From the NCBI GenBank assembly GCA_016208235.1, contig JACQYN010000118.1, positions 11,891 to 75,890 of the forward strand: 64,000 nt of DNA, read 5' to 3'. Both the position numbers and the translations under genes were made by a program. The stretch is from Deltaproteobacteria bacterium (lineage in GTDB: Bacteria > Desulfobacterota > Desulfobaccia > Desulfobaccales > 0-14-0-80-60-11). Below, in pieces: positions 1-64,000 of this stretch (positions are counted from its first letter, which is position 1; every line of letters begins with the position of its first letter). Under the pieces are notes generated by a model. That model had not been told where the DNA came from. It saw only the letters and a list, made by a program, of their open reading frames with translations, and searched no databases.

Positions 1-3
1 CCT

Positions 4-38
4 CTGGCCCCTGGCCCCTGACCCCTGGCCCCTGCCCT
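4..38. repeat. 7-nt tandem array (CTGGCCC/CTGACCC) x5
   Basis: ctggccc ctggccc ctgaccc ctggccc ctgccct, ending exactly at the stop codon (39-41) of the minus-strand gene. Confidence 0.9.
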
Positions 39-1112
39 TCACCCCCGCACCCAATGGCGTCCTTCCAGGAGCGCGGCCAGGGACAGGAAGTTATAGGGAT
101 GGAGCAGGGTGCCCAGGCCTTTGAGCCACCGGCCCTGGCCCCAGGCCTTGAGGGTATCCGCCACTGATACGGCCACGTATTGGAAGACGCTGGGGTCCCG
201 GTAGCAGTCGATGACGCAGGCGGTGCAGTTGTCGCGCACCGGGGTTATCTGATGGATTTCTTCCAGGGGGCCCAGGGTTTCCCCTACAAAATGACAGCGG
301 GAAACCTGGAGATGCCAGTCCACAAAGAAATATTTATAGCCCGCCAGGCAGGGGAAGCGCACACTCTGGCCCCGGAGTTGGCGTTGCAGTTCGCTCAGGC
401 CCAACCTGGGGTTGAGGATGCTCAGGGGGGAATCTTTTTTTAACTCTTTGATCTCGGTGAACCACCGGTCCAATTCCCTTGGGGTGAAATCCACGGAATA
501 ATGATCGGCAAACCCTAGATAGGAGGAGTTAAGCCGGTTTAAAGGGTAGGAAAAAGTGACCCGGCGAAAGCCCAGGTCTTTTAAGAAATCCATCATTTCC
601 CGGAGATCGCCCAACATCCGGCTCAAGGTCACTGAAGCCACCGGGTCTAGGCCGGCTTGCCGCAGGAGGGGGAGCATCTCCCGGATGTGAGAGGTCAGAC
701 CCGGCAGTCCCCGGTGCTCGTCGTGCTCCTGGGCAGAAGCCGCGTCCAGAGAAATGATTAAGGTATGCAGGTCCAGGGCCTTAAGCTTCTGAATAAGACC
801 GGGCGTGAGCAGGGCCCCGTTGGAACACAGGATGATCTTCAGGCCCAGTCGCCGTCCCCAGTCCAGGGCCGGCAACAGGTCCGGGTAAAGCAGGGGTTCG
901 CCGCCGGTAATGGACAGGTAATGCACCCCGGCTTGCTTTAAGGCTTTTAATCCTTGGAACAGCCGCTCCGGGTCGGCCCCGACCCGGTCCCGGGCGGCCA
1001 CCTGGGGGAAACTGCAAAAACGGCAGCGGGCATTGCAGGCATTGGTGACGGCAATCTGGCAGAATCCAGGCCCGCCTTGCTGGACCAGATGAATCAGTTC
1101 TTTCAGGGTCAT
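39..1112 (-). CDS. radical SAM enzyme with Cys-rich C-terminal (SPASM/twitch-like) region
   Basis: Track ORF 39..1406 trimmed to the ATG at 1112 (MTLKELIH), which overlaps the upstream stop as ATGA (1109-1112). VTNACNARCRFC gives a CX3CX2C motif. GGEPLL motif present. C-terminal cysteines CLAGY..CHF..CTACVIDC. Confidence 0.75.
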   Translation of the reverse strand: MTLKELIHLVQQGGPGFCQIAVTNACNARCRFCSFPQVAARDRVGADPERLFQGLKALKQAGVHYLSITGGEPLLYPDLLPALDWGRRLGLKIILCSNGALLTPGLIQKLKALDLHTLIISLDAASAQEHDEHRGLPGLTSHIREMLPLLRQAGLDPVASVTLSRMLGDLREMMDFLKDLGFRRVTFSYPLNRLNSSYLGFADHYSVDFTPRELDRWFTEIKELKKDSPLSILNPRLGLSELQRQLRGQSVRFPCLAGYKYFFVDWHLQVSRCHFVGETLGPLEEIHQITPVRDNCTACVIDCYRDPSVFQYVAVSVADTLKAWGQGRWLKGLGTLLHPYNFLSLAALLEGRHWVRG

Positions 1113-2566
1113 GGACAACTGCGGCAGGTCCCCTTCTGCTCCTCTGGCGTCTGTCGCCGCCGGAACATGAAGTTTAAGAATTCCCGGCCCTCCCGGAGCA
1201 GCCGCCGCCGTTCCTCCGGGTCCCGGAGCATTATTTTCGCGGCCCGGGCCATATAGCGGGGCCGGAAATAAAAGCGGCGGTAAAACCGGGGCACGGCCTG
1301 GAAGATTTCGGCTGCGGCCAAGCCCGGATAATCCACCACGCACTGTTGATAGCCGGTCTGGCCGTTGACCAGGCTGTCGGCCTGCATATAGCCCTTCTCC
1401 CGGCAATAATCGTAAAACTCGGTGCCCGGGTAAGGTGTGGCCAGGGAGACCTGGATGGTGTCCGGGTCCAATTCGCAGGCAAAGCGGATGGAAGCCTCAA
1501 TGCTTTTTTGGGTCTCTCCGGGGAGGCCCACCATGAAAGTGCCATGCACCTGGATGCCCAGTTCCCGGCACCATTTGACCAAGCGGCGGCCCAGATCCAG
1601 GGTGGCCCCTTTGCGGATATTCTGTAATACCTGGGGGTCGCCGGTCTCAAAGCCCACCACCAGCAGGCGCAGGCCCCCTTCTTTCATGGCCTTTAAGGTT
1701 TCGTAAGAGGTGTTGACCCGGGCGGTGGCGGACCAGGTGAATTTCATATTCCGGAATTCCTTGCTCAGGTCCCGGGCCCGTTCCCCCGCGGCGGTGAAGG
1801 TGTCGTCATCGAAAAAGATCTCCGCGGCCTGGGGGAAGAGTTCTAGTGTCCGGCGCACCTCGGCCACCACGTTGGCAACGCTGCGCACCCGGAAGCGCCG
1901 GCCGGTGAAGGTCTGGGGCCAGAGGCAATAGACACAGTGGGCCGGGCAGCCCCGGCCCGTATAAAAAGAGACATAGGGATAGCGGAGGTAGGGAATGTTG
2001 TAATGCTCCATGACCAGGTCCCGGTGGTAAATCTCAGTGACCATGGGCAGCGCGTCCAGGTCCTCGATCCAGGAGCGATCCGGGTTATGTTTGATCTGGC
2101 CGTTTTGCCGGTAGCTGATCCCCTGAATCTCTGCCCAGGTCTTTCCTTGGGCCACCTCCAGGATGGCATAGTCAAACTCCCGGCGGGCCACAAAGTCCAC
2201 CTGGGGCCCCGCGGCCAGGGATTCCCCGGGCAGGACGCTCACCTGGGGACCCACCAGGCCCGCCAGCAATTTGGGGTTTTCTTCTTTAAGGCGGGTAATG
2301 GTCGCCAGGTCATGCTGAAAAGAAGGACTGGTGGTGAACAGGACCGCCAGGTCGAAGTCCCGGGCCATGGTGGCCACCTGGGAAGCTGTCATATTCTCCG
2401 GGGGCGCGTCCACCACCCGGCTCTCGGGAATGAGCCCCGCGGGGTAGCAGAGCCAGGTGGGATACCAGAAGGAGGTCACCTCCCGGGTGGCCTGGTAGCG
2501 GGAACCCGCGCCGCCGTCAAAGTCTTGAAAAGAAGGAGGGTTTAGCAACAGGGTGCGTTTCATCAA
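1109..2566 (-). CDS. B12-binding-domain radical SAM enzyme, HpnJ-like
   Basis: 485 aa. The N-terminus MMKRTLLLNPPSFQDFDGGAGSRYQATREVTSFWYPTWL and the core YTGRGCPAHCVYCLWP (CX3CX2C) match my recollection of the HpnJ family. The family call is from memory, not searched. Confidence 0.8.
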   Translation of the reverse strand: MMKRTLLLNPPSFQDFDGGAGSRYQATREVTSFWYPTWLCYPAGLIPESRVVDAPPENMTASQVATMARDFDLAVLFTTSPSFQHDLATITRLKEENPKLLAGLVGPQVSVLPGESLAAGPQVDFVARREFDYAILEVAQGKTWAEIQGISYRQNGQIKHNPDRSWIEDLDALPMVTEIYHRDLVMEHYNIPYLRYPYVSFYTGRGCPAHCVYCLWPQTFTGRRFRVRSVANVVAEVRRTLELFPQAAEIFFDDDTFTAAGERARDLSKEFRNMKFTWSATARVNTSYETLKAMKEGGLRLLVVGFETGDPQVLQNIRKGATLDLGRRLVKWCRELGIQVHGTFMVGLPGETQKSIEASIRFACELDPDTIQVSLATPYPGTEFYDYCREKGYMQADSLVNGQTGYQQCVVDYPGLAAAEIFQAVPRFYRRFYFRPRYMARAAKIMLRDPEERRRLLREGREFLNFMFRRRQTPEEQKGTCRSCP

Positions 2567-2860
2567 TTACCTCTTAAGGTCGCGCAGAAACTCAATGATA
2601 GCCGGATATTATCCAAGACGTCCCGGTTTGTCCAGGGAAAGAAGGCAATTTTAAAAATAGGGACAGACGCTATTTATTCCGCCCCCTGAGCCCAGGCCCC
2701 CTGCCTTTCAGTCTTTAAAAAATAGCCTCTTTCCCTATTTTTCCCTTTTATTATGTTTAAAATTTAGAAATGAACTTTTGCACTTATCCCAAGATGATTA
2801 TTATTGGGAAAGAGGGAAATTTTTCCTGCGAAATATCGATTTATGCAACCAGGCAACTTA

Positions 2861-2920
2861 TCGATAATCTTTATCTTTTAACCGAAAACCGAAAACTGAA
2901 AACCGAAAACGGTATTAAAA
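2861..2920. repeat. (CGAAAAC)n 7-nt array with conserved flanks, forming the copA leader
   Basis: ttatcgataatc...tta-ACCGAAAACCGAAAACTGAAAACCGAAAAC-GGTATTAAAA followed directly by the ATG of copA. Confidence 0.9.
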
Positions 2921-5131
2921 ATGCCCAAAGAAACCACGGAAGTCACCCTCACCCTGGAAGGCATGCACTGCGCTTCCTGTGTGGCCCGGGTGGAAAGGGC
3001 CCTGAGCGGGGTGCCCGGGGTGGAGCAGGCCCTGGTCAACCTGGCCACCCGCCAGGCTAAGGTCAGGTACGACGCACAGCAGACCGCGGTGGAAAACTTG
3101 CAGGCCGTGGTCCATGATGCTGGCTATGAGGTTACCGGCTGGGCTCTGGAAGCCCCTCCACCCGTTTCTCCGGAGATCGAGGCCCAAAACCTTAAGCGCC
3201 GTTTTCTCCTGGCCCTGATCTTGAGCCTCCCCGTCTTTCTGGGGGCCATGGTGCCGCCTCTGCCGGGGTGGTTGGGCCTGAAGCCGGAGCCCCTGGCTTA
3301 TCTGCTCCTGATCTTCACCACCCCGGTGTTGTTCTATTCCGGCGCGCCTTTTTTCCGGGGCGCGCTGAGCGCAGCCCGCCACGCCGCGGCTAATATGGAT
3401 ACCCTGGTGGCCCTGGGGACCAGCGCCGCATACTTTTATTCCGCGTGGGTGACTTTTTGGCCCCAATCAGTGGTTGCTCCCGGCAAAAGCCCGGACCTCT
3501 ACTTCGACACCACGGCCATGATTATCACCTTCATCCTCCTGGGCCGCTGGCTGGAGGCCCGCACCCGGGGCCGGGCCTCCCAGGCCATCCGCCGCCTCTT
3601 CGCCCTGGCCCCGCCCAACGCCCGCATCCGCCGGGAAGGCCTGGAATTGGAGGTGCCCCTGGAGCAGGTGCTGGTGGGGGACTTGATGACCGTGCGCCCC
3701 GGAGAGAAGATCCCGGTGGACGGGGTGGTGGTGGAGGGCGCGTCCAGCGTGGACGAATCCATGCTCACCGGGGAGAGCGTGCCGGTGGCCAAGGAACCGG
3801 GCGCCGAAGTCTGGGGGGCCACCCTCAACCAGCGAGGGTTTCTGGTCTTTAAGGCCACCCGGGTGGGCCGGGACATGGTGCTCTCGCAGATCATCCGCCT
3901 GGTGGAAGAGGCCCAGACCAGTAAGGCCCCCATTGAACGCCTGGTGGACCGGGTGGCGGGGATTTTCGTCCCTGTGGTCATGGGCCTGGCCGGCCTCACC
4001 TTCCTGGGTTGGCTGGTCTGGGGCCCGGCCCCGGCTCTCACCCCGGCCCTGGTCAGCATGGTGGCGGTCCTTATCATCGCCTGCCCCTGCGCCATGGGCC
4101 TGGCCACCCCCACCGCGGTGATGGTGGGCTCCGGCCGGGGCGCGGAAATGGGCATCCTGCTGCGGGGCGGCGAACCCCTGGAGCGGGCCTACCGCCTCAC
4201 CGCGGTGGTCTTCGACAAGACCGGCACCCTCACTCAAGGCCGCCCCCAGGTCACGGACATCCTGGCCTGGGAAGGCTGGCCTGAAGACCAGGTCCTGGCC
4301 TGGGCCGCGGCCGTGGAAGAAAAATCGGAACATCCCCTGGCGGAGGCTGTAACCCACGCCGCGGCCCACCGGCAACTACCGCTGCCGCTGGTGGCGGAGT
4401 TTCAGGCCATTCCGGGGCTGGGAGTCAAGGCTAGAATTGAAGGGCAGGAAGTACTCCTGGGCAATCTCACCTTCCTTAATCGGGAAAATATTCTGGTTCA
4501 GGCCCTCACCCCCCACCAGGAGCGCTTGGCCCAGGAAGGCAAAACCACCATCTTCCTGGTGGCCGGGGGTAAACCGGTGGGGCTGCTGGCCGCCGCGGAT
4601 ACCCTGAAACCGGGAGCCAAGGCGGCTGTGGCCGCGATCCAGGCCATGAATCTGAAAGTTGTCCTCCTCAGCGGCGACAACCGCCTGGCCGTGGAGGCTG
4701 CAGCCCGCACCGTGGGCATCTCCGAAGTGCTGGCGGAAGTCCTTCCCGGGGACAAGGCCCGCAAGGTCGCAGAATTGCAAGCTGCCGGGGAGACCGTGGC
4801 CATGGTGGGAGACGGCATTAACGACGCCCCGGCCCTGGCCCAGGCCGATGTGGGCATAGCCCTGGGCACCGGCGCGGACGTGGCCGCGGAAGCCGCGGAC
4901 CTGACCCTCATCCGGGACGACCTGACCCTCATCCCTCAGGCCATTCACCTCTCCCGGAAAATGATGCGCATCATCCGCCAGAACCTCTTTTGGGCCTTCT
5001 GTTACAACGTGGTGGCCATCCCCGCGGCTTCCCTGGGGCTGCTCAACCCGGCCATCGCCGCCGCGGCCATGGCGATGAGTTCGGTGAGCGTGGTTACAAA
5101 TTCCCTGCGCCTCCGGCGTTTTCGAGGGTAG
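2921..5131 (+). CDS. copA: copper-translocating P1B-type ATPase
   Basis: N-terminal HMA motif [11 protein letters not shown] motif ([13 protein letters not shown]), DKTGTLT phosphorylation site, GDGINDAP hinge. 736 aa. Confidence 0.95.
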
Positions 5132-5137
5132 ACTTTT

Positions 5138-5219
5138 TGGTGGGGCGGGCCTCTGTGCCCGCCCAAATTAAGAGAGGCAATCAGGCAATTTTTGGCGGGC
5201 ACGGAGGCCCGCCCCACCA
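5138..5219. repeat. 82-bp palindrome of the GGCGGGC...GCCCGCC family
   Basis: TGGTGGGGCGGGCCTCTGTGCCCGCC ... GGCGGGCACGGAGGCCCGCCCCACCA, 7 nt after the copA stop. Related hairpins at 6509-6532, 11033-11100, 13848-13868, 25455-25478, 40245-40269 and 57811-57836. Confidence 0.9.
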
Positions 5220-5372
5220 TATTTTAAATGGTAACAGATAAAGCCAACACCTGCCTCCCATGTTGAAAAGCCCCTTGGACAAAAAAGTCCTTGCCTGGCG
5301 TGAAATCCATTCTTATTTTTAGAAAAAAGTCTTCCATAACCCCGCTAACCCAAGATTGCACGGAGAAAAATC

Positions 5373-5870
5373 ATGCGAAAAATGCTGGTTCCACTAATTT
5401 TGGCAGGTCTGGCCGCGCTGTGCCTCACCGCCTCCGCCCAAAAGTACCCGCCTCCCACCACTTCGGGCGGCTCGGGGGAGGCCCTCCTTAACCTGGACAA
5501 TACCGTAGCGGTGCACGGCTACGACCCCACGGCCTATTTCACCGACAAGCGCGCCATCAAGGGCAACCAGCGGATTAACGAAAGGGTGGGAAGCGCCACC
5601 TACTATTTCCATTCCCGGGCATCCCGCTACGAGTTCCTGAGTAATGCCCCACAATACCAGCCTCAGTTCGGCGGTTACTGCGCCACCTCCATGTCCTTCG
5701 GGCGCCTGGAGGACATTAACCCCCATATTTTCGCCGTGTACAACGGCAAACTTTATCTTTTCCGGGACCCGGAGGCCCAGGCGCGGTTCTGGGCCAACCC
5801 GGAGAGGATCATCCGGGACGCCACCTTCAACTATTTCGAGATGGCCAGGCAGAAACGCGAGAGGTATTGA
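5373..5870 (+). CDS. secreted YHS-domain-like protein
   Basis: Signal peptide (LAALCLTASA). GYDPTAYF..YYF..PQFGGYC pattern typical of YHS-type domains. Lies next to copA. Confidence 0.6.
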   Translation: MRKMLVPLILAGLAALCLTASAQKYPPPTTSGGSGEALLNLDNTVAVHGYDPTAYFTDKRAIKGNQRINERVGSATYYFHSRASRYEFLSNAPQYQPQFGGYCATSMSFGRLEDINPHIFAVYNGKLYLFRDPEAQARFWANPERIIRDATFNYFEMARQKRERY

Positions 5871-5944
5871 GAGGGAATGCTTGCAGTTTGATCGCTAACC
5901 CAATAGAGTGTAGGCAATTTTTACCATGACCGGAGGGCGGCACC

Positions 5945-6490
5945 ATGACGAAAAAAGTTTTGGTCGCACTGGGGTTCGTGGCGGCAATCATCATCCTCTT
6001 GGTTTTCTACTTTTTTTACTCCGGAGCCCCGCCGTTTAAAGGCATGGAGAAACCGAAGACCCCCGAGGTAAAATCCCAGGCCGCCCCCGAGGTAAAGGAA
6101 AAGCCCACTCCTGCGCCCGCTTTACCGCCCTCCCCCGCTCCCCCAGAAAAACCCCAGCCCCAACCGGGTGCTCCTCCGGAAAAATCTTTAACCAAACCGG
6201 AGGCTGCTTCCCCGGCCCCTGAAAAAACCTTGCTGCCCCCCTTGGAACCTAAAAAAGAATCAGGGCTCCTGGCGGGTAGTTACCGAAGGTATGCCGATGC
6301 CGCCAAGATGATGGAAAAACTGAAAAAACAGGGCCAACCCGCGTTTATCCGCCGGGAAAAAGGGAAATATCAGGTGTGGGTGGGTCCTTTCTCCACCCCC
6401 GAAGAAGCCCAGGCGGCAGCCAAGGCGCTTAAAGGGAAAGCAAAAATTCCCTCAAAAATCCACCAAATCGAGACCCCGGTGCCCAAATAA
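5945..6490 (+). CDS. SPOR-domain membrane protein
   Basis: N-terminal TM helix, Pro/Glu/Lys-rich linker, and a C-terminal SPOR-like fold (GSYRRYADAAKMMEKLKKQGQPAFIRREKGKYQVWVGPFSTPEEAQAAAKAL). Confidence 0.75.
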   Translation: MTKKVLVALGFVAAIIILLVFYFFYSGAPPFKGMEKPKTPEVKSQAAPEVKEKPTPAPALPPSPAPPEKPQPQPGAPPEKSLTKPEAASPAPEKTLLPPLEPKKESGLLAGSYRRYADAAKMMEKLKKQGQPAFIRREKGKYQVWVGPFSTPEEAQAAAKALKGKAKIPSKIHQIETPVPK

Positions 6491-6650
6491 CCTGCGGGGG
6501 CAAGGGCCGTGGGGCGGGCCTCCGGGCCCGCCGGCGCCAACTTGGCCCCCCCGCTCATTTCCTGTCGCCCTTCCCGGTTTGAATCTCTCGCATCAATGAT
6601 TAACGTTCAATAACTGGGGAAAATAATCTTATACCAGGTGCCATGCAAGA

Positions 6651-6703
6651 GGTAGCACAGGCTTTCCAGCCTGTGCCGGCGCAGGCTAAAGCCTGCGGCT
6701 ACC
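6651..6703. repeat. double hairpin of the CACAGGC...GCCTGTG family
   Basis: GGTAGCACAGGCTTTCCAGCCTGTGCCGGCGCAGGCTAAAGCCTGCGGCTACC. Related hairpins at 14131-14152, 25407-25430, 52820-52843, 53038-53060 and 57888-57910. Confidence 0.9.
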
Positions 6704-6750
6704 AAGCATTACCGTTTGCAGGCTAACTGATATTAGGGGCAGGGTGCTCT

Positions 6751-7128
6751 ATGCGCATATTTCCTGTGATAATACTGGCCGTCCTCCTCTTGGCCGGTTG
6801 TTCCGTGGGCATGGCCCTGTACGGCCATTCCGAGCCGGATTTGCGAAACATCCAGGTGGGCAAGGATCGTAAAGAGGTGGAATCCTACCTGGGAAAGCCG
6901 GTGAAGACGAAAACCGAGGATTGGCGAACCATCGCCGTTTATAAATACCAGGTGGGCAATGAACCCGCGCCGGCCCGGGCGGGGATGCACGCCATCCTGG
7001 ACGTGGGCACCTTGGGCCTCTGGGAATTCATCGGCACCCCCATTGAACTGATCAAGGGGAGCACCCGACGGCTCACTGTTATCTATGGACCGGACAATAA
7101 GGTCGTGGAGATTAAGAAAGGCGGCTGA
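6751..7128 (+). CDS. small lipoprotein, unknown function
   Basis: Lipobox LLLAGC after a hydrophobic leader. 125 aa. No family recognised. Confidence 0.6.
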   Translation: MRIFPVIILAVLLLAGCSVGMALYGHSEPDLRNIQVGKDRKEVESYLGKPVKTKTEDWRTIAVYKYQVGNEPAPARAGMHAILDVGTLGLWEFIGTPIELIKGSTRRLTVIYGPDNKVVEIKKGG

Positions 7129-7137
7129 CTGTAAAAT

Positions 7138-7361
7138 ACGGTTTTCATTTTTTGGTTTTCAGTTTTCAATTAAAAAAAGTTGGACTATCCATGGTTATGG
7201 GCGGAGTCATCACTCTGCTTATCTGCTTTCCCCAACCCACCCATATAAGTCAGCCGGGGAATTCGGGGCTGCAGCGCCGACTTCTCCGGCTGCTAATCAA
7301 TTCAACATCTGATATCTCGATATTATTTAACCGAAAACCGAAAACCGAAAACTGAAAACTG
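7138..7361. repeat. ~225-bp element bounded by inverted (CGAAAAC)n arrays (MITE-like)
   Basis: Left arm acggttttcattttttggttttcagttttc (7138-7172). Right arm aaccgaaaaccgaaaaccgaaaactgaaaactg (7329-7361). Fills the spacer between two convergent genes. Confidence 0.85.
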
Positions 7362-7363
7362 TA

Positions 7364-8827
7364 TCATTCCCCCTCCACCAACAGCTTATAGAGGTTCAGG
7401 TAGGCGGACGCGGACCTTTCCCAGGAGAAGTCCTGGGACATGGCGTTTTCCACGAGACGGCGCCATTGCTTCTGATTCTTGTAAGCCTTCAGGGCCGCGT
7501 TGATGGCCGCCGCGAAGGCTTCCGGGGTGTAGTCGGTGAACAGGAAGCCGGTGCCCGAGCCTACGGCCGGGTCGGCCTGGGCCACGGTGTCGGCCAGGCC
7601 GCCGGTGGCCCGGACAATGGGAATGGTGCCGTATTTTAGGGAATACATCTGGTTGAGGCCGCAGGGCTCAAACCGGGAGGGCATGAGGAACATGTCCGCG
7701 CCGGCTTCCATGAGGTGAGCCAGGGCGTTGTCGAACGCGATCTTCACTCCCAGTTTGCCGGGGTATTTGGGGGCTTCCTGGGCCAGCCAGCGGTGGTATT
7801 TTTCCTCCCCGGTGCCCAGGATGACCACCATCAGGTCCTGGTCCAGGAGTTCCGGGAGCATCGCGGCCACCAGGTCGAAGCCTTTCTGGTCCGCCAGACG
7901 GGAGATCATGGCCAGGATGGGGGCCTTGGACAGCTTGGGGTCCAGATTGAAGGCCTCCATCAGCGCGGCCTTGTTCTTGGCCTTGCCCGCGAGGTTGCCC
8001 TTGCTGAAGGTGGCGGGGATGAGGCGATCGTTTTCCGGGCTCCAATCCTGATAATCCACCCCGTTCAAAATGCCGTGCAGGGCAGAGGCCCGGGCCCGCA
8101 GCAAGCCTTCCAGGCCGTAGCCGAACTCCGGGGTCTGAATCTCTTCGCTGTAGCCGACGCTGACGGTGGTGATGGCGTCGGCAAAGACGATCCCCCCTTT
8201 GAGCAGGCTGATCTGGTCGTAATATTCCAGGCCGTCAATACCGAACAGGGACCAGTCCAGGCCCAGAAGAGGAAATTTCTCTTTATAAAAAAGCCCCTGG
8301 TAGGCCAGATTATGAATGGTGAGCACGGTCTTGGCCCCGTTCAGAATTTCCGCCCCCTGCCATCGGTGGCGCAGGTAAACCGGAACCAAGGAAGACTGCC
8401 AGTCGTGGCAATGGATCACATCCGGCTGAAAGCCCAGGTTCTGGCAAACCGGCAGGATGGTGGAGCAGAAAAAAGAAAAGCGCTCCAGGTTGTCGAAATA
8501 ATCGCCTTTGGGCGTGCCGTAAAGCTGAGAGCGTTCAAAGAACTCATCCCGCTCCACGAAATAAAAGGGGTAATCGCCGGACTCGGGGGTCTTCACATCA
8601 AAGGCCAGCCCGGTTCCCCCCAAATGCCCTTCCAGGTTTTCCGCCACCGTGGTCATGGGAATCTTGCCCTGCTTGACCATGCCGTAATAAGGCATGAGGA
8701 CCCGGACGTCTGAGCCCAGGTCCTTCAGGGCGTTAGGCAGGGTGCCCACCACGTCGGCCAACCCCCCGGTCTTGGCAAAAGGCACCGCTTCCGAGGCAAC
8801 AAACAACACCCGCAAATTCCGCGCCAT
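7364..8827 (-). CDS. glgA: glycogen synthase
   Basis: 487 aa. N-terminal VLFVASEAVPFAKTGGLADVVGTLP motif and overall GT5 glycogen synthase pattern. AAGGAGG Shine-Dalgarno upstream. Confidence 0.95.
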   Translation of the reverse strand: MARNLRVLFVASEAVPFAKTGGLADVVGTLPNALKDLGSDVRVLMPYYGMVKQGKIPMTTVAENLEGHLGGTGLAFDVKTPESGDYPFYFVERDEFFERSQLYGTPKGDYFDNLERFSFFCSTILPVCQNLGFQPDVIHCHDWQSSLVPVYLRHRWQGAEILNGAKTVLTIHNLAYQGLFYKEKFPLLGLDWSLFGIDGLEYYDQISLLKGGIVFADAITTVSVGYSEEIQTPEFGYGLEGLLRARASALHGILNGVDYQDWSPENDRLIPATFSKGNLAGKAKNKAALMEAFNLDPKLSKAPILAMISRLADQKGFDLVAAMLPELLDQDLMVVILGTGEEKYHRWLAQEAPKYPGKLGVKIAFDNALAHLMEAGADMFLMPSRFEPCGLNQMYSLKYGTIPIVRATGGLADTVAQADPAVGSGTGFLFTDYTPEAFAAAINAALKAYKNQKQWRRLVENAMSQDFSWERSASAYLNLYKLLVEGE

Positions 8828-8842
8828 AGCCCCTCCTTAGGA

Positions 8843-8900
8843 CGGTTTTCAGTTTTCGGTTTTCGGTTTTCGGTTATAAATATATCGAATAATCGTATGG
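8843..8900. repeat. (GTTTTCG)n array plus ATCGA-box flank in the glgA leader
   Basis: acggttttcagttttcggttttcggttttcggtt ataaatatatcgaataatcg. Inverted relative to 7329-7361. Confidence 0.9.
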
Positions 8901-8964
8901 TTAAATTAAGCGTCGTCCTCTCAAGGGATCAGTGGCCAGAAAATATGGATTTTTTGCTACTAAT

Positions 8965-8996
8965 CCCTGGCCCCTGACCCCTGACCCCTGGCCCCT
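8965..8996. repeat. 7-nt tandem array (CCCTGGC/CCCTGAC)
   Basis: Same family as 4-38. Overlaps the stop codon (8995-8997) of the NYN gene. A complementary-orientation copy lies at 57751-57771. Confidence 0.9.
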
Positions 8997-9810
8997 AATA
9001 CTTGTACACCAGGTCGATGTCTGCGGCGACGAAGCCCTTTTCCCCTTCGGTGAGGGTAAATTCAAAGATATAGTCCCGGCTGGGCAGGTTTTCCGGGTTG
9101 ACCCCCGAGGGCAGGTCCTTTTCCATGAAAAACACGGAGGTATAGGGGGATTCTTCCAGACGGGTGTCGGTCACCCATGCCTTGCCGAAGCTGTGCATGA
9201 AGCGGAAGAATCCGTAGGAACGGTCCAGGAAATACTTGGTGCACACGCCCCGGACCCGGCTGCCCGACTCCCCCCAGGGGGGAGCCCCGGCAAAGGGGGG
9301 CGTGGTGGGCAAAAGACCAGGAATAAGATAACCGGGGATGAACAGGTCCACTTCCCGGCGCAGCCGCGCGGAGACGTTGGCGAAGGCCACCAGTTCCACG
9401 CGGCAGCCCTTGTTCTGGACCATGGTCACCACACTGCAAAAATCCCCATCCCCCGTAAACAGATAGATCAGGTCCAGGCGGTCCGACTGGGAGATGATGT
9501 CCAGGCCCATCTCCATGTCCAGGTTGGCCTTGCCGTAGGTGCGGCCCGAATCATCCGTGTACCACCTGATGGGCTTTTCTATTACCTTGAAGCCCAGGTC
9601 CCGGAGGGTGAGAATGAAGTTCAGGGTATTTTTGTAGTTGGGGTCGGAGCTGGCCCGCTCTTCGTCGATGGCCACATACGCGTTGAGGCGCATCACTTCA
9701 TCGCCGTCCCAGGCGGCCAGGCGGCGGATGACTTCGTAGCGCATGCCGTAGCCGCCGCAGCGCATGATGTTCATGGAATCCACATATATTCCCACTTTGC
9801 GATTATTCAC
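8995..9810 (-). CDS. NYN (LabA-like) domain protein with C-terminal cold-shock/OB-like domain
   Basis: N-terminal VGIYVDSMN..., FTGDGDF and VELVAF motifs of NYN/LabA RNase-like domains. C-terminal GVCTKYFLDRSYGFFRF resembles a CSD. Confidence 0.75.
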   Translation of the reverse strand: MNNRKVGIYVDSMNIMRCGGYGMRYEVIRRLAAWDGDEVMRLNAYVAIDEERASSDPNYKNTLNFILTLRDLGFKVIEKPIRWYTDDSGRTYGKANLDMEMGLDIISQSDRLDLIYLFTGDGDFCSVVTMVQNKGCRVELVAFANVSARLRREVDLFIPGYLIPGLLPTTPPFAGAPPWGESGSRVRGVCTKYFLDRSYGFFRFMHSFGKAWVTDTRLEESPYTSVFFMEKDLPSGVNPENLPSRDYIFEFTLTEGEKGFVAADIDLVYKY

Positions 9811-9917
9811 GATCTTCAGGCTCCTTTACTAAAACTAAAATAAAGATCAGGGTACTGCTCTAAACCGTCATGGAAGCAATTCTTTCCGAAAAGTCTTCCT
9901 GTCGATGGGCGATTGGT

Positions 9918-10868
9918 TCAAAAAATCGGCCTTTCCCCAGCCACGGGGCGGAAGGGAGCGGCGTCGGTAAGCACCCTTCCCTCCTTTTCCAGCCGCGTCT
10001 GCAAATAAACGGGCAGGTGCGGCAGGCCTGCGGCGAACTCCGGTCCCATCCACCGCAGTGGCGGCATGGCCCGGTCTTCGAGGCGGGTTGCCGCTTCCCA
10101 GGGGGAGGGCCAGTCAAAGTCATCCCCTCCGGCCAGATGGAAACCGTAGAGGTCCATAAAGCTGGGGACAAAAGCGGTATAGGCCAGCACCCTGGGAAAG
10201 ACGGCCCTGAGAGTGCAGTTGAGGTCCGGCAGGAGCCGGCCCCAGGGACCGGCTGTGCCTGATTGCAAGGCCACCAGGCCTCCAGGCGCGAGTTTGCTCC
10301 GGACCAGGTTATAAAACTCCCGGGTAAACAACAGCAGGGCCGGGCCCTCTTCCAGGGGCTCCGGCAGATCCAGGATGATGACGTCGAAACTCCCGTCCGG
10401 CTGAGCCGCCAGCCAGGCGCGGCCGTCGGCAAACACCAGTTCCGTGCGGGGGGCGTCGAAAGCCCCTTGATGGAACTCCGGCAGCCACTTGCGGCAGACC
10501 TCCACCAACTCCTGGTCGATGTCCGCCATCACCGCGGCTTCAACCAAGGAATGGCGCAGCACCTCCCGCAAAGTGGCCCCTTCCCCGCCGCCCAGCACCA
10601 GCACCCGCCGGGGTTCGGGATGGGCCAACATCACCGGGTGCACCAGGGCTTCATGGTAGATAAATTCGTCTTTCTCCGCGGACTGCAGCCTGCCGTCCAG
10701 GAGCAAGACCTTGCCCCAGAGCCGGCTGAGAAAAATTTCATATTCCTGAAAGCGGGTCTTCCCGAAGACCAGGACTTTCTGCTTCTCATAGGCCACCAGG
10801 TCCGCAGGGCTGGACAGGTCAATGAACCAATCTCCCGATGGCCAGGATGGGGACGACAAATCGCTCAT
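9918..10868 (-). CDS. speE: spermidine synthase-like polyamine aminopropyltransferase
   Basis: LLLDGRLQSAEKDEFIYHEALVHP, VLVLGGGEGATLREVL, DIDQELV and FDVIILDLPEP motifs. Confidence 0.8.
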   Translation of the reverse strand: MSDLSSPSWPSGDWFIDLSSPADLVAYEKQKVLVFGKTRFQEYEIFLSRLWGKVLLLDGRLQSAEKDEFIYHEALVHPVMLAHPEPRRVLVLGGGEGATLREVLRHSLVEAAVMADIDQELVEVCRKWLPEFHQGAFDAPRTELVFADGRAWLAAQPDGSFDVIILDLPEPLEEGPALLLFTREFYNLVRSKLAPGGLVALQSGTAGPWGRLLPDLNCTLRAVFPRVLAYTAFVPSFMDLYGFHLAGGDDFDWPSPWEAATRLEDRAMPPLRWMGPEFAAGLPHLPVYLQTRLEKEGRVLTDAAPFRPVAGERPIF

Positions 10869-11309
10869 TTTCTCCGTTCGCTCAGCATGGTTTTGCAGAT
10901 TATAATCGAAAAATCTTAGAGAGAAACTATTTTCAATGCAAGACGGGGTGAGAAGAAGTTGAAGTTTCTTAAATTGTTCTAGAAAAATGGTCGGATAAAA
11001 AGAATTAGTGAGGTTAGAGGACAGGGTCTAAAGGCGGGCGCGGAGGCCCGCCCCACTATCAAAAGGAAATGTATTGGTGGGGCGGCCATCCCTGGCCGCC
11101 TCCAAGAGTTCCTGGGAAAAAGGATTTACTTCACGTTCCCCAGCTTTGCTTGGGAACCAGAAGAATGTGGAACAGCCGCCCCCGGCTGTAATCGGGCAGG
11201 CGAGGGCGCCTGCTCCACATCCTGGTCCTCATCATACAAGCCTCTTTTTTATGAGGTCTCGCACCGGGTAATTTTGATAGAATGGGGCGAATCGGCTTAA
11301 GGGGGCGGA

Positions 11310-12050
11310 ATGCGGGAAGTCTGGCGCATGTGGCATTATTCCACCATGGTGGTCCTCACCGTGCTCACGGCCGGGATCTTCGCGGCCATCCTCATCCCTT
11401 TCAAAGGCATCCCCCTGATTCCCGGGCTCACGGAACTGCGGCCCGCCAACGTCATCCCCGTGGTCTTCGGCCTGCTCTTCGGGCCCGCGGGGGCCTGGGG
11501 CGCGGCTTTGGGGAACCTCATCGGCGATTTTTTCGGCACCCTGGGCGTGGGCAGTTTCTTCGGCTTTTGGGGCAATTTCCTGGCCGCGTACCTGCCTTAT
11601 AAGATGTGGCGGAACCGGCCTTTGGGGAGCATTCGGGGACACCTTCCCCGCTTCATGCTGGCGGTGCTCCTGGGGGCCATGGGTTGCGCCCTGGTGGTGG
11701 GCTTCGGCCTGGAAGCGCTGAAACTTTTGCCCTTCAGCGTCATCGCGGTGGCGGTCTTCATCAATAACGCGCTCATCACCCTGCTTTTGGGGCCCTTTCT
11801 CCTGGCCCTGCTGGAGCCCCGGGTAAGCCGCTGGGACCTTTCCTGGACCGAGATCGTGGACCCGGAGGACCGCGCCCCCGGACCCGCGCCCCGCCTGGGC
11901 CTGGCTCTGGCCTGGCTGGGCGCGGGAGGTGGCTTCTTGCTGGGACTGGCAGTGGGTCTGGGTCTGGTGGGCCTCCCCGGCCTCCCTTCCTTGGCGGCGC
12001 TACTGACGCCCTTTGTGGTGATCCTGCTAATCGGCTGCTTCTTCCTTTAG
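11310..12050 (+). CDS. ECF-type substrate-capture (S) component-like membrane protein (QueT-like)
   Basis: 246 aa polytopic membrane protein. ELRPANVIPVVFGLLFGPAGAWGAALGNLIGDFFG resembles S-component/QueT-like families as I recall them. Followed by an ECF-like ATPase. Confidence 0.6.
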   Translation: MREVWRMWHYSTMVVLTVLTAGIFAAILIPFKGIPLIPGLTELRPANVIPVVFGLLFGPAGAWGAALGNLIGDFFGTLGVGSFFGFWGNFLAAYLPYKMWRNRPLGSIRGHLPRFMLAVLLGAMGCALVVGFGLEALKLLPFSVIAVAVFINNALITLLLGPFLLALLEPRVSRWDLSWTEIVDPEDRAPGPAPRLGLALAWLGAGGGFLLGLAVGLGLVGLPGLPSLAALLTPFVVILLIGCFFL

Positions 12051-12063
12051 AAATGAATATTTT

Positions 12064-12140
12064 TCTCACGCAAAGACGCAAAGGCGCTAAAGATTTAATA
12101 TAATTATTGCGTCTTTGGGCCTTTGCGTCTTTGCGTGAGA
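12064..12140. repeat. hairpin with 8-nt periodic arms (CGCAAAGA)n
   Basis: tctcacgcaaagacgcaaaggcgc ... gcgtctttgggcctttgcgtctttgcgtgaga, between the S-component stop and the ATPase ORF. Confidence 0.9.
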
Positions 12141-12159
12141 ATTCAACGGAGAACCTACA

Positions 12160-13806
12160 ATAATCAGAATCACCGATCTCCATTTTAAGTATAAAAAAGC
12201 CGACCGGCCTGTCTTTTACGGGCTCAACCTGGAGGTTGCCCCAGGGGAGCGCCTCGCCATCCTGGGGCCCAGCGAGGCCGGCAAATCCACCCTGGCCCTC
12301 TGCCTGGGGGGCCTCATCCCCCGGATGATTAAAGGGGAATTTCGCGGGCAGGTGGAAGTGGCGGGCAGTCTCACTCACCTCTGCCGCCCCCGGGAGCTGG
12401 CCGACCGGGTGGGCCTTTTGTTCCAGGATTTCGAGGCCCAGCTCTTCTGCACCCGGGTGGACCAGGAGGTGGCCTTCGGGCCGGAAAACCTGGGGCTTAA
12501 CCGGACGGAACTACTCCGGCGGGTGCCCTGGGCCTTGGGCCGGGTGGGCCTGGAGGGGGTGGAAAATCGCGATCCCGCCACCCTCTCCGGGGGGCAGAAA
12601 CAACTCCTGGCCCTGGCCGGGGTCCTGGCCCTGGAACCCCGCATTCTGGTTCTGGATGAACCCACCACAGACCTCGATCCCCTGCGGGTGGAAGAACTTC
12701 TATCTGCCTTGGACTGCCTCAGCATGGATAAAAACCTTACCTTAATCCTGCTGGGCGCGGACCTGCGGCTGGCCCGGCATTGCTCCCGGATTGTCTTACT
12801 TAATCACGGGGGAGTGGCGGCCGACGGCCCCCGAGAGCAGGTGTTACGGAAGGTGGAGACCTTGCGCGGCCTGGGGCTGCGGCCCCCGGAACTGCCGGCC
12901 CTGTTCCACGACCTGGGGCAAACGGCCCTGCCCCTGACCCTGGAAGAGGCCGCGGTCCAGGCCCGGAGCCTGGGTTGGGAGTGTCCCGGGGCAGGAAGCC
13001 GGGAGCTTCCGGCCCCTCCCCTGCCCTCCCCGGCCCCGGAACTTCTGGCCCTGCGCCGGGTGACTTTCGCGTATCCGGATTCCTCCCCCATATTTCGGGA
13101 CTTTTCTTTCAGTTTGCGGGAAGGGGAGCTAACCGCGATTTTAGGCCCCAACGGCGGCGGCAAGACCACCCTGGTGAAGCTGCTCCGGGGCCTGCTCAAA
13201 CCTCAGGAGGGTGAGGCATGGTCCGCCCCGGGAGACCAACCTCTACGGGTGGGGTTTGTCTTCCAGAATCCCGATTATCAGTTATTTTCCGAGCAGGTCT
13301 GGGAAGAAGTGGCCTTTGGCCCCCGCCTCCTGGGGCTGGAACCGGAGGAAGTCAACCGCCGGGTGGAGCAGTCCCTGTCCCGGGTCCATCTCCTGGACCG
13401 GGCCGGGGAGGACCCCTTTTCCCTCACCAAGGGACAGCGCCAGCGACTGGCCGTGGCCGGGGTCCTGGCCCTCACCCCCCGGGTGATCATCCTGGATGAA
13501 CCCACCACCGGCCTGGACCACCGGGAGCAAGAAGACATGCTGGAGTTGATCCGGGAACTCCACGCCCAAGGCCACACCATCGTCATGGTCACCCACTCCA
13601 TGTGGGTTGCCGCCACTTATACCCAGCGGCTGGTGGTCCTGAACCGGGGCCGGATAGTCCTGGACGGCCCCACCCGGGAGGTCCTGGCCCAGGAAGAAAT
13701 TTTGTGTTCCTGCAACCTTAAGACCCCGGCGCTAGTGCAGCTCAGCCGGCGGTTGGGATTTATGGCCCTGACTCCGGAGGAGTTTCGCAACCACGTTTTG
13801 GGATAA
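12160..13806 (+). CDS. duplicated ABC ATPase (EcfA1-EcfA2-like fusion); start codon uncertain
   Basis: Two ABC cassettes: Walker A GPSEAGKST at ~12265-12291 and GPNGGGKTT; LSGGQKQ and LTKGQRQ signatures; LVLDEPT and IILDEPT Walker B. The first Walker A lies upstream of the first ATG (12325). The frame opens at 12139. GGAGA at 12148-12152 is followed by ATA/ATC at 12160/12163. Confidence 0.8.
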   Translation: MIRITDLHFKYKKADRPVFYGLNLEVAPGERLAILGPSEAGKSTLALCLGGLIPRMIKGEFRGQVEVAGSLTHLCRPRELADRVGLLFQDFEAQLFCTRVDQEVAFGPENLGLNRTELLRRVPWALGRVGLEGVENRDPATLSGGQKQLLALAGVLALEPRILVLDEPTTDLDPLRVEELLSALDCLSMDKNLTLILLGADLRLARHCSRIVLLNHGGVAADGPREQVLRKVETLRGLGLRPPELPALFHDLGQTALPLTLEEAAVQARSLGWECPGAGSRELPAPPLPSPAPELLALRRVTFAYPDSSPIFRDFSFSLREGELTAILGPNGGGKTTLVKLLRGLLKPQEGEAWSAPGDQPLRVGFVFQNPDYQLFSEQVWEEVAFGPRLLGLEPEEVNRRVEQSLSRVHLLDRAGEDPFSLTKGQRQRLAVAGVLALTPRVIILDEPTTGLDHREQEDMLELIRELHAQGHTIVMVTHSMWVAATYTQRLVVLNRGRIVLDGPTREVLAQEEILCSCNLKTPALVQLSRRLGFMALTPEEFRNHVLG

Positions 13807-13882
13807 GGGGTAGAAACCCCTTGGGCGTGCCGTGCACGCCGATTAATGGCGGCCACGGGCCGCCCTATGGCTGCTTGGAAAA

Positions 13883-14044
13883 GTTCCAAGTTCCCAGTTC
13901 CGTGTTCCAAGTTGAGACTTCTGCGAAAGTCTTTTAAGGTGTCATTCTGAACGGAGCGAAGCTTCGTTTCGAATCTCGTATTTGAGATTCTTCGGTCGCT
14001 TCGCTCCCTCAGAATGACAATTGATGAAGTTTCGCAGAAGTCTC
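13883..14044. repeat. composite nested palindrome, copy I-a
   Basis: GTTCCAA-type 7-mer array (13883-13913), GAGACTTCTGCGAAAG (13914-29) paired with TTTCGCAGAAGTCTC (14030-44), and the core GTCATTCTGA...TCAGAATGAC palindrome (13941-14018). Confidence 0.9.
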
Positions 14045-14282
14045 AAGTTAGGAATTAGCCATCAGGAACTTTTAATAATTTGCGGTAGGCCAACGGCCCA
14101 TGAATAATTGATCTGAAAAGTTGTACCCCGCACAGGCTGGAAAGCCTGTGCTACCGATACTTTTTATGGTTTATGGGTGAGCCTAAGGTCCATGAGGACC
14201 TGCCTTGATTTTTGATTTTTAAGCTGATGGCTGAAAGCTATTCGCCTTCTTTTTCATGGACCTTGACCGAACGGAGGCATCT

Positions 14283-15089
14283 ATGTGGGTAGCCGCAATT
14301 CAACTCAATTCCACCCCGGATATGGAGGGGAACCTGACTCGCGCCCGGTCCTTGATCGAGGAGGCCGCGTCCCGGGGCGCGCAGCTTATCGCCCTGCCGG
14401 AGCATTTTGCGTATCTGGGGCCGGAAGACAAAAAGCCGCCGTCCGCCCAGGCACTGGATGGGCCTCTGCTGAGTGAATTTCGGGAACTGGCCAGAAAATT
14501 GGGGGTCTTCCTGCTCCTCGGCTCCTTCCCGGAGCTTACCGCGGCCGGGGCCCGCCCCTTTAACACCAGCGTGCTCCTGGGACCCCAGGGAGACATTCTC
14601 GCGTCCTACCGCAAGATGCACCTCTTCGACGTGGATCTCGCCAAAGGGCCAAGATACCGGGAATCTCAATTTATTCAGGCCGGAGAAGAATTGGCCGTGG
14701 CCCCCCTTCCCGGCGCCCCCTTCACCGCGGGTCTGGCCATCTGCTACGACCTGCGCTTCCCGGAGCTTTTTCGGGCCCTGACGGCCCAAGGCGCGGATCT
14801 TCTGCTGTTGCCCGCGGCCTTCACCCTGGCCACCGGCCGGGACCACTGGGAGGTCCTGGTCCGGGCCCGAGCCATCGAAAACCTGGCTTACGTCATCGCC
14901 CCGGCCCAATGGGGCCAGCACTCCCCGGGCCGCCGCAGCTACGGCCGCTCCCTCATCATCGACCCCTGGGGCCTCATCCTGGCCCAGGCCCCGGACGGAG
15001 AAGGCATCATTTACGCCCGCCTGGACCACGATCGTTTGAACAGGCTGCGCCGGGAACTGCCTTGTTTGCACCATCGCCGATTGAAGTAA
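14283..15089 (+). CDS. carbon-nitrogen hydrolase (nitrilase/Nit family)
   Basis: Start at ATG 14283, after GGAGG at 14272-14276. Typical Nit pattern IALPE (catalytic Glu), YRKMHLFD (Lys), LAICYDLRFPE (Cys). Confidence 0.85.
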   Translation: MWVAAIQLNSTPDMEGNLTRARSLIEEAASRGAQLIALPEHFAYLGPEDKKPPSAQALDGPLLSEFRELARKLGVFLLLGSFPELTAAGARPFNTSVLLGPQGDILASYRKMHLFDVDLAKGPRYRESQFIQAGEELAVAPLPGAPFTAGLAICYDLRFPELFRALTAQGADLLLLPAAFTLATGRDHWEVLVRARAIENLAYVIAPAQWGQHSPGRRSYGRSLIIDPWGLILAQAPDGEGIIYARLDHDRLNRLRRELPCLHHRRLK

Positions 15090-15102
15090 GAGGTGGGTGG
15101 AA

Positions 15103-15373
15103 AGCTGTCAGCTATCAGCTATCAGCTGTCAGCTGTCAGCTTAATTGAAGAACTATTAGAGATTGGAGCTAAATCGAGTTCAGCTGAAGTTTTGGGGTCT
15201 GCCTTAATTTTTGATTTTATACCAAGTCGCAAACAAAAAACGCAGTATCGTAGGGGCGCACCCGTGTGTGCGCCCGAGTCCGGGGCGGACACATGGGTCC
15301 GCCCCTACAAGAAAATTGTCTTTTGTTTGCGACTTGGTATTAAAGCTGATGGCTGAAAGCTGATAGCTGAAAG
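15103..15373. repeat. composite nested palindrome, type II
   Basis: Outer (CAGCTRT)n arms at 15103-15141 / 15344-15373, enclosing the element at 15219-15340. Confidence 0.9.
15219..15340. mobile_element. 122-bp MITE-like palindromic insertion (ATACCAAG...CTTGGTAT)
   Basis: 20-bp perfect terminal inverted repeats (ataccaagtcgcaaacaaaa / ttttgtttgcgacttggtat) around a GTAGGGGCG...CGCCCCTAC double hairpin. An uninterrupted version of the flanks exists at 14201-14240. Confidence 0.65.
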
Positions 15374-15405
15374 TTAAGCAGCCTTTAGCCCCCTCCCCCA
15401 CCCCA

Positions 15406-15441
15406 ACAAAAAAAGGCGGAAGGAAAACCCTCCCGCCTTTT
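15406..15441 (-). terminator. rho-independent terminator after the sigma/dksA-like operon
   Basis: Stem GGCGGA/TCCCGCC (15415-15437). On the minus strand it is followed by a T7 run (plus-strand A-run 15408-15414). Lies 22 nt past the stop at 15463. Confidence 0.7.
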
Positions 15442-15462
15442 ATATTTCGGTGTTAGGCTGCG

Positions 15463-15816
15463 TTACCGGGACGTGGCTTTGGCCAGTTTTTCCCGAAGAG
15501 ACTGGCAGTTGCGGCACAAGGGGGTTTCGGGCATGATTTCCAGCCGCCGCGGCTCAATGGGCAGCCCGCAGTTTTCACATTGGCCGTAGCTGCCGTTTTC
15601 CAGCCTTTGCAGGGCTTCTTCGATGGCCTCCAGCTCCTGCCGTTTGGGTCCCAGAAGGGAGAGCTGGGTCTCCGCCAGGAGGCTGACCGAGGCCTGATCT
15701 TCCTCGTCCCGGGCGGTGGCCAGCATCTCCTGATAGCCGTCGCCGATACTGCTCTTCAGCTGTTGTTTCACTTCCAGCCAGAGGCGCTGTTTCCGGGACA
15801 GCAGCCGTTCTTTCAC
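15463..15816 (-). CDS. DksA/TraR-family C4 zinc-finger protein
   Basis: 117 aa. C-terminal CENCGLPIEPRRLEIMPETPLCRNC four-Cys finger after a coiled-coil region. GTG start overlaps the sigma stop (GTGA). Confidence 0.85.
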   Translation of the reverse strand: MKERLLSRKQRLWLEVKQQLKSSIGDGYQEMLATARDEEDQASVSLLAETQLSLLGPKRQELEAIEEALQRLENGSYGQCENCGLPIEPRRLEIMPETPLCRNCQSLREKLAKATSR

Positions 15817-17009
15817 TTCCGCCTGACGTCGATTTCCTCCAGGGTATGTTCCACTTCCTCCCCCACTCCGAAGCGCATCTTCATGATTTTCTCTTCCCGC
15901 TGGGTCAGGGTGGTGAGGATGGTGTCCGTCTTTTCCGTAAGCTGGGACTCCAGGATGGCCTCGTAAGGGGAGACCGCCTTGTCATTGCGGATGAAGTCTC
16001 CTAGCCGGTCCCCTTCGTCTCCCACCGGGGTTTCCAGGGAGATCAGCTCATCGGACAGATTGGTGACCATGAGGATTTTTTCCTCCGGCACCCCGGAACG
16101 CGCCGCGATCTCCTTGAGATTCGGTTCCCGGCCCAACTCTTTCAACAGGTCGTAAAAAGCCCGGTAGCAGCGGTTTCGGATCTCCTGCAGATGCACGGGG
16201 ATACGGATGGTCCGGGTCTTGTCGTAGATGGCCCGGGTGATGGTCTGCCGGATCCACCAGGACGCGAAGGTGCTCAGGCGGTAGCCGGTGGTATAGTCAT
16301 ACCGGGTTACGGCCTTCATCAGGCCCAGGTTGCCTTCCTGGATGAGGTCGGAGAAACTCAGGCCCCGGTGCAGGTATTTTTTGGCGATGCTCACCACCAG
16401 GCGCAGGTTCGCCTTGATCATCTGGTCCCGGGCCTGGGTGACTTCGTCTTCCATGGCCTGGATGCACCGCGCCAGTTCCTTGATATCCGCGGCCTCGGGA
16501 TAATGTCTCTCGAGCCAATGCAGCTTCTTATGGATATCCTTGAAAAGCTTCTCTTTGGCTTGGGCGCTCTTTTCCGGTGTCTGGAACCAGCCAAGAATCT
16601 TCTTTTGCAGGTAGCGGATCTCTTCCAGGTCGGAATCCACCATGGATACCAGTTTAAAGATGGTCTCCTGCCCTTCTTTGATGATGCGGCCCAGGTTCCG
16701 TTCTTCTTCCGGGGAAAGGATGGAATACCGCAGCATTTCCCGGAAATACGCGGCTACCAGGCCCTCATGTTCCGGAATTTCCTGGGCTTCCAGGCTCTCA
16801 TCCAGGTCTTCTTCCGCCTCTTCCCCGAGGACCAGGGCCGGGGTCAGGTCGCCTTCCAGGCCCTCCTCGGGTATAACCTCGTAGTTTTCCCGGTAATTTA
16901 GTGATTCATCCTCCTCTTCCGGAACGAAAAGATGAAACTGGTCATAGGGAATGATCTGGTCATTCCCCCCGCCAAGGTTGATGATCTTTTTAAAGTATTC
17001 TTTTTCCAT
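15813..17009 (-). CDS. sigma-70 family RNA polymerase sigma factor (C-terminally short)
   Basis: Region 2 (ANLRLVVSIAKKY..GLSFSDLIQEGNLGLMKAVTRYDY..GYRLSTFASWWIRQ), region 3 and region 4.1 (LTQREEKIMKMRFG) are present. The ORF ends at TLEEIDVRRK, before the expected 4.2 recognition helix. Confidence 0.85.
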   Translation of the reverse strand: MEKEYFKKIINLGGGNDQIIPYDQFHLFVPEEEDESLNYRENYEVIPEEGLEGDLTPALVLGEEAEEDLDESLEAQEIPEHEGLVAAYFREMLRYSILSPEEERNLGRIIKEGQETIFKLVSMVDSDLEEIRYLQKKILGWFQTPEKSAQAKEKLFKDIHKKLHWLERHYPEAADIKELARCIQAMEDEVTQARDQMIKANLRLVVSIAKKYLHRGLSFSDLIQEGNLGLMKAVTRYDYTTGYRLSTFASWWIRQTITRAIYDKTRTIRIPVHLQEIRNRCYRAFYDLLKELGREPNLKEIAARSGVPEEKILMVTNLSDELISLETPVGDEGDRLGDFIRNDKAVSPYEAILESQLTEKTDTILTTLTQREEKIMKMRFGVGEEVEHTLEEIDVRRK

Positions 17010-17261
17010 GAATTTGGGTCCTGTGGCCCCCTGCCACTGTTTAAATTTAAACGTTTATTTTAACTTCTTATAGAGTCATGTCAAGGAAAAAAGTTAATTT
17101 TTATTTATTAACTTTCGACTCTGCGACGTTTATATCGGCATTTTTTCTAATAATTTAAATATAATTACACCTTGTACCCTTGTCAAGACAGCTTAGAACA
17201 ACTCTTGACCCCCTTCCCCGGCCGCGAGTATCATGGCACCAGCCATTTGGAGGGAGAAGCC

Positions 17262-18278
17262 ATGCCCCACCGTTTCCTTACCGACCTGCAGGAAGGGGAT
17301 GCCATCCACCAGTTCTTGCTGGTGCGCCGGGTGGAGACCCGCATCGATAAATCCGGTAAGCCCTACCTGGCCCTGGTCTTAGGCGATCGCAGCCGCGACC
17401 TCGAAGCCCGGGTCTGGAGCGACGTCTTAGCCAAATGCCCCGGACCCTTCACACCCGGCGATTACGTGGGTGTGCAGGCCCAAGTGAGCAGTTACAAGGG
17501 CGAGATTCAGCTAAGCGTCCAATATATCAGTACCGTGGAGGCCTTGCGGGAGCGGGGCCGGGAACTCAAAGAGTTCGACCCGGAGCTGCTGCACCGGGCC
17601 ACTCCCTATGACCGTGAGCAATTGTGGCGGGAGCTGTGGGAGTTGGCGGAGGCCCACCTGAAGACGCCCTTAAAGGAGTTGGTGCTGGGCTTGCTGGGAA
17701 AATATCAGGAGGAACTGCTGGTCTGCCCCGCGGCCCGGGTCTATCATCACCCCTATCTGGGAGGCCTGCTGGAGCACACCTGGTCCGTAGCCCGCCATGC
17801 CCTCCAGTCTCTAAGCGTCTATCAGGACCTGCATCCGGACCTGGTCCTGGCCGGGGCCATCCTCCACGATCTGGGCAAAGTCAAAGAACTGGCCAATCCC
17901 CAGGCGCCGGACATCACCGTGGCCGGCGCGCTCCTGGGCCACATCGTCCTGGGCTGGGAAATGGTGCGGGAGGAAGCCCGGGCCCAAAACTTCCCTGACC
18001 CCGCCTTGCTCCTGGAACTGGAGCACATCATTCTCTCCCACCACGGTAGTCAGGAGTTCGGCTCACCGGTCCCCCCCAAAACCCGGGAGGCGATGCTCGT
18101 TTTTTATCTGGACGACCTGGACGCCAAACTGAAGATGATGGACATGCACCTGGAGAGCGATAACACCGCGGGGGATTTCACTAGCTATCACCGGGTCTTG
18201 CAGCGCGGGCTGTATAAAGGGGGAGATCGGTCCGAGGAAGAACCCGCTCCAACCCCGGAATCAAAAAAAAATAACTAA
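17262..18278 (+). CDS. OB-fold plus HD-domain phosphohydrolase (YhaM-like 3'-5' exoribonuclease family)
   Basis: Start at ATG 17262 after GGAGGGA. N-terminal OB fold (KSGKPYLALVLGDRSRDLEARVW). HD motifs HHPYLGGLLEH and ILHDLGK. Confidence 0.8.
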   Translation: MPHRFLTDLQEGDAIHQFLLVRRVETRIDKSGKPYLALVLGDRSRDLEARVWSDVLAKCPGPFTPGDYVGVQAQVSSYKGEIQLSVQYISTVEALRERGRELKEFDPELLHRATPYDREQLWRELWELAEAHLKTPLKELVLGLLGKYQEELLVCPAARVYHHPYLGGLLEHTWSVARHALQSLSVYQDLHPDLVLAGAILHDLGKVKELANPQAPDITVAGALLGHIVLGWEMVREEARAQNFPDPALLLELEHIILSHHGSQEFGSPVPPKTREAMLVFYLDDLDAKLKMMDMHLESDNTAGDFTSYHRVLQRGLYKGGDRSEEEPAPTPESKKNN

Positions 18279-18419
18279 GAATGATTATCTTATAAGAATT
18301 CTCCTCATGTGAACTTGACATCCCCCAAGTCTATTCTTAGCTTAATTCTCAGGTAAAGGCGAGGCTGCAGCGGCAGGGTAGTCCTGGCCAGCGCAAGTTA
18401 TCCTTCAAAGGAGGGCAAC

Positions 18420-18899
18420 ATGTTTAATAAGATTTTGGTTCCGTTGGATGGTTCTGAACTGGCTGCTAAGGTCCTCCCCAAAGTTACAGAGATGGCCAAG
18501 ACCTTCAAAGCCCAGGTTACTCTGATTCATGTCTGCTACACTCCCGCCATCGGCGAAACCACGCCAGAGACCATGAAAGCCGCGGCAGCCCACGAAGAGA
18601 AGTGGTGCGCCACCTTCCTCGGGAAGGTTGCCGGCGATCTTAAGGCCCAAGGATTGGACGTCAAGACCGAATGCGTCGAAGGAGTGCCGGCCCGGGAGAT
18701 CATCCACTATGCCGACAAAAACAACATGGACCTCATTGCCATGACTACCCATGGCATCGGCGAAGTGGCCTGGGTCTTGGGCAGTACCGCGGAAAAAGTG
18801 GTTTCCCATGCCACGGTGCCGGTGCTGCTGTTCAGGGTTATTGAATTCAAGCCTCCCTTGCTGAAAGAAGTTTATTACACCACACCCGGCGTAGGTTAA
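18420..18899 (+). CDS. universal stress protein
   Basis: MFNKILVPLDGSELA N-terminus and C-terminal GSTAEKVVSHATVPVLL motif typical of UspA. Confidence 0.9.
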   Translation: MFNKILVPLDGSELAAKVLPKVTEMAKTFKAQVTLIHVCYTPAIGETTPETMKAAAAHEEKWCATFLGKVAGDLKAQGLDVKTECVEGVPAREIIHYADKNNMDLIAMTTHGIGEVAWVLGSTAEKVVSHATVPVLLFRVIEFKPPLLKEVYYTTPGVG

Positions 18900-18935
18900 T
18901 ACTTCTGCGCAATTTACCCAGACCTGAATAATAAC

Positions 18936-18975
18936 GGGGGACCACCGGTCAAGCCCAGGGGGTCCCCCTTTGTTT
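18936..18975 (+). terminator. rho-independent terminator after the usp gene
   Basis: GGGGGACC ... GGTCCCCC stem followed by TTTGTTT. Confidence 0.65.
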
Positions 18976-19068
18976 ATTCAAAAAGCATTTTCCAGGAGGG
19001 GCCCAGAGGCTACCCCAGGTGAGACGCGTGTGCCACTGGCCCCTCGCACACCAATCTTTTCCACAATT

Positions 19069-20484
19069 TTAAGGCCGCAGCGCCAGAAGGCGGAGTTCCG
19101 TGAGTTCCTCGACGGCGTAACGCACCCCTTCCCGGCCCAGCCCCGAGTCCTTGACCCCGCCGTAGGGCATGCTGTCCACCCTAAAGACCGGGCCGTCGTT
19201 GATGATCACCCCCCCCACCTCCAGGGTCTCGAAGGCCTGCCAGGCGTGGGCCAGGTTGTTGGTGAAGACCCCGGCCTGGAGCCCGTAACTGGAGTCGTTG
19301 GCCAGCTCCAGGGCCTGGGCAAAATCCCGGCAGGGGGTGAGGGTCGCCACCGGCCCGAAGATTTCCCGGTTCCAGACCTTCATCTCCCGGGAGACGTTTT
19401 CGAGCACGGTGGGGGGCATGAGGTTCCCTTCTCCCAGGCCGCCGGCGGCCAGTGTCGCGCCTTCGTCCAGGGCCTCTTGGACCCAGGCCCGGACCCGGGC
19501 TGCGGCCCCGGGCTCCACCAAGGGGCCTACCACCGTGTCTTCTAAGGCCGGGGCCCCGGCTTTGATCTCCCGGGATACGGTTTCCAGGAAGATTTTCTTA
19601 AACTCCTCGTACACCTCCTCCACCACCAACAGGCGCTGCACCGCGATGCACACCTGGCCCGCGTGGGCAAAAGAGCCGATCGCGGCCCGATTCGCGGCCA
19701 ACTGCAGGTCGGCCCCCGCGTCCATGATGCACGCGGCATTGCCCCCCAGCTCCAGGATGACTCGCTTTTTTCCGGCCACGTTTTTCAGGTACCAGCCCAC
19801 CGCGGCGCTGCCGGTGAAAGACAAAGCCCGGAGGCGGTCGTCGGCCACGGCCCGCTCTGCCACTGCCGCAGTGCTGGGAAGGACCTGCAGGCCGCCGGGG
19901 GGCAGGCCCGCCTGGTCGTAGATCTCCGCCAGCAGCAGCGCGGTGAGGGGCGTCTTGGACGCGGGTTTGATGATAATGGGGTTGCCCGCGGCCAGGGCCG
20001 GGCCTACCTTGTGGGCCACCAGGTTGAAGGGGAAATTGAAGGGGGTAATCCCTAGGACCGGCCCTATGGGAAAGCGCCGGGTGAGGCCCCAGCGGCCTTT
20101 GAACGCGGCCTGCACATCCAGGGGGATCACTTCCCCGCCGATCCTCTCCGCCTCTTCCGCGGCCAGGGAAAGGGTCATCACCCCCCGGGCCATCTCCGCC
20201 CGGGCGTAGGTGATGGGTTTGCCGCCTTCGGCCATAATGGTCTGGGCCAGCTCCTCCTGGCGGGCCTTGACTCCGGCCACCAGCTTTTCCAGGATTTGGC
20301 GGCGCTCCAGGCTGGAGAATTTGCGCATCACTACCGCGGCCTCCTGGGCTGCAGTGATGGCCGTTTCCCACTCCGCGCCCCCGGCCAGGCAGACCTCCCC
20401 CACCACTTCCCCGGACCAGGGGGAGAGGACAGGGAGGCTGTCTTTGGTTTCCACCCAACGGCCAGTGATGAAACAGCCTTTCAT
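19069..20484 (-). CDS. NAD(P)-dependent aldehyde dehydrogenase
   Basis: Start trimmed to ATG 20484 (MKGCFITGRW); the track extension MSLRLCVRKKGG is repeat-derived. ALDH motifs FTGS, ELGGNA and catalytic-Cys region GQVCIA. Confidence 0.9.
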   Translation of the reverse strand: MKGCFITGRWVETKDSLPVLSPWSGEVVGEVCLAGGAEWETAITAAQEAAVVMRKFSSLERRQILEKLVAGVKARQEELAQTIMAEGGKPITYARAEMARGVMTLSLAAEEAERIGGEVIPLDVQAAFKGRWGLTRRFPIGPVLGITPFNFPFNLVAHKVGPALAAGNPIIIKPASKTPLTALLLAEIYDQAGLPPGGLQVLPSTAAVAERAVADDRLRALSFTGSAAVGWYLKNVAGKKRVILELGGNAACIMDAGADLQLAANRAAIGSFAHAGQVCIAVQRLLVVEEVYEEFKKIFLETVSREIKAGAPALEDTVVGPLVEPGAAARVRAWVQEALDEGATLAAGGLGEGNLMPPTVLENVSREMKVWNREIFGPVATLTPCRDFAQALELANDSSYGLQAGVFTNNLAHAWQAFETLEVGGVIINDGPVFRVDSMPYGGVKDSGLGREGVRYAVEELTELRLLALRP

Positions 20485-20502
20485 CGTATCCCCCCCTTTT
20501 TT

Positions 20503-20575
20503 TCTCACGCAAAGACGCAAAGACACAAAGAAAATAAATGCTTTGCGCCTTTGCGCCTTGGCGTCTTTGCGTGAG
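20503..20575. repeat. hairpin with 8-nt periodic arms (CGCAAAGA)n, second copy
   Basis: tctcacgcaaagacgcaaagacacaaag ... ctttgcgcctttgcgccttggcgtctttgcgtgag. Abuts the aconitase stop (20576-78) and lies 19 nt before the ALDH start. Confidence 0.9.
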
Positions 20576-22501
20576 CTATCCTTTCTTTGCCATATTCAGC
20601 GCCCCGCCCACGGCCAGCATCCGCCGCTGCCGCGCTGAGAGGTCCAGCCGCACCCAGATTTGGTGGCCATCCACTTTCAGGGGCAGGCGCTCCGCGCCGT
20701 CCAGGAGAAGTTTGCGCACCCCGGGAAGTTCCAGGGTTTTACCCAGATCCAGGATGTCGTAGTCAGCCGGGTTTTCAAAAGTTAAGGGCAGGATGCCGAA
20801 GTTGATGAGATTCGCCAGGTGGATACGGGCGAAGCTCTTCACCAGTTTCACCCGCACTCCCAGGTACCGGGGGGCCAGGGCCGCGTGTTCCCTGGAAGAG
20901 CCTTGCCCATAATTCTCGCCCCCAACGATGGCCCCTTCCCCCCGCCCCTGGACCCGGTCCGGGAAATCCCGGTCCAGCCGGGTGAAGGCAAAGCGGCTGA
21001 TGGCCGGGAGATTGCTCCTAAGCGGCAAAATCTGGCTGCCCGCGGGCAGAATGTCGTCGGTGGTGACGTTGTCCCCGGTTTTCAGCCAGACTTCACCGCA
21101 CCAGGAATCCGGCAGGCCGGACAGCCTGGGAAAGGCCACGATATTGGGGCCCCGGATCACTTCCGCCTTCCGGCTCTCCTCCGCCGGCAACGGGGCCATC
21201 AGGCTGCGGCCGTTCACCAGGAAATAGCGGGGCGGGGCCACTCGCGGATAATCCCCCAGGTTCCGGGGGTCCATAATTTCACCGGAAATAGCCGCAGCCA
21301 CCGCGGTCTCGGGGCTGGCCAGATAGACCTGATCGTCCTTGGTGCCGCTTCTGGCGGGAAAATTACGGGTGAAGGTGCGCACGCTCACCGCGCCGGTGGC
21401 CGGGGCCTGGCCCATACCGATGCAGCCCCAGCAGCCCGGAGGCATCACCCGCACCCCGGCTTTCAGGAGCGTCAGCAGCCCCCCGGAGAGGTCCAGGTTT
21501 TCCAATACTTGCAGAGATCCAGGATTTATTTCCATGCTCACCCGGGGATGCACCCGGCGGTCTTGCAAGGCCCGGGCAATGACCATCAGGTCCCGGAAGG
21601 AAGAGTTGGCGCAGGAGCCGATGAGCACCTGGTCCACCGGGGTACCCTCAGCTTCCTTAACCGGCACCACGTGGTCCGGAGAGCCCGGGGTGGCAATGAG
21701 GGGCGAAAGCTCGCCCAGGGCAATTTCCTCCACCTGGGCATAGCGGGGCCGCCCCTGGGCCTTAAGGGGCCGGTAATCTTCGGCCCGTCCCTGGAGCGCC
21801 AGAAAGCACTGCGTCTGGGCGTCCGCGGGAAAGATGGAGGTGGTGGCCCCCAGTTCCGTCCCCATGTTGGTGATGGAGGCCCGCTCCGGCACCGCCAGAT
21901 GGCGCAAAGCCGGGCCGAAAAACTCCAGGATCTTCCCCCGCCCCCCCTTCACCGTCAGGCGCCGGAGCAACTCCAAAATCACATCCTTGGCCGACACCCA
22001 GGGCTGGAACCGCCCCTCCAGCCGAACGCCGATGACCTCCGGCATTACCAAATAAAAGGGCTGCCCGGCCATGGCCAGGGCCACGTCCAGACCCCCGGCC
22101 CCGAAGGAGAGCATGCCCGCGCCCCCCGCAGTGGGGGTGTGGCTGTCCGAGCCGATCAAAGTCTTTCCCGGAATACCAAAACGCTCCAGGTGCACCTGGT
22201 GGCAGATGCCGTTGCCCGGGGGCGAGAAATACAGGCCATACTTAGCGGCAATGGTCTTCAAGAACCGGTGGTCGTCGGCATTGCGGTAATCCGTCTGCAA
22301 CAGATTGTGATCCACATAACTCACCGACAACTCGGTCTTGACCCGCTCCACCCCCATGGCCTCAAACTCCAGGTAGGCCAGGGTGCCGGTGGCGTCCTGG
22401 GTCAAAGTCTGATCAATCTTCAAGGCCACCTCCGCGCCCGGAACCAACTCCCCGGACACCAGGTGCGCGGCCATGATTTGTTCCACGATGGTCTTTGCCA
22501 T
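20576..22501 (-). CDS. aconitate hydratase (short ~640-aa aconitase family)
   Basis: 641 aa. IDQTLTQDATG, GSDSHT, cluster-ligand regions GSCANSS and CWGCIGMG, and C-terminal swivel domain GENYGQGSSREHAA. Confidence 0.9.
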   Translation of the reverse strand: MAKTIVEQIMAAHLVSGELVPGAEVALKIDQTLTQDATGTLAYLEFEAMGVERVKTELSVSYVDHNLLQTDYRNADDHRFLKTIAAKYGLYFSPPGNGICHQVHLERFGIPGKTLIGSDSHTPTAGGAGMLSFGAGGLDVALAMAGQPFYLVMPEVIGVRLEGRFQPWVSAKDVILELLRRLTVKGGRGKILEFFGPALRHLAVPERASITNMGTELGATTSIFPADAQTQCFLALQGRAEDYRPLKAQGRPRYAQVEEIALGELSPLIATPGSPDHVVPVKEAEGTPVDQVLIGSCANSSFRDLMVIARALQDRRVHPRVSMEINPGSLQVLENLDLSGGLLTLLKAGVRVMPPGCWGCIGMGQAPATGAVSVRTFTRNFPARSGTKDDQVYLASPETAVAAAISGEIMDPRNLGDYPRVAPPRYFLVNGRSLMAPLPAEESRKAEVIRGPNIVAFPRLSGLPDSWCGEVWLKTGDNVTTDDILPAGSQILPLRSNLPAISRFAFTRLDRDFPDRVQGRGEGAIVGGENYGQGSSREHAALAPRYLGVRVKLVKSFARIHLANLINFGILPLTFENPADYDILDLGKTLELPGVRKLLLDGAERLPLKVDGHQIWVRLDLSARQRRMLAVGGALNMAKKG

Positions 22502-22538
22502 AACTTATCCCTTCGGAAAATTTGATGTTGGATTTTTA

Positions 22539-22725
22539 AGTGGTCAGTGGCCAGTGGTCAGTTAGAGAGCTCTGAAAAAGTCTTGTCTGTCATCCTGAGC
22601 GAAGCGAAAGATCTCGTATTTGAGAGATTCTTCGGTCGCTCCGCTCCCTCAGAATGACATAAAAGACCAATTTTACAGAGGTCTCAGTCTTTTTTCTGGC
22701 CACTGGCCACTGACCACTGACCACT
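22539..22725. repeat. composite nested palindrome, copy I-b
   Basis: (CAGTGGY)n arms at 22539-22562 / 22696-22725, degenerate GAGAGCTCTGAAAAAG layer, and core GTCATCCTGA...TCAGAATGAC (22589-22658). The right arm overlaps the 3' end of CDS 22684..25395. Confidence 0.9.
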
Positions 22726-25395
22726 ACCTTTCAGCCTCAAAACCTCCTCCCGCAGACCCAGGGTGACGGCGTTAATCTCCGACGCGCCCGGGTCCACCTG
22801 CAGTCCCCGCGCTTTCAGCTCCTCCCAGGAATGCTCCCGGCCGAAAACTACCTGGATAGGATGGGAGCGGGGCAGGGTCGCGCCGGCAGGCCAGGCTTCG
22901 TAGGAGCCTTGAATATAGACCGGCACCAATTTCACCCCCAGTTCTTTGGCCAGGATGGCCGCGCCCTTCTTGAACCGGCCCACCTCTCCGGAAGGGCTCC
23001 GGGCGCCTTCGGGAAAGACGCAGAGCAACTGGCCGTTTCTGAGAATATAAGACGCCACCTGCATGGCCGCCACCACGTTCCGGGACGAGTCCACCGGGAT
23101 GACCCGGATGAGCTTGCTAAGATTCCGGACTACGGGAATATCGAAATACCGGCTGTATCCCATGGAAAAGAGGCGGTCCCGCAACGGCCCCGGCACCGCA
23201 TAAGCAATGAGAAACCCATCCAGGAAACTGGCGTGGTTGGGGCAGATCACATATCCTTGCTTCTGTAGCCTCTCTCCGCCATAGACCTGGAGGTTGAACA
23301 TCCATTTAAACCAACGGCCCAATACTGTCGATAGCCCCTGGGTGGCCATCCGGGCCGCGAGCCCCCCTTCGATGCCCAGGCGCTGGAGTAAGTCCGGCGG
23401 CGGATCAGTCCGGAGAATGGTGTCCCAGGCCGCGATTTCTTCTTCAGGCTCCTTGGCGGCTTCCGGTTTTTTCTCTTCGATAAAGTTGATGAGCTCTCTG
23501 ACCGTGAAGATCCCGGTAAATTCTTCATCCCTGATCTTGAGCTGGAACCGGCTTTCCAGGGCCGCGAGCAGTTGCACCAGGCCCAGGGAGTCCATACCTA
23601 AGTCCAGCTCCAGATGGTCGTCCAGGGAGATGCGGGAGTCTCCAATTTGCCGGGCCAAAACTTCCACCACCATCTCGCCCACGGGAGACAGCCCTTCTTC
23701 TATGGCCGGCTTTTTCTTTTCGTAACGTTGGCCGGCCCGCTCCTGGTAAAGCCGCTGGGCCTCGTGGATCTTGACTTTTCCCAAGCGGGTCTTGGGGAGT
23801 TCTTCGTTTATCAGGATAAAATCCCGCACTCGCTTGTAAGGCTCCAGGCCCTGGGACAACAGTTCCAGATCCCACTTCACCTTCCCGTAAATGTCCGTTT
23901 CTCCGATTTTCCGGAAAAAGTCCAGGTCCGGCACCACCACCGCGGCCAGTTTCTCGGCCTTGGCGTCCGCGGTCACGAAGATTTCTTTGATGGAAGGAGC
24001 CTTCAGGTAGTAATGCCCCACTTCCTCGGCGGAGACGTTCTTGCCCGAACTGAGGACGATGATCTCCTTGATCCGTCCCTGGATGAACAGATAGCCTTCC
24101 CGGTCGAGATACCCCAGATCGCCGCTGTGAAACCAGCCGTCTTTCAGGACCTCCCGGGTGGCGGCCTCATTGCGGTAATACCCGGCCATGACATTGTCAC
24201 CCCGGATGAGGACCTCGCCCACCCCGTCCGCAGCGGGGTTGAGAATCCTGACTTCCACCCCCTCCAGGGGCCGGCCCGCGGACCCCAGGCGGGGAGCCTC
24301 CGGCGAGTTCATGGTGACCACCGGCGCGGTCTCCGTTAAGCCGTAGCCTTCCAGGACCGTGAATCCCAGGCGCGCAAAACCCTCTGCCAAGACTTCCGGC
24401 AGCTTGGCCCCACCGCTGACAAAAAACCGGAACTGCTCCCCCAGGGCGCTGTGGAATCGCCGCAGCAGCGGCTGCGCGGGATTTACCCCCAAAAACCGCG
24501 AAATCTTCCAGGAAATATTGAGAAACCCCAGCAACAGGGGCCGCACCGGCCAGGGGATTTTGTCTATCTGCCTCTGGATGCCGTTATAAAAAAGCTGGAG
24601 CACCTGGGGGGTGACCGCCATGATGGTCACCTGCTGCTCCTTGATGCACCTCAGGATGGCGTCGGGCTTCAAGGTGTCCAGATAAGTGATCTGCAGTTGC
24701 AAGAAAAGCGGCGTGAGAAGGGTGGCGGTAAAAGAAAAAGAATGGGACAAGGGCAGGATGGAGAGAAAGTTGTCCCCCGGCCGGGTGGCGTTGAGCCGGG
24801 TAATGCCCAGGTAATTGGCGCAGAAATTTTTATGGGTGAGCATCACCCCTTTGGGAACCCCGGTGGTGCCGGAGGTATAAATGATGGAAGCCAGGTCGTG
24901 GGGATGGGCCTCAGGCAGAGGTCTGCGACTTGCCTTCGTCTCCAGCAACACCGGGAAACCTACGGTTTTCTCCCCGGCTTTCCCCCCCTCGCCGACGACC
25001 ACGATCTTTTCCAGGAAAGACGCCTCCCGCAATTGGGAGAGAGGGGCCTTGGGAAAGGTGAAGATGATCCGGGCCTGGGTCTCCTGCAGAACATGGTCCA
25101 GGAAGTCCCAGCGGGAGACCGGGTCCAGGGGCACGGCCACCGCGCCCGCCAAGAGCAGCCCGAAGTAGCAGATGCTCCATTCAGGGCGGTTTTCCAGGAG
25201 GATGACTCCCCGGTCGCCTTTTTTCACCCCCTGGGCCCGGAGCCAACGGGCCACGGCCAGGCTGTCCCGGTAAAGCCGGCCGTAGGTGTACTCATGCACC
25301 ATTTCCCCTTCCCGGAAGAGAATGGCCGTTTGGTCGGCAGCTTCTGAGGCCACCCGGGCTAGTTGACCCGTCAAAGTTTCCGCTGCGTCTTCCAT
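22684..25395 (-). CDS. tri-domain fusion: acyl-AMP/CoA ligase, acyl carrier domain, PlsC-type acyltransferase
   Basis: Start trimmed to ATG 25395 (MEDAAETL). AMP-binding YTSGTTGVPKG. PP-binding LDLGMDSLGLVQL. Acyltransferase HX4D motif PNHASFLDG plus FPEGARS. Confidence 0.85.
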   Translation of the reverse strand: MEDAAETLTGQLARVASEAADQTAILFREGEMVHEYTYGRLYRDSLAVARWLRAQGVKKGDRGVILLENRPEWSICYFGLLLAGAVAVPLDPVSRWDFLDHVLQETQARIIFTFPKAPLSQLREASFLEKIVVVGEGGKAGEKTVGFPVLLETKASRRPLPEAHPHDLASIIYTSGTTGVPKGVMLTHKNFCANYLGITRLNATRPGDNFLSILPLSHSFSFTATLLTPLFLQLQITYLDTLKPDAILRCIKEQQVTIMAVTPQVLQLFYNGIQRQIDKIPWPVRPLLLGFLNISWKISRFLGVNPAQPLLRRFHSALGEQFRFFVSGGAKLPEVLAEGFARLGFTVLEGYGLTETAPVVTMNSPEAPRLGSAGRPLEGVEVRILNPAADGVGEVLIRGDNVMAGYYRNEAATREVLKDGWFHSGDLGYLDREGYLFIQGRIKEIIVLSSGKNVSAEEVGHYYLKAPSIKEIFVTADAKAEKLAAVVVPDLDFFRKIGETDIYGKVKWDLELLSQGLEPYKRVRDFILINEELPKTRLGKVKIHEAQRLYQERAGQRYEKKKPAIEEGLSPVGEMVVEVLARQIGDSRISLDDHLELDLGMDSLGLVQLLAALESRFQLKIRDEEFTGIFTVRELINFIEEKKPEAAKEPEEEIAAWDTILRTDPPPDLLQRLGIEGGLAARMATQGLSTVLGRWFKWMFNLQVYGGERLQKQGYVICPNHASFLDGFLIAYAVPGPLRDRLFSMGYSRYFDIPVVRNLSKLIRVIPVDSSRNVVAAMQVASYILRNGQLLCVFPEGARSPSGEVGRFKKGAAILAKELGVKLVPVYIQGSYEAWPAGATLPRSHPIQVVFGREHSWEELKARGLQVDPGASEINAVTLGLREEVLRLKGSGQWSVASGQKKD

Positions 25396-25481
25396 AATTC
25401 CTTGGTGGCACAGGCTTCCAGCCTGTGCATGTAGGTTTTGCACCGTTACACCTATAAGGCGGGCGATGCCCGCCCTACCTA

Positions 25482-26318
25482 TTAAATCGGTTCTATATTC
25501 AATTTATATTTTGTTTCATCAATTATGGCCTGATATAAAACTATTTTTGTAGGATATCTTGAAACCCATTCCATTATCTTTTGCTTATTTTCTGGAGAAA
25601 TTAAAGCACCAAAAATTACGCCGGTTAATATCTCAGGTCTGAAATGTCGTATTCCTGGGCCTCCTTCCCGTTCAGTTTTTATTACCCTCCATTCTTCCTC
25701 ATATTCCCAATGATTTGATTTTGTTAAAAGAGCCTTCTTATATTCTGTTGGTTGATCTGATGCCATCACAAATGCCATCACATTTACAATGGGACGTTCC
25801 TCGCTATAAATAACTTTTAGTGCCTGTCCAAATAATATCATTCCACCAATCCTGGCATCAAGGATTGGGTCAAATTCTATACACAATCCCTTATGCCCAC
25901 TTGAATAATGAGACCACATCAGTATATCATCTTTCTTCTCTGAAAGACAATAAAGACCTGTTGTTTCTAAAAACCTTTCATATGCATTATCAATATGTTC
26001 TGGTCTATCCCTTAATATTCTATTATAATCTCTCATTAGTGCTTTACGAGCCTTTCTGTTATTACATGGCATCATATTCCGCACCCTTGCTCTAATAAAC
26101 TGCTGTCTTTTAAGTCCACTGTTATAAACCGTAAGTTTCGGTCGACATTCAAAGGGGTCGTTAAAATCTATTGGCTTTGGTAAGAAGATTTCTCTTTTTG
26201 TAAATATTCCCTCAAGTTCTTGAGATTCCATTGTACGGTATCTATATAGTTTCCTGATTTGACATAATTCAGGAGTTTTCAACAATTCCTTGATTTGATC
26301 TTCTCTTGTTGTGCTCAT
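25482..26318 (-). CDS. DUF2971-family protein
   Basis: 278 aa in a clearly low-GC segment. DFNDPFE and MWSHYSSGHKGLCIEF motifs characteristic of DUF2971 as I recall it. Confidence 0.7.
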   Translation of the reverse strand: MSTTREDQIKELLKTPELCQIRKLYRYRTMESQELEGIFTKREIFLPKPIDFNDPFECRPKLTVYNSGLKRQQFIRARVRNMMPCNNRKARKALMRDYNRILRDRPEHIDNAYERFLETTGLYCLSEKKDDILMWSHYSSGHKGLCIEFDPILDARIGGMILFGQALKVIYSEERPIVNVMAFVMASDQPTEYKKALLTKSNHWEYEEEWRVIKTEREGGPGIRHFRPEILTGVIFGALISPENKQKIMEWVSRYPTKIVLYQAIIDETKYKLNIEPI

Positions 26319-26454
26319 AAAATAATCTTAGGCATACTGAGGCGGAAACCTCATTAAATTTTATCGATTATTGCTTTAGCTTCCATTTCAAGCACACCCA
26401 AAGGGAAAAGGGAATCCAAGAATCCACTGATGCTTGAAAAATCGGCCGCTTAAG

Positions 26455-26568
26455 TTCCCCCTCCCTTGAGGGGAGGGGGTTAGGGGGAGGGTGGTGGCGA
26501 CTATGGGCAACAAGGGTTCAAAGACGCCACCCCCTCCCTAACCCTCCCCCCTCAAGGGGGAGGGAAAA
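26455..26568. repeat. 114-bp GC-rich palindrome (CCCCTCCC-TTGA-GGGGAGGG ... GGTGGCG / CGCCACC ...)
   Basis: Arms at 26455-26500 and 26523-26568. The right arm differs from the DUF559-cassette terminal repeat at 1 of 40 positions by hand alignment. Confidence 0.9.
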
Positions 26569-26613
26569 AGCGGGATCGCCATTGCTCTGAGGGAATTCCT
26601 TCAATTTTCAGAG

Positions 26614-27315
26614 TTAAGGGCATGATCGAAAAACATTATTCAAATAATTGATAATCTCCTCCGGCCGGTTGGTGCAGATGGCTTCCAGGTTCATACTCAG
26701 GTAAGGTTCCAGGGCTGCGGGATCGTCGATATTCCAGACGATGACCTTAAGCCCTTGCTGATGGGCGAGATCGGCCAGTTCCCGATTGACGTAACGATAG
26801 TTCAGGACCAGGGTGTCGGTGAGCGCGGCCCGGGCCAGGCCCCCGGGGTCGGCGGGGCAGCCCACCATGAGCGCGCCGGTGCGGAGCCTGGGTTCCTCTT
26901 CCTTAAGGGCCTTGACAGCCGGGTGCCAGAAAGAGATGGCGCGAACGTCCTCGAAAAGCAGGCGTTCCCGGCACAGGCGCAGGAGCGCGGGCGCGGCCTC
27001 AGGTTGTTTCAGTTCCACCAGCAGTTGCCCCCGGCCCCGGACCAGTTCCACCACTTCTTCCAGGGCGGGGATGCGCTCGCCTTGGCCCGTATCGAGTCTT
27101 TGCAGTTCCGCCAGGGTAAAGTCTTTCACCCAGCCCCGGCCATTGGTGGTGCGGTCCACGGTCTCATCGTGGATCACCGCTAAACGGCCATCTTTGGTCA
27201 TTTGCACGTCCAGCTCTACCGCGGCCGCGCCCGCGTCCAGGGCCCGCCGGAAGGAGCGCAGGGTGTTTTCCGGCTCAGACGCGGCCGCGCCCCGATGACC
27301 TATGATATTAACCAT
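26614..27315 (-). CDS. ugpQ: glycerophosphodiester phosphodiesterase
   Basis: IIGHRGAAASEPENTLRSF, ELDVQMTKDG and VIHDETVDRTT motifs of the GDPD family. Confidence 0.9.
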   Translation of the reverse strand: MVNIIGHRGAAASEPENTLRSFRRALDAGAAAVELDVQMTKDGRLAVIHDETVDRTTNGRGWVKDFTLAELQRLDTGQGERIPALEEVVELVRGRGQLLVELKQPEAAPALLRLCRERLLFEDVRAISFWHPAVKALKEEEPRLRTGALMVGCPADPGGLARAALTDTLVLNYRYVNRELADLAHQQGLKVIVWNIDDPAALEPYLSMNLEAICTNRPEEIINYLNNVFRSCP

Positions 27316-27524
27316 TGGATCTCCGGTGGTTGGGGGAGGAGGCTAAAAAGTTGTCAGTGGTCAGTGGTGCCGTCCACGTTTTTTCGTTTATAACTGGCAA
27401 CTGACTACTGTTTTACCCCCTCTCCACGCTTCCCATCTTTAATACTTACGATCCCTTGTGGAACCGATATGATATTGTTCATATATTAGAAGAAACATGG
27501 GAAACTGGCAAGGAGGAGGGTAAG

Positions 27525-27932
27525 GTGAACTGGCTGGTATTTTCCTTGATTGCCTTGGGTTTGTGGGGGGCGTGGGGTTTTCTGAGCAAAGTGGCCACCC
27601 AACAGTTGCCGCCCCAGGCCGTTTATCTTCTGGCCATTTGCGGCCACGTGGTGGTTGCCGCTTATTTATGGCTGGGTGGGGGTTTGACCCTCCCCGGCCA
27701 CCTCTGGGGCATAGCCGCGGCCCTGGCCGCGGGCATCTGCATGGCCTTCGGCCTGCTGTGCTTCTTCAAGGCCCTGGCCGCAGGGGCCGCCACCGTGGTG
27801 GTACCCCTCACCGCGCTTTATCCCCTGGTGACGGTAATCCTGAGTTGGGCCCTTCTCCGGGAAAGCCTGTCTCCCCGGCACCTGGCCGGCATCGCCCTGG
27901 CCCTGCTGGCGGGTTGGCTCCTGTCCAAATAA
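27525..27932 (+). CDS. small EamA/DMT-like membrane transporter
   Basis: GTG at 27525 preceded by AGGAGGAGGG (27511-20). About four TM helices. Single EamA-like repeat pattern. Confidence 0.65.
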   Translation: MNWLVFSLIALGLWGAWGFLSKVATQQLPPQAVYLLAICGHVVVAAYLWLGGGLTLPGHLWGIAAALAAGICMAFGLLCFFKALAAGAATVVVPLTALYPLVTVILSWALLRESLSPRHLAGIALALLAGWLLSK

Positions 27933-28101
27933 GCCCCACAAGCCTGAAACACACGCAAAACAAGATAATTGTCTTGATAATAGTTTACAATAAATAAAAT
28001 AATGTTTATCTTTGATGCCAAAGAACCCATAAACTCGGAATTAACGTGCTGGAAAATAAAACAATTACTTTCTCTTCAACCACGGCGATGTAGGACCGAC
28101 C

Positions 28102-31100
28102 ATGGGGAATAGAGAAGACATGCTGCGCGACGGCGGAAGAGACTTATTCGGGCGGTTCTTCAACTTGTCCCTGGACATGTTGTGCATTGCAGGATTTGAC
28201 GGCTCTTTTAAGAAAGTCAATCCCGCCATGATCAAGACCCTCGGCTGGACGGAAGAGGAGCTGTTTAGCAGGCCTTGGATCGAATTTGTCCAACCTGAGG
28301 ATCGCCAATTAACGAAGGCTGCCTGGGGAAAACTGAGGGCAGGGGAAAAGGTATTTCATTTTGAAAACCGGTATCAAGGTAAAGATGGCTCTTATCGGTG
28401 GTTTTCCTGGAACCCGATGCCGGTGCCGGAACAAGAACTGATCTTTGCTGTAGTCCGGGACATAACCAAGCAGAAGCAGATGGAGGAGGAACTGCACCGG
28501 TATCGCCTCGACCTGGAGAAGCAGGTCCAGGAGCGCACCGCGGTGTTGGCGGGGATCAACCGCATCTTCCGGGAAGCTCCATTCTGCGTGACCGAGGAAC
28601 AATTGGGCCACGTCTGTCTGGCCGCGGCCCAAAAACTGACTGGGAGCAAGTTCGGTTATATGGGCGAATTGGATCAGGCCGGAAATTTCAAGACCATTGC
28701 CGTTAGTAACCCGAGAGCGTCCGCCTCTGAGATGCCGGTACCGGAGGCGTGGCAATTTTGGAAATATATGGAAGTGCGCGGTCTGCACAGCCGGGTCATG
28801 GAGGGTGGAGAAGTTCTTATCTTTAACGACCCGGCCTCCCACCCCGAATGGATGGAGCCTCCCAAAGGCCATCCGGCCATTACTTCCTTCCTGGGGGTGC
28901 CGTTAAAACATGCCGGCCAAACCTTCGGCATGATGGGTTTGGTCAATAGGAAAGGGGGTTACGACCAGCGTAATCAAGAAGATATGAGGGTCTTGGCCAT
29001 ATCAGTGGTGGAAGCATTGATACGGAAAAGGGCCGAAGGGAAGCTGGCACAGCTCCGCCGGCATCACGAGCTCATCTTGTCTTCGGCCTCGGAAGGAATC
29101 CTGGGGCTTGACCTTGACGGGAACATGATCTTTGTGAACCCCGCGGCCGCGGCCATGCTGGGTTATGAAGTCGAGGAGCTGATCGGCCGGCATGCTCATA
29201 CTGTCTGGCACCATACCAAACCCGACGGCCGTCCCTACCCGCCGGAAGAATGTCGTTTCCTGGAGACACTGAAGGCAGGGATCCCTGTTCCCCTCGAAGA
29301 TGATTTCTTTTGGAGAAAAGACGGCACCGGGTTCCCGGTGATTTGCAGCAGAAATCCCATCATCCAGAACGACCAAATCTCTGGAGAGGTTGTCACCTTC
29401 CAGGACATCTCCAAGCGGAAGCAGATGGAAGAGGCGCTGCGGAAAAGCGAGGAGATCTATCGCCAAATTGTGGAAACCGCGTTGGAAGGCATTTGGACCA
29501 TTGACGCGGACAATAGGGTGACCTTCGCCAATAGCCGAATATTGGAAATGTTAGCTTACTCCCTGGACGAGGTGATGGGGGAACCCATATCAAAGTTCAT
29601 GGACCAGGAATGGGCGGCGGTGGCCATCACCACCATCAACGAGCGTCTCCGGAAAGGCCTAAGAGAACAGCTTGATTTGAAGCTCCGCTGCAAGGAAGGC
29701 CTGGAGTTATGGGTAATATTGACTGCCAGCCCCATCTTCGACCAGGAGGGGCGATACGCCGGAGCCCTGGGGATGGTCACCGACATCACCGCCCGCAAGC
29801 AGGCAGAGGAGGAGATTGCCCGCCTGGCGACCTTCCCTCAGTTAAATCCTAACCCCATACTGGAAGTGGACAACCAGGGCAACATCACCTTTGCCAACCC
29901 CGCAGCCCATGAGCTTGCCCAAAAATTGGACCTCCCGGACCTCCAGGCTTTCTTGCCCGCCGACCTGGAGAAGATTCTCCGTTCCGCCCAGGAAGTCAGG
30001 GAAAGGCAGTTTCGGTGTGAAAAGCACTTAAAGGAGGGGGTTTTTGCGATATATACTTCTTTAGTCCCCCAGTTCCAGGTAGCCCGCTTATTCTTCCTGG
30101 ATATCACTGAACGAAGACGAGCGGAGGAAGCAATCCGGCAGAGTGAGGAGAAGTTTCGCCGCACTTTTGACCAGTCCCCCATCGGCGCGGCCATGGTGGG
30201 CCTGGATTTTCACTATCAGCGGGTCAACGCCGAGTTATGCCGCATCACGGGGTACTCCGACGAGGAACTGACCGCCCGCACCTTTGTGGACATCACCCAT
30301 CCCGATGATGTGACCCTGGATGTGAAGCTGGCGCGGCGCCTGGCTGCCGGCAAAATCGACCATTACTCCCTGGAAAAGCGCTACCTCCGCAAGGACGGCA
30401 GCACTGTCTGGGTCCGTCTTTCGACGCGCCTGATAAGAGACGCCGCCGGGAAACCCCTCTACTACCTGCCCATGATACAAGACATCTCCGCCCACAAACG
30501 GGCGGAGGAGACCCTCCGGCAAAGTTTCAACCGATTGCAGAAGGTCCTGGGAGATATCGTCCGGGCCATGGCCCTGATTGTGGAGGTCAGGGACCCTTAT
30601 ACCGCGGGCCACCAACGTCGGGTGACCCAATTGGCCCAGGCGATTGCCTGGGAAATGGGTCTGCCCAAAGAGCAACAGGAGGCGGTCTGGTGTGCCGGGA
30701 ATCTCCACGACCTGGGAAAGGTCTTTGTGCCCGAAGCCATCCTCAGCAGGTCGGGGGAGCTGTCTGATATCGAGTCTGCCATGGTTAAGACTCACTGCCA
30801 GAAAGGATATGAAATCCTGCAGTCCATAGAGTTTCCCTGGCCGGTGGCCAATATAGTCCGACAACATCACGAAAGGCTGAATGGTTCCGGTTATCCGGAC
30901 GGTTTGCAGGGCGAGGAGATTTTACTGGAGGCCAGAATCCTGGGGGTGGCGGACGTGGTGGAAGCCATGGCTTCCCACCGGCCTTACCGGCCGGCCTTGG
31001 GGATAAACGAGGCCTTGACGGAAATCCATCGAAACAGGGAAATCCTTTTTGACCCTGAGGTGGTAGATGCATGCTTAAGGGTCTTCAAAGAGAACGCCTT

Positions 31101-31113
31101 CACCTTTGAGTAG
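28102..31113 (+). CDS. multi-PAS/GAF sensor with C-terminal HD-GYP domain (likely c-di-GMP phosphodiesterase)
   Basis: 1003 aa. Several PAS/PAC units (..DITKQKQMEE.., ..DISKRKQMEE.., ..DITARKQAEE.., ..DITERRRAEE.., ..DISAHKRAEE..), a GAF-like segment, and a C-terminal HDLGK...HHERLNGSGYPDG motif. Confidence 0.9.
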   Translation: MGNREDMLRDGGRDLFGRFFNLSLDMLCIAGFDGSFKKVNPAMIKTLGWTEEELFSRPWIEFVQPEDRQLTKAAWGKLRAGEKVFHFENRYQGKDGSYRWFSWNPMPVPEQELIFAVVRDITKQKQMEEELHRYRLDLEKQVQERTAVLAGINRIFREAPFCVTEEQLGHVCLAAAQKLTGSKFGYMGELDQAGNFKTIAVSNPRASASEMPVPEAWQFWKYMEVRGLHSRVMEGGEVLIFNDPASHPEWMEPPKGHPAITSFLGVPLKHAGQTFGMMGLVNRKGGYDQRNQEDMRVLAISVVEALIRKRAEGKLAQLRRHHELILSSASEGILGLDLDGNMIFVNPAAAAMLGYEVEELIGRHAHTVWHHTKPDGRPYPPEECRFLETLKAGIPVPLEDDFFWRKDGTGFPVICSRNPIIQNDQISGEVVTFQDISKRKQMEEALRKSEEIYRQIVETALEGIWTIDADNRVTFANSRILEMLAYSLDEVMGEPISKFMDQEWAAVAITTINERLRKGLREQLDLKLRCKEGLELWVILTASPIFDQEGRYAGALGMVTDITARKQAEEEIARLATFPQLNPNPILEVDNQGNITFANPAAHELAQKLDLPDLQAFLPADLEKILRSAQEVRERQFRCEKHLKEGVFAIYTSLVPQFQVARLFFLDITERRRAEEAIRQSEEKFRRTFDQSPIGAAMVGLDFHYQRVNAELCRITGYSDEELTARTFVDITHPDDVTLDVKLARRLAAGKIDHYSLEKRYLRKDGSTVWVRLSTRLIRDAAGKPLYYLPMIQDISAHKRAEETLRQSFNRLQKVLGDIVRAMALIVEVRDPYTAGHQRRVTQLAQAIAWEMGLPKEQQEAVWCAGNLHDLGKVFVPEAILSRSGELSDIESAMVKTHCQKGYEILQSIEFPWPVANIVRQHHERLNGSGYPDGLQGEEILLEARILGVADVVEAMASHRPYRPALGINEALTEIHRNREILFDPEVVDACLRVFKENAFTFE

Positions 31114-31141
31114 ATAACCCCACACTCTGTTTTCTGTTATA

Positions 31142-31435
31142 ATGCAATCATGCCCCCCAGCCTTTGTGGAACTTGGCACTTTGATGACCCTGGCATATCT
31201 AGGTTTGATTACTCTGATTATAATTAAATATTGCAGGAAGTTACGGCCGGTTGCTCAATCTCCCCCAGTGGATTTATACCGCCTCCTGGTTCCCATTGGG
31301 TTCGCCGTTCACTCCATGACTTATGATTCCTTGCTTTTTCCCTCGATAAGCTGGCTTTTCCATGTGCAGATGGGAGTTCTCGCAGGATATTCTTTTACAA
31401 CCGGCTGCATTCACGGCCAACCGGTGAATACTTAG
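31142..31435 (+). CDS. hypothetical membrane protein or remnant of a larger membrane protein gene
   Basis: 97-aa ORF in a lower-GC patch. The hydrophobic segments vaguely resemble the C-terminal end of O-antigen-ligase-like proteins. No Shine-Dalgarno seen. Confidence 0.25.
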   Translation: MQSCPPAFVELGTLMTLAYLGLITLIIIKYCRKLRPVAQSPPVDLYRLLVPIGFAVHSMTYDSLLFPSISWLFHVQMGVLAGYSFTTGCIHGQPVNT

Positions 31436-31445
31436 CTTCCCAGGA

Positions 31446-31907
31446 ATGAATATGGAAACCCAGGCGCCGTCAAAACCCCGGCGGGAAGTGCGCATCCTGG
31501 CCCTGGACGTGGGCCAGAAACGCATCGGCCTGGCGGTGAGCGACCCTTTGGGCATCACCGCCCAGGGCCTGGAAGTCCTTATCCGTAAGGACCCCGAAAC
31601 CGATCTAGCCCGGCTCCTGGAAGTGGCCCGGGAATGGCACGTCCAGGAAATCTTGGTGGGCCTCCCCCGCCACCTGGACGGCCGCGAAGCCAAGCAGGCC
31701 GGGGCTATCATGGATTTGGCCCAGGCCCTGGGAGAGGCTCTGGGCGTGCCGGTGACCCCCTGGGACGAACGGCTCACCACCGTGGAGGCGGAGCGCGTCC
31801 TCCTCCAGGCGGATTTGAGCCGCCGCCGCCGGCGCCGGGTGGTGGATCAGGTGGCGGCCGTCCTCATTCTGCAATCCTACCTGGAATACCGTAACCTCTC
31901 CAAATAA
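31446..31907 (+). CDS. ruvX: Holliday junction resolvase-like nuclease YqgF/RuvX
   Basis: ILALDVGQKRIGLAVSD, ILVGLPRHLDG and DERLTTVEAE motifs. Confidence 0.9.
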   Translation: MNMETQAPSKPRREVRILALDVGQKRIGLAVSDPLGITAQGLEVLIRKDPETDLARLLEVAREWHVQEILVGLPRHLDGREAKQAGAIMDLAQALGEALGVPVTPWDERLTTVEAERVLLQADLSRRRRRRVVDQVAAVLILQSYLEYRNLSK

Positions 31908-31987
31908 AATCCCCCCTCAAACCTTCTTTAATCCGGCCAAATCAGCGTTTAATGGTTTGTGAAAATTTTCTTTTTAATCTTTTTTCC

Positions 31988-32017
31988 TTGACACTTCCCT
32001 AGGAAAGGGCGTATTTT
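31988..32017 (+). promoter_or_regulatory. candidate sigma-70 promoter of the dcw cluster (Pmra-like)
   Basis: TTGACA at 31988-31993 and TATTTT at 32012-32017 with an 18-nt spacer, about 50 nt upstream of the mraZ ATG. Confidence 0.55.
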
Positions 32018-32025
32018 GACTACCA

Positions 32026-32050
32026 GTGGGAAAAAGTGGGATACTGTGGG
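32026..32050 (+). promoter_or_regulatory. three GTGGG direct repeats with exact 10-nt period (candidate MraZ operator)
   Basis: GTGGG at 32026-30, 32036-40 and 32046-50, immediately downstream of the -10 box. E. coli MraZ binds repeated TGGGN boxes in Pmra. Confidence 0.65.
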
Positions 32051-32065
32051 AAATGGTAGGGTCAG

Positions 32066-32500
32066 ATGTTCACCGGTAGCTACTTTCACCTCCTGGATAA
32101 CAAAGGCAGGGTCAGCATTTCACCCCGCTACCGGGAAATTTTGCAGGAGCGCCAGGATCGCGTCCTCATCATCACCAATTACGACGGTTATATTCTCGCT
32201 TTTCCCCAATCCGAATGGGTGAAGGTCGAGGCCAGGCTGGCGGAGCAGTCCACCTTGCGGAAGGAAGTGCGCGCGGTGCAACGGTTTCTCATCTCCGGCG
32301 TCCAGGAATGTCCCCTGGACCGCCAGGGACGGATCTTGATCGGCCCTTATCTCCGGGATTATGCCAAGCTTTCCCGGGAAGTGGCCCTGGTGGGGATGAT
32401 CCGCTGTTTTGAAATCTGGGACCGGCCCACTTATGAGGCGCACCGGAAGCAGTTAGAGGCTTCGATTAACGAAGAGGTACTCCACGAATTACTGATCTGA
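32066..32500 (+). CDS. mraZ: transcriptional regulator MraZ
   Basis: MFTGSYFHLLDNKGRVSISPRYR N-terminus, duplicated SpoVT/AbrB-like halves, first gene of the dcw cluster. Confidence 0.95.
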   Translation: MFTGSYFHLLDNKGRVSISPRYREILQERQDRVLIITNYDGYILAFPQSEWVKVEARLAEQSTLRKEVRAVQRFLISGVQECPLDRQGRILIGPYLRDYAKLSREVALVGMIRCFEIWDRPTYEAHRKQLEASINEEVLHELLI

Positions 32501-32517
32501 ACCAAGACCACTACCCG

Positions 32518-33447
32518 GTGCATGAACCGGTGATGGTAACGGAGGTGTTGGTGGGCCTCGATTGCCGGCCAGGCCGCGTGTACGTAGATGGCACCGTAGG
32601 TGAGGGGGGGCATGCTGCGGCCATCCTTAATCGTACCGCCCCGGACGGAAAGCTCTGGGGCCTGGACCGAGACCCGGCGGTCCTCAAGGCCGCGGCCGTG
32701 CGGCTGGCCCCCTACACCTCCAGATTTCGTCTGTTCCATTGTTCTTATGCCCAATTGGGGGAGATTCTCGAAGAAGCCGGGGAACCGGCGGTGGCCGGCA
32801 TCCTCCTGGACCTGGGGCTATCCCTCCATCAGTTGCAGCGCTCCGGTCGGGGCTTCAGTTTCCAGAAGGATGAGCCCCTGGATATGCGGTTTAACCCGGA
32901 AAAACCCGGAAAAACCGCGGCGGACATCCTCAACAGCGCCACTCCGGCAGCCCTGGAAAAAATCTTTGCCGAGTATGGCGAGGAACCGCGTGCCCGGCGT
33001 ATCACCCGCCTGGTGATGGAAGCCAGGCGGCAGCATCCTTTCCGGTCTACCCAGCAGTTGGTAACACTCGTACAGCAGGCCCAGGGACCCGGGCGGCGGC
33101 GGGGGGAGCGTCATCCCGCCACCCGGGTCTTCCAGGCCTTGCGGATTGCGGTAAACCGGGAACTGGAGGAACTGGCCCTGTTTCTGGGGGAGGTCCCGGG
33201 TTGGCTGGCGCCGGGGGGGCGCCTGGTGGTCATCTCCTATCACTCCCTGGAGGACCGGATGGTGAAGCAAAAGCTGCGGGCCTGGGAACAGTCCGGACTG
33301 ATGCGCCGCCTCACCCGGAAGCCCCTGGCCCCCTCCGGGGAGGAAGTACAGCGGAACCCCCGGGCCCGGAGCGCCAAATTGCGGGTGGCCGAAAAGGTTG
33401 GTGAGCAGTCGGTGAGCAAAGGAGAAATGGTATGGCCAGACATGTAA
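32518..33447 (+). CDS. rsmH: 16S rRNA m4C1402 methyltransferase
   Basis: HEPVMVTEVL, DGTVGEGGH, LLDLGLS and SYHSLEDR motifs. Confidence 0.95.
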   Translation: MHEPVMVTEVLVGLDCRPGRVYVDGTVGEGGHAAAILNRTAPDGKLWGLDRDPAVLKAAAVRLAPYTSRFRLFHCSYAQLGEILEEAGEPAVAGILLDLGLSLHQLQRSGRGFSFQKDEPLDMRFNPEKPGKTAADILNSATPAALEKIFAEYGEEPRARRITRLVMEARRQHPFRSTQQLVTLVQQAQGPGRRRGERHPATRVFQALRIAVNRELEELALFLGEVPGWLAPGGRLVVISYHSLEDRMVKQKLRAWEQSGLMRRLTRKPLAPSGEEVQRNPRARSAKLRVAEKVGEQSVSKGEMVWPDM

Positions 33448-33788
33448 CCCTCCGATTAAGCAGCGTCGAACAGCTCTTTCTCTCCCGTAACCGGAAGGTG
33501 GCCGTCCAATCCTCCCGGTGGGGGAAAACCGGGGTGTGGGTCCTGGTCCTGGTGGCCGCGGGGTTCATCATCTCCTCCGCGGTCTGGGCCTGGGCCAATC
33601 TCCAGCAGACCAACCTGAACTACCAGATCTCCCAGGCTCAAGAAACCCAAAAACAATACCTGGAGCTGAATCGCAAACTTCGCATCGAACTTTCCAACTT
33701 GACCTCCATCTCCCGTCTGGAGAGGTTAGCGGTGGAACAATTCGGCATGGGTCCGCCGCAACCTAGCCAGGTCGTGCGGCTGCCATGA
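33432..33788 (+). CDS. ftsL: cell division protein FtsL-like
   Basis: 118 aa. Single TM helix, coiled coil, and a C-terminal RLERLAVEQFGMGPP motif. Lies between rsmH and ftsI with overlaps at both ends. Confidence 0.75.
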   Translation: MARHVTLRLSSVEQLFLSRNRKVAVQSSRWGKTGVWVLVLVAAGFIISSAVWAWANLQQTNLNYQISQAQETQKQYLELNRKLRIELSNLTSISRLERLAVEQFGMGPPQPSQVVRLP

Positions 33789-35851
33789 CGCCGGGCCTCG
33801 ACAAATGGACCCGTCTGCGCATCGTCCTGGTAGGTTTGGGCTTGGTCTGTTTGGGTCTGTGGCTCGTGGGCAGATTTTTTCATTTGCAGATCATCCGGGG
33901 CCCCCAACTCCGGGAAGAGGCCAGCCGGGAAGTTCAGAAACTTTGCCCCGTTCTGCCGGTGCGGGGCCAGATCCTGGACCGCCGGGGCAACGAGTTGGCC
34001 ATCAGCACCAGGGTCTCTTCCCTGGTGGCCCATCCTCCCCAGATCAAAAATGCGCCTCGTCTCAGCCGGGAACTGGCCCCGGTTCTAGGGTTCAAGGTCC
34101 GGGAACTACAGCAGATCCTGACCCGGGCCAAACCCTTTGTCTGGGTGAAGCGCCACCTGACCCCGGAAAAAGAAGAAGCCTTCCGCGCCTGGCAGGCCGC
34201 GGCGGAGAAGGCCGCGTCCCGGCAAAAAATCACCGGCCGCCGGGATATTGACGCCATTTACCTTATCCCCGAGGCCTTCCGTTATTATCCCCAACTTTCC
34301 CTGGCCGGCCCGGTCCTGGGGTTCTGCAACCTGGACGGCCAGGGACTGGAAGGGCTGGAACTGCAGTACGAAAACTACCTCTATGGCAAGCCCAAAATGT
34401 GCGTGAAGATGCTGGACGCCCGGGGCCGGATCGTGGTCACCGGAGAAAAGGCCTGGGACCCGGAGGTCATCGGCAACAACGTGGTCCTTACCCTGGACAG
34501 CACCCTGCAATATATCGCGGAGAAGGAATTGAACCGGGGAGTGGCCCATTGGAAAGCCGCCGGGGGCCTGGCCCTGGTGGTTAAGCCCCAGACCGGGGAG
34601 ATTCTGGCCCTGGCCCAGCATCCCGCGGTGGACCCCAACCGCTATGCCCAGTATCCTGAGGAAAACCGCCGGATTCGCCATTTCACTCATGCCTTGGAGC
34701 CGGGTTCCACTTTCAAGGTGTTTATAGCCGCCGCGGCCCTGGATGCCCAGGTGGTGAAGGCCGGTGACCGCTTCAACTGCGAAATGGGCGAATGGCGCCT
34801 GGGGGCCAAGGAAGTGATCCATGACGCCCACCCTTACGGTACCCTGACGGTGCAGCAGATTATCCAGAAGTCCAGCAACATCGGAACCGCGAAAATCGCC
34901 AACCGTACCGGCGGACCTCGCCTGGATCAATATCTCCGGGCCTTCGGCTTCGGCAGACGCACCGGTATTCTCTTTCCCGGAGAAAACGCCGGGATTCTGA
35001 AAAATCTGCGCACGACCCGCTCGCTCATTGACCGGGCTACCCTGGCTTTCGGCCAGGGGGTCTCCGTCACCCCCCTACAGTTGACCATGGCCCTGGCGGC
35101 CATGGGTAATGACGGGGTCCTCATGAAGCCCATGCTGGTCAAAGAGATCGTCAGTCCCCAGGGAAAGGTGGTAAAAGAATTTCAGCCCCAGTCCACCTGT
35201 CGGGTTATTTCCTCCGGTACGGCCCAACTGATGCTAAACATTATGCAAACCGTGACCCAGACCGGCGGCACGGCCAAGGAGGCCGTCCCTCCCGGCTTTA
35301 CTGTGGCCGGCAAGACCGGCACGGCCCAAAAGCTGGTGGGCCGGTCTTATTCCCACAGCAAATATCAGGCTCTATTCATGGGGCTGACACCGGCCCAGAA
35401 GCCGGCCTTGGCCATTGCCGTGATCATTGATGAACCCAAAGGCGCAATTTACGGAGGGGTGGTGGCCGCCCCCATTTTCCGGGAAATCGCGGCCCAATCC
35501 TTGCGCTTCCTGGGGTATTATCCCCAAGGTAACGAAAACAATACGGTGCTGGCTGGATTGCTGCCCACCCCGGCCGCGGCCCAACCCCCGCCCGAGGCCA
35601 AACTCCGGGCCCCGAAGGCCGCGGCGCCGCCGAAACCTTTGACAGTACGAGAGGCGGCCCCGAAAAAGCCTTTGCAGGTGATGCCGGATTTGAGCGGATT
35701 GACCATCCGCCAGGCATTGGACCTGCTGCACCGTTCCGGATTGCATTGTCGCTTTGAGGGCAGCGGCCGGGCCGTCAGCCAGGAGCCGGCCCCCGGAACC
35801 TCCCTCACCCCTGGCGCCACCTGTTTGGTGAGATTCCGCTCCCAGCCCTGA
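33785..35851 (+). CDS. ftsI: penicillin-binding protein 3 (FtsI) with C-terminal PASTA domain
   Basis: Transpeptidase motifs STFK, SSN and KTGTA. The C-terminal ~60 aa (MPDLSGLTIRQALDLLHRSGLHCRFEGSGRAVSQEPAPG) look like a PASTA domain. Confidence 0.9.
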   Translation: MTPGLDKWTRLRIVLVGLGLVCLGLWLVGRFFHLQIIRGPQLREEASREVQKLCPVLPVRGQILDRRGNELAISTRVSSLVAHPPQIKNAPRLSRELAPVLGFKVRELQQILTRAKPFVWVKRHLTPEKEEAFRAWQAAAEKAASRQKITGRRDIDAIYLIPEAFRYYPQLSLAGPVLGFCNLDGQGLEGLELQYENYLYGKPKMCVKMLDARGRIVVTGEKAWDPEVIGNNVVLTLDSTLQYIAEKELNRGVAHWKAAGGLALVVKPQTGEILALAQHPAVDPNRYAQYPEENRRIRHFTHALEPGSTFKVFIAAAALDAQVVKAGDRFNCEMGEWRLGAKEVIHDAHPYGTLTVQQIIQKSSNIGTAKIANRTGGPRLDQYLRAFGFGRRTGILFPGENAGILKNLRTTRSLIDRATLAFGQGVSVTPLQLTMALAAMGNDGVLMKPMLVKEIVSPQGKVVKEFQPQSTCRVISSGTAQLMLNIMQTVTQTGGTAKEAVPPGFTVAGKTGTAQKLVGRSYSHSKYQALFMGLTPAQKPALAIAVIIDEPKGAIYGGVVAAPIFREIAAQSLRFLGYYPQGNENNTVLAGLLPTPAAAQPPPEAKLRAPKAAAPPKPLTVREAAPKKPLQVMPDLSGLTIRQALDLLHRSGLHCRFEGSGRAVSQEPAPGTSLTPGATCLVRFRSQP

Positions 35852-36031
35852 ACCCCTGGGCTGCCGGGAATGCGTCTTGCGAAGGGTTTAAAGTTTTTAT
35901 AGGATTATTATGAAAGCCGGTTGAGAAACCATACCCGCCATCATTTTCAACCTCGGTGGAGTAAGTCCGGGAAAGAAAATATCTCCCCGGCCTTCAACCT
36001 CCACCAGCCGATACAAGGACCGGTACGGAGA

Positions 36032-37561
36032 ATGCATCGCCCAGCCCAAACATTGAAAAACCTCCTGGCCGGCCTGGAAGGCTGTCACGTCTCCGGCGAT
36101 GACCGCTTGACCGTCCCCGGGGTGGCCTATCATTCCCAGGATGTGGTCCCCGGGGGCGTTTTCGTGGCCCTGAAAGGCGTCCGCACCGACGGCCACCGCT
36201 TTTTAGACGCAGCCTTGAACCGGGGCGCCCGGGTCATCGTCACTGAACAGGATTTAACCCCGCCCCCGGGGGTCACGGTAGTGCGGGTGCCCGACGCCCG
36301 CCTGGCCCTGGCCCACCTGTCCGCCGCATTTTACCGCCATCCCAGCCGGGAACTCAAGTTGGTGGGCATCACCGGCACCAACGGCAAGACCACCACCACT
36401 TATCTGCTGGAGGCCATTCTGGACGCAGCCGGACACCGGGTGGGGGTGGTCGGGACCGTCAACTACCGGGTGGGCTCCCGCACCTGGCCCGCGCCGGTGA
36501 CCACTCCCGAATCCTTGGACCTGCAGCGGCTGCTCCGGGAAATGCGCGGCCACGACGTGAGCCACGTCTTCCTGGAGGTCTCCTCCCACGCCCTGGACTT
36601 GCGGCGGGTGGACTGCGCCACCTTTGCCGCGGGGGTCTTCACCAACCTCTCCCAGGACCACCTGGACTATCACCGGGAGATGGACGATTATTTTGCCGCC
36701 AAGTCCCGCCTCTTTTTAGAAATTATGGCCAATGGCTTTAGCGCTGGCGGCACCGCGGTCCTCAACCTGGACGACCCCCGGGGAGAGGAACTGCACCGCC
36801 GCGTGTCCGTCCCCGCTCTCACTTACGGCCTCCATCCTCGGAGCCAGGTGCGGCCCCTGATGCAGCGCTATCGGCGACACGGCCTGGAGGCCCGGCTCAC
36901 CACGCCCGCCGGAGAAGTAGAGATCAACTCCCGGCTGGTCGGCCACTTTAACCTGGCCAACATCCTGGCGGCCGCGGCCACCGCCCTGGCCCTGGGTTTG
37001 AGCCCGGATGAGGTGGCCCAAGGCATCGCCTCTCTAAACGGCGTGCCAGGGCGCTTGGAGCGTTTCGGGCCCCTGGAAGGTCCCGCGGTCTTGGTGGATT
37101 ACGCGCACACCCCCGCGGCCCTGGCTTCGGCCCTGAAGGCCTTGCGGGCCTTGAACTTTTCCCGGATGATCACCGTCTTCGGCTGCGGTGGGGACCGGGA
37201 CCGCAGCAAGCGCCCTTTGATGGGCCAGGCCGCGGCTGCGGCCTCCCATCTTCTGGTAGTCACCAGCGACAATCCCCGGAGCGAAGACCCTTTGAGCATT
37301 ATCCAGGAGATTGAAGAAGGCCTGAAGGTTATGAATGTCCCCCGGCTCACGGCCGCTGCGGCCAAGAAGGGGAAGACCGGTTACCTGGTGATCCCGGAAC
37401 GCCGGGAAGCCATCCGCCTGGCTGTGGAACTGGCCCGTCCTGGCGACGCGGTCCTGGTGGCCGGCAAGGGCCATGAAAACTACCAGATTCGCGGGAATGA
37501 GCGCCTCCATTTCGACGACCGGGAGGAAGTCCGGGAGGCTCTGAAGGAGTATCACGGCTGA
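36032..37561 (+). CDS. murE: UDP-MurNAc-L-Ala-D-Glu:meso-DAP ligase
   Basis: Start trimmed to ATG 36032. GITGTNGKTTT P-loop and DNPR motif (TSDNPRSEDP) indicating meso-DAP specificity. Confidence 0.9.
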   Translation: MHRPAQTLKNLLAGLEGCHVSGDDRLTVPGVAYHSQDVVPGGVFVALKGVRTDGHRFLDAALNRGARVIVTEQDLTPPPGVTVVRVPDARLALAHLSAAFYRHPSRELKLVGITGTNGKTTTTYLLEAILDAAGHRVGVVGTVNYRVGSRTWPAPVTTPESLDLQRLLREMRGHDVSHVFLEVSSHALDLRRVDCATFAAGVFTNLSQDHLDYHREMDDYFAAKSRLFLEIMANGFSAGGTAVLNLDDPRGEELHRRVSVPALTYGLHPRSQVRPLMQRYRRHGLEARLTTPAGEVEINSRLVGHFNLANILAAAATALALGLSPDEVAQGIASLNGVPGRLERFGPLEGPAVLVDYAHTPAALASALKALRALNFSRMITVFGCGGDRDRSKRPLMGQAAAAASHLLVVTSDNPRSEDPLSIIQEIEEGLKVMNVPRLTAAAAKKGKTGYLVIPERREAIRLAVELARPGDAVLVAGKGHENYQIRGNERLHFDDREEVREALKEYHG

Positions 37562-38961
37562 TGCAGGCTTTATTCACCATCCCGGAGATTTTGGCCGCCA
37601 CCCGCGGGACTCTGGCGCAAAAGGGCGCATCCGCCACTTTTTGCGGCGTCAGCACCGACTCCCGCACCTGCCAGGCGGGGCAGCTTTTCATCCCCCTCAC
37701 CGGCGAACGCCATGACGGCCATGAGTATATCCCCGGGGCCCTGCGCCGGGGGGTACGCGGGGTTTTGGTGGGAAGATATTGTCATCCTGGGGAAAGCGGC
37801 GCCCATTTCCAACTGCCCCCGGAAGTGACGGTCATTTCCGTTCCCGACACCCTCACCGCCCTGGGGGACCTGGCCCGGGCCTGGCGCGACCGCTTCTCCA
37901 TTCCGGTGGTGGGCATCACCGGCAGTTGCGGCAAGACCACCACCAAAGAAATGACCGCGGCCGTGCTCTCCTCGAAGTTCCGGGTTCTGAAAAATACCCT
38001 GAACCTGAACAACCTAATCGGCCTGCCCTCCACCCTCCTGGGACTGGACGCGGGCCATGGGGCCGCGGTGGTGGAAATGGGCATGAACCGTTTCGGGGAA
38101 ATCCGGCGGTTGACCCAGATCTGCCGCCCCACGGTGGGCGCTCTCATCAATGTGCATCCGGCCCATACCGAAGGGGTGGGGGACGTGGCGGGCGTGGCCC
38201 GGGCCAAAGGGGAGTTGCTGGAGACCCTGGAACGCGGCGCCACCCTGATCTATAACGCGGACGACCGCTGGTCGGCCGGGTTGGCCCGGGATTATCCGGG
38301 CCGGGCCCTGGGGTTCGGCCTCAAGCCCGGCGCGGACTTGCGGGCCTGGGGCCGCCAGGTCCGGGGCTGGGACGGCCAGGTGGCCCGGGTCTCTTTTGCC
38401 GGGCGCAGTTGGACCCTGAACCTGGCGGTACCGGGTCTGCACCAGTTGTACAACGCCCTGACGGCCACCGCGGTGGGGCTGGCCTTAGGGTTGGACCCGG
38501 AGGAAGCCGCCCGGTCCCTGGCGAACTTCCGGGCCATCCACCGGCGCTCCCAGATTCTCACCCTGCCTTCCGGGGTGCACCTCTTAAACGATTGCTACAA
38601 CGCCAACCCCGGCTCCATGGCCATGGCCCTGAACACCTTGAAGGAACTGCGGGATCGGGGCCGGGGGGCCGCGGCCCTGGGGGATATGCTGGAGTTGGGA
38701 AACGACGCCTCTCAGGCCCACCGGGACCTGGGACGCGTGGCTGCGGCCACCGGCCTGGACTTCCTGGTCGTTTACGGCAACTTCAACAAAGAAGTGGCCG
38801 CGGGGGCCAAAGAAGGGGGTCTGGCTCCGGAGCGGGTTATGCTCGTGAACAGCCGGCTCGAGGGAGCCAAAGTCTTAAAAGAGTTCCTGCAACCCGGGGA
38901 CTGGCTCCTGGTGAAGGGCTCCCGTTCCATGCACATGGAAGGGCTGACTGAGCTTTTATAA
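37561..38961 (+). CDS. murF: UDP-MurNAc-tripeptide:D-Ala-D-Ala ligase
   Basis: GITGSCGKTTTKEM P-loop and Mur ligase domains. The ATG overlaps the murE stop by 1 nt. Confidence 0.9.
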   Translation: MQALFTIPEILAATRGTLAQKGASATFCGVSTDSRTCQAGQLFIPLTGERHDGHEYIPGALRRGVRGVLVGRYCHPGESGAHFQLPPEVTVISVPDTLTALGDLARAWRDRFSIPVVGITGSCGKTTTKEMTAAVLSSKFRVLKNTLNLNNLIGLPSTLLGLDAGHGAAVVEMGMNRFGEIRRLTQICRPTVGALINVHPAHTEGVGDVAGVARAKGELLETLERGATLIYNADDRWSAGLARDYPGRALGFGLKPGADLRAWGRQVRGWDGQVARVSFAGRSWTLNLAVPGLHQLYNALTATAVGLALGLDPEEAARSLANFRAIHRRSQILTLPSGVHLLNDCYNANPGSMAMALNTLKELRDRGRGAAALGDMLELGNDASQAHRDLGRVAAATGLDFLVVYGNFNKEVAAGAKEGGLAPERVMLVNSRLEGAKVLKEFLQPGDWLLVKGSRSMHMEGLTELL

Positions 38962-39018
38962 TTCAAGGATTATCCAGGCCCAGGACGGGCGGAACCTGCC
39001 TGGGGGGGAAAAACCTAA

Positions 39019-40098
39019 GTGCTTTACCATCTCTTTTATCCTTTAAAGACGGTTTTCGGCGGCTTCAACGTCTTCCGTTATATTACCTTCCGCAGCATCT
39101 TCGCGGTGCTCACCGCGCTGCTGATTACCTTGTTCATCGGCGCCTGGTTTATCCGCAAGCTCAAGGCCATGCAGGTGGGCCAGTATATCCGGGAAGACGG
39201 CCCCCAGTCCCATTTCTCCAAGGCCGGCACCCCCACCATGGGGGGCCTGATGATCATCTTCACCGCGCTGTTGGCCACCTTGCTGTGGGCCGAACTTTCC
39301 AATTCTTACATCTGGCTCTTAATCCTGGTGACTCTGGGCTTCGGCTTCATCGGCTTTGTGGACGACTATCTCAAGGTGATCAAAAAACATAACCGGGGCC
39401 TCAGCGGCCGGGCCAAGCTCCTGACCCAAACCGTAATCGCCCTGGTGGCGGCCTTCTGGCTCTATCACAGCCCCGGGTTCAATACCACCCTGACGCTGCC
39501 CTTTTTCAAGCAGTTGCAGCCGGATTTGGGTTGGGGTTTCATTCCCCTGGCGGTGTTCATCATCGTGGGCGCGGCCAACGCGGTGAACCTGACGGACGGT
39601 CTGGACGGCTTGGCCATCGGCCCGGTGACCATTGCTGCGGGCATTTTTATGATCTTGTGCTATTTGGCCGGCAACAAAGTTATCGCTGCCTATCTGCAGA
39701 TTCCCTATATCCGGGGGGTGGGGGAGCTGTCCATTTTTCTGGGCGCGGTGGTGGGCGCGGGCGTGGGTTTCCTGTGGTTCAACGCCTACCCGGCCCAGGT
39801 GTTCATGGGGGACGTGGGGGCTTTAGCCCTGGGGGGCGTCCTGGGCACCGTGGCCCTGGCCACCAAGCAGGAATTCCTCCTGGCCATTGTCGGGGGCATC
39901 TTCGTGGTGGAGGCTTTGTCGGTCATTATCCAGGTCTGCTTTTTCAAGGTGTCCAACGGCAAGCGCGTCTTTCGCATGGCGCCTTTGCACCACCACTTCG
40001 AACTGAAGGGCTGGCCGGAGCCCAAGGTGATCGTCCGCTTCTGGATTCTGTCCCTGATCCTGGGGCTCATCTCCTTGAGCTTCCTGAAACTGAGGTAG
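39019..40098 (+). CDS. mraY: phospho-N-acetylmuramoyl-pentapeptide transferase
   Basis: GTG start. [21 protein letters not shown] and HHHFE motifs. 10-TM pattern. Confidence 0.95.
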
Positions 40099-40335
40099 CA
40101 CCGCCCCCGGCCTGTGGGTGGCCGCCGGGCGTTGGGTAACGAGGGGGACCTTAACTTGCTTGCTGGTAGGTTACTGACGCCCAACCTAATCTTCACCCTT
40201 CCCGGGGAAGGGCAGGACCCGCCCTTCCCCAGGAAGATAGGCATCATAGGGCGGCCCGTGGCCGCCACCAGGAGGCGTGCCCGGTACCCCCTGGTGTACT
40301 ATCCTCAGGATTATCTTACCTAAGTTTTAAGGTCT

Positions 40336-40444
40336 TTACTCCCTCCCCCTTGATGGGGGAGGGCTGGGGTGGGGGTGAAATTTCTGGCAACTGCGCCCGC
40401 TTATCCCCCTCCCCCCAACCCCCTCCCACCAGGGGAGGGGGAGT
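40336..40444. repeat. diverged copy of the GC-rich palindrome family, inside the mraY-murD spacer
   Basis: ttactccctcccccttgatgggggagggctggggtgggggtgaaa ... tccccctccccccaaccccctcccaccaggggagggggagt. The same variant arm occurs at 57011-57055. Confidence 0.85.
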
Positions 40445-40513
40445 TTGGGAAACAGGAATTTATAAGGTGCATCCAGGATACGATGCTAAAGATAGGAATG
40501 AAGCTGAGGTAAA

Positions 40514-41872
40514 ATGGATCTGGCCGGAAAAAAAATTCTGGTGGTGGGGCTGGCCCGAACCGGGGTGGCCCTGGCCCGTTTCCTGGCCGGAGCCGGTGCC
40601 CGGGTGACGGTCACCGACCTGGCCCCGGCCGCGGCCCTGGAGGAGCAGCGCCGGGAGATCCAGGGTCTGGGGATCAAGGAAGAACTGGGGATGCCGCAAC
40701 CCTCCTGGCAGGGCTACGATCTCCTGCTGCTGAGCCCCGGGGTGCCCCCGGAGCTCCCCTGGATCGGCGCGGCCCAGGAAGAGGGCATCCCGGTATGGGG
40801 GGAACTGGAACTGGCCTCCCACTTTTTCACCCGTCCCTTGATCGCCGTGAGCGGCACCAACGGCAAGACCACCACCACCACTTTGGTGGGGGAGCTGCTC
40901 CGGGCCTCGGGCCTCAAGCCCCTGGTGGGGGGCAATATCGGCACTCCGGTGGTGTCTCTGCTCTCCCGCCAGGAGGATGCGGATTTCCTGGTCCTGGAGG
41001 TTAGCAGCTTCCAGTTGGACACCGCGCCCCACTTCCATCCCCAGGCCGCGGCCTTGCTGAACATCTCCCCGGATCACCTGGACCGGTACCCCGATTTCCC
41101 GGCCTACATCTCGTCTAAGGCCGGACTCTTCAGATGCCAGAATCCCGGGGATTTAAAGGTCCTCAACTATGACGACCCTGCGGTGCGGCCTTTGAGAGAG
41201 GGAGGGAGACGGATATTTTACTTCTCTTCCTGCCATACTCTAGAGGAAGGGGCCTGGCTGGAAGACGGGGCCCTCCGGGTGGTGCTCCCCGGAAAGCTTG
41301 ACGAACGCTTCTCCTTACAAAAAATCCGCCTTCCGGGCCGCCATAACCTGGAAAACGCCATGGCTGCGCTCCTTCTGGCCCTGGATGCCGGGGCTACGGT
41401 CTCTGCCTGCCGGGAAGTGCTGGCCCGATTCCAGGGTCTGCCGCACCGGTTGGAGTGGGTGGCGAAGATTGGCGGCGTGGATTTTTATGACGACTCCAAG
41501 GGCACCAACGTGGGCGCGGTGGCCCGCTCCCTCACTTTTTTTGAGCAGCCGGTGATCCTCATTGCCGGCGGCCGGGATAAAGACAGCGATTTCAGCCTGC
41601 TCTCGACCCTGATCAGGGAGCGGGTCAAGGCCCTGGTCCTGATGGGGGAGACCCGGGAGTTGCTGGCCCGAACCTGGAACGGCCTGGTGCCCGCTTATCT
41701 GGCAGATGATATGCGGGCCGCGGTGGCCCGGGCTTATGAACTGGCCGCCCCCGGGGAGGTGGTGCTGCTTTCCCCGGCCTGCGCCAGTTTTGATATGTTT
41801 CGGGACTACGCCCATCGGGGTGAAACTTTCCAGAAACTGGTGGAGGAACTGCAGGATGTCGCCAAATCCTGA
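40514..41872 (+). CDS. murD: UDP-MurNAc-L-Ala:D-Glu ligase
   Basis: VSGTNGKTTTT P-loop, N-terminal Rossmann motif VVGLARTG, and position in the cluster. Confidence 0.95.
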   Translation: MDLAGKKILVVGLARTGVALARFLAGAGARVTVTDLAPAAALEEQRREIQGLGIKEELGMPQPSWQGYDLLLLSPGVPPELPWIGAAQEEGIPVWGELELASHFFTRPLIAVSGTNGKTTTTTLVGELLRASGLKPLVGGNIGTPVVSLLSRQEDADFLVLEVSSFQLDTAPHFHPQAAALLNISPDHLDRYPDFPAYISSKAGLFRCQNPGDLKVLNYDDPAVRPLREGGRRIFYFSSCHTLEEGAWLEDGALRVVLPGKLDERFSLQKIRLPGRHNLENAMAALLLALDAGATVSACREVLARFQGLPHRLEWVAKIGGVDFYDDSKGTNVGAVARSLTFFEQPVILIAGGRDKDSDFSLLSTLIRERVKALVLMGETRELLARTWNGLVPAYLADDMRAAVARAYELAAPGEVVLLSPACASFDMFRDYAHRGETFQKLVEELQDVAKS

Positions 41873-43028
41873 GTCCGGGTCCCGGTCTTACGACCACCTC
41901 ATCCTGATCAGCGCCCTCACCCTCCTGGGCCTGGGCCTGACCATGGTCTTCAATGCCAGCACGGTGATGGCCCAGGCCCAATATCAAGACCCTTATTATT
42001 TCATCAAGCGCCAGGCCCTGTATGCCTTGCTGGGTATCGGAGTCCTTTTTCTGGGCCGCACCGTTGATTACCATCGCTACCAGCGCTTGGCTTATCCTTT
42101 TCTATTCCTTTCCTTAATCTGCCTGGTCCTGGTCTTTATCCCCGGTATCGGCGGCAAAGTGCGGGGCGCGGCCCGCTGGCTCAAGCTGGGCCCCTTTACC
42201 TTGCAGCCTTCGGAGTTCGCCAAACTGGCGGTGGCCCTCTTCCTGGCCTATTCTTTGACGAAAAAGCAGGAAAAGATGAAGTTCTTTTCCATCGGCTTCC
42301 TCCCCCATATGATGGTGGCCGGTGTCTTCATCATCCTGGTGGGCCTGGAGCCGGACTTCGGCACGGCCATCACCATCGCGGCCATCGTCTTTACCATGCT
42401 CTTCATAGGCGGCACCCGACTCACCCATATCATGCTGGCCCTGGGGAGCGGCGTGGGCCTGGCCGTTATCATGGTGCTTAGGGACCCCAAGAAGATGGGG
42501 CGCGTCTTTTCTTATCTCGATCCCTGGAAGTACGGCCAGGACGTGGGCTACCAACTCAAGCAGTCGCTGCTGGCCATCGGCTCCGGGGGCCTGTGGGGAA
42601 TGGGGCCTGGTCAGAGCCGGGCCAAACTCTTCTACCTGCCGGATGCGCACACCGATTTCATCATCTCCATCTTTAGCGAGGAGACGGGCTTTCTGGGGGT
42701 GATGCTGGTCCTTATCCTCTTTGGCGTTCTGGTGTACCGCGGCTTTCTCCTCAGCTTCCGGGCCCCGGACAGCTTCGGTTCTTACCTGGCCCTGGGCCTC
42801 ACCCTCTTGATCGGTTTGCCCGCGGTCATCAACCTGGGAGTGGTGAGCGGCATCTTCCCCACCAAGGGCTTGTCTCTGCCCTTTCTCAGCTACGGCGGGT
42901 CCTCCCTGCTGGCCAACCTGCTGGCCGTGGGCATCCTGCTGAACATCAGCAGCCGCATCAAACGCCCGGGCCTGACGATGCGGAGGGGGGAGGAGAAGCA
43001 AGGGAATGTGGGGGGAGGGTCAGGGTAA
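41856..43028 (+). CDS. ftsW: SEDS peptidoglycan polymerase FtsW
   Basis: Start trimmed to ATG 41856 (MSPNPES), overlapping the murD end by 17 nt. SEDS motifs QPSEFAK, LEPDFGT, LPDAHTDF and LSYGGSS. Confidence 0.9.
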   Translation: MSPNPESGSRSYDHLILISALTLLGLGLTMVFNASTVMAQAQYQDPYYFIKRQALYALLGIGVLFLGRTVDYHRYQRLAYPFLFLSLICLVLVFIPGIGGKVRGAARWLKLGPFTLQPSEFAKLAVALFLAYSLTKKQEKMKFFSIGFLPHMMVAGVFIILVGLEPDFGTAITIAAIVFTMLFIGGTRLTHIMLALGSGVGLAVIMVLRDPKKMGRVFSYLDPWKYGQDVGYQLKQSLLAIGSGGLWGMGPGQSRAKLFYLPDAHTDFIISIFSEETGFLGVMLVLILFGVLVYRGFLLSFRAPDSFGSYLALGLTLLIGLPAVINLGVVSGIFPTKGLSLPFLSYGGSSLLANLLAVGILLNISSRIKRPGLTMRRGEEKQGNVGGGSG

Positions 43029-43029
43029 A

Positions 43030-43153
43030 CCAGTGGTCAGTGGCCAGTGATCAGTTTTTAGTTTTCGGTTTTGGGTTTTGGGTTTTGGGTTTTATCTTAC
43101 AAGGATTAAATGCCTATACTTACCTAATCACTGGCCACTGACCACTGACCACT
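43030..43153. repeat. (CAGTGGY)n inverted arms enclosing a (GTTTTSG)n array, ftsW-murG spacer
   Basis: ccagtggtcagtggccagtgatcagt (43030-55), tttttagttttcggttttgggttttgggttttgggtttt (43056-94), tcactggccactgaccactgaccact (43129-53). Confidence 0.9.
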
Positions 43154-43200
43154 TTTAAGGCCTTAGCACCTCACCCACTGCTCCTTCTGCGAGGGTTTGA

Positions 43201-44277
43201 ATGGACCTAAAGATCGTCATCGCCGGCGGCGGCACCGGGGGGCATCTCTTTCCGGGGATTGCTGTGGCCCAGGAGTTCCAGTCCTCCCGGGGTGCGGCGG
43301 TGACTTTCCTCACGTCCCCCAAATCAGTGACCGCCCAGATCCTGGAACGCTACGGCTTTCCCTGGGAGGCCATCGCCAGCCGGGCTTTGAAGGGACAGGG
43401 GTGGTGGAGCCGGGTCCGCACCCTGTGCGGCCTGCCGGGGAGCGTGCTGGAGGCCAGAGCCCGGCTCAAGGCCTTGGCTCCCCAACTGGTTCTGGGCATG
43501 GGGGGTTATGCCTCCGGCCCGGTGGGGGCGGCCGCGTATCTGTTGGGCATTCCTTTGGCGATCCATGAACAGAACGCCATTCCCGGGGTGGCCAACCGCT
43601 GGCTGGCCAAATTGGCGAGCCGGGTATTTTTGTCTTTCCCGGATACTTCCGGCTATTTTCCTCGGGACCGGGCGGTGTGGACCGGGAACCCCATCCGCCC
43701 CGAATTTTTCGAGCTGCGCCCGGAACGGCCCGCCGCGCCCTTTACGGTGCTCCTCATGGGGGGAAGCCAGGGAGCGCACAGTCTCAATATGGCGGCTTTG
43801 GCGGCGTTGCCCTTGCTTGCGGATTTAAAAGAAAAGATTTCTTTCCTCCACATCACTGGCGAACAGGACCGGGAAGAGGTGGCCGGGGGTTACGAAAAAG
43901 CCGGTTTTGCCGCGCAAGTTGCGGCTTTCACCCCGGAGGTGGCCGCGTGGATGGGCCGGGCCCACCTGGTGGTCTGCCGGGCCGGGGCCTCCACCCTGGC
44001 GGAGCTCACTGCGATGGGCCGGGCTGCGATGCTGGTCCCCTTCCCTTTTGCGGCCAACAATCATCAGGAGTTTAACGCCCGTTTCCTGGCGGATGCGGGC
44101 GCTGCGGAATTAATTTTGAATAAAGATTTTACCGGGGAGATTTTGGCTGATAAGATAAGACATCTCATATCGCGCCCCGATTCATTGATGAGCATGGAGA
44201 CCGCCAGCCGCTCCCTGGCCAAGCCGGACGCAGCCAAAGAGATTGTCCAGGGGTGTATGGAATTGATTGAAATGTAG
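43201..44277 (+). CDS. murG: UDP-GlcNAc:lipid I GlcNAc transferase
   Basis: IAGGGTGGHLFPGIAVA, GGSQGA and RAGASTLAEL motifs. Confidence 0.95.
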   Translation: MDLKIVIAGGGTGGHLFPGIAVAQEFQSSRGAAVTFLTSPKSVTAQILERYGFPWEAIASRALKGQGWWSRVRTLCGLPGSVLEARARLKALAPQLVLGMGGYASGPVGAAAYLLGIPLAIHEQNAIPGVANRWLAKLASRVFLSFPDTSGYFPRDRAVWTGNPIRPEFFELRPERPAAPFTVLLMGGSQGAHSLNMAALAALPLLADLKEKISFLHITGEQDREEVAGGYEKAGFAAQVAAFTPEVAAWMGRAHLVVCRAGASTLAELTAMGRAAMLVPFPFAANNHQEFNARFLADAGAAELILNKDFTGEILADKIRHLISRPDSLMSMETASRSLAKPDAAKEIVQGCMELIEM

Positions 44278-44353
44278 GGAGGGCACGGCCCGCAGATAAT
44301 GCGTGGCTGCATCACCTTTTGAAAGGCTGGGAACTGTTTGGAACGTACAAACC

Positions 44354-44900
44354 TACGCCACCCCCACCCTAACCCTCCCCCCTCAAGGGGGAGGGGATAG
44401 ATCGCTGGATTTTTGGGGGGTTAGTAGATATGCATGACCTTGTCAGTCTTTCCAGAAATCTGAGAAAAAATCAGACTGATGCGGAAAATCTATTATGGCG
44501 GCATCTGCGGGGAAAACAATTAGAAGGATTGAGATTTAGGAGGCAACACCCCATCGGACGATACATTGTGGATTTCGTATGTCTCGAAAAACGATTGGTT
44601 CTGGAAATTGACGGCGGCCAGCATGGGATGGAAAAAGAAAAGATTAAAGATGATGAACGGGATCATTGGTTAAGGACGGAAGGTTACCAGGTATTAAGAT
44701 TTTGGAATAACGACGTCTTAACAAACCTGGAAGGCGTCATGGAAACGATACGATTAACTGCCCTCCCTAATTCTAACTGATAGATAAAGGGGCCATAAAA
44801 AAGAAAACTGCCAATAAAAGAAATGCCCCATAATACCACAGATGTCTTTGCTTTTATCCCCTCCCCCTTGAGGGGGGAGGGTTAGGGTGGGGGTGGCGTA
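44354..44900. mobile_element. 547-bp cassette: DUF559 gene bounded by ~46-bp perfect inverted repeats of the GC-rich palindrome family
   Basis: Left TACGCCACCCCCACCCTAACCCTCCCCCCTCAAGGGGGAGGGGATA (44354-44399) equals the reverse complement of 44855-44900 by hand comparison. The interior is low GC. Confidence 0.7.
44430..44780 (+). CDS. DUF559 (Vsr-like endonuclease fold) protein
   Basis: 116 aa, low GC. LRKNQTDAENLLWRHLR..FRRQHPIGRYIVDF..LVLEIDGGQH..D..RD.WL...GY.VLRFWNNDV matches the DUF559 pattern. Confidence 0.85.
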   Translation: MHDLVSLSRNLRKNQTDAENLLWRHLRGKQLEGLRFRRQHPIGRYIVDFVCLEKRLVLEIDGGQHGMEKEKIKDDERDHWLRTEGYQVLRFWNNDVLTNLEGVMETIRLTALPNSN

Positions 44901-45374
44901 TTGAAGGTTGAGAAAAGTTCTCGGCATTCCAAAATCACAGGTAACTTCGCAGAAGGTCTTATTCTATATTGGCTTTCAAAGTATGGTTTCGAGCGTGCTT
45001 TGGTAGACCATGTCGGTGTAGACATCATAGCACGGAACCCGCTGACCCAAGAACTTATGGGTATATCGGTGAAGTCAAGATCAAGGAGTACCGGCAAAGA
45101 AGGACAATATGTGCATATACCAAACGATCATTTCGAAAAAATCGAAGCGGCATGTCGTGCCTTCGCCTGTGTTCCCTACATCGCAGTGGTGGTCGATGAA
45201 AGCAGTGATATCCATGCCTTTTTAACGCCTATGGCCCATTTTTTAACTTTGTTCCCTCGTCGGGAAACGTCCGCGGGTTGGAAAATGAACCGGACGTGGC
45301 TTGATCATTATGAAAAAGATCCGGAGATAAAGTACTTTCATTTCAGCCATAGGACTATTAATTGGTGGAAGTAG
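44901..45374 (+). CDS. hypothetical protein, possible PD-(D/E)xK nuclease fold (DUF4365-like)
   Basis: 157 aa, low GC, TTG start abutting the right inverted repeat. GNFAEGLILYWLSKYGF..VDHVGVDIIAR..GISVKSRS resembles the D...(D/E)xK core of restriction-endonuclease-like folds. Weak call. Confidence 0.45.
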   Translation: MKVEKSSRHSKITGNFAEGLILYWLSKYGFERALVDHVGVDIIARNPLTQELMGISVKSRSRSTGKEGQYVHIPNDHFEKIEAACRAFACVPYIAVVVDESSDIHAFLTPMAHFLTLFPRRETSAGWKMNRTWLDHYEKDPEIKYFHFSHRTINWWK

Positions 45375-45428
45375 CTTAACAAGAAGATCCAGTATGTTAG
45401 ATTCACACTGCGCACCTGAACTTGAGTT

Positions 45429-46802
45429 ATGGTGAAAAAAACCTACCACTTCATCGGCGTCGGCGGGATCGGCATGAGCGGGTTGGCCGAGATCTTGGTG
45501 CGGCGCGGGCAGCGGGTTAGCGGCTCCGATCTGGCGGCCAATGCCATCACCGCGCGGCTGGAGACCCTGGGGGTCCGGTTTCGTCAGGGCCATCAGCCGG
45601 AGCACCTGGGGGAGGCCGAAGTGGTAGTCCACTCCACCGCGGTGAAGGAAGACAACCCGGAGCTGGCCGCGGCCCGGGCTAAGGGCCTCACGGTTCTGCG
45701 CCGGGGGGAGATGCTGGCCCGCTTGATGGTCGGCCATTTCCAGATCGCGGTCACCGGCGCGCACGGCAAGACCTCTACCACCGCCATGGTGGCCTCCATT
45801 CTTAGGGCCGGGGGCCTGGACCCCACGGTGTTGGTGGGCGCCTTGTGGGACAGCCTGGGCTCCAACGCGGTCCTGGGCCGGGGGGAATTTTTTGTAACCG
45901 AGGCGGATGAAAGCGACGGCTCCTTTGCTTATCTTCAGCCCCAGATCACGGTGATCACCAACCTGGACCGGGAGCACCTGGATTATTACCGGGATCTGGC
46001 CCATATCCAGGAGGTCTTTGCCCGTTACCTGGCGGAACTCCCGCCGGGCTCCCGGGTGGTGGCCTGGCGGGACGACCCCCATTTGGCTCCTGTTCTCCAG
46101 GGAACGCCCCATCCCTTGGTGACCTACAGCCTTCACCCCGGTGCTGATTTCTGGGCCACGGAGATCCAAGCCCAGGAACTGGGCACCAGCTTTCATCTGT
46201 TTCATCGGGACCAAGACCTGGGGCAAGTGACTCTGCCTTTAACCGGCAAACACTACGTGCTCAACGCCATGGCCGCGTGCGCGGTGGCCCACTCCCTGGG
46301 GCTGGATTTTTCGGTGTGGCGGCAGGGGCTGAAAGAATTGGGGCAGATTCACCGGCGCTGCCAGCCCAAGGGCGAGGCCCAAGGCATCCTGGTGATGGAC
46401 GACTACGGCCATCACCCCACGGAGATCAACACCACCATTAATGCCCTGGCCCAGGCCTTCCCGGAGCGGCGATTAGTGGTCGCTTTCCAGCCCCACCGCT
46501 ACAGCCGCACCCAGGCCCTGCTGCCGGATTTTTTCCCGGTCTTCGGCCAGGCGGAAATGGTCTTTGTCACCGAGATTTACGCGGCTGGGGAGAATCGGCT
46601 TAATGGGGTCACGGGCCGGGCCATTTATGAAGGCATCCGCCATACCGGCCACCCCTCCGTGCATTTCGTGGGGGAAAAAGCCGCGACCGCGGACATTATC
46701 CTGGACCACCTACTCCCCGGGGACCTGGTCCTCACCCTGGGCGCGGGCGACATCTGGAAAACCGGGGAAGAGTTATTGGCGCGGCTGGCGGGAGAAAAGT
46801 AA
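45429..46802 (+). CDS. murC: UDP-MurNAc:L-Ala ligase
   Basis: HFIGVGGIGMSGLAEIL, VTGAHGKTSTT and DDYGHHPTEI motifs. Confidence 0.95.
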   Translation: MVKKTYHFIGVGGIGMSGLAEILVRRGQRVSGSDLAANAITARLETLGVRFRQGHQPEHLGEAEVVVHSTAVKEDNPELAAARAKGLTVLRRGEMLARLMVGHFQIAVTGAHGKTSTTAMVASILRAGGLDPTVLVGALWDSLGSNAVLGRGEFFVTEADESDGSFAYLQPQITVITNLDREHLDYYRDLAHIQEVFARYLAELPPGSRVVAWRDDPHLAPVLQGTPHPLVTYSLHPGADFWATEIQAQELGTSFHLFHRDQDLGQVTLPLTGKHYVLNAMAACAVAHSLGLDFSVWRQGLKELGQIHRRCQPKGEAQGILVMDDYGHHPTEINTTINALAQAFPERRLVVAFQPHRYSRTQALLPDFFPVFGQAEMVFVTEIYAAGENRLNGVTGRAIYEGIRHTGHPSVHFVGEKAATADIILDHLLPGDLVLTLGAGDIWKTGEELLARLAGEK

Positions 46803-47683
46803 TGGCGTGGAGATCTTCCAACCTGAAGCCCCAACGCCCGGACAAGAAAGAAGCGCGTCTCCGCCGCAAACGCAACAACTACCGCCGCCGCAGTGAAAAG
46901 GAACCCCGCAAGTATTGGGGCTGGGTGGCATTTTTCTCCTTTGGTTTTTTGACCCTGGCCGGTCTGGGCCTGGGGCTGGCGCTACTCTATTATCAGGTCT
47001 TGACCTCGAACCTCTTTTTCATTAAAGATATTAAAAATATTGAGCTCACGGGCCTAACGCGGCTCCAACCGGAACTTATCCTTGAACTGGCCAAACTCGG
47101 TCCCGGCACCAATCTCCTGGCTCTGAAGCCCGTCCAGGCGGAACACGCCCTGGAAACCCACCCCTGGATCGCCCGGGCTACCCTGACGCGCAAGTGGCCC
47201 CAGCGAGTGCACCTCCACATCCAGGAACGGGAACCCACGGCCCTGGTGCAGGTGGGAGAGCTGTATTACGTGGATCAGCGGGGCCAGCTGTTTAAACCCC
47301 TGTCCCCCGGCGACCCCCATGATTTTCCCATCATCACCGGTTTGCCCCGGGAGTTCTTCTCCCCCAAAGAAGGGGCCCTGCCGGAGACCATGGCCCGTAT
47401 CAGTCAATTAATGGATCTACTTAAGAAGGCGCCACCCCCCCTCGGCCTGGAGAACATCTCCGAGATCCACGTGGACCTGGAGCGGGGACTCACCCTTTAT
47501 GCCAATGGCCTGGGGGCGGGCGTGGACCTGGGCCGGGATCTTTATCAGGAAAAATTGCAGCGGCTGGCCCTGGCCTGGCCCGTCATCACCCAAAAGGGCT
47601 ATTTGCCCCGGGCCGCCCGCATTAATCTAGACTATCCCCAAAAGGTGCTTTTAACCCTCAAGGGGACGGAAGAACTTGAATAG
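46802..47683 (+). CDS. ftsQ: cell division protein FtsQ
   Basis: Basic N-terminus, single TM helix, POTRA-like region (IKNIELTGLTRL) and FtsQ-type C-terminal domain. Lies between murC and ftsA. Confidence 0.85.
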   Translation: MAWRSSNLKPQRPDKKEARLRRKRNNYRRRSEKEPRKYWGWVAFFSFGFLTLAGLGLGLALLYYQVLTSNLFFIKDIKNIELTGLTRLQPELILELAKLGPGTNLLALKPVQAEHALETHPWIARATLTRKWPQRVHLHIQEREPTALVQVGELYYVDQRGQLFKPLSPGDPHDFPIITGLPREFFSPKEGALPETMARISQLMDLLKKAPPPLGLENISEIHVDLERGLTLYANGLGAGVDLGRDLYQEKLQRLALAWPVITQKGYLPRAARINLDYPQKVLLTLKGTEELE

Positions 47684-48932
47684 GATCAGCAAAGTGCCAC
47701 AAGACTTAATCGTTGGTTTGGACATCGGCACCACTAAGATCTGCGCGGTGGTGGGGGAAGTGCGGGACCGGCAGGTGGAGATCGTGGGGCTGGGCAGCGC
47801 CCCCACCGCCGGGGGGATGCGCAAAGGAGTGGTGGTTAACATCGAAAACACCGTCCGTTCCATCCGCCGAGCTATAGAAGAGGCGGAAACCATGGCGGGC
47901 TGCGAAATCCGTTCGGTTTTTGCCGGGGTGGGAGGCGGCCAGACCAAGGGCTTCAACAGCCACGGGATCATCGCCATCAAGGACCGGGAAGTGAGCCAGG
48001 CCGACGTGGAGCGGGTCATCGACGCGGCCCGCACCATCGCCATTCCCTCGGACCGGGAAGTGATCCACACCCTGGTCCAGGATTTCATGATCGACGGCCA
48101 GGACGGCATTAAGGACCCCATCGGCATCCACGGCGTGCGCTTGGAGTGCAAGGTGCACATCGTCACCGGCGCGGTGACCGCCCTGAACAACATCATCAAG
48201 TGCGCCAACCGGGCCGGATTGGAAGTGAGCGGCATCGCCTTGCAAAGCCTGGCCTCCGGTGAGGCGGTGCTCACCGAGGAGGAAAAGGAACTGGGGGTGG
48301 CATTGGTGGATTTCGGGGGCGGCACCACGGATCTGGCCATCTTCTCCGAAAACGCCTTGCGCTATAATTTCGTCCTGCCCGTGGGGGGCAACAACCTCAC
48401 CAACGACATCGCCATCGGGTTGCCCTCCTCCCTGCAAAACGCCGAACAGTTGAAGAGAAACTACGGTTGCTGCCTCAATGTCCTGGCCGACCCCCAGGAA
48501 CAGGTGGAAGTGCCGGGTCTGGGCGGGCGGAAAGCCCGCAGTCTGCCCCGAGGGCGCCTGTCGGAAATCGTCCATATGCGGGTGGCGGAAATCCTTAATT
48601 ACGTTGCCAAAGAGATCAACCGGGCCGGGTTCGCCAACCCCCTGATTTCCGGGGCGGTCCTCACCGGGGGCACTGCCCTGGTGGAAGGCCTGCCGGAATT
48701 GGCCGAAGAAATTTTTAATTTGCCCACCCGCCGGGGCTATCCCATGGGCGTGGGCGGCCTTACCGACATTATTCACGACCCGGCCTATGCCACCGGCGTG
48801 GGGTTGATCCTTCACGCCCATCGCACGCAACAGACCCAGCAGCGTCACCGCGGCCGCGCCGGCCGCCATCGCGGGGGCTCCGGCGCCGGTTTTTGGTCTC
48901 GTGTAAGAAATTGGTTGCGCGAGGTGGTTTGA
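47676..48932 (+). CDS. ftsA: cell division protein FtsA
   Basis: GLDIGTTKICAVVGE, actin-like fold motifs (VDFGGGTTDLAIF), and a basic/amphipathic C-terminus. The start is either TTG 47676 or GTG ~47694. Confidence 0.95.
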   Translation: MNRISKVPQDLIVGLDIGTTKICAVVGEVRDRQVEIVGLGSAPTAGGMRKGVVVNIENTVRSIRRAIEEAETMAGCEIRSVFAGVGGGQTKGFNSHGIIAIKDREVSQADVERVIDAARTIAIPSDREVIHTLVQDFMIDGQDGIKDPIGIHGVRLECKVHIVTGAVTALNNIIKCANRAGLEVSGIALQSLASGEAVLTEEEKELGVALVDFGGGTTDLAIFSENALRYNFVLPVGGNNLTNDIAIGLPSSLQNAEQLKRNYGCCLNVLADPQEQVEVPGLGGRKARSLPRGRLSEIVHMRVAEILNYVAKEINRAGFANPLISGAVLTGGTALVEGLPELAEEIFNLPTRRGYPMGVGGLTDIIHDPAYATGVGLILHAHRTQQTQQRHRGRAGRHRGGSGAGFWSRVRNWLREVV

Positions 48933-49416
48933 TTTTCAGAAAAGTGGCTAACCTCAATTACTCAGCAACAATTGCTTGAAATCGGCTTAACTATAGGCCC
49001 AAAACCATAATCTAAAATTTAAAGAATTTCATTTTAGATTTCAGCAGATAGCTTTTTTTGCACTCTTTTTTTCTGGACCCCTATGAAAATCGATGTTATT
49101 TCCAGGAAACGGGAGATTGGCCACAGACCAGGCGCTTTTCCCCCCACATGGCCCAGAGCCGGGGATAACTTACTTTAACTAATCGTTAAATTAATTTAAT
49201 CATTATGTCTGTAAAATTTCTGAAAACGTCAACGTTGGAGGGCTTCAAGGGAGCCCCGGGGCAGAGCCGGGGTAATCTAAATTTGGCTTCACCCCCTTTG
49301 ACCGGGCTGGAGGGGGGAGGCTAATATATTCCTAACTAGAATGCGCGTCGTGCCCTTCCCGTATGGCCTTGTCCGCGGGGAAATGCCCGGTAATATGCTG
49401 CAAGGGGGTGGTGGGT

Positions 49417-50619
49417 ATGAAAATACAATTAGTCACCAATGAATTATCGGCTAAAATCAAGGTGTTAGGAGTCGGCGGAGCCGGCGGCAATGCCATCAAC
49501 GACATGATCGCCTCCCAGATGGCGGGGGTGGATTTCATGGCCGCCAATACCGATTCCCAGGCCCTGGAACGCAGCCTGGCCTCGGTTAAAATCCATTTGG
49601 GTCCCACGGTGACCCGGGGGTTGGGAGCCGGAGGCGATCCGGAGATGGGCCGCAATGCCACCCTGGAGGAAAGCGAACGCATTAAGCAGGTCCTCCAAGG
49701 CGCGGACATGGTGTTCATTGCCGCGGGCATGGGCGGCGGCACCGGCACCGGCGGGGCGCCGGTGATCGCCGAACTCAGCCGGGAGTTGGGCGCGCTCACC
49801 GTGGCGGTGGTGAGCAAGCCCTTCGACTTCGAAGGCAAGATGAAAAAACGTCTGGCCGATTCCGGCATCGAAGAGCTGCGCAAGGTGGTGGACACCATCA
49901 TCACCATCCCCAACGATCAGCTCTTCAAACTGAGTTCCAAAAACTCCCGCATCAAAGACGTCTTCGCCATGGCCAACGAAGTTCTGGGCTTTGCCGTGCG
50001 GGGCATCTCCGATCTGATCATGGTGCCCGGCTTCGTCAACCTGGACTTCGCGGACGTGCGCACCATCATGCGGGAACGGGGTATGGCCCTCATGGGCACC
50101 GGCATCTCCGGCGGCGCCAACCGCGCCTGCGAGGCCGCCCAGAAAGCCATCTCCAGCCCTCTGCTGGAGGACATCTCCATCCGAGGGGCCCGGGGGATTC
50201 TCATCAACATCACCTCCACCCCGGACATCTCCATGGACGAACTGAAGGAAATTTGCGGCATCATCCAGGAAGAAGCGGACGAAGAAGCCATCATCAAATG
50301 GGGCCTGGTTTACGACGAGAGCCTGGCCGAAGAGATCCGGGTCACAGTCATCGCCACCGGTCTGGGCAAGCGCGCAGAAGCTGAAAGAGTCATCTGGTCC
50401 CCGCCGGTCACTACCCAGGCCGAGATGGAAGACCTGGAAATTCCCACCATCCTACGGAAACCCACGGAAATGCAGGGCATGGCCGCGGAAGGGCACCAGC
50501 CTGGAAGGCCTTCCCCCAACCTGGGGGTGGTGGCCGCCAAGAAGTACATCGTTCATCCCGACCTCCAATACGAGGAAAACGAACTGGACACCCCTCCTTT
50601 TTTGAGAAGGGCTGATTAA
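49417..50619 (+). CDS. ftsZ: cell division GTPase FtsZ
   Basis: Start trimmed to ATG 49417. GVGGAGGNAIN, tubulin signature GGGTGTGGAPVIA, NDQL, and C-terminal conserved peptide DTPPFLRR. Confidence 0.95.
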   Translation: MKIQLVTNELSAKIKVLGVGGAGGNAINDMIASQMAGVDFMAANTDSQALERSLASVKIHLGPTVTRGLGAGGDPEMGRNATLEESERIKQVLQGADMVFIAAGMGGGTGTGGAPVIAELSRELGALTVAVVSKPFDFEGKMKKRLADSGIEELRKVVDTIITIPNDQLFKLSSKNSRIKDVFAMANEVLGFAVRGISDLIMVPGFVNLDFADVRTIMRERGMALMGTGISGGANRACEAAQKAISSPLLEDISIRGARGILINITSTPDISMDELKEICGIIQEEADEEAIIKWGLVYDESLAEEIRVTVIATGLGKRAEAERVIWSPPVTTQAEMEDLEIPTILRKPTEMQGMAAEGHQPGRPSPNLGVVAAKKYIVHPDLQYEENELDTPPFLRRAD

Positions 50620-50622
50620 AAT

Positions 50623-50648
50623 ACGGTTTTCAGTTTTCGGTTTTCGGT
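50623..50648. repeat. (GTTTTCG)n array abutting the ftsZ stop
   Basis: gattaaaat-acggttttcagttttcggttttcggt. The ftsZ TAA lies inside the conserved TTAAAATAC flank. Confidence 0.9.
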
Positions 50649-50649
50649 G

Positions 50650-50682
50650 GGGGCGTGATTTTGTCACGCCCCTTGCTTTTTT
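50650..50682 (+). terminator. rho-independent terminator after ftsZ
   Basis: GGGGCGTGA-TTTTG-TCACGCCCC stem-loop followed by TTGCTTTTTT. Confidence 0.75.
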
Positions 50683-50720
50683 AAGGCAAATCATTAAGTT
50701 ACAATATCAAACTATTGCTT

Positions 50721-50830
50721 ATACCAAGAAATTGTAGGGGCGGACCCGCGTGTCCGCCCTTGGGTGGGCGCACACACATGGGTGCGCCCCTACAACAGAT
50801 AATTCTAGTTTTTTGACGGCAACTTGGTAT
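50721..50830. mobile_element. second copy of the ATACCAAG...CTTGGTAT element, flanked by a 19-bp direct repeat
   Basis: Core tgtaggggcggacccgcgtgtccgccc..gggcgcacacacatgggtgcgcccctaca. Flanks tacaatatcaaactattgc (50700-18) and tacaatatcaaactactgc (50831-49). Confidence 0.6.
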
Positions 50831-51044
50831 TACAATATCAAACTACTGCCAGTTAGGAGGTTGCGCCCTGCGCACCAGTTAAGTTGCCGACTTTTCATAA
50901 TTTAAGGGTGAGTCGAAGGCTCATGTTCAAATGCTTGGGCAAAATGGATGCGCGTGGCATAATAAATAATGGAATTGTGGGGACGGTTTAAAACCGCCCC
51001 TCTTTGGTTCGCAAATCGCAGGATTATCCTCAAAAAGCTATTCC

Positions 51045-52787
51045 ATGTCCGCCAAGATCAAGGCACGCCTGAAAAAGCTACTGTCCCAGGAAAAAGGCGC
51101 ACATGCGCGGGAGTGGGGCGCGCGCTGGCCCGTGGCCCTGGTTTACCCCCACATCTATCCCGTAGCCATGGGCAACCTGGGGTTTCAGGTGATTTACCAC
51201 CTGCTCAACTCCCAGACCGGTTTGGTCTGTGAGCGGGCCTTCCTGCCCGGACCCCAGGAGTGGGAGGAGCACCGGCGCACCGGCACCCCTGTACTTTCCC
51301 TTGAATCCCAGCGGCCCCTCACCGATTTTGCCGCGGTGGCGTTTTCCATCTCTTTTGAGGGCGATTATCCCCAGGTCCTGCAAATTCTGGAAGGAGCGCG
51401 GATTCCCTTATTGGCCAGGGATAGAGGCCCCGGCGACCCCCTGATCCTGGCCGGAGGCGTGGCCACCTTCCTCAATCCCGAACCCTTGGCCCTTTTTGTG
51501 GACGCCTTTTTCCTGGGGGAGGGGGAGGCCGGTGCGGTTGATTTTTTTCAATTCCTGGCGGAAGCGAGCGGCGCCCGTGAGAGAAAAGAATTGCTCCGGG
51601 AACTGGCCCAGGCGGTCCCCGGCGTCTATGTCCCTCAAGGTTATCAGCCCCACTACTCCGGGGACGGCTCCCTATCCGCATTCACGCCGGAGGCCGGTTA
51701 TCCCCCCCGGGTGAGGCCGCCCCATCTCCCCGAACTGGCCCCCTACCCTACCCACAGCCACCTCCTGGCGCCCCAGAGCGAATGGGGGGAGATGTTCCTG
51801 GTGGAGACCGGCCGGGGCTGCTCCCGGGGTTGCCGTTTTTGCGCCGCGGGTTTCATCTACCGCCCGCCCCGGGAGAGAGCCGCGGAGTCTTTATACCCCC
51901 AAATTTTGGAGGGCTTACAAAATTCCCGGAAAGTCGGTCTGTTGGGCGCCGCGGTCTCCGATCACCCCGGGGTTAAGGATTTGTGCCGCAAGGTCCTGGA
52001 CGCGGGCGGGGACCTGGGTATCAGTTCTTTAAGGGCCGATTCCGTGGATGAAGAACTCTTCCGGCTGCTGGCCCAAGGGGGGGTGCGCACCCTGGCCTTG
52101 GCCCCGGACGCGGGCAGCGAACGTCTGCGCCAGGTCCTGAACAAGGGCCTTACCCAAGAAGACCTGGCCCAGGCCGCCATCGCTCTTAATGCCGCGGGTA
52201 TCTCCCAGATGCGCCTCTATTTCATGGTGGGCCTCCCCACCGAAACCCTGGAGGACGTGGAGGAGATCCCCCGCCTGGTGAAGCACCTGGAACACCGGGT
52301 AATCAAGGACTCCCGGGGCAAAAAGCGCCTGGGCCAGATCACCCTCAGCCTCTCCTCCTTTGTGCCCAAGCCCTTCACTCCCTTCCAATGGACCCCCTTT
52401 TTAGAGGTGGGGGAGTTGAAAAAGCGCCTGAAACTGGTGCGCCAGGGGCTCCAGGGGATGAAAGAGGTGCGGGTGAACACGGACCTCCCCAAATGGGCCT
52501 ATGTCCAGGCCCTTTTGTCCCGGGGCGACCGGCGGGTGGGGGACCTGCTCCTGGCCGCGCACCGCACCAACTGGACCCGGGCCTTCCGGGAAAGCCCCGT
52601 CAACCCGGACTTCTTCACCCTCCGGGAACGCCTCCAGCACGAACTCTTCCCCTGGGACTTCATCGACCACGGCCTGAATAAAGAATACCTGTGGGAGGAA
52701 TACCAAAAGGCCCTGGCCGGGGAGGAGACCCCCCCCTGCCGCCCGGAAATCTGCACCCGCTGCGGGGTTTGCGGCGGGGTGGAGTGA
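51045..52787 (+). CDS. radical SAM protein (uncharacterised large family with B12-binding-like N-terminal domain)
   Basis: 580 aa. ETGRGCSRGCRFCAAG has a CX3CX2C motif. The N-terminal domain resembles the flavodoxin/B12-like fold seen in the TIGR03960-type family (from memory). Confidence 0.8.
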   Translation: MSAKIKARLKKLLSQEKGAHAREWGARWPVALVYPHIYPVAMGNLGFQVIYHLLNSQTGLVCERAFLPGPQEWEEHRRTGTPVLSLESQRPLTDFAAVAFSISFEGDYPQVLQILEGARIPLLARDRGPGDPLILAGGVATFLNPEPLALFVDAFFLGEGEAGAVDFFQFLAEASGARERKELLRELAQAVPGVYVPQGYQPHYSGDGSLSAFTPEAGYPPRVRPPHLPELAPYPTHSHLLAPQSEWGEMFLVETGRGCSRGCRFCAAGFIYRPPRERAAESLYPQILEGLQNSRKVGLLGAAVSDHPGVKDLCRKVLDAGGDLGISSLRADSVDEELFRLLAQGGVRTLALAPDAGSERLRQVLNKGLTQEDLAQAAIALNAAGISQMRLYFMVGLPTETLEDVEEIPRLVKHLEHRVIKDSRGKKRLGQITLSLSSFVPKPFTPFQWTPFLEVGELKKRLKLVRQGLQGMKEVRVNTDLPKWAYVQALLSRGDRRVGDLLLAAHRTNWTRAFRESPVNPDFFTLRERLQHELFPWDFIDHGLNKEYLWEEYQKALAGEETPPCRPEICTRCGVCGGVE

Positions 52788-52795
52788 GGTGAGAT

Positions 52796-53176
52796 GTGGG
52801 GGAGGGGGCTAAGGGCCGGTAGCACAGGCGTCTCGCCTGTGGACCTTAGCCCCCTTCCCCTATACCCGCCACAGGCGCTAACTTAAACAATATTTGTCAT
52901 TCTGAACGGAGCGAAGCGGAGTGAAGAATCTCTAATTTTCCTACGAAATGAGAGATTCTTCGCTGCGCTCAGAATGACAAAAAGCCTTATGTTAACGCTT
53001 ATGCCCACACCCCCTCCCCCAATCCCATAAGCTTTGGTGGCACAGGCTTCCAGCCTGTGCGGTCAACTCGCTGGGTCTCCTATCTCATGCTGATTTACCT
53101 GCAAACGACATGTTCTGTAGGGGCGAACCTTGTGTTCGCCCACGATTCCCCAGGCGAACACAAGGTTCGCCCCTAC
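52796..53176. repeat. cluster of at least four different palindrome families in one spacer
   Basis: 52796-52858 (GGGGAGGGGGCTAAGG..CACAGGCG..), 52896-52978 (GTCATTCTGA core), 53038-53060 (CACAGGC hairpin), 53118-53176 (GTAGGGGCGAAC...GTTCGCCCCTAC). Confidence 0.9.
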
Positions 53177-53259
53177 GGGAACTGAGAAAAGTCTTGCCAA
53201 AATTGCCCGCATCTTCTACTAATGCTTCAAGTTTCTCAGCAACTTAGGGAGCCGAGGCC

Positions 53260-54222
53260 ATGTCCCAGGACCTGGACCAGCAGGTGAGAAAAGCGGTGGC
53301 GGATTTTTGCCGCCAAGCGCCGCGGCGATACCCGTTAGTCGCCGGAACATTAGGAATTCTCGTCATAGTCCTCATCATCTGGTTTATCCCCCACTGGCAA
53401 GTGCCGGTATCGGGCCTGTCCCTCAAGGACCGGCTGCACCAGATCAACGAAAACCGCAAGACCGTGGCCCAGATCGTGGGGGGCGTCTTTATCCTATGGG
53501 GCCTGTACATCGCCTGGGTGCGCTCCAAGGCCATGCGTGATCAGGCAGAGGTGGAACGGGAGCAGCAACTCACCGACCTCTACGTCAAGGCTATCGAGCA
53601 ACTGGGCAACGGGAACATTCATATACGCCTGGGCGGCATTTACGCCCTGGAGCGCATCGCCCGGGAATCGCCCAAAGACCACTGGACCATCATGGAGGTC
53701 CTCACCGCGTTCGTCCGGGAAAATGCTCCTCTAAGGGAAGAAGCGCCAGTGGCAAAAGCCAAGGAAGAGGAACCTGCGGCCACACCGGAAGCTGCGGAAA
53801 AAACCGCACCCCCGGCGCCCCCAGAAAAGCCCCCCACCGACATTCAGGCGGTGCTCACCGTCCTGGGCCGTACGGCTGTTGACTACGCTCAGAAGGGGGA
53901 GAAGCGGTCTCTGGATTTGACGGCCACTCATCTGGCCCAAGCCGACATGCATGAGCTCAACCTTAATGGAGTTCTTCTTAATAATGCTAATTTAAGGTTA
54001 GGATACCTTTTGGGAGCCAACTTTTGCAACGCACGTTTCGGGAATGCCAATCTCCAAAGTGCAGATCTCGAGAAGGCCAACCTCCGGGGAGCGGATTTAC
54101 GGTGGGCCAGTGGCCTTACTGCCGAGCAGTCGGCTTACGCGCTTTGGGATGAGACTACACGCTGGCCGGATGATTTTGAACCACTTCCTCCACTCCAGGC
54201 AAAGGAAGTAGAAAAGGATTAA
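53260..54222 (+). CDS. membrane-anchored pentapeptide-repeat protein
   Basis: Two N-terminal TM helices, an IRLGGIYALERIA helical region, a Pro/Glu/Ala linker, and C-terminal pentapeptide repeats (ANLRLGYLLGANFCNARFGNANLQSADLEKANLRGADLR). Confidence 0.8.
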   Translation: MSQDLDQQVRKAVADFCRQAPRRYPLVAGTLGILVIVLIIWFIPHWQVPVSGLSLKDRLHQINENRKTVAQIVGGVFILWGLYIAWVRSKAMRDQAEVEREQQLTDLYVKAIEQLGNGNIHIRLGGIYALERIARESPKDHWTIMEVLTAFVRENAPLREEAPVAKAKEEEPAATPEAAEKTAPPAPPEKPPTDIQAVLTVLGRTAVDYAQKGEKRSLDLTATHLAQADMHELNLNGVLLNNANLRLGYLLGANFCNARFGNANLQSADLEKANLRGADLRWASGLTAEQSAYALWDETTRWPDDFEPLPPLQAKEVEKD

Positions 54223-54255
54223 TTAATACGGACGGCCAATCCTGGTAATGGACCT

Positions 54256-54849
54256 GTGACCTCATCATTCTTAGAACAACTCTCCCAACCCCAACCCGAT
54301 CCCGGGGGCGGGGCCGCGGCTGCGTATGGCGGCATGTTAGCCTTGGCGCTACTGGAGAAAGTGGCGCAACTGGAGGCCCAGCGGCCCGCAAACCAAGGGG
54401 ACCGGCAGGTTTGGGAAGAAAAGTTAGAGCAGATAAAGCAATTGAGCGAGGATCTGGACCGCCTCCGGGAGGAGGACGTCCGGGCTTACGCGCAGATGGC
54501 GCAAGTTCGGGCCTCCGGCTGCCAGGGTCCGGAGTGGCAGGAGGCCATTAAATACGCCCTGGAAGTACCTCAGGAAATCATGGCCCGGGCCCGGGAAGCC
54601 CTGGGTTTGGTGGCCTGGGCCGGGGCGCGCTGTAGAAAACACCTGGTCTCCGACCTCCAGGTGGCCCGGGAGTTTCTGGGAGCCGCGCTCCTGGGGGCCT
54701 ACCACATCGCCTGGGCCAATCTCCCTCTAGTGGAGGATGAATCGCGCAGGCAAGATTTCTCCCAGCAACTTGTGCAGGCCGAGACCCAGGGCCGCCAGGC
54801 CTTCCGGGAGGCCGGGGCCACCCTGGCAGCCCGGGGATTTGCAAAATGA
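54256..54849 (+). CDS. cyclodeaminase/cyclohydrolase-family protein (FTCD C-terminal-like)
   Basis: GTG start. The PDPGGGAAAAYGGMLALAL motif is typical of the formiminotetrahydrofolate cyclodeaminase / methenyl-THF cyclohydrolase helical family. Confidence 0.7.
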   Translation: MTSSFLEQLSQPQPDPGGGAAAAYGGMLALALLEKVAQLEAQRPANQGDRQVWEEKLEQIKQLSEDLDRLREEDVRAYAQMAQVRASGCQGPEWQEAIKYALEVPQEIMARAREALGLVAWAGARCRKHLVSDLQVAREFLGAALLGAYHIAWANLPLVEDESRRQDFSQQLVQAETQGRQAFREAGATLAARGFAK

Positions 54850-55010
54850 TTTAAGAGAAAAGCGGGGGAAGGTGGAGCAAGCGCCCTCGCCTGCTCAATA
54901 ACAGCCGGGCGCCGCTGTTCCCCATTTACTCCCCTCCCCATCCCCTGTATGGGGTTGGGGGAGGGGGCAGGGGCCTAAGGCGGCTGGCCTCCTCCCCCCA
55001 GAACCCAAAC

Positions 55011-55040
55011 AAAAAAAGCCCGGCCTGAGCCGGGCTTTTC
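55011..55040. terminator. bidirectional rho-independent terminator between convergent genes
   Basis: A7 - AGCCCGGC CTGA GCCGGGCT - TTTT. Confidence 0.75.
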
Positions 55041-55058
55041 TATTCTAAAAGGTTACCG

Positions 55059-55970
55059 CTACTTCTTCTTGCTGCTGGAGGAACTGGAACTTGACGAGCT
55101 AGAGCTGCTGGAGCTGGAGGAACTGGAGCTGGACTTGCTGGGCGTGCTGGAGGAGCTGGAAGAACTGGGGGTGCTCCTTTGCACCTGCGGCGCCGGCGGC
55201 GGTGTCGGCCGGCTCAAGGTGGGCGGGGACGAGGCCGGACGGGACGGCGGCGGTGTAGGCCGCACCGCGGCAGGCGGCGGGGAGGCCGGGCGACTGGGCG
55301 TAGGTGTAGGTGTGGGCCGCACCGTGGCAGGCGGCGGCGTCGGGGTTGAACGGTAAGTCGAAGTCGACGGGGTCACCATGGAGCGGGGTGGAGTCGCGGG
55401 CGTTGGGCTCTTGGTGCCCGGCGGCGGTGGGGGCGCCGTAGTTTTCAGGCCCTTGGTGGGCTTCGGTTCCTGCTGTTTGATTTTCTGGATCTGCTCCTGC
55501 TGCCTCTTTACAGAATCAGCCTGCTCCTGCTGGGTTTTCTTTTGCCAATCAGAAAATTGCTGAGACTGGGGCTGGGTCTTGGCCGGTTGGGTCTTGGCCG
55601 GTTGAGCCGCGGGGGTCTGGGTTTTGGGCTTAGGAGTGGTGGGTGCCACCTGTTTGCCAGGCGGCACCGGAGGGACCTTTTGGGGTTTTATCGGCACCGG
55701 CTCATTCAAAGTGCTGCCCGGGCCGCCGTCAAAACGTTGCCCTTCATAAGTGCCGGAGCCACCGGGACCCTGGCCGGCAACGCCTTTTAACTGCTGCATG
55801 GCCTTGCCGTCTTGCTTGGGCTGCACCTGCTTTTGCTGCTGTTGTTGGGCTTTCTGTTTCTGTTGGGGGTCGGTGGGTTGACTGCTGCTTTGGGCCAGCG
55901 AGAGTGAATTGCTCATAAATAGCCCTAAAGCCACTGCGAGAGGCACCGCCAGGACTTTACGCCAATTCAT
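55059..55970 (-). CDS. secreted low-complexity Gln/Pro/Thr/Ser-rich protein with C-terminal poly-Ser tract
   Basis: Signal peptide MNWRKVLAVPLAVALGLFMSNSLSLAQS. Q-rich, then P/T-rich repeats (RPTPTPTPSRPASPPP..). Ends SSSSSSSSSSSSSSSSSSSSKKK. A terminator lies downstream. Confidence 0.6.
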   Translation of the reverse strand: MNWRKVLAVPLAVALGLFMSNSLSLAQSSSQPTDPQQKQKAQQQQQKQVQPKQDGKAMQQLKGVAGQGPGGSGTYEGQRFDGGPGSTLNEPVPIKPQKVPPVPPGKQVAPTTPKPKTQTPAAQPAKTQPAKTQPQSQQFSDWQKKTQQEQADSVKRQQEQIQKIKQQEPKPTKGLKTTAPPPPPGTKSPTPATPPRSMVTPSTSTYRSTPTPPPATVRPTPTPTPSRPASPPPAAVRPTPPPSRPASSPPTLSRPTPPPAPQVQRSTPSSSSSSSTPSKSSSSSSSSSSSSSSSSSSSSSKKK

Positions 55971-56160
55971 CAGGCACTCTCCTTTGGGATGAAATTTATC
56001 TTAATCGAAATAATATCGGACGTTATCCAATTTTCCATTAAGGGTCAATTAAAAGGCCTGATTAAATTGATGTTCGAAACATCCAATAATTGCTGATAAA
56101 ATTGATGGAAGGATAAAATGTAAGCGGACACTGCCCGCCAGAATCTCTTTTTTTTTTCAC

Positions 56161-56192
56161 GGAAAACGGAAAACAGAAAACGGGTATTTAAA
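56161..56192. repeat. (GGAAAAC)n array plus GGGTATTTAAA flank forming the leader of the pterin-binding gene
   Basis: ggaaaacggaaaacagaaaacgggtatttaaa followed directly by ATG 56193. Compare with the copA leader. Confidence 0.85.
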
Positions 56193-56954
56193 ATGCTCCT
56201 GGCCGCGGATAATTTGCAGATCTTTAACCCGGTGGTGGCCGCGGCTTTGGAAAAACAAGACCCCCGGCCGCTCCAGGATTTGGCCCGGCGCTGCCGGGAG
56301 GCCGGGGCCGCCATGTTGGACATTAATCCCGGCTTTCTCAGCAAGCGCCACCAGGAGCGCATGGCCTTCATGGTGGAAGCGGTGCAGGAGACGGTGGACC
56401 TGCCCTTGATCCTGGACAGCCCTGACGCCGCGGTCCTGGCTAAGGGCCTGGCCGCCTGTCGCAGTAAACCCACTCTCAACGCCCTGACCCTGGAACCCAA
56501 AAAACTCGAAGAGATCCTCCCCGTGGCCGCGGCCCAGCAGACCGACCTGGTGCTGCTGCTCCTGGATGAACGCTCTTTTCCGGCCCCCACCCTGGAAGGC
56601 AAAATCGCTCTAGCCGTGGAGCTGCGGGAGCGGGCCCTGGCCGCGGGCCTGGCTGCGGAGCAGTTGATTTTCGACCCGGTGCTCCCCAACCTCAGTTGGC
56701 CCGACGCCTGGGAGCAGGTGCGGGAGTGTATCAAAACCGTGCGTCTGCTGGCCGCAGGCGCCATCTTTCCCGAACCCGCGCGCACCATGGCGGGGCTGTC
56801 CAATCTGCGCAGCCACCTGCGCCGGGTTTATCCCCTGGAGGTGGAGGTAACCTGCCTGGGTATGCTGGCGGGCGCGGGCCTTAACATCTTCCTGGCGGAC
56901 GTGCTGCAGCCGGGGTTCAGGGAAGGGATCAAACTTATTCGGGAATTAAGTTGA
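56193..56954 (+). CDS. pterin-binding (DHPS/MeTr-like) domain protein
   Basis: 253 aa TIM-barrel-like pattern (AGAAMLDINPG, LILDSPD, TLNALT) resembling methyltetrahydrofolate:corrinoid methyltransferase / dihydropteroate synthase-like proteins. Confidence 0.65.
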   Translation: MLLAADNLQIFNPVVAAALEKQDPRPLQDLARRCREAGAAMLDINPGFLSKRHQERMAFMVEAVQETVDLPLILDSPDAAVLAKGLAACRSKPTLNALTLEPKKLEEILPVAAAQQTDLVLLLLDERSFPAPTLEGKIALAVELRERALAAGLAAEQLIFDPVLPNLSWPDAWEQVRECIKTVRLLAAGAIFPEPARTMAGLSNLRSHLRRVYPLEVEVTCLGMLAGAGLNIFLADVLQPGFREGIKLIRELS

Positions 56955-57168
56955 TTAAAAAACCTGGCAAGGGGTTGGGGGAGGGGGATAATTGGCGCTG
57001 TTCCCAAAAATTTCACCCCCACCCCAGCCCTCCCCCCTCAAGGGGGAGGGAGTAAGTGCCTTAAAACTAAATAAATTTACTCCAGTGGCGGCACACGGTA
57101 ATAGGCAACTGATAGGGACCGACAGAGAATATGTGTTTCCGGGAAAAGTTGGAGTACCGCTGCCGCCA

Positions 57169-57631
57169 TCAAACCACCTCGGCCCCCAGGACCCGCTGCA
57201 TGTATTTCAGGGCGAACGCGTGGCCTTCGGGGTCGAAGTCGGCCACGCCCTCCCGGTAAACCAGGCGGGGGATGTCCCGGTCGAAGAGTTCCTTCACGGT
57301 TTCCATGACGCAAATGGAAGTGCACACCCCCACGATCTCCACCCGCTCCACCTGCTCCCGTTTAAGGACGGCGTCCATCTCGGTGTTATGGAAACAGCTA
57401 TAGCTGGTCTTTTCCACCCGGTAATCCCCGGGCAGCACCTGGAGTTCGGGAATGATCTCCGCGCCCCGGGTGCCCGACATAAATCACCACCCCGCCTGCG
57501 GCCCGGGTTTCCTCGATCTTCCGGGCCACAAAGGGGATGATCTCCCGGGCTTCAGCCCCCAGGTAAAGGGTCCCCTGGGGCTCCATGAAATCCCGGAGCA
57601 TGTCCGCCACGATCAAGGCCTTTTTCCCCAT
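57169..57631 (-). pseudogene. isochorismatase/nicotinamidase-family cysteine hydrolase, frameshifted with internal deletion
   Basis: Two overlapping ORFs in different frames: 57398..57631 (MGKKALIVADMLRDF...GGVVIYV) and 57169..57480 (..GTRGAEIIPEL..VEKTSYSCF..VGVCTSICV). The junction at ~57470-57490 lacks the ~20 aa normally found between the beta-strand VVIYV and GT.GAEI. Confidence 0.6.
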
Positions 57632-57650
57632 TTAAGCCCTCTTTAATGAC

Positions 57651-57674
57651 GTTTTTGGTTTTTGGTTTTTCGTT
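57651..57674. repeat. (GTTTTTG)n array in the leader of the isochorismatase-family pseudogene
   Basis: gtttttggtttttggtttttcgtt, 20 nt upstream (minus strand) of the start at 57631. Confidence 0.8.
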
Positions 57675-57810
57675 AAATAAATAAGATTGTCAAAAGAAAT
57701 GAGAAGTACCGGGGCGGAACCCGTAGGCCTATTATAAGCACGGCCAAGGACAGGGGCCAGGGGTCGGGGTCCCTTTTATCCGGCTGGTGGCGGTAGGGGT
57801 ATGATCTAAA

Positions 57811-57930
57811 GGCGGGCACGGAGGCCCGCCCCACCATATATGTAGGGGGTTAGGGGAGGGAGTCTGAGGGAGTGGGCAGGGGCCGGTAGCCACAGGCGTC
57901 CCGCCTGTGGTTTCCCTGGCCCCCTCCCTC
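57811..57930. repeat. adjacent palindromes (GGCGGGC family, GGGAGGG/CACAGGCG nested family)
   Basis: ggcgggcacggaggcccgcc, then tgtagggggttaggggagggagtctgagggagtgggcaggggccggtagccacaggcgtcccgcctgtggtttccctggccccctccctc. Confidence 0.85.
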
Positions 57931-57939
57931 AAATTATTT

Positions 57940-58539
57940 TCATACAAACAGGGTAATATCCGCGTCCGCGGCGAAGTCCAGAAACGCGCCGGCCCCGGCG
58001 AATTCCAGGCCGTCCAGCAGGTCTTCTTTTTTGATCCCCAACACGTCCAGAGACATCTGGCAGGCGATGAGGCGCACCCCGTTTTCCTTGGCCATGTCCA
58101 GCAGATCAGGGATGGTGGGCACCCCGCCCTTTTTCATCCAATCCTGCATCATCCAGCTAGCCATGCGGGTCATGCCCGGGAGCACCCCGATGATGTTGGG
58201 CATGGGCACGGGCATGGCCGGGTTGGCCAGGGGCGGCACCTTGAGGTGGGCGGATTTGCTCTTTTTGACGATCTCCAGGCCGTAGAAAGTGAAAAAGATG
58301 GCGGCCTCCATGTCCATGGCCGCGGCGGTGGTGGCCAGGATCAGGGGCGGATAAGCCATGTCCAGGGTGCCTTTGGAGGCGATGAGGGCCACGCGTTTGG
58401 GCCGGGCCGGGTCCAGGCCCAGGCGCTTGAGTTCCCCGGCCACCTGCAGGCGCACCTGTTCGGCAATCAGGGCCTGAAGTTCCGGAGATAAGGCCGGACC
58501 GCCGCCGGAAGCGGTTTGAGGTTCATCGTGATGACTCAT
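57940..58539 (-). CDS. DsrE2/DsrE3-like (DsrE/DsrF/DrsH-like family) sulfur carrier protein
   Basis: 199 aa. VALIASKGTLDMAYPPLILATTAAAMDMEAAIFFTFYG and conserved Cys region RLIACQMS, as in DsrE-like proteins that partner with TusA. Confidence 0.75.
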   Translation of the reverse strand: MSHHDEPQTASGGGPALSPELQALIAEQVRLQVAGELKRLGLDPARPKRVALIASKGTLDMAYPPLILATTAAAMDMEAAIFFTFYGLEIVKKSKSAHLKVPPLANPAMPVPMPNIIGVLPGMTRMASWMMQDWMKKGGVPTIPDLLDMAKENGVRLIACQMSLDVLGIKKEDLLDGLEFAGAGAFLDFAADADITLFV

Positions 58540-58551
58540 GTTTGCTCCTTG

Positions 58552-58725
58552 TTACCACCAGGAGATCACCTGGTCGTGGGTGGTGATTAAATCCAGCAAC
58601 CGGTCATAATCCACCGGCTCTTGATAAAGAAAAAATTCCGCGGCCTCCCGGTCCCGGGAGAGGATGGTTGCCAGTTCCCGGGTAACGGGATCGGGGGGGT
58701 GGCGAAAGACATGGAGAATTTTCAT
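58552..58725 (-). CDS. miniature DsrH/TusB-like protein
   Basis: ATG at 58725 after GAGG. The C-terminus VDYDRLLDLITTHDQVISWW resembles the TusB/DsrH C-terminus (IDY..F..L....(M/I).W). Only ~57 aa. Confidence 0.55.
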   Translation of the reverse strand: MKILHVFRHPPDPVTRELATILSRDREAAEFFLYQEPVDYDRLLDLITTHDQVISWW

Positions 58726-58733
58726 AAGCTGCC

Positions 58734-59018
58734 TCAAAAAGGAATAATAATATCCTGCCCGCGCAGAAGCTCCCCCATCTCCGCCAGGCTTAAGGAGGTG
58801 AAACCGTGCTTTTCCACGTTGGCCGGCTGATTGCTGTAGCGCCGGCCTTCCATTTCGTCCAAAAAACCCAGGTTGTCGGAAAAGGCCTCATCCGGGTGGA
58901 TCTCCTCATCCAGCACCAGGTAACTCACCTCATGGTCCTCCAGAAGGCATCCCAGGCTGGTGCGCAGGGCCTCGTACTGACGTTGGGGCTGGCGCACCAC
59001 TACTGCGACTTTTTTCAT
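58734..59018 (-). CDS. DsrF/TusC-like protein
   Basis: 94 aa. MKKVAVVV N-terminus and C-terminal QDIIIPF resemble TusC/DsrF (..YDVILRF). Confidence 0.6.
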   Translation of the reverse strand: MKKVAVVVRQPQRQYEALRTSLGCLLEDHEVSYLVLDEEIHPDEAFSDNLGFLDEMEGRRYSNQPANVEKHGFTSLSLAEMGELLRGQDIIIPF

Positions 59019-59030
59019 GGTGTTACTCCT

Positions 59031-59348
59031 CTACAGCACCAGGTAATAGGGACAGTCTTCCACCATGGCCGCGTGGCGGGCCTGGGTGGCAAAATCCTTG
59101 AACCCCATGCCCGGCACGTCCCCCTCCAAGCCTAAGGCCCGGAAGCTCACTTCACAAAGGGCCAACCGGGCCCGGCCCGCGAGTTGGGCAAAGCGGGGGT
59201 CCTGGGTGACCAGCACACCCTCGCCGCTGAGAAAGACCTCCACCTTCAGGCCCCTTTTTTCCGCGGCGGCCACCACCCCCAGGAGATGATCCAGGGAACC
59301 CCGGGTAGTCACCATGATGCCTAAGGGTCCGGTCATCTCGGGCCTCAT
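59031..59348 (-). CDS. DsrE/TusD-like protein
   Basis: Start ATG 59348 overlaps the tusA stop as ATGA. 105 aa. The LALCEVSFRALG Cys region resembles the DsrE/TusD active-site Cys context. Confidence 0.65.
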   Translation of the reverse strand: MRPEMTGPLGIMVTTRGSLDHLLGVVAAAEKRGLKVEVFLSGEGVLVTQDPRFAQLAGRARLALCEVSFRALGLEGDVPGMGFKDFATQARHAAMVEDCPYYLVL

Positions 59349-59581
59349 TTCTTCTGGAGAAAGAAGTGGAAGACGCTGCCTTCTTCCTCGTCTCCCAGGT
59401 AAAGGTTGCCGGTGCGGTTGGCCCAAGCGGGGAGATCGTTTTTGGAGCCAGGATCGGTGCCCACTATCTCCAAAATCTCGCCGCTGGCCAATTCCGCCAT
59501 GGCCTTCTTGGTCTTCAGCAGGGGCATGGGGCAGACGTCCCCCCGGCAATCCAGGGTGCGCTGCGGGGTGTATTTGGTCAT
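59345..59581 (-). CDS. tusA: TusA-family sulfurtransferase
   Basis: 78 aa. The LDCRGDVCPMPLLKTKKAM CPxP motif is diagnostic for TusA/SirA. Confidence 0.85.
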   Translation of the reverse strand: MTKYTPQRTLDCRGDVCPMPLLKTKKAMAELASGEILEIVGTDPGSKNDLPAWANRTGNLYLGDEEEGSVFHFFLQKK

Positions 59582-59666
59582 GTCTTGCTCCTTTAAAAAG
59601 TGTTTCTAAGGGAGGTAGCCGGGACGGGCGGGGAAACCCGCGCCCAGGTCCTTTTCCTCCTCCGGC

Positions 59667-59963
59667 TTATTCCTTGCAAAACAGCTCCCGGGTTAGGGAG
59701 ATGAGATCCATAAAGCGGGGGTTGTTCAGGCGGTAGAAGACCTGTTGGGCCGCCCGCCGGGAAGCCACAATCTCCTTGTCTTTCAAGAGATTGAGATGCT
59801 GGGAGATGCTGGATTGAGAAGCCTCCAGCTCTTTTTCCAGCTCCTGTACGGAATATTCCCTCTGGCTGAGGAGGTGAATGATCATCAGCCTTAAGGGGTG
59901 GGCCATGGTCCGTAAACACCGGGCCGCCTTTTCCAGACGTTCGGCTTTATATTTGCTTTTCAT
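59667..59963 (-). CDS. ArsR/SmtB-family transcriptional regulator
   Basis: LRTMAHPLRLMIIHLL..EYSVQELEKELEASQSSISQHLNLLKDKEIV winged-HTH pattern. Confidence 0.9.
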   Translation of the reverse strand: MKSKYKAERLEKAARCLRTMAHPLRLMIIHLLSQREYSVQELEKELEASQSSISQHLNLLKDKEIVASRRAAQQVFYRLNNPRFMDLISLTRELFCKE

Positions 59964-59970
59964 AATATTA

Positions 59971-59986
59971 GAATATAATAATATTC
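59971..59986. promoter_or_regulatory. AT-rich inverted repeat GAATAT-N4-ATATTC adjacent to the arsR start (candidate operator)
   Basis: Perfect 6-4-6 palindrome 8 nt upstream of the arsR-family start codon (59963), in the 210-bp divergent region shared with the radical SAM gene at 60174. Confidence 0.3.
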
Positions 59987-60173
59987 ATATATTTCTCTTT
60001 GTCAAGAAAATATCCAGAAACTGCAAAAATTTTCCCCCGGCTTCGAAGCCTTTGGATATAATGAAACAATTCATCACGCACTATTTTTGATAAATTTCAG
60101 AAACTTCGCCCAGAATTCCTCCGGGAAGTTCGCCCATATTGACAATCCTGGTCCCTGATCCAAAAATATTTTC

Positions 60174-61412
60174 ATGATTTCTCCAAACCTTCAGGATAAC
60201 TGCACGCCGGCCCTAGACGGGGAAAATTTTTTCTTTGAGATGGGCCCCATCCGCCCCCCCAGCGAAGGCAGCGACCATTCCCTGCTGATCCGCACCACCA
60301 GGAACTGCAGTTGGAACCGGTGTGAGTTTTGCGGCACCTACCGGGGGGAAAAATTCAGTTACCGGCCGGTGGCGGAGATTAAGAAAGATATCGAGGTGGC
60401 CCGGACTCTGTATGAGGAATTGCAAGCCGTTGCCGCCCGGGGTGGGGTCCGGGAGATCAGTTCCCAGGCAGTGCGCTCTCTCTGGGCCGGCAACCCCCGG
60501 CGTTATGGGGAAAGTGCCGGGAATCTGACCCTTAAATGGCAAAATCTCCACAACGTCGCTAACTGGCTCCATGCCGGGGCCAAAACCGTGTTTCTCCAGG
60601 ACGCGGACGCCTTAATCATGCGCACCCCGGATTTACTGGAGGTTATCACCTATCTGCGCGCGGCCTTCCCCACGGTGGCGCGGGTCACCGCGTATGCCCG
60701 CTCCCAGAGTTGTTACCGCAAGTCATTGGAAGAATTAAGTGAATTACGCCAGGCGGGCCTGCTGCGGTTGCACGTGGGTCTGGAATCCGGCTGCGACGCG
60801 GTGCTCAAACGGATGAAAAAAGGAGTCTCCGCCCGGAAACAAGTGGAAGGCGGCCAAAAGGTGGTGGCCGCGGGCATCTCGCTGTGCGAATACCTCATGC
60901 CCGGCCTGGGGGGCAAGGATTTTTCCGAGAGGCATGCCCTGGACAGCGCCGCGGTGTTGACCGCCATCAACCCGGCTTTCATCCGCCTGCGCAGTTTGGC
61001 CCTGCGCCGCCATTCCCCCCTGTTGGCCCAAAGCAAGGAGGGACTCTTCACCGAACTCTCCGAAGACGGCGTAGTGGCGGAGATTGCCTTGCTGATCGCC
61101 AACTTGCATTGCCACTCGTATCTGGTCTCCGACCAGATGTCCAACCTGCTGTATGGCGTAGAAGGGCAACTGCCCCAGGATAAAGAGAAAATATTGCAGG
61201 TGATCGACGATTATTTACAAAAACCGGAGTCGGAGAGATTGGCTTTCCGGCTGCGGCAGCGCCGGCGGTCTTTCCTGGCGGTTTACGGCTCTCTTCCCGA
61301 ACCCCTGGAAGAAAAGGCCGAATTAGCCTGGGACGCCCTCCGCCGGGAATCCCCCGAAGCCCGGGAACGGGTGGACGCCGCTATTGCTGCGCTCAAGGAG
61401 GGTTTTGTTTGA
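60174..61412 (+). CDS. radical SAM-like protein with CX4CX2C cluster motif
   Basis: 412 aa. GPIRPPSEG..SLLIRTTRNCSWNRCEFCGTY, read directly from codons tgc agt tgg aac cgg tgt gag ttt tgc at ~60306-60332. TIM-barrel-like remainder. The start (60174 or 60240) is uncertain. Confidence 0.75.
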   Translation: MISPNLQDNCTPALDGENFFFEMGPIRPPSEGSDHSLLIRTTRNCSWNRCEFCGTYRGEKFSYRPVAEIKKDIEVARTLYEELQAVAARGGVREISSQAVRSLWAGNPRRYGESAGNLTLKWQNLHNVANWLHAGAKTVFLQDADALIMRTPDLLEVITYLRAAFPTVARVTAYARSQSCYRKSLEELSELRQAGLLRLHVGLESGCDAVLKRMKKGVSARKQVEGGQKVVAAGISLCEYLMPGLGGKDFSERHALDSAAVLTAINPAFIRLRSLALRRHSPLLAQSKEGLFTELSEDGVVAEIALLIANLHCHSYLVSDQMSNLLYGVEGQLPQDKEKILQVIDDYLQKPESERLAFRLRQRRRSFLAVYGSLPEPLEEKAELAWDALRRESPEARERVDAAIAALKEGFV

Positions 61413-61448
61413 TTTTTCTGGTCGTGTGGAGGGAGGAGCAGGGGTACT

Positions 61449-61787
61449 AAGCTGTCAGCTATCATCTGTCAGCTTAAAAGAATATGGAGTTTGATTGTAA
61501 ATTGAGACCTCTGCGAAAGCCTACTCAGCTGTCATTCTGAGGGAGCGGAGCGACCGAAGAATCTCGTTTTTGGCAGTACAGCTTTTCCAGATGGTGCCGA
61601 TGATTCCACCCAGATTGGAAATCCTGGGCGCTAAAATACGAGATTCTTCACTCCGCTTCGCTCCGTTCAGAATGACATTTTAAAGACTTTCGCAGAGGTC
61701 TCAAATTGAGATAAACCAGGATTCCGATCTTAATTTCAAATCTTGCTTTAAAAAAAGCTGAAAGCTGACTGCTGAAAGCTGTAAGCT
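61449..61787. repeat. composite nested palindrome, copy I-c (largest)
   Basis: (CAGCTRT)n arms 61449-61475 / 61755-61787. GAGACCTCTGCGAAAG 61504-19 pairs with CTTTCGCAGAGGTCTC 61687-702. The core GTCATTCTGA...CAGAATGAC at 61531-61676 has an enlarged loop. Confidence 0.9.
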
Positions 61788-61806
61788 ATTTATTAGAGGT
61801 CCACGC

Positions 61807-61938
61807 ATGCCCAAAAAAGCGATCTGGCTGGTGATCATTTTTACCGCCCTCTTCATTCTGGGGATCAATACCGGAGACCTGGAGTACCTCATGAACCTGG
61901 GCAACACCATCTGCCTGTCCTGCATCGGAGTGGGTTGA
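61807..61938 (+). CDS. 43-aa membrane protein with C-terminal CXXC (not in ORF track)
   Basis: My translation: MPKKAIWLVIIFTALFILGINTGDLEYLMNLGNTICLSCIGVG. AGAGG at 61795-99 lies 7 nt upstream of the ATG. The stop TGA 61936-38 overlaps the ATG (61938) of the next gene. Confidence 0.5.
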   Translation: MPKKAIWLVIIFTALFILGINTGDLEYLMNLGNTICLSCIGVG

Positions 61939-62816
61939 TGGTCGCTCTCAGGTGGCTGATCCAGACCGTGGTGGCTCTGGGAACCAACGCTTATCTGCTC
62001 TTTCCCTGGGGCTCGGTGATCTACCAGGGCCCCTTGAAGGCGGTGTGCCATCCGGGCCTCAATTGCTATTCCTGCCCCGCGGCCCTGCTCTCCTGCCCGG
62101 TAGGCGCGGTGCAGAATTTTGTCGCCAGCCTGCGTTATATTACCCCGGGCAGCATCCCGCACCTGGGGGCCATGGTGGTGGGCTATCTGGGGTTCATCGG
62201 CACCCTGGTGGGCCGCCTGCCCTGTGGTTGGCTCTGTCCTTTCGGCTTCATCCAGGACCTGCTCAACAAAATTCCCTCGCCCAAGTTCAATCTCTGGGCC
62301 CCCTTGAGGTGGGTGAAATACGGGGTGCTGGTGGTGATGGTGATCCTCATGCCCTTCTTCCTGCTGGATCAATATGGTTTGGGGCAACCCTGGTTCTGTA
62401 AGCTGCTTTGCCCCGCGGGCACCATGTTGGGGGCGCTCCCCCTGGTGGCCCTCAAACCTGCACTGTGGACCACCCTGGGTTTTTACTTCTGGAACAAGAT
62501 CACCATTTTGGTGGCCATCGTCATTCTGGCCATTTTTATCAGCCGCCCCTTCTGCCGCATCCTTTGCCCCCTGGGAGCTTTTTACAGTTTATTTACCCGG
62601 ATGACCCTGGTGCAATTGGAGTTTATCGAGGGAAATTGCGTCGAATGCCGGGCCTGCGTGCGGGTCTGCCCCACCGGGGTAGCGCCCCATGAACAGAGAG
62701 ACAGCCGGGAATGCATCATGTGTCTGAAGTGCCTGGACGCCTGCCAGTTCCGGGCCCTGGGCTTCGGTCTGAGGCGGCCTTTGCCGCCGCCCAAGGAGTC
62801 CCATATTCACCCCTGA
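61938..62816 (+). CDS. NapH/MauN-like integral-membrane polyferredoxin (4Fe-4S binding protein)
   Basis: Repeated CxxCP motifs (CYSCP, CGWLCPFG, CKLLCPAG, CRILCPLG) plus two ferredoxin motifs CVECRACVRVCP and CIMCLKCLDAC. The track start 61935 is a TTG; the ATG is at 61938. Confidence 0.8.
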   Translation: MVALRWLIQTVVALGTNAYLLFPWGSVIYQGPLKAVCHPGLNCYSCPAALLSCPVGAVQNFVASLRYITPGSIPHLGAMVVGYLGFIGTLVGRLPCGWLCPFGFIQDLLNKIPSPKFNLWAPLRWVKYGVLVVMVILMPFFLLDQYGLGQPWFCKLLCPAGTMLGALPLVALKPALWTTLGFYFWNKITILVAIVILAIFISRPFCRILCPLGAFYSLFTRMTLVQLEFIEGNCVECRACVRVCPTGVAPHEQRDSRECIMCLKCLDACQFRALGFGLRRPLPPPKESHIHP

Positions 62817-62908
62817 ATAATAGGGCAAAAAATACTTGACACGGATTTTTGTTTAAGCCATTATATAAGCTACAGATTTAGCCGCTAACAAAAGGTTAGA
62901 ACAAGCCT

Positions 62909-63202
62909 ATGGCCCTCACCAAAGAAAAATTGATCAGCCGTCTGCAGACCCAGGTAGGTCTGAGCAAACAAGAATCCCGGGCAGTGGTGGAACGGGTCCT
63001 GGACCTCATGAAGGATTCCTTGGCCCGGAGTGAAGACCTGCTCATCAGCGGCTTCGGCAAGTTCTCGGTCAGGCAGAAAAACGCCCGCCGGGGCAGAAAC
63101 CCTCAAACCAAAGAAAATCTCATCCTGCGAGCCCGCAAGGTGGTGGTGTTCAAGACCTCCGGGGTGCTGCGCAACCGCATCAACGGCATCAGGTCCACCT
63201 AA
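62909..63202 (+). CDS. integration host factor / HU-family DNA-binding protein
   Basis: 97 aa. MALTKEKLISRL...GFGKFSVRQKNARRGRNPQTKENLILRARKVVVFKTS is the classical IHF/HU fold signature. Confidence 0.9.
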   Translation: MALTKEKLISRLQTQVGLSKQESRAVVERVLDLMKDSLARSEDLLISGFGKFSVRQKNARRGRNPQTKENLILRARKVVVFKTSGVLRNRINGIRST

Positions 63203-63333
63203 TTCGCCCCCTGGGTACCAGCGCCTGAAACAGGGAATACTCCCGATTCCTCCCCTGAAAATCAGGGGTGGATCTCGGGTTCAGGCCCATTTCGAGCCCC
63301 TTTGAGGCCCCCGACCATGGAAGGCAAAGGCAG

Positions 63334-64000
63334 ATGAGGACCGGCCCGCCGCCCTGGCTGTGCCGGCAGTGCAGCCGCCGCGCTTTTCTCCAGAGCAGCG
63401 CCTGCGCCCTGGCCCTCCTGGCCCTGCCACCTGCCCCCGCTCCGGCCCAGGAGATGCGCTCCGGCTTCATTCAACCCCACCCTGCCCTCTACTACCACGC
63501 CGTGGCCAAAGGCCTGGTGGAATGCCGGCTCTGCCCCCGCAAATGCGAGGTTAAGGATGGAGAACGGGGAGATTGCCTGGTCCGGGAAAACCGGGGCGGG
63601 AAATATTTCACCCTGGTTTACGGCAACCCCTGCGCGGTGCATCTGGACCCCATTGAGAAAAAGCCCTTTTTCCACGTCCTCCCGGGCACCCTGTCCTTCT
63701 CTATCGCCACTGCGGGATGCAACCTGCACTGCAGGTTCTGCCAGAACTGGGAGATCTCCCAGGCCCGGCCGGAAAAGACCTACAACTTCGTTCTCCCCCC
63801 GGAAAAGGTGGTGGCCGCGGCCCAGGAAGGAAAGTGCCCCTCCATCGCCTACACCTACGTGGAGCCCCTGATCTTTTATGAATACATGCTGGACACGGCC
63901 CGCCTGGGGAAGAAAGCGGGCCTCCTCAACACCTGCCACTCCGCGGGCTACATCAATACCGAGCCCCTACAAACCCTTACGGAAGTCCTGGACGCGGCCT
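63334..64000 (+). CDS. radical SAM enzyme (PflA-like / AmmeMemoRadiSam-type) with Tat signal peptide, 3'-partial
   Basis: Not in the ORF track because it runs off the window. My translation from ATG 63334: MRTGPPPWLCRQCSRRAFLQSSACALALLALPPAPAPAQE...ECRLCPRKCEVKDGERGDCLVREN...DPIEKKPFFHVLPG...GCNLHCRFCQNWEIS. Confidence 0.8.
   Translation, partial: MRTGPPPWLCRQCSRRAFLQSSACALALLALPPAPAPAQEMRSGFIQPHPALYYHAVAKGLVECRLCPRKCEVKDGERGDCLVRENRGGKYFTLVYGNPCAVHLDPIEKKPFFHVLPGTLSFSIATAGCNLHCRFCQNWEISQARPEKTYNFVLPPEKVVAAAQEGKCPSIAYTYVEPLIFYEYMLDTARLGKKAGLLNTCHSAGYINTEPLQTLTEVLDAA

Follow-up and report, generated by a model that had tools for sequence, protein, structure and literature searches.

Heptamer arrays beside glgA, copA and ftsZ as the probable ends of small mobile elements in a Desulfobaccales genome

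Background

The Correia elements of Neisseria are MITEs of about 100 to 150 bp that end in inverted repeats and duplicate a short A/T target (PMC10969869). In Porphyromonas gingivalis, the BrickBuilt elements, which are always intergenic, contain a minisatellite of variable copy number inside a MITE (PMC4596501). Tandem heptamers are known from two other groups of repeats. The TAACTGA repeats (MacGregor 2015, PMC4679880) of marine Beggiatoaceae, Cyanobacteria and Bacteroidetes mostly have two to six units. They are overwhelmingly intergenic and 'forward', lying a few nucleotides before starts without a ribosome-binding site, with a minority oriented toward stops; (TGAAAAC)n corresponds to AAACTGA, a single-base variant listed for them, and neither a mobile-element context nor a transmission mechanism was reported. 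The STRR or heptameric intergenic repeats (Mazel 1990; Mrazek 2007; Rehm 2015, PMC4692102) comprise several intergenic families, often arranged as inverted pairs, that relatives retain between the same genes, with high variability in length and sequence.

The heptamer arrays analysed here lie in a 64-kb window (the whole stretch of DNA under study) from a Desulfobaccales-like bacterium. The element family to which we relate them resembles the Correia/NEMIS group: it is non-coding, has inverted termini, makes a short A/T target duplication, and its intergenic copies typically stand beside genes; its A/T-rich core holds a box that resembles the IHF consensus, and a long hairpin, here predicted, is possible when it is transcribed. 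Its sequence, however, bears no relation to theirs, the duplication comprises 3 bp (TNA) where that of Correia is TA, the inverted termini are short and hold a heptamer that grows into a microsatellite, and the host belongs to the Thermodesulfobacteriota. With BrickBuilt the family shares an intergenic location and a tandem repeat, inside the MITE, whose copy number varies; the BrickBuilt unit, of 23 nt, forms the element body, whereas the present unit measures 7 nt, belongs to the inverted repeat and is separated from the terminus by 4 nt. As in the TAACTGA repeats, the arrays are forward and end shortly before starts devoid of a Shine-Dalgarno (SD) sequence, in the window those of copA and of a pterin-binding gene. 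The units differ from TAACTGA by two bases in the window (CGAAAAC, that is, AAACCGA) and by one base elsewhere (TGAAAAC, or AAACTGA), and, unlike the TAACTGA repeats as described, a subset of the arrays is found inside a MITE with target duplications. Like STRR sequences, finally, they are tandem heptamers present at many intergenic sites, with copy numbers that differ between relatives, but the host is neither a cyanobacterium nor a xanthomonad, the units differ from STRR1-3, and the slippage explanation is here supplemented by evidence for transposition. Cyanobacterial STRR were rejected as an identification, given a dcw cluster with ftsA (called in relatives) and closest proteins that their sources label Desulfobaccales or Thermodesulfobacteriota.

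Results

Arrays lie at gene boundaries with a constant polarity

Eight (YGAAAAC)n arrays are present in the window, and CGAAAACCGAAAAC, allowing at most one mismatch, matched 12 times (0.03 expected). The positions proposed by a sequence-only reading of the window were borne out by inspection of the sequence and by pattern matches. The distances to the nearest start or stop codon are 2, 4, 9, 9, 10, 15, 19 and 25 nt: seven of the eight arrays are within about 20 nt, as that reading had stated for all of them, and the eighth (43054-43093) stands at 25 nt. In every case the near boundary is found on the 3' side of the GAAAAC strand, 2 to 25 nt off. With random placement inside the same spacers as the null, boundary adjacency and polarity gave a Fisher combined p of 3.6e-5. 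Further array families, of 7- and 8-mers, likewise lie near gene ends in the window.

The same reading had attributed two conserved flanks to the arrays, and each was recovered at part of the copies. For the ATCGATA-like box, TCGATA is present in three of the eight and a TTGACA variant in a fourth, the remaining copies having neither; for the GTATT(T)AAAA flank, GTATTW directly follows four of the eight arrays on their 3' side, and the other four do not have it. The terminus GAAAACSGTAT occurs three times in the window, against 0.02 expected. A BLAST comparison among the window copies detected no flank homology past the arrays, the common part being a box of about 17 nt. Compared with the element family described below, the GTATT(T)AAAA flank would be the element terminus together with its target, and the ATCGATA box would be the internal box. 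No covariance model of Rfam 15 matched the window at gathering scores.

A dispersed element family carries the array near its end

Full copies of the family in related genomes and metagenomes are 102 to 116 nt long and read [TNA] TACC(A/G)-TTTC..TTTCAA, an AT-rich arm with a TAACTTATTGATA box, TTTTAACC, (GAAAACC)3-5 and GGTA [TNA]. The internal box of the AT-rich arm is of the TTGATA type. The left end has one or two inverted, degenerate GTTTTC units, so that the heptamer belongs to the terminal inverted repeat; these repeats (TACC(A/G)TTTTC... and ...GAAAAC(C/G)GGTA), short and imperfect, amount to about 10 bp plus degenerate heptamer units. Eleven array-bearing loci could be aligned across about 120 nt with a mean column identity of 68%, and a profile of the array-less left arm retrieved at least 16 copies, on at least 12 contigs and in differing gene contexts. 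One of the left-arm matches is in a relative with 92% FtsZ identity (L125).

The trinucleotides flanking the element are identical in 12 of 14 full copies (TTA in eight, TAA in three, TCA in one; permutation p = 8.5e-5). As no flanking triplet is a reverse complement, they are direct repeats rather than a continuation of the inverted repeat. Moreover, L125 has an exact insertion of 109 nt, of which 106 nt are the element and the rest a TAA; the target TAA is empty in two sister genomes (L126 and L127). Dispersed copies with TNA duplications, together with an empty orthologous site, identify the element as a MITE. The preference for gene boundaries, which had been one of two possibilities raised from the window, is thus supported by way of a mobile element. 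A structured-RNA reading was rejected: a full-length copy had no Rfam match at E <= 1, and no consensus pairs were found among seven full copies. An autonomous partner, with matching termini 0.6 to 3.5 kb apart, was not found in the 1.8 Mb searched, a small sample of the genomes concerned.

Orientation is also constant in pairs of arrays. When two arrays are less than 300 nt apart, the GTTTTC arm comes first and the GAAAAC arm second in 29 pairs, and the reverse order was never encountered (p = 3.7e-9). At orthologous sites, the number of units ranges from 1 to 7 and the unit variants differ, a sign of change in place.

Two intact sister MITEs, array-less but with family termini (TACCAAG...CTTGGTA), are present in the window itself, from which it follows that such transposition occurred in the lineage of this genome. 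The first (15217..15342, plus strand) has inverted ends of about 22 bp and TTA duplications at 15217-15219 and 15340-15342; its core is a G+C-rich hairpin, and the heptamer array is absent. The second (50719..50832, plus strand; 108 nt, with TTA duplications) is located in the spacer between ftsZ and a radical-SAM gene. An isolated fragment at 6629..6655 (plus strand) resembles the left terminus of the family (TTA/TACCAGG...), and TTATACCARK occurs three times in the window, compared to 0.14 expected.

Copies next to individual genes

The copA leader copy (2852..2917, plus strand) consists of the box (2852-2879), the array (2880-2910), GGTA (2911-2914) and TTA (2915-2917), followed by AAA-ATG (2921). 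It gave the best match of the family box model in the window (2852-2885, E = 0.007), and the only significant one, the other window copies being diverged or fragmentary. It aligns with full-length family copies and ends in GGTA/TTA; its left end is not recognisable. Relatives have 0 to 1.5 units at this site. A conserved promoter-like site, TTTGCA-16-TATTAT, at 2777-2804, stands upstream of the array, which would place the latter in the 5' UTR.

The leader of the pterin-binding gene (56159..56192, plus strand) comprises (GGAAAAC)3, then GGGTATTTAAA, with the ATG at 56193 and no SD. All three relatives covering the site have an array at the orthologous position, with one to three units, and all are SD-less. 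That copA and this gene begin without an SD, as had been noted from the window, was confirmed, an SD-like tetramer being found neither before copA (gaaaacggtattaaaaATG) nor before the pterin-binding gene (gaaaacgggtatttaaaATG), and both start codons are kept in orthologues. Among orthologues, no consistent relation appeared between the presence of an array and the absence of an SD: glgA has both array and SD, and copA is SD-less with or without an array. The possibility that the right flank (GGTATTA / GGTATAAT) is a -10 box for leaderless mRNAs was rejected, since it is merely 3 nt from the ATG; it is also opposed by the promoter-like site about 100 nt upstream of copA, and by the fact that the flank abuts stop codons too.

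The glgA leader reads (AACCGAAAAC)n-GTCCTAAGGAGGGGCT-ATG. Its array (8843..8876, minus strand) stands 15 nt before the ATG (8827), immediately preceding an AAGGAGG SD, and appears to be the right end of an ancient and diverged copy of the element; judged by eye from left-arm similarity, this copy would reach to about 8955. The array position is kept at orthologous sites, with a single unit in L121, GGAAAAC units with a CGTA/TTA end in L122, and, in L123, a degenerate array that occupies the entire 41-nt spacer between NYN and glgA.

On the 3' side of ftsZ, the copy (50620..50648, minus strand) is made of the terminus plus (GGTTTTC)3.6 and lies between the stop codon (TAA 50617-50619), which, as claimed earlier, is contained in the array flank, and a terminator hairpin. 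This hairpin, G+C-rich with a T-run at about 50649-50685, is separate from the array and conserved in relatives. Of five related genomes, four carry an array here, with unlike units (GTTTTCR, GTTTTTC, GTTTTTA x7).

Two further arrays were found in the window. The one next to a frameshifted isochorismatase-like gene (57651..57674, minus strand), (CAAAAAC)3, is 19 nt upstream of the start at 57631 and has a TTGACA box upstream; at the corresponding site of L128 the array is absent and a GGAGG SD is found instead. The degenerate (CAAAACC/GAAAACN) array of the ftsW-murG spacer (43054..43093, minus strand) is nested between inverted (CAGTGGT)n arrays (43031-43055 and 43129-43153), another heptamer array stands between it and the ftsW stop, and relatives have other heptamer families at this position. 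It has no element-like terminus, and its membership of the family is doubtful. The glgA 5', ftsZ and pterin copies were assigned to the family from two features only, array and terminus, and none of the heptamer-bearing window copies has an intact target duplication.

Arrays in other genomes and phyla

About 210 independent arrays from other genomes, across phyla, have the same polarity and mostly precede SD-less starts. Boundaries on the near side outnumbered those on the far side by 48 to 11 in the genome sample and by 43 to 5 in the metagenome sample. Start codons were found 1 to 25 nt downstream of 30 arrays in genomes and 28 in metagenomes, compared to 5 and 3 arrays on the opposite side, and an SD-like tetramer was missing in 24 of these 30 and 27 of these 28. 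The polarity persisted in arrays without element-like ends (48 versus 13 and 33 versus 5), and also in phyla where neither the conserved arm nor the duplication was seen. Mobility of one family can therefore not be the whole explanation. A search for conserved left arms in other phyla, by all-against-all BLAST of the flanks, mostly gave partner arrays. Perfect tandem repeats of period 7 numbered 147 in the sequence analysed, against at most 7 for any other period, at loci that had been retrieved by the heptamer pattern. Leader arrays are predicted to be single-stranded.

These data have to be weighed against an origin that we regard as unlikely, in which the arrays are in-place microsatellites of the STRR/TAACTGA type maintained by selection. 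The A-rich (GAAAACY)n leader would act as a ribosome landing site, allowing initiation independent of an SD, and the U-rich form would act in 3' UTRs; the mobile element would merely carry such an array, or would have arisen from one. The polarity of arrays lacking element-like ends, the mostly SD-less starts just downstream and the predicted single-stranded state of the leaders all agree with it. So does the persistence of the pterin and glgA leader arrays and of the ftsZ trailer array at orthologous sites where the surrounding spacer diverges, and published TAACTGA repeats are likewise oriented to starts without a ribosome-binding site (PMC4679880). Two unrelated functions would be needed, however, for leaders and for trailers, both of which are covered by the outward arms of one element; array presence does not follow SD absence among orthologues; and the copA, glgA 3' and isochorismatase arrays are lineage-specific gains.

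We consider it very unlikely that the element or array is a putative protein-binding platform defining a dispersed regulon, with IHF at the box and cold-shock or S1-type proteins on heptamer-periodic RNA. Read by eye, the reverse complement of the TAACTTATTGATA box fits what we take to be the IHF consensus, WATCAANNNNTTR, in eight of 14 full copies. The window copies, however, have TCGATA and not TTGATA, and no common function was seen among the neighbours copA, glgA, ftsZ and the pterin gene. Precedents for such binding are a functional IHF site in Correia elements (PMC10969869) and the candidate proteins proposed for TAACTGA repeats (PMC4679880).

The two arrays around glgA

The glgA gene (7364-8827, minus strand) encodes starch-synthase domains and had been described as bracketed by inverted arrays able to pair over about 30 nt. 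This complementarity is real: the 5' and 3' arrays are identical over exactly 31 nt in inverted orientation, with a predicted duplex of -52.8 kcal/mol, and the 3' array begins 2 nt past the stop codon. A public contig of glgA, of 1,534 nt, breaks at both ends within the two arrays.

The 3' array, at 7329, has a closer partner at 7138, and both are arms of a single palindromic element of 227 nt (7137..7363, assigned to neither strand), TAC-GGTTTTC ... GAAAAC-TGTA, which fills the spacer of the convergent ORF6751 and glgA, from the ORF6751 stop (TGA 7126-7128; TAA 7132-7134) to the glgA stop (TCA 7364-7366). The left arm (7138..7172, minus strand), an imperfect (GAAAACN) array, is 9 nt past the stop of ORF 6751-7128 and has a GAAAACCGTAT terminus at 7136-7146. 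The right arm, which is the glgA 3' array (7329..7361, plus strand), reads (CGAAAAC)4.7, and its TGTA (7360-7363) abuts the glgA stop. The arms are spaced by 156 nt; their duplex alone is predicted at -39.3 kcal/mol, and the fold of the element, closed by both arrays, at -87.2 and -88.5 kcal/mol (z = -8.8 and -6.8). The ends resemble the family ends TACC...GGTA, and the internal-box model gave its second-best window match at 7309-7334 (E = 0.4; TCGATA at 7317). The flanking triplets, TAA(AA) and TCA, differ, and no intact target duplication is visible. No terminator-like site (G+C-rich hairpin followed by a T-run) was found in 7100-7400. None of the four related glgA loci has the 3' array, other hairpins standing in its place, and the partner arm at 7138-7172 is, among the loci compared, present in the window only.

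It follows that pairing of the two glgA arrays in the mRNA over about 31 nt, which would close the transcript into a circle and govern its stability or translation, is highly improbable, even though the exact complementarity and the predicted duplex are what this model calls for. The 3' array is missing from the related loci, the partner at 156 nt is predicted to fold with it into a local hairpin, contact over 1.5 kb of mRNA under translation seems unlikely, and the common 31-mer with a similar flank of 17 nt looks like copies of one element. Pairing with 7138-7172, which the sequence-only reading had offered as an alternative, is the better reading of the 3' array. Least probable of all is an on/off switch by inversion of glgA through recombination between inverted repeats that span about 50 bp, 31 bp of them exact: such a repeat is short for RecA-dependent recombination, and no site-specific recombinase-like gene was noticed beside glgA, although the inverted 31-bp identity brackets exactly the SD, the coding sequence and the stop. 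A 23-nt probe for the inversion junction had no match in metagenomes, a result that is uninformative because the organism is absent from that collection. Inversion has been reported for Correia elements (PMC10969869).

Discussion

We conclude that the (CGAAAAC)n arrays that adjoin glgA, copA and ftsZ are probably the stretchable ends of small non-coding mobile elements that target TNA triplets, stop codons for instance, and most likely reflect ordinary mobile-element biology rather than a dedicated control device of glgA. A putative transposase acting in trans, expected to be an IS5-like or Harbinger-like DDE enzyme, would insert the element at a TNA triplet and duplicate the triplet; replication slippage would then expand, contract and homogenise the sub-terminal heptamer. 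With the array 4 nt from the element end, intragenic insertions lost, and the usable TNA outside genes in a 59% G+C genome presumably consisting largely of stop codons and of the A/T-rich bases before starts, arrays would come to lie 2 to 25 nt from a start or a stop. The 3' end of the A-rich strand would point outward to the gene, giving (GAAAACY)n in mRNA leaders and (RGUUUUC)n in trailers. The leader arrays of glgA and copA are, in these terms, older and diverged copies.

The arrays are presumably transcribed, and likely effects on expression would be, in the leader, an A-rich and unstructured stretch that tolerates initiation without an SD and, on the 3' side, a long hairpin. Genomes whose proteins are about 90% identical have retained the arrays of ftsZ, of the pterin gene and of the glgA leader, and this persistence could reflect selection for function rather than a neutral remnant.

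A broader proposal, which we hold to be quite doubtful, is that the heptamer arrays found in many phyla right before SD-less starts and after stops (TAACTGA, AAACTGA/AAACCGA and perhaps some STRR) have one origin, as the outward, slippage-prone arms of small palindromic mobile elements, and that their A-rich form was recruited as a portable leader for loading ribosomes, with a strength set by the number of copies. If true, such a leader would be a mobile stand-in for the SD sequence, able to expand.

The mobile-element reading accounts for the bracketing of glgA with no need for a bespoke regulatory device. It also provides an annotation rule for these genomes, where much of the spacer next to starts and stops would consist of MITEs inserted at TNA and of their ends, decayed and expanded by slippage; array ends, moreover, break short-read assemblies. 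The analysis gives a concrete mobile-element link to a class of heptamer arrays known since the STRR and TAACTGA descriptions, with an orientation rule that is strict (29 pairs versus none, and about 90 boundaries versus 16). If the A-rich leaders influence SD-less translation, expression would be set by the number of units, a heritable character that mutates fast.

Heptamer arrays border genes on one side only

On re-reading the sequence, both the array coordinates and the overall observation made in the sequence-only reading were confirmed. The motif CGAAAACCGAAAAC, with at most 1 mismatch, occurs 12 times in the window against 0.03 expected. Tandem Repeats Finder placed period-7 arrays at 2880-2910, 7141-7168 (plus a period-14 row at 7140-7166), 7329-7359, 8843-8875, 43061-43093, 50624-50648, 56159-56183 and 57651-57674. 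Pfam identified copA, encoding a heavy-metal P-type ATPase (2921-5131), the starch/glycogen synthase gene glgA (7364-8827, minus strand), ftsZ (49363-50619) and a CdhD-like gene with a pterin-binding domain (56193-56954). Measured on the curated gene map, seven arrays lie 2, 4, 9, 9, 10, 15 and 19 nt from a start or stop codon, as had been claimed for all eight; the last, at 25 nt, falls outside the proposed limit of about 20 nt. The nearby start or stop was always 3' of the GAAAAC strand (8/8), while on the opposite side the next gene was 107 to 396 nt away. Compared with random placement and orientation in the same spacers, this adjacency has a combined p of 3.6e-5.

According to Pfam, the genes of the window (59% G+C) include a dcw cluster, radical-SAM genes and the CdhD-like pterin gene; ftsA is part of the corresponding cluster in relatives, and the closest GlgA and FtsZ proteins are labelled Thermodesulfobacteriota or Desulfobaccales by their sources. 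That the arrays are STRR repeats of a cyanobacterium was rejected on this gene content and these closest proteins.

The array is probably the expanded terminus of a mobile element

Many arrays of Desulfobacterota-like loci had a left flank conserved over about 75 nt, and eleven array loci could be aligned over about 120 nt. They delineate an element of structure TATACCA..TTTC..TTTCAA.TGCAACAAAC..TAACTTATTGATA..TTTTAACC-(GAAAACC)n-GGTATTA. A left-arm profile lacking the array retrieved more copies, including one in L125, a locus from a close relative, and in some of the copies that it matched a G+C-rich hairpin replaces the array. The trinucleotide preceding TACC equals that following GGTA in 12 of 14 full copies (TTA eight times, TAA three times, TCA once; permutation p = 8.5e-5). 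Since none of the flanking pairs is reverse-complementary, these are direct repeats. At a TAA where the related loci L126 and L127 are empty, L125 carries an insertion of exactly 109 nt, made up of the 106-nt element and a TAA. Judged from sequence, the matching triplets and the filled and empty site are what transposition with duplication of a 3-bp TNA target leaves behind. The element is, on the same grounds, a MITE: it has the size, copy number and inverted termini of one, besides the target duplication and the empty site. Some transposases of the IS5 family and of the Harbinger type characteristically produce duplications of this kind; no autonomous partner with the same termini was found in the 1.8 Mb examined.

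Because the element's left end, TACC(A/G)TTTTC.., is a heptamer unit in inverted orientation, the inverted terminus includes the heptamer, which has been expanded into the array on the right. With the array 4 nt from the element end, only its outward, A-rich 3' side would be able to adjoin flanking DNA, which would produce the polarity towards gene boundaries. Were both arms expanded, a GTTTTC arm would have to precede a GAAAAC arm, as is the case in the array pairs counted below. In some copies (loci L147 and L102) the terminal TTA is the neighbouring gene's own stop codon. The target preference for gene boundaries suggested earlier is thus supported and acquires a mechanism, through the TNA duplications and the filled and empty site.

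Two flanking features noted earlier take on another meaning. The GTATT(T)AAAA flank (GAAAACSGTAT, 3 occurrences against 0.02 expected) is re-read as terminus, target triplet and A-rich context, and the ATCGATA box as the element's internal TTGATA box. The best two window matches to a model of this box were at 2852-2885 (E = 0.007) and 7309-7334 (E = 0.4), and its reverse complement appears by eye to fit the IHF consensus in 8 of the 14 full copies. Among the window copies only that of copA gave a significant family match, and none of the heptamer-bearing ones has an intact target duplication. Two array-less sister MITEs (15220-15339 and 50722-50829) are intact, with the same termini as this family (TACCAAG...CTTGGTA), TTA duplications and GTAGGGGCG...CGCCCCTAC hairpins as cores. 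The second lies between copies of a 20-nt direct repeat, TTACAATATCAAACTAYTGC (50682-50718 and 50830-50852), either a tandem duplication predating the insertion or a product of the insertion itself.

Array sites are of different ages

Eight related loci were retrieved via close GlgA and FtsZ homologues. The glgA leader, (AACCGAAAAC)n-GTCCTAAGGAGGGGCT-ATG, keeps its array position in all relatives, with a single unit in L121, GGAAAAC units in L122, and in L123 and L124 a degenerate array that fills the whole 41-nt spacer between glgA and the upstream NYN gene and, provided these genes are co-transcribed, must be part of the transcript. In 4/5 genomes an array lies in the ftsZ trailer, between the stop codon and a conserved terminator hairpin, with differing units (GTTTTCR, GTTTTTC, seven GTTTTTA, GTTTTCY). 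The pterin-gene leader has 1 to 3 units in 3/3 relatives whose fetched contig spans the site, and a Shine-Dalgarno sequence is absent throughout. At copA, where GGTA-TTA-AAA-ATG adjoins the gene, the full array is confined to the window and relatives have 0 to 1.5 units at a homologous site; a conserved promoter-like site upstream (2777-2804) would place the array in the 5' UTR. This region (2780-2815) also holds a dyad, CCCAAGATGATTATTATTGGG, conserved in L121-L123, which may be a metal-regulator operator. The isochorismatase leader array was seen in the window only. That isochorismatase-like gene (57169-57631, minus strand) consists of two overlapping frames of 77 and 103 aa, by frameshift or sequencing error; its orthologue in L128 is intact (173 aa). 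Units are uniform within an array, unlike between genomes. The comparison indicates that some array sites are old and turn over in place, while others are recent gains.

At glgA, the 3' array begins 2 nt past the stop codon, and the two arrays have an exact 31-nt stretch in common, inverted, with unit variants in the same order. A public contig of 1,534 nt, which encodes this GlgA, has its ends within the two arrays, presumably because the repeated 31-mer broke short-read assembly. Pairing between the mRNA ends had been proposed, and the array-array duplex is predicted at -52.8 kcal/mol. This pairing is not favoured, however, because the 3' array is missing in relatives and the nearer arm at 7138 closes a predicted hairpin. 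The spacer 7137-7363 reads TAC-GGTTTTC...GAAAAC-TGTA, with TGTA-TCA adjoining the glgA stop, and folds in prediction into a single hairpin closed by the arrays (-87.2 and -88.5 kcal/mol, z = -8.8 and -6.8). We read it as one putative 227-nt element. Both its arrays are absent from all relatives compared, which have other hairpins there instead.

Other repeats and insertions in the window

Many further 7- and 8-mer array families occur in the window, often as inverted pairs and often beside gene ends. Octamer arrays (ACGCAAAG)n and (CTTTGCGT)n form hairpins of tandem 8-mers as adjacent inverted pairs (12068-12136, 20507-20571), and are also found in L125 and L127, upstream of a radical-SAM gene. 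At least five other heptamer families (CTGGCCC, CCCTGAC, AGTGGTC/CAGTGGT, AGCTGTC, AAAGCTG) lie at 4-34, 8965-8996, 22539-22562 / 22696-22725, 27349-27368, 43031-43055 / 43129-43153, 15103-15141 / 15342-15373 and 61754-61787; several are inverted pairs, several touch stop codons, and the corresponding spacers of relatives hold different families. A dispersed hairpin repeat rich in G+C, GGGGGAGGGGGC-TAA-GGGCC-GGTAGCACAGGC..GCCTGTGC... (52797-52859, 53036-53065, 6652-6700), has 85-96% identity to loci of other Deltaproteobacteria MAGs; it is also found in L125-L127 near the element's insertion site, the L125 MITE having inserted into the TAA of one copy. A 66-nt near-perfect palindrome, GTAGGGGCGAACCTTGTGTTCGCC...GGCGAACACAAGGTTCGCCCCTAC (53116-53181), matches locus L086 in both orientations and resembles the hairpin cores of the sister MITEs. 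Between murG and murC in the dcw cluster (44430-45374) are two low-GC3 ORFs (0.42-0.46 vs 0.7-0.8 elsewhere); L125, L126 and L128 have different, unrelated genes at this position, which looks like an insertion hotspot. A 278-aa ORF (25482-26318, minus strand; GC3 0.26 vs about 0.75 for genes in the genome) is probably foreign DNA.

The same polarity is found in other phyla

A scan for GAAAACYGAAAACYGAAAAC, with one genome per species, gave at least 119 stretches; the matches listed include Planctomycetota, Acidobacteriota, Bacteroidota, Desulfobacterota, Verrucomicrobiota, Poribacteria and others. Neighbouring genes were taken to be the longest open frames to either side, and boundaries at -5 to 25 nt from the array were counted; such calls may err in single cases, but the left/right comparison is internally controlled. 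For 102 arrays among the matches listed, 30 start codons were on the 3' side of the GAAAAC strand vs 5 on the 5' side (P = 2e-5), and 18 stop codons vs 6 (P = 0.02). For 110 metagenome arrays retrieved with a (GAAAACC)4 probe, the figures were 28 vs 3 and 15 vs 2 (combined p = 1.4e-8). An SD-like tetramer separated array and start in 6/30 cases among the genomes listed and 1/28 in metagenomes. One (GAAAACC)4 array (L109 about position 447; also L141, L157 and L194) is apparently coding and would give MTIPKTENRKPKTGTLDDLDRAILNE... as the N-terminal extension of an apparent Lrp/AsnC-type regulator, an arrangement that recurs in several metagenome contigs.

Array pairs at most 300 nt apart had the GTTTTC arm before the GAAAAC arm in 29 cases and the reverse in 0. 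Further element families of the same design may account for the polarity in these phyla, where palindromic array pairs are present but target duplication and a conserved arm were not found. Alternatively, it may reflect slippage and selection: arrays without element-like ends are still polar (48 vs 13 and 33 vs 5), leader arrays come out single-stranded in structure prediction, and an A-rich unstructured leader has been proposed for TAACTGA repeats (PMC4679880).

Relation to known repeats

The TAACTGA repeats resemble the present arrays in position and orientation, (TGAAAAC)n being a single-base variant (PMC4679880), and the arrays fall among the heptameric repeats that are over-represented in intergenic DNA (PMC4692102). 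BrickBuilt is a known MITE with an internal tandem repeat (PMC4596501), and Correia elements share the general design of this family, including the candidate IHF box (PMC10969869). In the literature searched, which was incomplete, no earlier description of the family or of the link between arrays and MITE termini was found. We regard the element as a new family belonging to a known kind.

Follow-up and report, generated by a model that had tools for sequence, protein, structure and literature searches.

Bacterial insertion sequences (ISs) of the IS630 family classically duplicate the dinucleotide TA at their target, RUP, a short repeat of pneumococci, has been linked to IS630-Spn1, and the BIMEs of E. 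coli are made of two REP types (Y and Z REPs). The TA duplication is equally classical for the wider IS630-Tc1-mariner group, in which Fot elements of the pogo superfamily generate TAA duplications (PMC7386202), and RUP of Streptococcus pneumoniae is listed among the MITEs (PMC3733652). GTAG REPs are defined as GC-rich stem-loops of 20-40 bp, one end of which bears an unpaired GTAG tag (Di Nocera et al. 2013, PMC3733652), and the same study has described GTAG-15 REP dimers of Anabaena variabilis that are embedded in long palindromes of the type TATAGGA..TCCTATA, of which no shells devoid of REPs were found.

A palindrome in the window, by which we refer to the whole stretch of 64,000 nucleotides that was analysed, is a genuine discrete insertion and a non-coding miniature transposon (MITE; Table 1). 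It displays terminal inverted repeats (TIRs) that are shared with ISs, a flanking duplication, a small size without transposase gene, and empty sites. The perfect 20-bp inverted ends proposed in a first-pass annotation are found as ATACCAAGTCGCAAACAAAA, which occurs exactly twice in the window (15219-15238 on the plus and 15321-15340 on the minus strand; chance expectation 0.01), with the repeats being perfect over 19-20 nt and 93% identical over 27 nt. The discrete insertion assigned by the same annotation to 122 bp at 15219-15340 withstood scrutiny as an insertion, but not in its boundaries. Removal of these 122 bp leaves filled and empty sites that align only with a 1-nt gap, whereas after removal of 120 bp together with one TTA the filled site aligns to positions 14200-14239 at 38/40 without gaps, and the unit was thus corrected to 120 bp flanked by a TTA duplication. 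As single-stranded DNA, the element has a folding energy of -49.2 kcal/mol (z = -12.9).

Table 1. Position of the element, its parts, its surroundings and related copies within the window.
Feature	Position	Strand	Basis or remark
MITE proper, 120 bp, TACCAAG...CTTGGTA	15220-15339	.	gapless alignment with empty site and family-wide flanks
Target-site duplication TTA, left copy	15217-15219	.	
Target-site duplication TTA, right copy	15340-15342	.	
Left terminal inverted repeat TACCAAGTCGCAAACAAAA	15220-15238	+	perfect complement of 15321-15339
Right terminal inverted repeat	15321-15339	-	inverted-repeat search
REP hairpin 1, GTAG-headed, 'CAC' type GTAGGGGCGCACCCGTGTGTGCGCCC	15250-15275	+	
REP hairpin 2, inverted, 'GAC' type, plus strand reads GGGCGGACACATGGGTCCGCCCCTAC	15283-15308	-	
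Heptamer array (CAGCTRT)n, outer left arm of nested palindrome	15103-15141	+	
Heptamer array (AGCTGAW)n, outer right arm	15344-15373	+	element immediately 5'
Empty site, paralogous, unbroken host motif of about 40 nt CTGCCTTGATTTTTGATTTTTAAGCTGATGGCTGAAAGCT	14200-14239	+	38/40 gapless to reconstructed pre-insertion site
Host motif, filled copy (left 15199-15219, right 15340-15361)	15199-15361	+	flank searches and alignment
Second family copy, 108 bp, left arm internally deleted	50722-50829	.	TTA/TTA at 50719-50721 and 50830-50832
Third copy, decayed: AAC+AAC REP doublet (53117-53176), left-arm remnant, no right arm	53090-53176	.	

The empty copy, previously placed at 14201-14240, is indeed uninterrupted, with both flanks being contiguous at 14200-14239. 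It is a paralogue, a second copy of an intergenic motif of about 40 nt, and no allele of the filled site, and it fixes the ends of the element and the 3-bp length of the duplication. The triplet in this copy reads TTT where TTA was predicted. An allelic counterpart was sought with the unique left flank, which returned no matches in metagenome contigs, and the CN-hydrolase protein encoded beside the element is, with either start codon, not on record. The allelic pre-insertion site at 15.2 kb is predicted to read ...TGATTTTAAAGCTGATGG.

The element belongs to a larger family. A scan of species-representative genomes with the pattern ATACCAAG-N(0-30)-GTAGGGGCG returned at least 117 loci, which are chiefly chance matches and include at least about 30 true relatives. 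All of these relatives reside in metagenome-assembled genomes (MAGs) labelled as Desulfobaccales, Syntrophobacterales, Thermodesulfobacteriota or 'delta proteobacterium'. Further repeats of the window are shared with these MAGs, so that the window probably stems from the same Desulfobaccales/Syntrophobacterales-type lineage. With the family-consensus end TACCAAGTTGCCGTCAAA, a scan of metagenomes contributed another 120 loci, and both scans together provided 133 TIR-bounded elements, 118 of them unique, with lengths between 95 and 197 bp and a mode at 114 bp. In 74 of the 118 unique copies, the three nucleotides outside TACCAAG and CTTGGTA are identical on both sides (TAA in 27, TTA in 24, TCA in 14, TGA in 8 and CTA in 1), compared to 0-4 matches in shifted registers used as control. 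Of the 95 copies with TNA on both sides, 73 have the same middle base left and right, with about 30% expected from base frequencies. Since position -4 is a C in 58/118 and position +4 a G in 59/118 copies, the preferred target appears to be C|TNA|G with a duplication of 3 bp. The duplication for which the first-pass annotation had advised to look is found as TTA/TTA at the window copy and as TNA across the family.

Elements located at L037 7584-7700 and L074 6435-6550 (Scytonema MAG; L numbers are our labels for the sequences collected) share ends of the type TACCAAGAGCGAAAAAAG...TTTTTGAAATTGGTA, a single GTAG REP as core and TTA/TTA flanks, which suggests that the TACCAAG-type end motif and its duplication may extend to cyanobacteria. 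Other long TIR pairs (708-4964 bp) that were considered as ISs turned out to be chance pairs or separate copies. The same holds for a pair in L065 with ends 1115 bp apart (4028-5142), which consists of two MITE copies that bracket genes for a PIN-domain toxin and its antitoxin (4318-4994), an arrangement that may represent a composite mobile unit or have come about by coincidence.

Two further copies are found in the window. The second one contains a GAC+CAC REP doublet (50734-50793) and lies between the two copies of a 20-nt direct repeat, TTACAATATCAAACTAYTGC (19/20 identical; 50699-50718 and 50830-50849), whose right copy starts with the TTA duplication. Either the element has entered a pre-existing tandem-repeat junction or an unusually long duplication has arisen with it. 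The only contig among those searched that matches the window identically, L001 (a Logan contig of SRR12113402 of 1.5 kb bearing FtsZ), corresponds to positions 49276-50761 and stops inside the REP doublet of this second copy, which illustrates that these repeats break short-read assemblies.

The mobility of the family is reflected in additional pairs of filled and empty sites, which were obtained by rebuilding the pre-insertion sites of 112 copies and searching them against all sequence collected. In an orthologous pair, L102 2651-3404 aligns to L123 1105-352 with 91% identity over 754 nt, and on the other side L102 3505-3601 aligns to L123 354-258. A 100-bp element is located between the two alignments, which overlap by exactly 3 nt, TGA. 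Paralogous pairs include L210, where an element with CTA flanks resides inside a GTCATTCTGA palindrome, L124, with TAA flanks and an uninterrupted counterpart in the window at about 52883-52941, and L167/L228, with TTA flanks. Every junction of these pairs is gapless under the 3-bp model. A classical IS630 model, with TA duplication and CCAAG ends, was considered and rejected, since the five additional bases that it predicts are missing from the empty sites; the flanking TNA triplets are direct repeats and not palindromic. As far as can be judged from sequence comparison, both the orthologous and the paralogous pairs confirm that the family is mobile and has often inserted into other repeats. 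Hence, the earlier proposal that one repeat family has inserted into another, also carried by the empty copy with its 38 matching positions, and that nesting results from successive insertion holds, and the nested palindromes of these intergenic regions arise in this way at least in part.

A potential source of the mobilizing enzyme was found in autonomous ISs with equivalent ends. At L223 920-2045, two overlapping reading frames are located between TIRs that are 1126 bp apart, the first frame matching HTH_33 (Pfam, 1.9e-15) and HTH_29, the second DDE_3 (Pfam, 1.9e-20) and the NCBIfam model transpos_IS630 (117.6 bits at a cut-off of 100). Five full-length copies of 1124-1129 bp with ends TACCAAGTTGCA..TC were identified, four of them on contigs of four transposase homologues, and TTA/TTA duplications flank all five at different sites. 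More than 7000 homologues of the transposase were recovered at E <= 1e-20, and contigs of about 1.1 kb harbor many of them. Over the terminal 12 nucleotides, the ends of the window copy and the partner ISs agree at 11 positions, and over the terminal 22 at 15, the latter being the nearest correspondence among the ISs found, none of which matches the window TIR TACCAAGTCGCAAACAAAA exactly. With a DDE_3 domain preceded by an N-terminal HTH and a TIR-bounded length in the range of about 1.0-1.4 kb, these sequences conform to the IS630 family, whereas their duplication comprises 3 bp (TNA) instead of the 2-bp TA. By our own count, the catalytic triad of the L223 transposase has 31 residues between its second D and its E. 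The two frames of this transposase overlap at GAGTTTAAAAAAACTG (1455-1470), an A7 run also present in homologous ISs, with the downstream frame being +1 relative to the upstream one, and removal of one A from this run joins ...AEFKK to LPQIVEQEE... in a full-length protein. A fusion protein is thus the probable product, arising from either slippage during transcription or +1 frameshifting.

Whereas the first-pass annotation had suggested a search for genes of the IS200/IS605, IS110/IS1111 or RAYT type, the matching ends belong to these IS630-family DDE ISs. A derivation from IS200/IS605 elements, which have neither TIRs nor duplications and insert 3' of a fixed tetra- or pentanucleotide, was rejected in view of the TIRs and TNA duplication present here. 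The statement that the window contains no transposase is consistent with our searches, as none was detected by Pfam on 59 open reading frames (best 25 of 80 families) and on 20 open reading frames scanned singly, and as tblastn gave no match in the window for either the partner transposase or a RAYT query.

The center of the element consists, in line with the double-hairpin core described initially, of two 26-nt GTAG..CTAC stem-loops in inverted orientation separated by a 7-nt spacer, whose GTAGGGGCG heads at 15250 (plus strand) and 15300-15308 (minus strand) face outward. As GC-rich stem-loops with an unpaired GTAG tag arranged as inverted dimer, they show the features of GTAG REPs. Six such heads, forming three doublets, are found in the 64-kb window compared to 0.62 expected. 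The 12 doublets that belong to the two commonest types invariably combine unlike partners (CAC+GAC in 9/9 and TGA+CAA in 3/3), with each hairpin retaining its own compensated stem. Among copies chosen by their TIRs alone, 70 of 90 contain the motif GTAGGGG or CCCCTAC; in the remainder, the same arms enclose GTCATTCTGA...TCAGAATGAC, GTAGCCGCAGGC or GTGGCACAGGC hairpins. Since the same arms thus surround different palindromic cores, the center appears to act as an exchangeable module, and the GTAG double hairpin would most plausibly represent cargo that the element carries. Independent movement of the REP doublet was not seen; the only apparently naked doublet of the window (the third copy), which had been taken as a sign of the core moving alone, retains a remnant of the left arm, and this interpretation is weakened.

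Several related structures were noted in passing. A second MITE-like shell with arms (A)AGTTGAGACYTCTGCGAAAG surrounds the GTCATTCTGA...TCAGAATGAC palindrome in the window at 13909-14049, 61499-61707 and about 22565-22682, and in L133, L146, L153 and L171 the same palindrome is enclosed by the TACCAAG shell as its core. Hairpin families with heads of the GTGG type comprise GGTGGGGCGGGCC...GGCCCGCCCCACC doublets and GGTGGCACAGGCTTCCAGCCTGTGC (5138-5219, 6506-6532, 11027-11100, 57805-57837; 14127-14153, 25402-25428, 53034-53060), with the GGTGGCACAGGCTTCCAGCCTGTGC hairpin also serving as core inside TACCAAG shells at L102 3405-3504 and L118 5610-5750. On the 1.7-kb contig L230, positions 2-232 encode the C-terminal portion of a RAYT, a REP-associated tyrosine transposase (NCBIfam REP_Tyr_transpos, 8.5e-16; no match of this fragment in Pfam), which is followed after 35 nt by a CTAC-tailed hairpin GGCGGGATGCGCTTTGCTTTCCCGCCCTAC, and the contig also carries a TACCAAG MITE, indicating that RAYTs exist in these communities.

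The described features find their best explanation in mobilization in trans by an IS630-family DDE transposase that makes a 3-nt staggered cut at TNA, a mechanism that we consider highly probable. It builds on the observed ends, the target-site duplication, the repeat family, the partner ISs with the same ends and duplication, and the pairs of filled and empty sites; that this very copy was moved by the IS630 enzyme class is what we infer. The element would consist of two arms of about 20-30 nt, homologous to the ends of a 1.12-kb IS630-family IS, and the two REP hairpins as central cargo. A transposase with HTH and DDE_3 domains, supplied in trans, would have bound both arms, excised the element and inserted it at a TTA within the AT-rich stretch that leads into an (AGCTGAW)n array, and repair of the 3-nt staggered cut would have doubled this triplet. 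In an alternative scenario, the whole unit would be a REPIN-type element, moved by a RAYT (Y1/HUH) enzyme acting on the GTAG hairpins, with the ATACCAAG arms being only part of a longer hairpin or a preferred target palindrome. The core with its GTAG/CTAC tags indeed has the inverted-dimer layout that defines GTAG REPs, the GTAG dimers in the longer palindromes of Anabaena variabilis have been interpreted as REPs inserted into target palindromes (PMC3733652), and the truncated RAYT of L230, with the CTAC-tailed hairpin behind it, shares its contig with a member of the MITE family. However, HUH/Y1 transposition proceeds without target duplication, yet identical TNA triplets flank 74 of the 118 unique copies outside the arms, and these arms match the ends of DDE ISs with the same duplication, surround quite different cores and reside in a window that contains no RAYT. 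We thus regard this scenario as very improbable and, with respect to the shell, as largely refuted. Even less probable is a Tourist-like MITE of the IS5/PIF-Harbinger superfamily, an origin that was initially inferred from the duplication, since 3-bp TWA/TNA duplications are a hallmark of PIF/Harbinger and NuwaII elements and C|TNA|G is the target described for NuwaII (PMC4482050). It was dropped as the ISs that share ends and duplication with the family encode transposases of the DDE_3/IS630 type and not of the DDE_Tnp_1/4 type.

Other alternatives concern the relationship between the two host sites rather than the enzyme. The empty copy could be secondary: it would once have contained the element and have lost it, through precise excision or a deletion between the TTA repeats, and the pair would record no insertion. 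The direction of the event is not derivable from sequence alone, and the two copies differ in the involved triplet itself (TTT versus TTA). However, the empty copy contains neither a footprint nor extra bases, as opposed to what the first-pass annotation had named as sign of a deletion derivative, and it is embedded in the history of a family with many insertions at unrelated sites, fresh TNA duplications and one orthologous empty site, which makes such a loss unlikely. Even if it had occurred, the element would still be a discrete mobile unit with the same boundaries. That the likeness of the flanks would be a chance product of low-complexity heptamer arrays, without homologous empty site, appears by comparison practically negligible. 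Although (AGCTGAN)n arrays are frequent in the window and in related genomes, the left part of the motif, TGCCTTRATTTTTGATTTT, comprises 21 nt outside the array and is found in the window only at 14201 and 15200 (0.04 expected), and its exact 18-nt right part AGCTGATGGCTGAAAGCT only at 14222 and 15344. Every other array has at least two mismatches and lacks the left part, and the break coincides exactly with the ends of the TIRs. Insertion of the element by an IS630-type enzyme into a pre-existing copy of the host motif thus remains our preferred reading.

In its genomic context, the element is contained in a 373-bp spacer between two convergent genes, one for a CN-hydrolase (14283-15089) and the other for a zinc-finger protein of the dksA/traR type (15463-15816, minus strand). 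The (AGCTGAW)n array on its right pairs with the (CAGCTRT)n array on its left, so that the whole spacer is foldable as a nested hairpin with three levels, formed by the arrays, the MITE arms and the REP doublet, with a folding energy as RNA of -159 kcal/mol (z = -12.6). Rfam and tRNA scans of the window gave no matches. Heptamer arrays frame intergenic regions as inverted pairs of the types CAGCTRT/AGCTGAW, CGGTTTT/AAAACCG, AGTGGYC/GRCCACT, GCAAAGA/TCTTTGC and CCCCTGR. They are located at 14222-14239, 15103-15141, 15344-15373, 61450-61474 and 61755-61787, with further arrays at 7132-7163/7321-7364, 8836-8881, 22539-22725, 43031-43153, 12063-12141 and 20504-20575, and they recur in related MAGs. 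Arrays of the AGCTGAN type often stop 30-45 nt short of a ribosome-binding site with its start codon. Examples in the window are the ATG codons at 14283 and about 61808, and further ones are found in L165, L166 and L219. Another repeat family, based on a CCCTCCCCCTTGAGGGGGGAGGG palindrome, is found at 26455-26566, 40335-40377, 44350-44401, 44853-44895 and 57005-57056 and is common to L006 and L039.

The variety of cores encountered in the TACCAAG shell, which includes GTAG REP singlets, heterotypic REP doublets, GTCATTCTGA palindromes and GTGG/GTAGCC hairpins, and the presence of at least one such core in a second, different TIR shell, raise the question whether REP hairpins are passengers of DDE-type MITEs, in which case the RAYT-only view of their spread would need a supplement. 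As a tentative proposal, which we consider possible although rather doubtful, IS630-type arms might serve as a general vehicle for small palindromic modules, with REPs being captured by, or homing into, the centers of MITEs and being spread by the DDE transposase, and there might exist an IS630 clade with a 3-nt stagger at C|TNA|G. If true, REPs could multiply without a RAYT of their own by a second route of dissemination, and the vehicle role of the arms might explain the deep nested palindromes that fill the intergenic DNA of Desulfobaccales-like genomes. For annotation, our analysis provides exact ends, the target C|TNA|G and a putative partner enzyme for repeats that abound in uncultured lineages of the sulfate-reducer type.

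Collectively, the family is new within the well-known class of IS630-derived bacterial MITEs, and it is itself largely ordinary. Like other members of this class, such as RUP, it comprises non-coding intergenic elements of about 100-130 bp that strongly form hairpins and carry TIRs matching IS630 ends, consistent with mobilization in trans. It departs from the textbook IS630 MITE in two respects. One is its 3-bp duplication of TNA at the target C|TNA|G instead of TA; IS630 members with TNA duplications were not found in the literature searched, with ISfinder being outside that search. The other is its modular palindromic cargo, which includes GTAG REP doublets and whose cassette-like center differs by subfamily (single or double GTAG REPs, the GTCATTCTGA palindrome, GTGG/GTAGCC hairpins). 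The closest description of such cargo concerns the GTAG-15 repeats of Anabaena, where a GTAG REP dimer is equally central in a longer conserved palindromic shell. That shell was treated as target palindrome without naming a transposase or a duplication (PMC3733652), whereas the shell of the window family is tied to IS630-family ISs and a TNA duplication. With REPINs and the REP doublets associated with RAYTs (Bertels and Rainey 2011, PMC3116915), the core shares two inverted GC-rich hairpins with GTAG/CTAC tags, and with the BIMEs of E. coli the combination of unlike hairpins in a doublet (here CAC+GAC and TGA+CAA). In contrast to REPINs, the doublet is enclosed by DDE-type TIRs and a target duplication, and the window contains no RAYT. 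The 3-bp T-N-A duplication is shared with Tourist/PIF-Harbinger elements and the target C|TNA|G with NuwaII (PMC4482050), and Fot elements (PMC7386202) illustrate that relatives within the IS630-Tc1-mariner group are able to make 3-bp duplications. However, PIF-Harbinger, NuwaII and Fot are eukaryotic, whereas the partner of the family described here is a bacterial DDE_3 protein of the IS630 family.

Follow-up and report, generated by a model that had tools for sequence, protein, structure and literature searches.

Engineered E. coli sigma70 without region 4.2 shows no activity at -10/-35 promoters, works weakly at promoters of the extended -10 type and initiates poorly de novo (PMC7948647). 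The nearest described counterparts of the product discussed here are the sigma70 truncations 1-529 and 1-553 ('delta 4.2') of Kumar et al. 1993, for which the account given in PMC7948647 reports none or little of the -10/-35 activity, reduced extended -10 activity and poor de novo initiation. They have regions 1-3 (and 4.1) and are likewise without the -35 recognition helix that is missing from a sigma ORF in the window (the whole stretch of DNA analysed, 64 kb, from a groundwater Desulfobaccales species). The window sigma is unlike these truncations in that it is cut later and ends in five foreign residues, and the truncations are laboratory constructs of another protein. The best PDB matches of the sigma family to which it belongs are RpoD/SigA, and Thermus SigA (423 aa) aligns nearly end to end with the intact sigma (residues 47-429 of the latter against 43-423). 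The family differs from RpoD/SigA in scoring below the NCBIfam RpoD cut-offs (392.9 against 555 bits for PRK05658 and 311 against 354 bits for TIGR02393 with the intact orthologue P0001), in having no region 1.1 detectable with Pfam and in having no dnaG adjacent to the gene. Judged by these features it is best described as RpoD-like, without RpoD equivalog status. On primary-sigma status, the literature searched for RpoD in Desulfobacca gave nothing.

Just downstream of the sigma ORF, and overlapping it, lies an ORF of the DksA/TraR family. The DxxDxA tip motif and the C4 zinc finger are functional hallmarks of DksA-like proteins (PMC4010833), and the window protein has both in common with the family members E. 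coli DksA and R. sphaeroides RSP2654. Its intact relatives are 128 aa long, compared with 151 aa for E. coli DksA. The proteins score 66-71 bits against the NCBIfam DksA and YteA models, below both cut-offs (105 and 134); their secondary-channel role is putative. Nothing specific was found in the literature on known sigma-dksA operons.

A sigma ORF that stops early and a DksA-like ORF that starts on its stop codon

The earlier note had described a sigma ORF with regions 1.2, 2, 3 and 4.1 that stops after DVRRK, and both the ORF positions and the Pfam matches agree with this description. Regions 1.2, 2 and 3 are all complete and above their cut-offs (Sigma70_r1_2, 25.3 bits; r2, 73 bits; r3, 58.7 bits). 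The alignment to Sigma70_r4 that the note had proposed matched only profile positions 2-26 of 50 (25.0 bits) in the window sigma, against positions 2-50 (69.7 bits) in the intact sigma of the same species. A complete region 4 with its 4.2 HTH is thus absent, solely because of a 187-bp loss, and the residues that are lacking number 36, not about 25 as first estimated. The matches of the window sigma to the NCBIfam RpoD models end at 594/631 and 203/238, with scores of 324.9 bits for PRK05658 and 255.2 bits for TIGR02393. The statement that no downstream frame encodes the missing helix holds, and it extends to the rest of the window: searches of the other downstream frames and of all 64 kb with the 36-aa tail (tblastn) and with the 187 bp (blastn) gave chance matches only. 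No second sigma-70 gene was found within the window.

We take the cut to fall after the equivalent of E. coli sigma70 V576 (in our own numbering, with which the residue ranges of the PDB matches agree), within the first helix of the 4.2 HTH. The lost part would presumably correspond to E. coli residues 577-613, including the activator-contact patch and the beta-flap contacts. On the same assumption, the recognition-helix residues R584/E585/R588/Q589 of E. coli are R401/E402/R405/Q406 of the intact allele and are lost with it.

The overlap of the sigma stop and the DksA start had been read correctly: the GTG of the DksA ORF (15816) overlaps the sigma TGA as GTGA, at 15813-15816. By profile the zinc finger of the DksA ORF is complete, with zf-dskA_traR (PF01258) matched over positions 1-36 of 36 at 44.5 bits against a Pfam cut-off of 24.9. 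It contains the CxxC-N17-CxxC zinc finger, a C4 pattern found in 68/71 orthologues, and the DxxDxA motif (as DEEDQA), found in 70/71. The 117-aa product is annotated by NCBI as MBI4795793.1, on a contig of 76,188 nt, and its 117 residues equal residues 12-128 of MBI4642655.1 at 100% identity. The ORF is not as normal-looking as had been thought, since it falls 11 residues short of the 128 aa of its orthologues (N-terminus MAGLSTERQAE) and its GTG is the Val-12 codon inside the intact DksA. Among the 71 orthologues, the position aligned with it holds an internal codon for Val, Leu or Ile: GTA in 31, GTG in 18, TTG in 6, and GTT, GTC, ATC, ATT, TTA, CTG or CTA in 16 together. It could start translation in only 24 of them, the other 47 having a non-start codon. 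Neither the overlap nor the start codon, which an evolved coupled pair would be expected to keep, is conserved in the orthologous loci. The Shine-Dalgarno-like run nearest the window GTG is AGGCGG, which ends 2 nt before it, and a good GGAGGA is 18 nt away. Since the original Shine-Dalgarno site and ATG are lost and the GTG is not a conserved start, the GTGA overlap is an accident of the new reading frame, conserved nowhere. Any translation of the window dksA would be weak and would depend on reinitiation at this internal GTG.

Table 1. Features of the sigma-dksA locus, in window coordinates
Feature	Position	Strand	Remarks
Promoter-like site 1, 5' of sigma gene	17158..17186	minus	TTGACA-17-TATATT; 11/12 consensus matches; consensus match only
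Promoter-like site 2, 5' of sigma gene	17057..17084	minus	TTGACA-16-TAAAAT; 11/12 consensus matches; consensus match only
Sigma ORF	15813-17009	minus	398 codons; C-terminus ...HTLEEIDVRRK, i.e. LTQREEKIMKMRFGVGEEVEHTLEEIDVRRK, then stop
Sigma codons 1-393	15831..17009	minus	Regions 1.2, 2, 3, 4.1 and first half of 4.2 HTH helix 1 (Pfam); protein 100% identical to MBI4642656.1
Deletion junction	15829..15830	minus	187 bp of all relatives absent between these two bases
Out-of-frame sigma tail	15813..15829	minus	DVRRK + TGA; DNA equals dksA codons 7-13 of intact allele
dksA remnant	15463..15829	minus	Without Shine-Dalgarno site, ATG and first 20 nt
DksA/TraR ORF	15463-15816	minus	117 aa from GTG; DEEDQA tip motif and C4 zinc finger kept
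Terminator-like hairpin and T-run ending the sigma-dksA unit	15411..15441	minus	14-pair stem, 7 G-C pairs, T-rich 3' arm, then TTTGTTGGGG

The missing 187 bp in conspecific and orthologous loci

Contigs of the same species were found by looking for exact copies of the Usp protein encoded nearby, which led to one NCBI contig and one Logan contig; the CN hydrolase of the window, looked up to find further conspecific contigs, gave no match. The NCBI contig, JACQWS010000057.1 (GCA_016209115.1), is 99.0-99.7% identical in nucleotides to window positions 12842-24922, over 12.3 kb, and has 187 bp in addition. The intact conspecific allele (NC_groundwater_1495_Pr4_B-0.1um_58_3) encodes a sigma of 429 aa (MBI4642656.1) and a TraR/DksA protein of 128 aa (MBI4642655.1). 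GCA_016209115.1 and the window have the gene order ABC ATPase, CN hydrolase, dksA, sigma, HD/OB-fold gene, Usp, aldehyde dehydrogenase and aconitase in common, and their proteins agree fully over residues 1-393 of sigma and 12-128 of DksA; unlike the window, GCA_016209115.1 has sigma residues 394-429, which comprise the region 4.2 recognition helix and the C-terminal tail. Two Logan assemblies are intact as well. On the left and right sides of the junction, the agreement with the window is 584/585 and 517/517 nt for SRR12113406, and 768/780 and 539/539 nt for SRR12113400. All three conspecific assemblies (98.5-100% identity) have the complete region 4.2, the 57-nt spacer with its Shine-Dalgarno site and the 128-aa dksA. 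The neighbouring ABC ATPase was considered as the site of a second lesion, being listed at 493 aa against 556 aa in its orthologue, and was dismissed, its frame being open over 555 codons including Walker A, with only a canonical start missing.

Comparison with the intact allele divides the missing DNA into three parts. Sigma loses 110 nt, made up of 2 nt from codon 394, all of codons 395-429 and the stop codon; the whole 57-nt spacer goes, and with it the Shine-Dalgarno site GGGGAGGA; and dksA loses its first 20 nt (codons 1-6 and 2 nt of codon 7). At the junction the window reads GGAGGAAATCG directly followed by ACGTCAGGCGG. Sigma codon 393 and 1 nt are thereby joined directly to the final base of dksA codon 7, and the same DNA that the intact dksA reads as E R Q A E V K is read in the sigma frame as D V R R K and stop. 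The truncated sigma, the foreign DVRRK, the TGA and the GTGA overlap are all mechanical by-products of this joining. The earlier suggestion that a dksA-like gene had replaced the 3' end of the sigma gene comes near to what the comparison shows, the lost segment taking in the sigma 3' end, the spacer and the 5' end of dksA itself. Tested against the 99%-identical allele, the breakpoints have 0 nt of microhomology. The 8-mer GGGGAGGA occurs in register 34 nt 5' of both breakpoints (resampling p ~0.004, computed post hoc), and this repeat does not account for the junction.

We then compared the locus with 75 orthologous Desulfobaccales loci (one genome per GTDB species) and four metagenome loci; 76 of these have a complete 3' end, covering 72 distinct GTDB species. 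The best 120 protein matches to the sigma are 427-437 aa long, and in matches at 78-92% identity the tail runs on from G(R/K) after ...HTLEEI. A full sigma tail is present in 76/76 loci with a complete 3' end. The dksA gene lies just downstream in 75 of them, the remaining locus being cut by a contig end. On the four metagenome contigs a sigma of 429-432 aa is followed by a spacer of 53-57 nt with a Shine-Dalgarno site and then by a 128-aa DksA-like gene (MAGLS...). The flanks that abut in the window (0 nt) are 173-194 nt apart in 64 loci. In its usual form this two-gene unit comprises, in order, a putative promoter, an RpoD-like sigma of 429 aa, a spacer of 57 nt that holds GGGGAGGA, a DksA-like protein of 128 aa and a putative terminator. 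The earlier note had asked whether truncation and 4-nt overlap are conserved in orthologous sigma-dksA pairs, and neither is: the orthologues have a full region 4.2 and a separate dksA with its own Shine-Dalgarno site. Full-length orthologues together with a recent lesion here, which the note had itself named as speaking against its proposal, are what the comparison returned. With an intact same-species allele, a conserved segment lost and no later decay, the locus has the marks of a gene remnant left by a recent deletion or an assembly gap. It is an ordinary gene of the sigma-70 family together with one of the DksA/TraR family, in damaged form.

Assembly gap, young deletion or functional truncation

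The age of the lesion was examined in the codons that remain. No private change was found in them at columns where 97% or more of the orthologues agree. In pairwise comparison with the nearest other species, dN/dS comes to 0.07-0.12 for sigma (0.09 as a single figure) and to 0.05-0.12 for dksA, no different from the control pairs. If the deletion is real, its neutral period would amount to under a few percent of the path of dS 0.45 to the nearest other species. Because the retained codons show no decay, the lesion is either young or not real. We hold it very probable that the arrangement is a private lesion, assembly gap and young deletion taken together, and not an evolved design.

The single most likely scenario, to which we give a little better than an even chance, is that the 187-bp gap arose during assembly or scaffolding, in which case the cells would carry an intact operon. 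In the project that produced the conspecific MAG, MEGAHIT contigs were scaffolded with IDBA-UD (PMC7906910), and the window scaffold may come from that MEGAHIT/IDBA-UD project, judging from its MBI protein accession series and its 99-100% identity to material of the project. The sister MAG of this project, NC_groundwater_1495_Pr4 (3x coverage), contains an insertion of 51 nt that looks like a duplication and a gap of 23 nt that breaks a reading frame. These join-type errors argue for an artefact, as do the single occurrence of the lesion among four assemblies of the species and the lack of microhomology where the two sides meet. Every related species keeps the gene pair, and a deletion that disables it should, moreover, rarely dominate a natural population, and assembly errors take no account of gene importance. 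Other observations count against an artefact. The window has zero Ns, also at the join, has 87% long-ORF coverage and agrees without gaps over 2.9 kb with an independent Logan contig adjoining the locus, so it is not generally a poor assembly. De Bruijn contigs require junction-spanning reads, and a clean join free of Ns could therefore reflect real molecules.

The second reading is a genuine and very young 187-bp deletion in a strain or sub-population of the species, giving a loss-of-function allele; we see this as a real possibility, with clearly less than an even chance. It fits the clean junction in 64 kb of sequence that is unbroken, has no Ns and is consistent elsewhere, and the undecayed retained codons fit a very recent event. 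The gap is also in the public record through MBI4795793.1, and the absence of a 398-aa sigma from that record would fit a pseudogene flag. The 398-aa sigma, the 117-aa DksA and an 87-aa remnant of DksA were each looked up by exact sequence, none being on record; neither the truncated products nor the junction sequence was found to occur elsewhere, in line with a private lesion. By analogy with sigma70 lacking region 4.2 (PMC7948647), the 398-aa sigma, if made, would be a null or a strong hypomorph. Such a deletion is nevertheless a singleton set against three intact conspecific assemblies, and breakpoints without microhomology are unusual for spontaneous deletions. The pair is intact in every related species examined, so that selection against a disabling loss is expected, and the loss would be lethal if this sigma were the primary one. 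Older or smaller lesions are scarcely credible. Frameshifted copies of both genes do occur in other MAGs (L070, L078, L079), which might suggest an old pseudogene in a lineage that dispenses with the sigma, or else a sequencing frameshift or programmed recoding yielding a full-length sigma or a sigma-DksA fusion. Long neutral decay is excluded by the 100% identity of residues 1-393 and the dN/dS of 0.09. No shift of frame can bring back region 4.2 when its coding sequence occurs in no frame here and nowhere else in the window, and the loss is of 187 bp, not an indel of 1-2 nt, which bears out the earlier view that a simple frameshift error is not involved.

The earlier note had offered, as one of its two options, a naturally truncated, -35-blind sigma coupled to a protein of the RNA polymerase secondary channel. 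As a selected truncation, it would act with regions 1.2-4.1 at promoters of the extended -10 type and be GTGA-coupled to the DksA-like factor. Purifying selection on the retained parts of both ORFs is as strong as in the relatives, but a young lesion predicts this likewise. Some extended -10 activity of sigma70 without region 4.2 is described in PMC7948647, where Kumar et al. 1993 are cited for it, and a GTG overlapping an upstream stop could in principle permit reinitiation. Against this, the arrangement is found in 0/76 orthologous loci and 0/3 conspecific assemblies, all of which have a full-length sigma, and a degenerate 31-nt pattern for the junction had 0 matches in JGI metagenome contigs. 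The supposed start is the internal codon discussed above, with the weaker Shine-Dalgarno-like run close to it and the good one far off, and the cut falls inside the first HTH helix, so that domain 4 probably would not fold. The proposal finds no backing in the comparisons and is largely refuted by the intact conspecific alleles; we consider it very unlikely. Equally hard to credit is a real and persisting deletion whose 398-aa sigma binds core RNA polymerase and is -35-independent or dominant-negative, with a short DksA made by reinitiation at the GTG.

Returning to the lesion, whether assembly gap or young deletion, it is a one-off, and there is no new sigma architecture here. In annotation and in regulon inference the sigma locus of this scaffold is best treated as a pseudogene or an assembly gap. 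The practical lesson is that a striking truncation in a single MAG scaffold was resolved once conspecific assemblies with the missing 187 bp had been found.

The sigma-dksA pair of Desulfobaccales

The residues that read the -10 and -35 elements are conserved in the intact family (WWIRQTITR and SRERIRQ). Remoter homologues at 47-50% identity (L080-L084) have region 4.2 and are without the dksA neighbour. Within the Desulfobaccales, the RpoD-like sigma of 430 aa and the DksA-like protein bearing DxxDxA form a strictly conserved pair, in 75/76 loci. This conserved pairing suggests a dedicated partnership between a sigma and a secondary-channel factor, and it may merit experimental attention.

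Pairing of the sigma and dksA genes

The comparison of window 15463-17009 with the orthologous loci L001-L079 showed that the RpoD-like sigma gene (~430 aa) and the DksA-like gene (128 aa) form a conserved two-gene unit, present in 75 of the 76 Desulfobaccales loci. A DEEDQA tip motif and a C4 zinc finger are carried by the 128-aa product, and in the Desulfobaccales loci compared an HD/OB-fold gene always lies in divergent orientation to the unit. No dksA partner was found beside the sigma homologues of Desulfarculales and others that share 47-50% identity (L080-L084).

Strain variation, assembly errors and the deletion breakpoints

Between sigma regions 1.2 and 2, where the sequence is not conserved, two Logan contigs, L088 and L089, diverge from the window. 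L088 has no detectable match to the window in this stretch, and L089 differs from it by 12 mismatches that are clustered. This divergence points to co-existing strain variants, which break assemblies within the sigma gene.

Lesions were also observed in other MAGs. The sister MAG (contig JACQWS010000057.1, L085) has 3x coverage, and its HD-domain gene contains a 51-nt duplication-type insertion (relative to window 17574) that is present neither in the window nor in the Logan contig L086. The same assembly has a 23-nt frame-breaking gap relative to window 24460, in a gene that spans 939 codons in the window. Both the insertion and the gap are probably scaffold-join errors of that assembly. In three other MAGs (L070, L078 and L079) the sigma gene is frameshifted, with matches spread across several frames, and in two of them (L070 and L079) dksA is likewise frameshifted. 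Long-read MFD MAGs account for two of the three. The frameshifts are probably sequencing errors, and show that sigma and dksA lesions arise as MAG artefacts.

An exact 8-mer, GGGGAGGA, lies 34 nt upstream of each of the two 187-bp deletion breakpoints. Its copies are in register with the 187-bp loss and an extended comparison gave 12/15 matches, with a p value of ~0.004 by resampling in a post hoc test. However, the sequence at the junction is not accounted for by this repeat.

Intergenic repeats and the ABC ATPase frame

The nested inverted-repeat block next to dksA resembles a MITE. The outer arms measure 31 nt (AGCTGTCAGCT-type), the inner arms 27 nt, and a 26-nt palindrome, GTAGGGGCGCACCCGTGTGTGCGCCC/GGGCGGACACATGGGTCCGCCCCTAC, occupies the centre. 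Distinct from this block is a palindromic intergenic element with CACGCAAAGACGCAAAGGC arms, for which 5 arm matches were observed against 0.01 expected by chance.

Coordinates of repeats, the divergent sigma stretch and the ABC ATPase frame
Feature	Location	Strand	Remarks
Palindromic element (CACGCAAAGACGCAAAGGC arms), copy 1	window 12067-12137		just upstream of ABC ATPase gene
Palindromic element (CACGCAAAGACGCAAAGGC arms), copy 2	window 20506-20573		just upstream of aldehyde dehydrogenase gene
Double ABC ATPase frame	window 12139-13803	+	555 open codons, including first Walker A (GPSEAGKST)
MITE-like block, ~270 bp	window 15105-15373		between dksA terminator and CN-hydrolase gene
Central hairpin of MITE-like block, second copy	window 50734-50793		
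GGGGAGGA copies	L087 (intact allele) 5799-5806 and 5986-5993		corresponds to window ~15857-15864
Divergent sigma stretch	L088 1-223; L089 2-90; window 16424-16610		sigma codons ~120-165

Ahead of its first Walker A, the double ABC ATPase frame lacks any ATG, GTG or TTG, and the ORF lister therefore gives only 493 aa for this gene. A lesion in the gene was rejected since the frame is open throughout, and the start is probably non-canonical, in the ATA/ATC/ATT region at ~12160.
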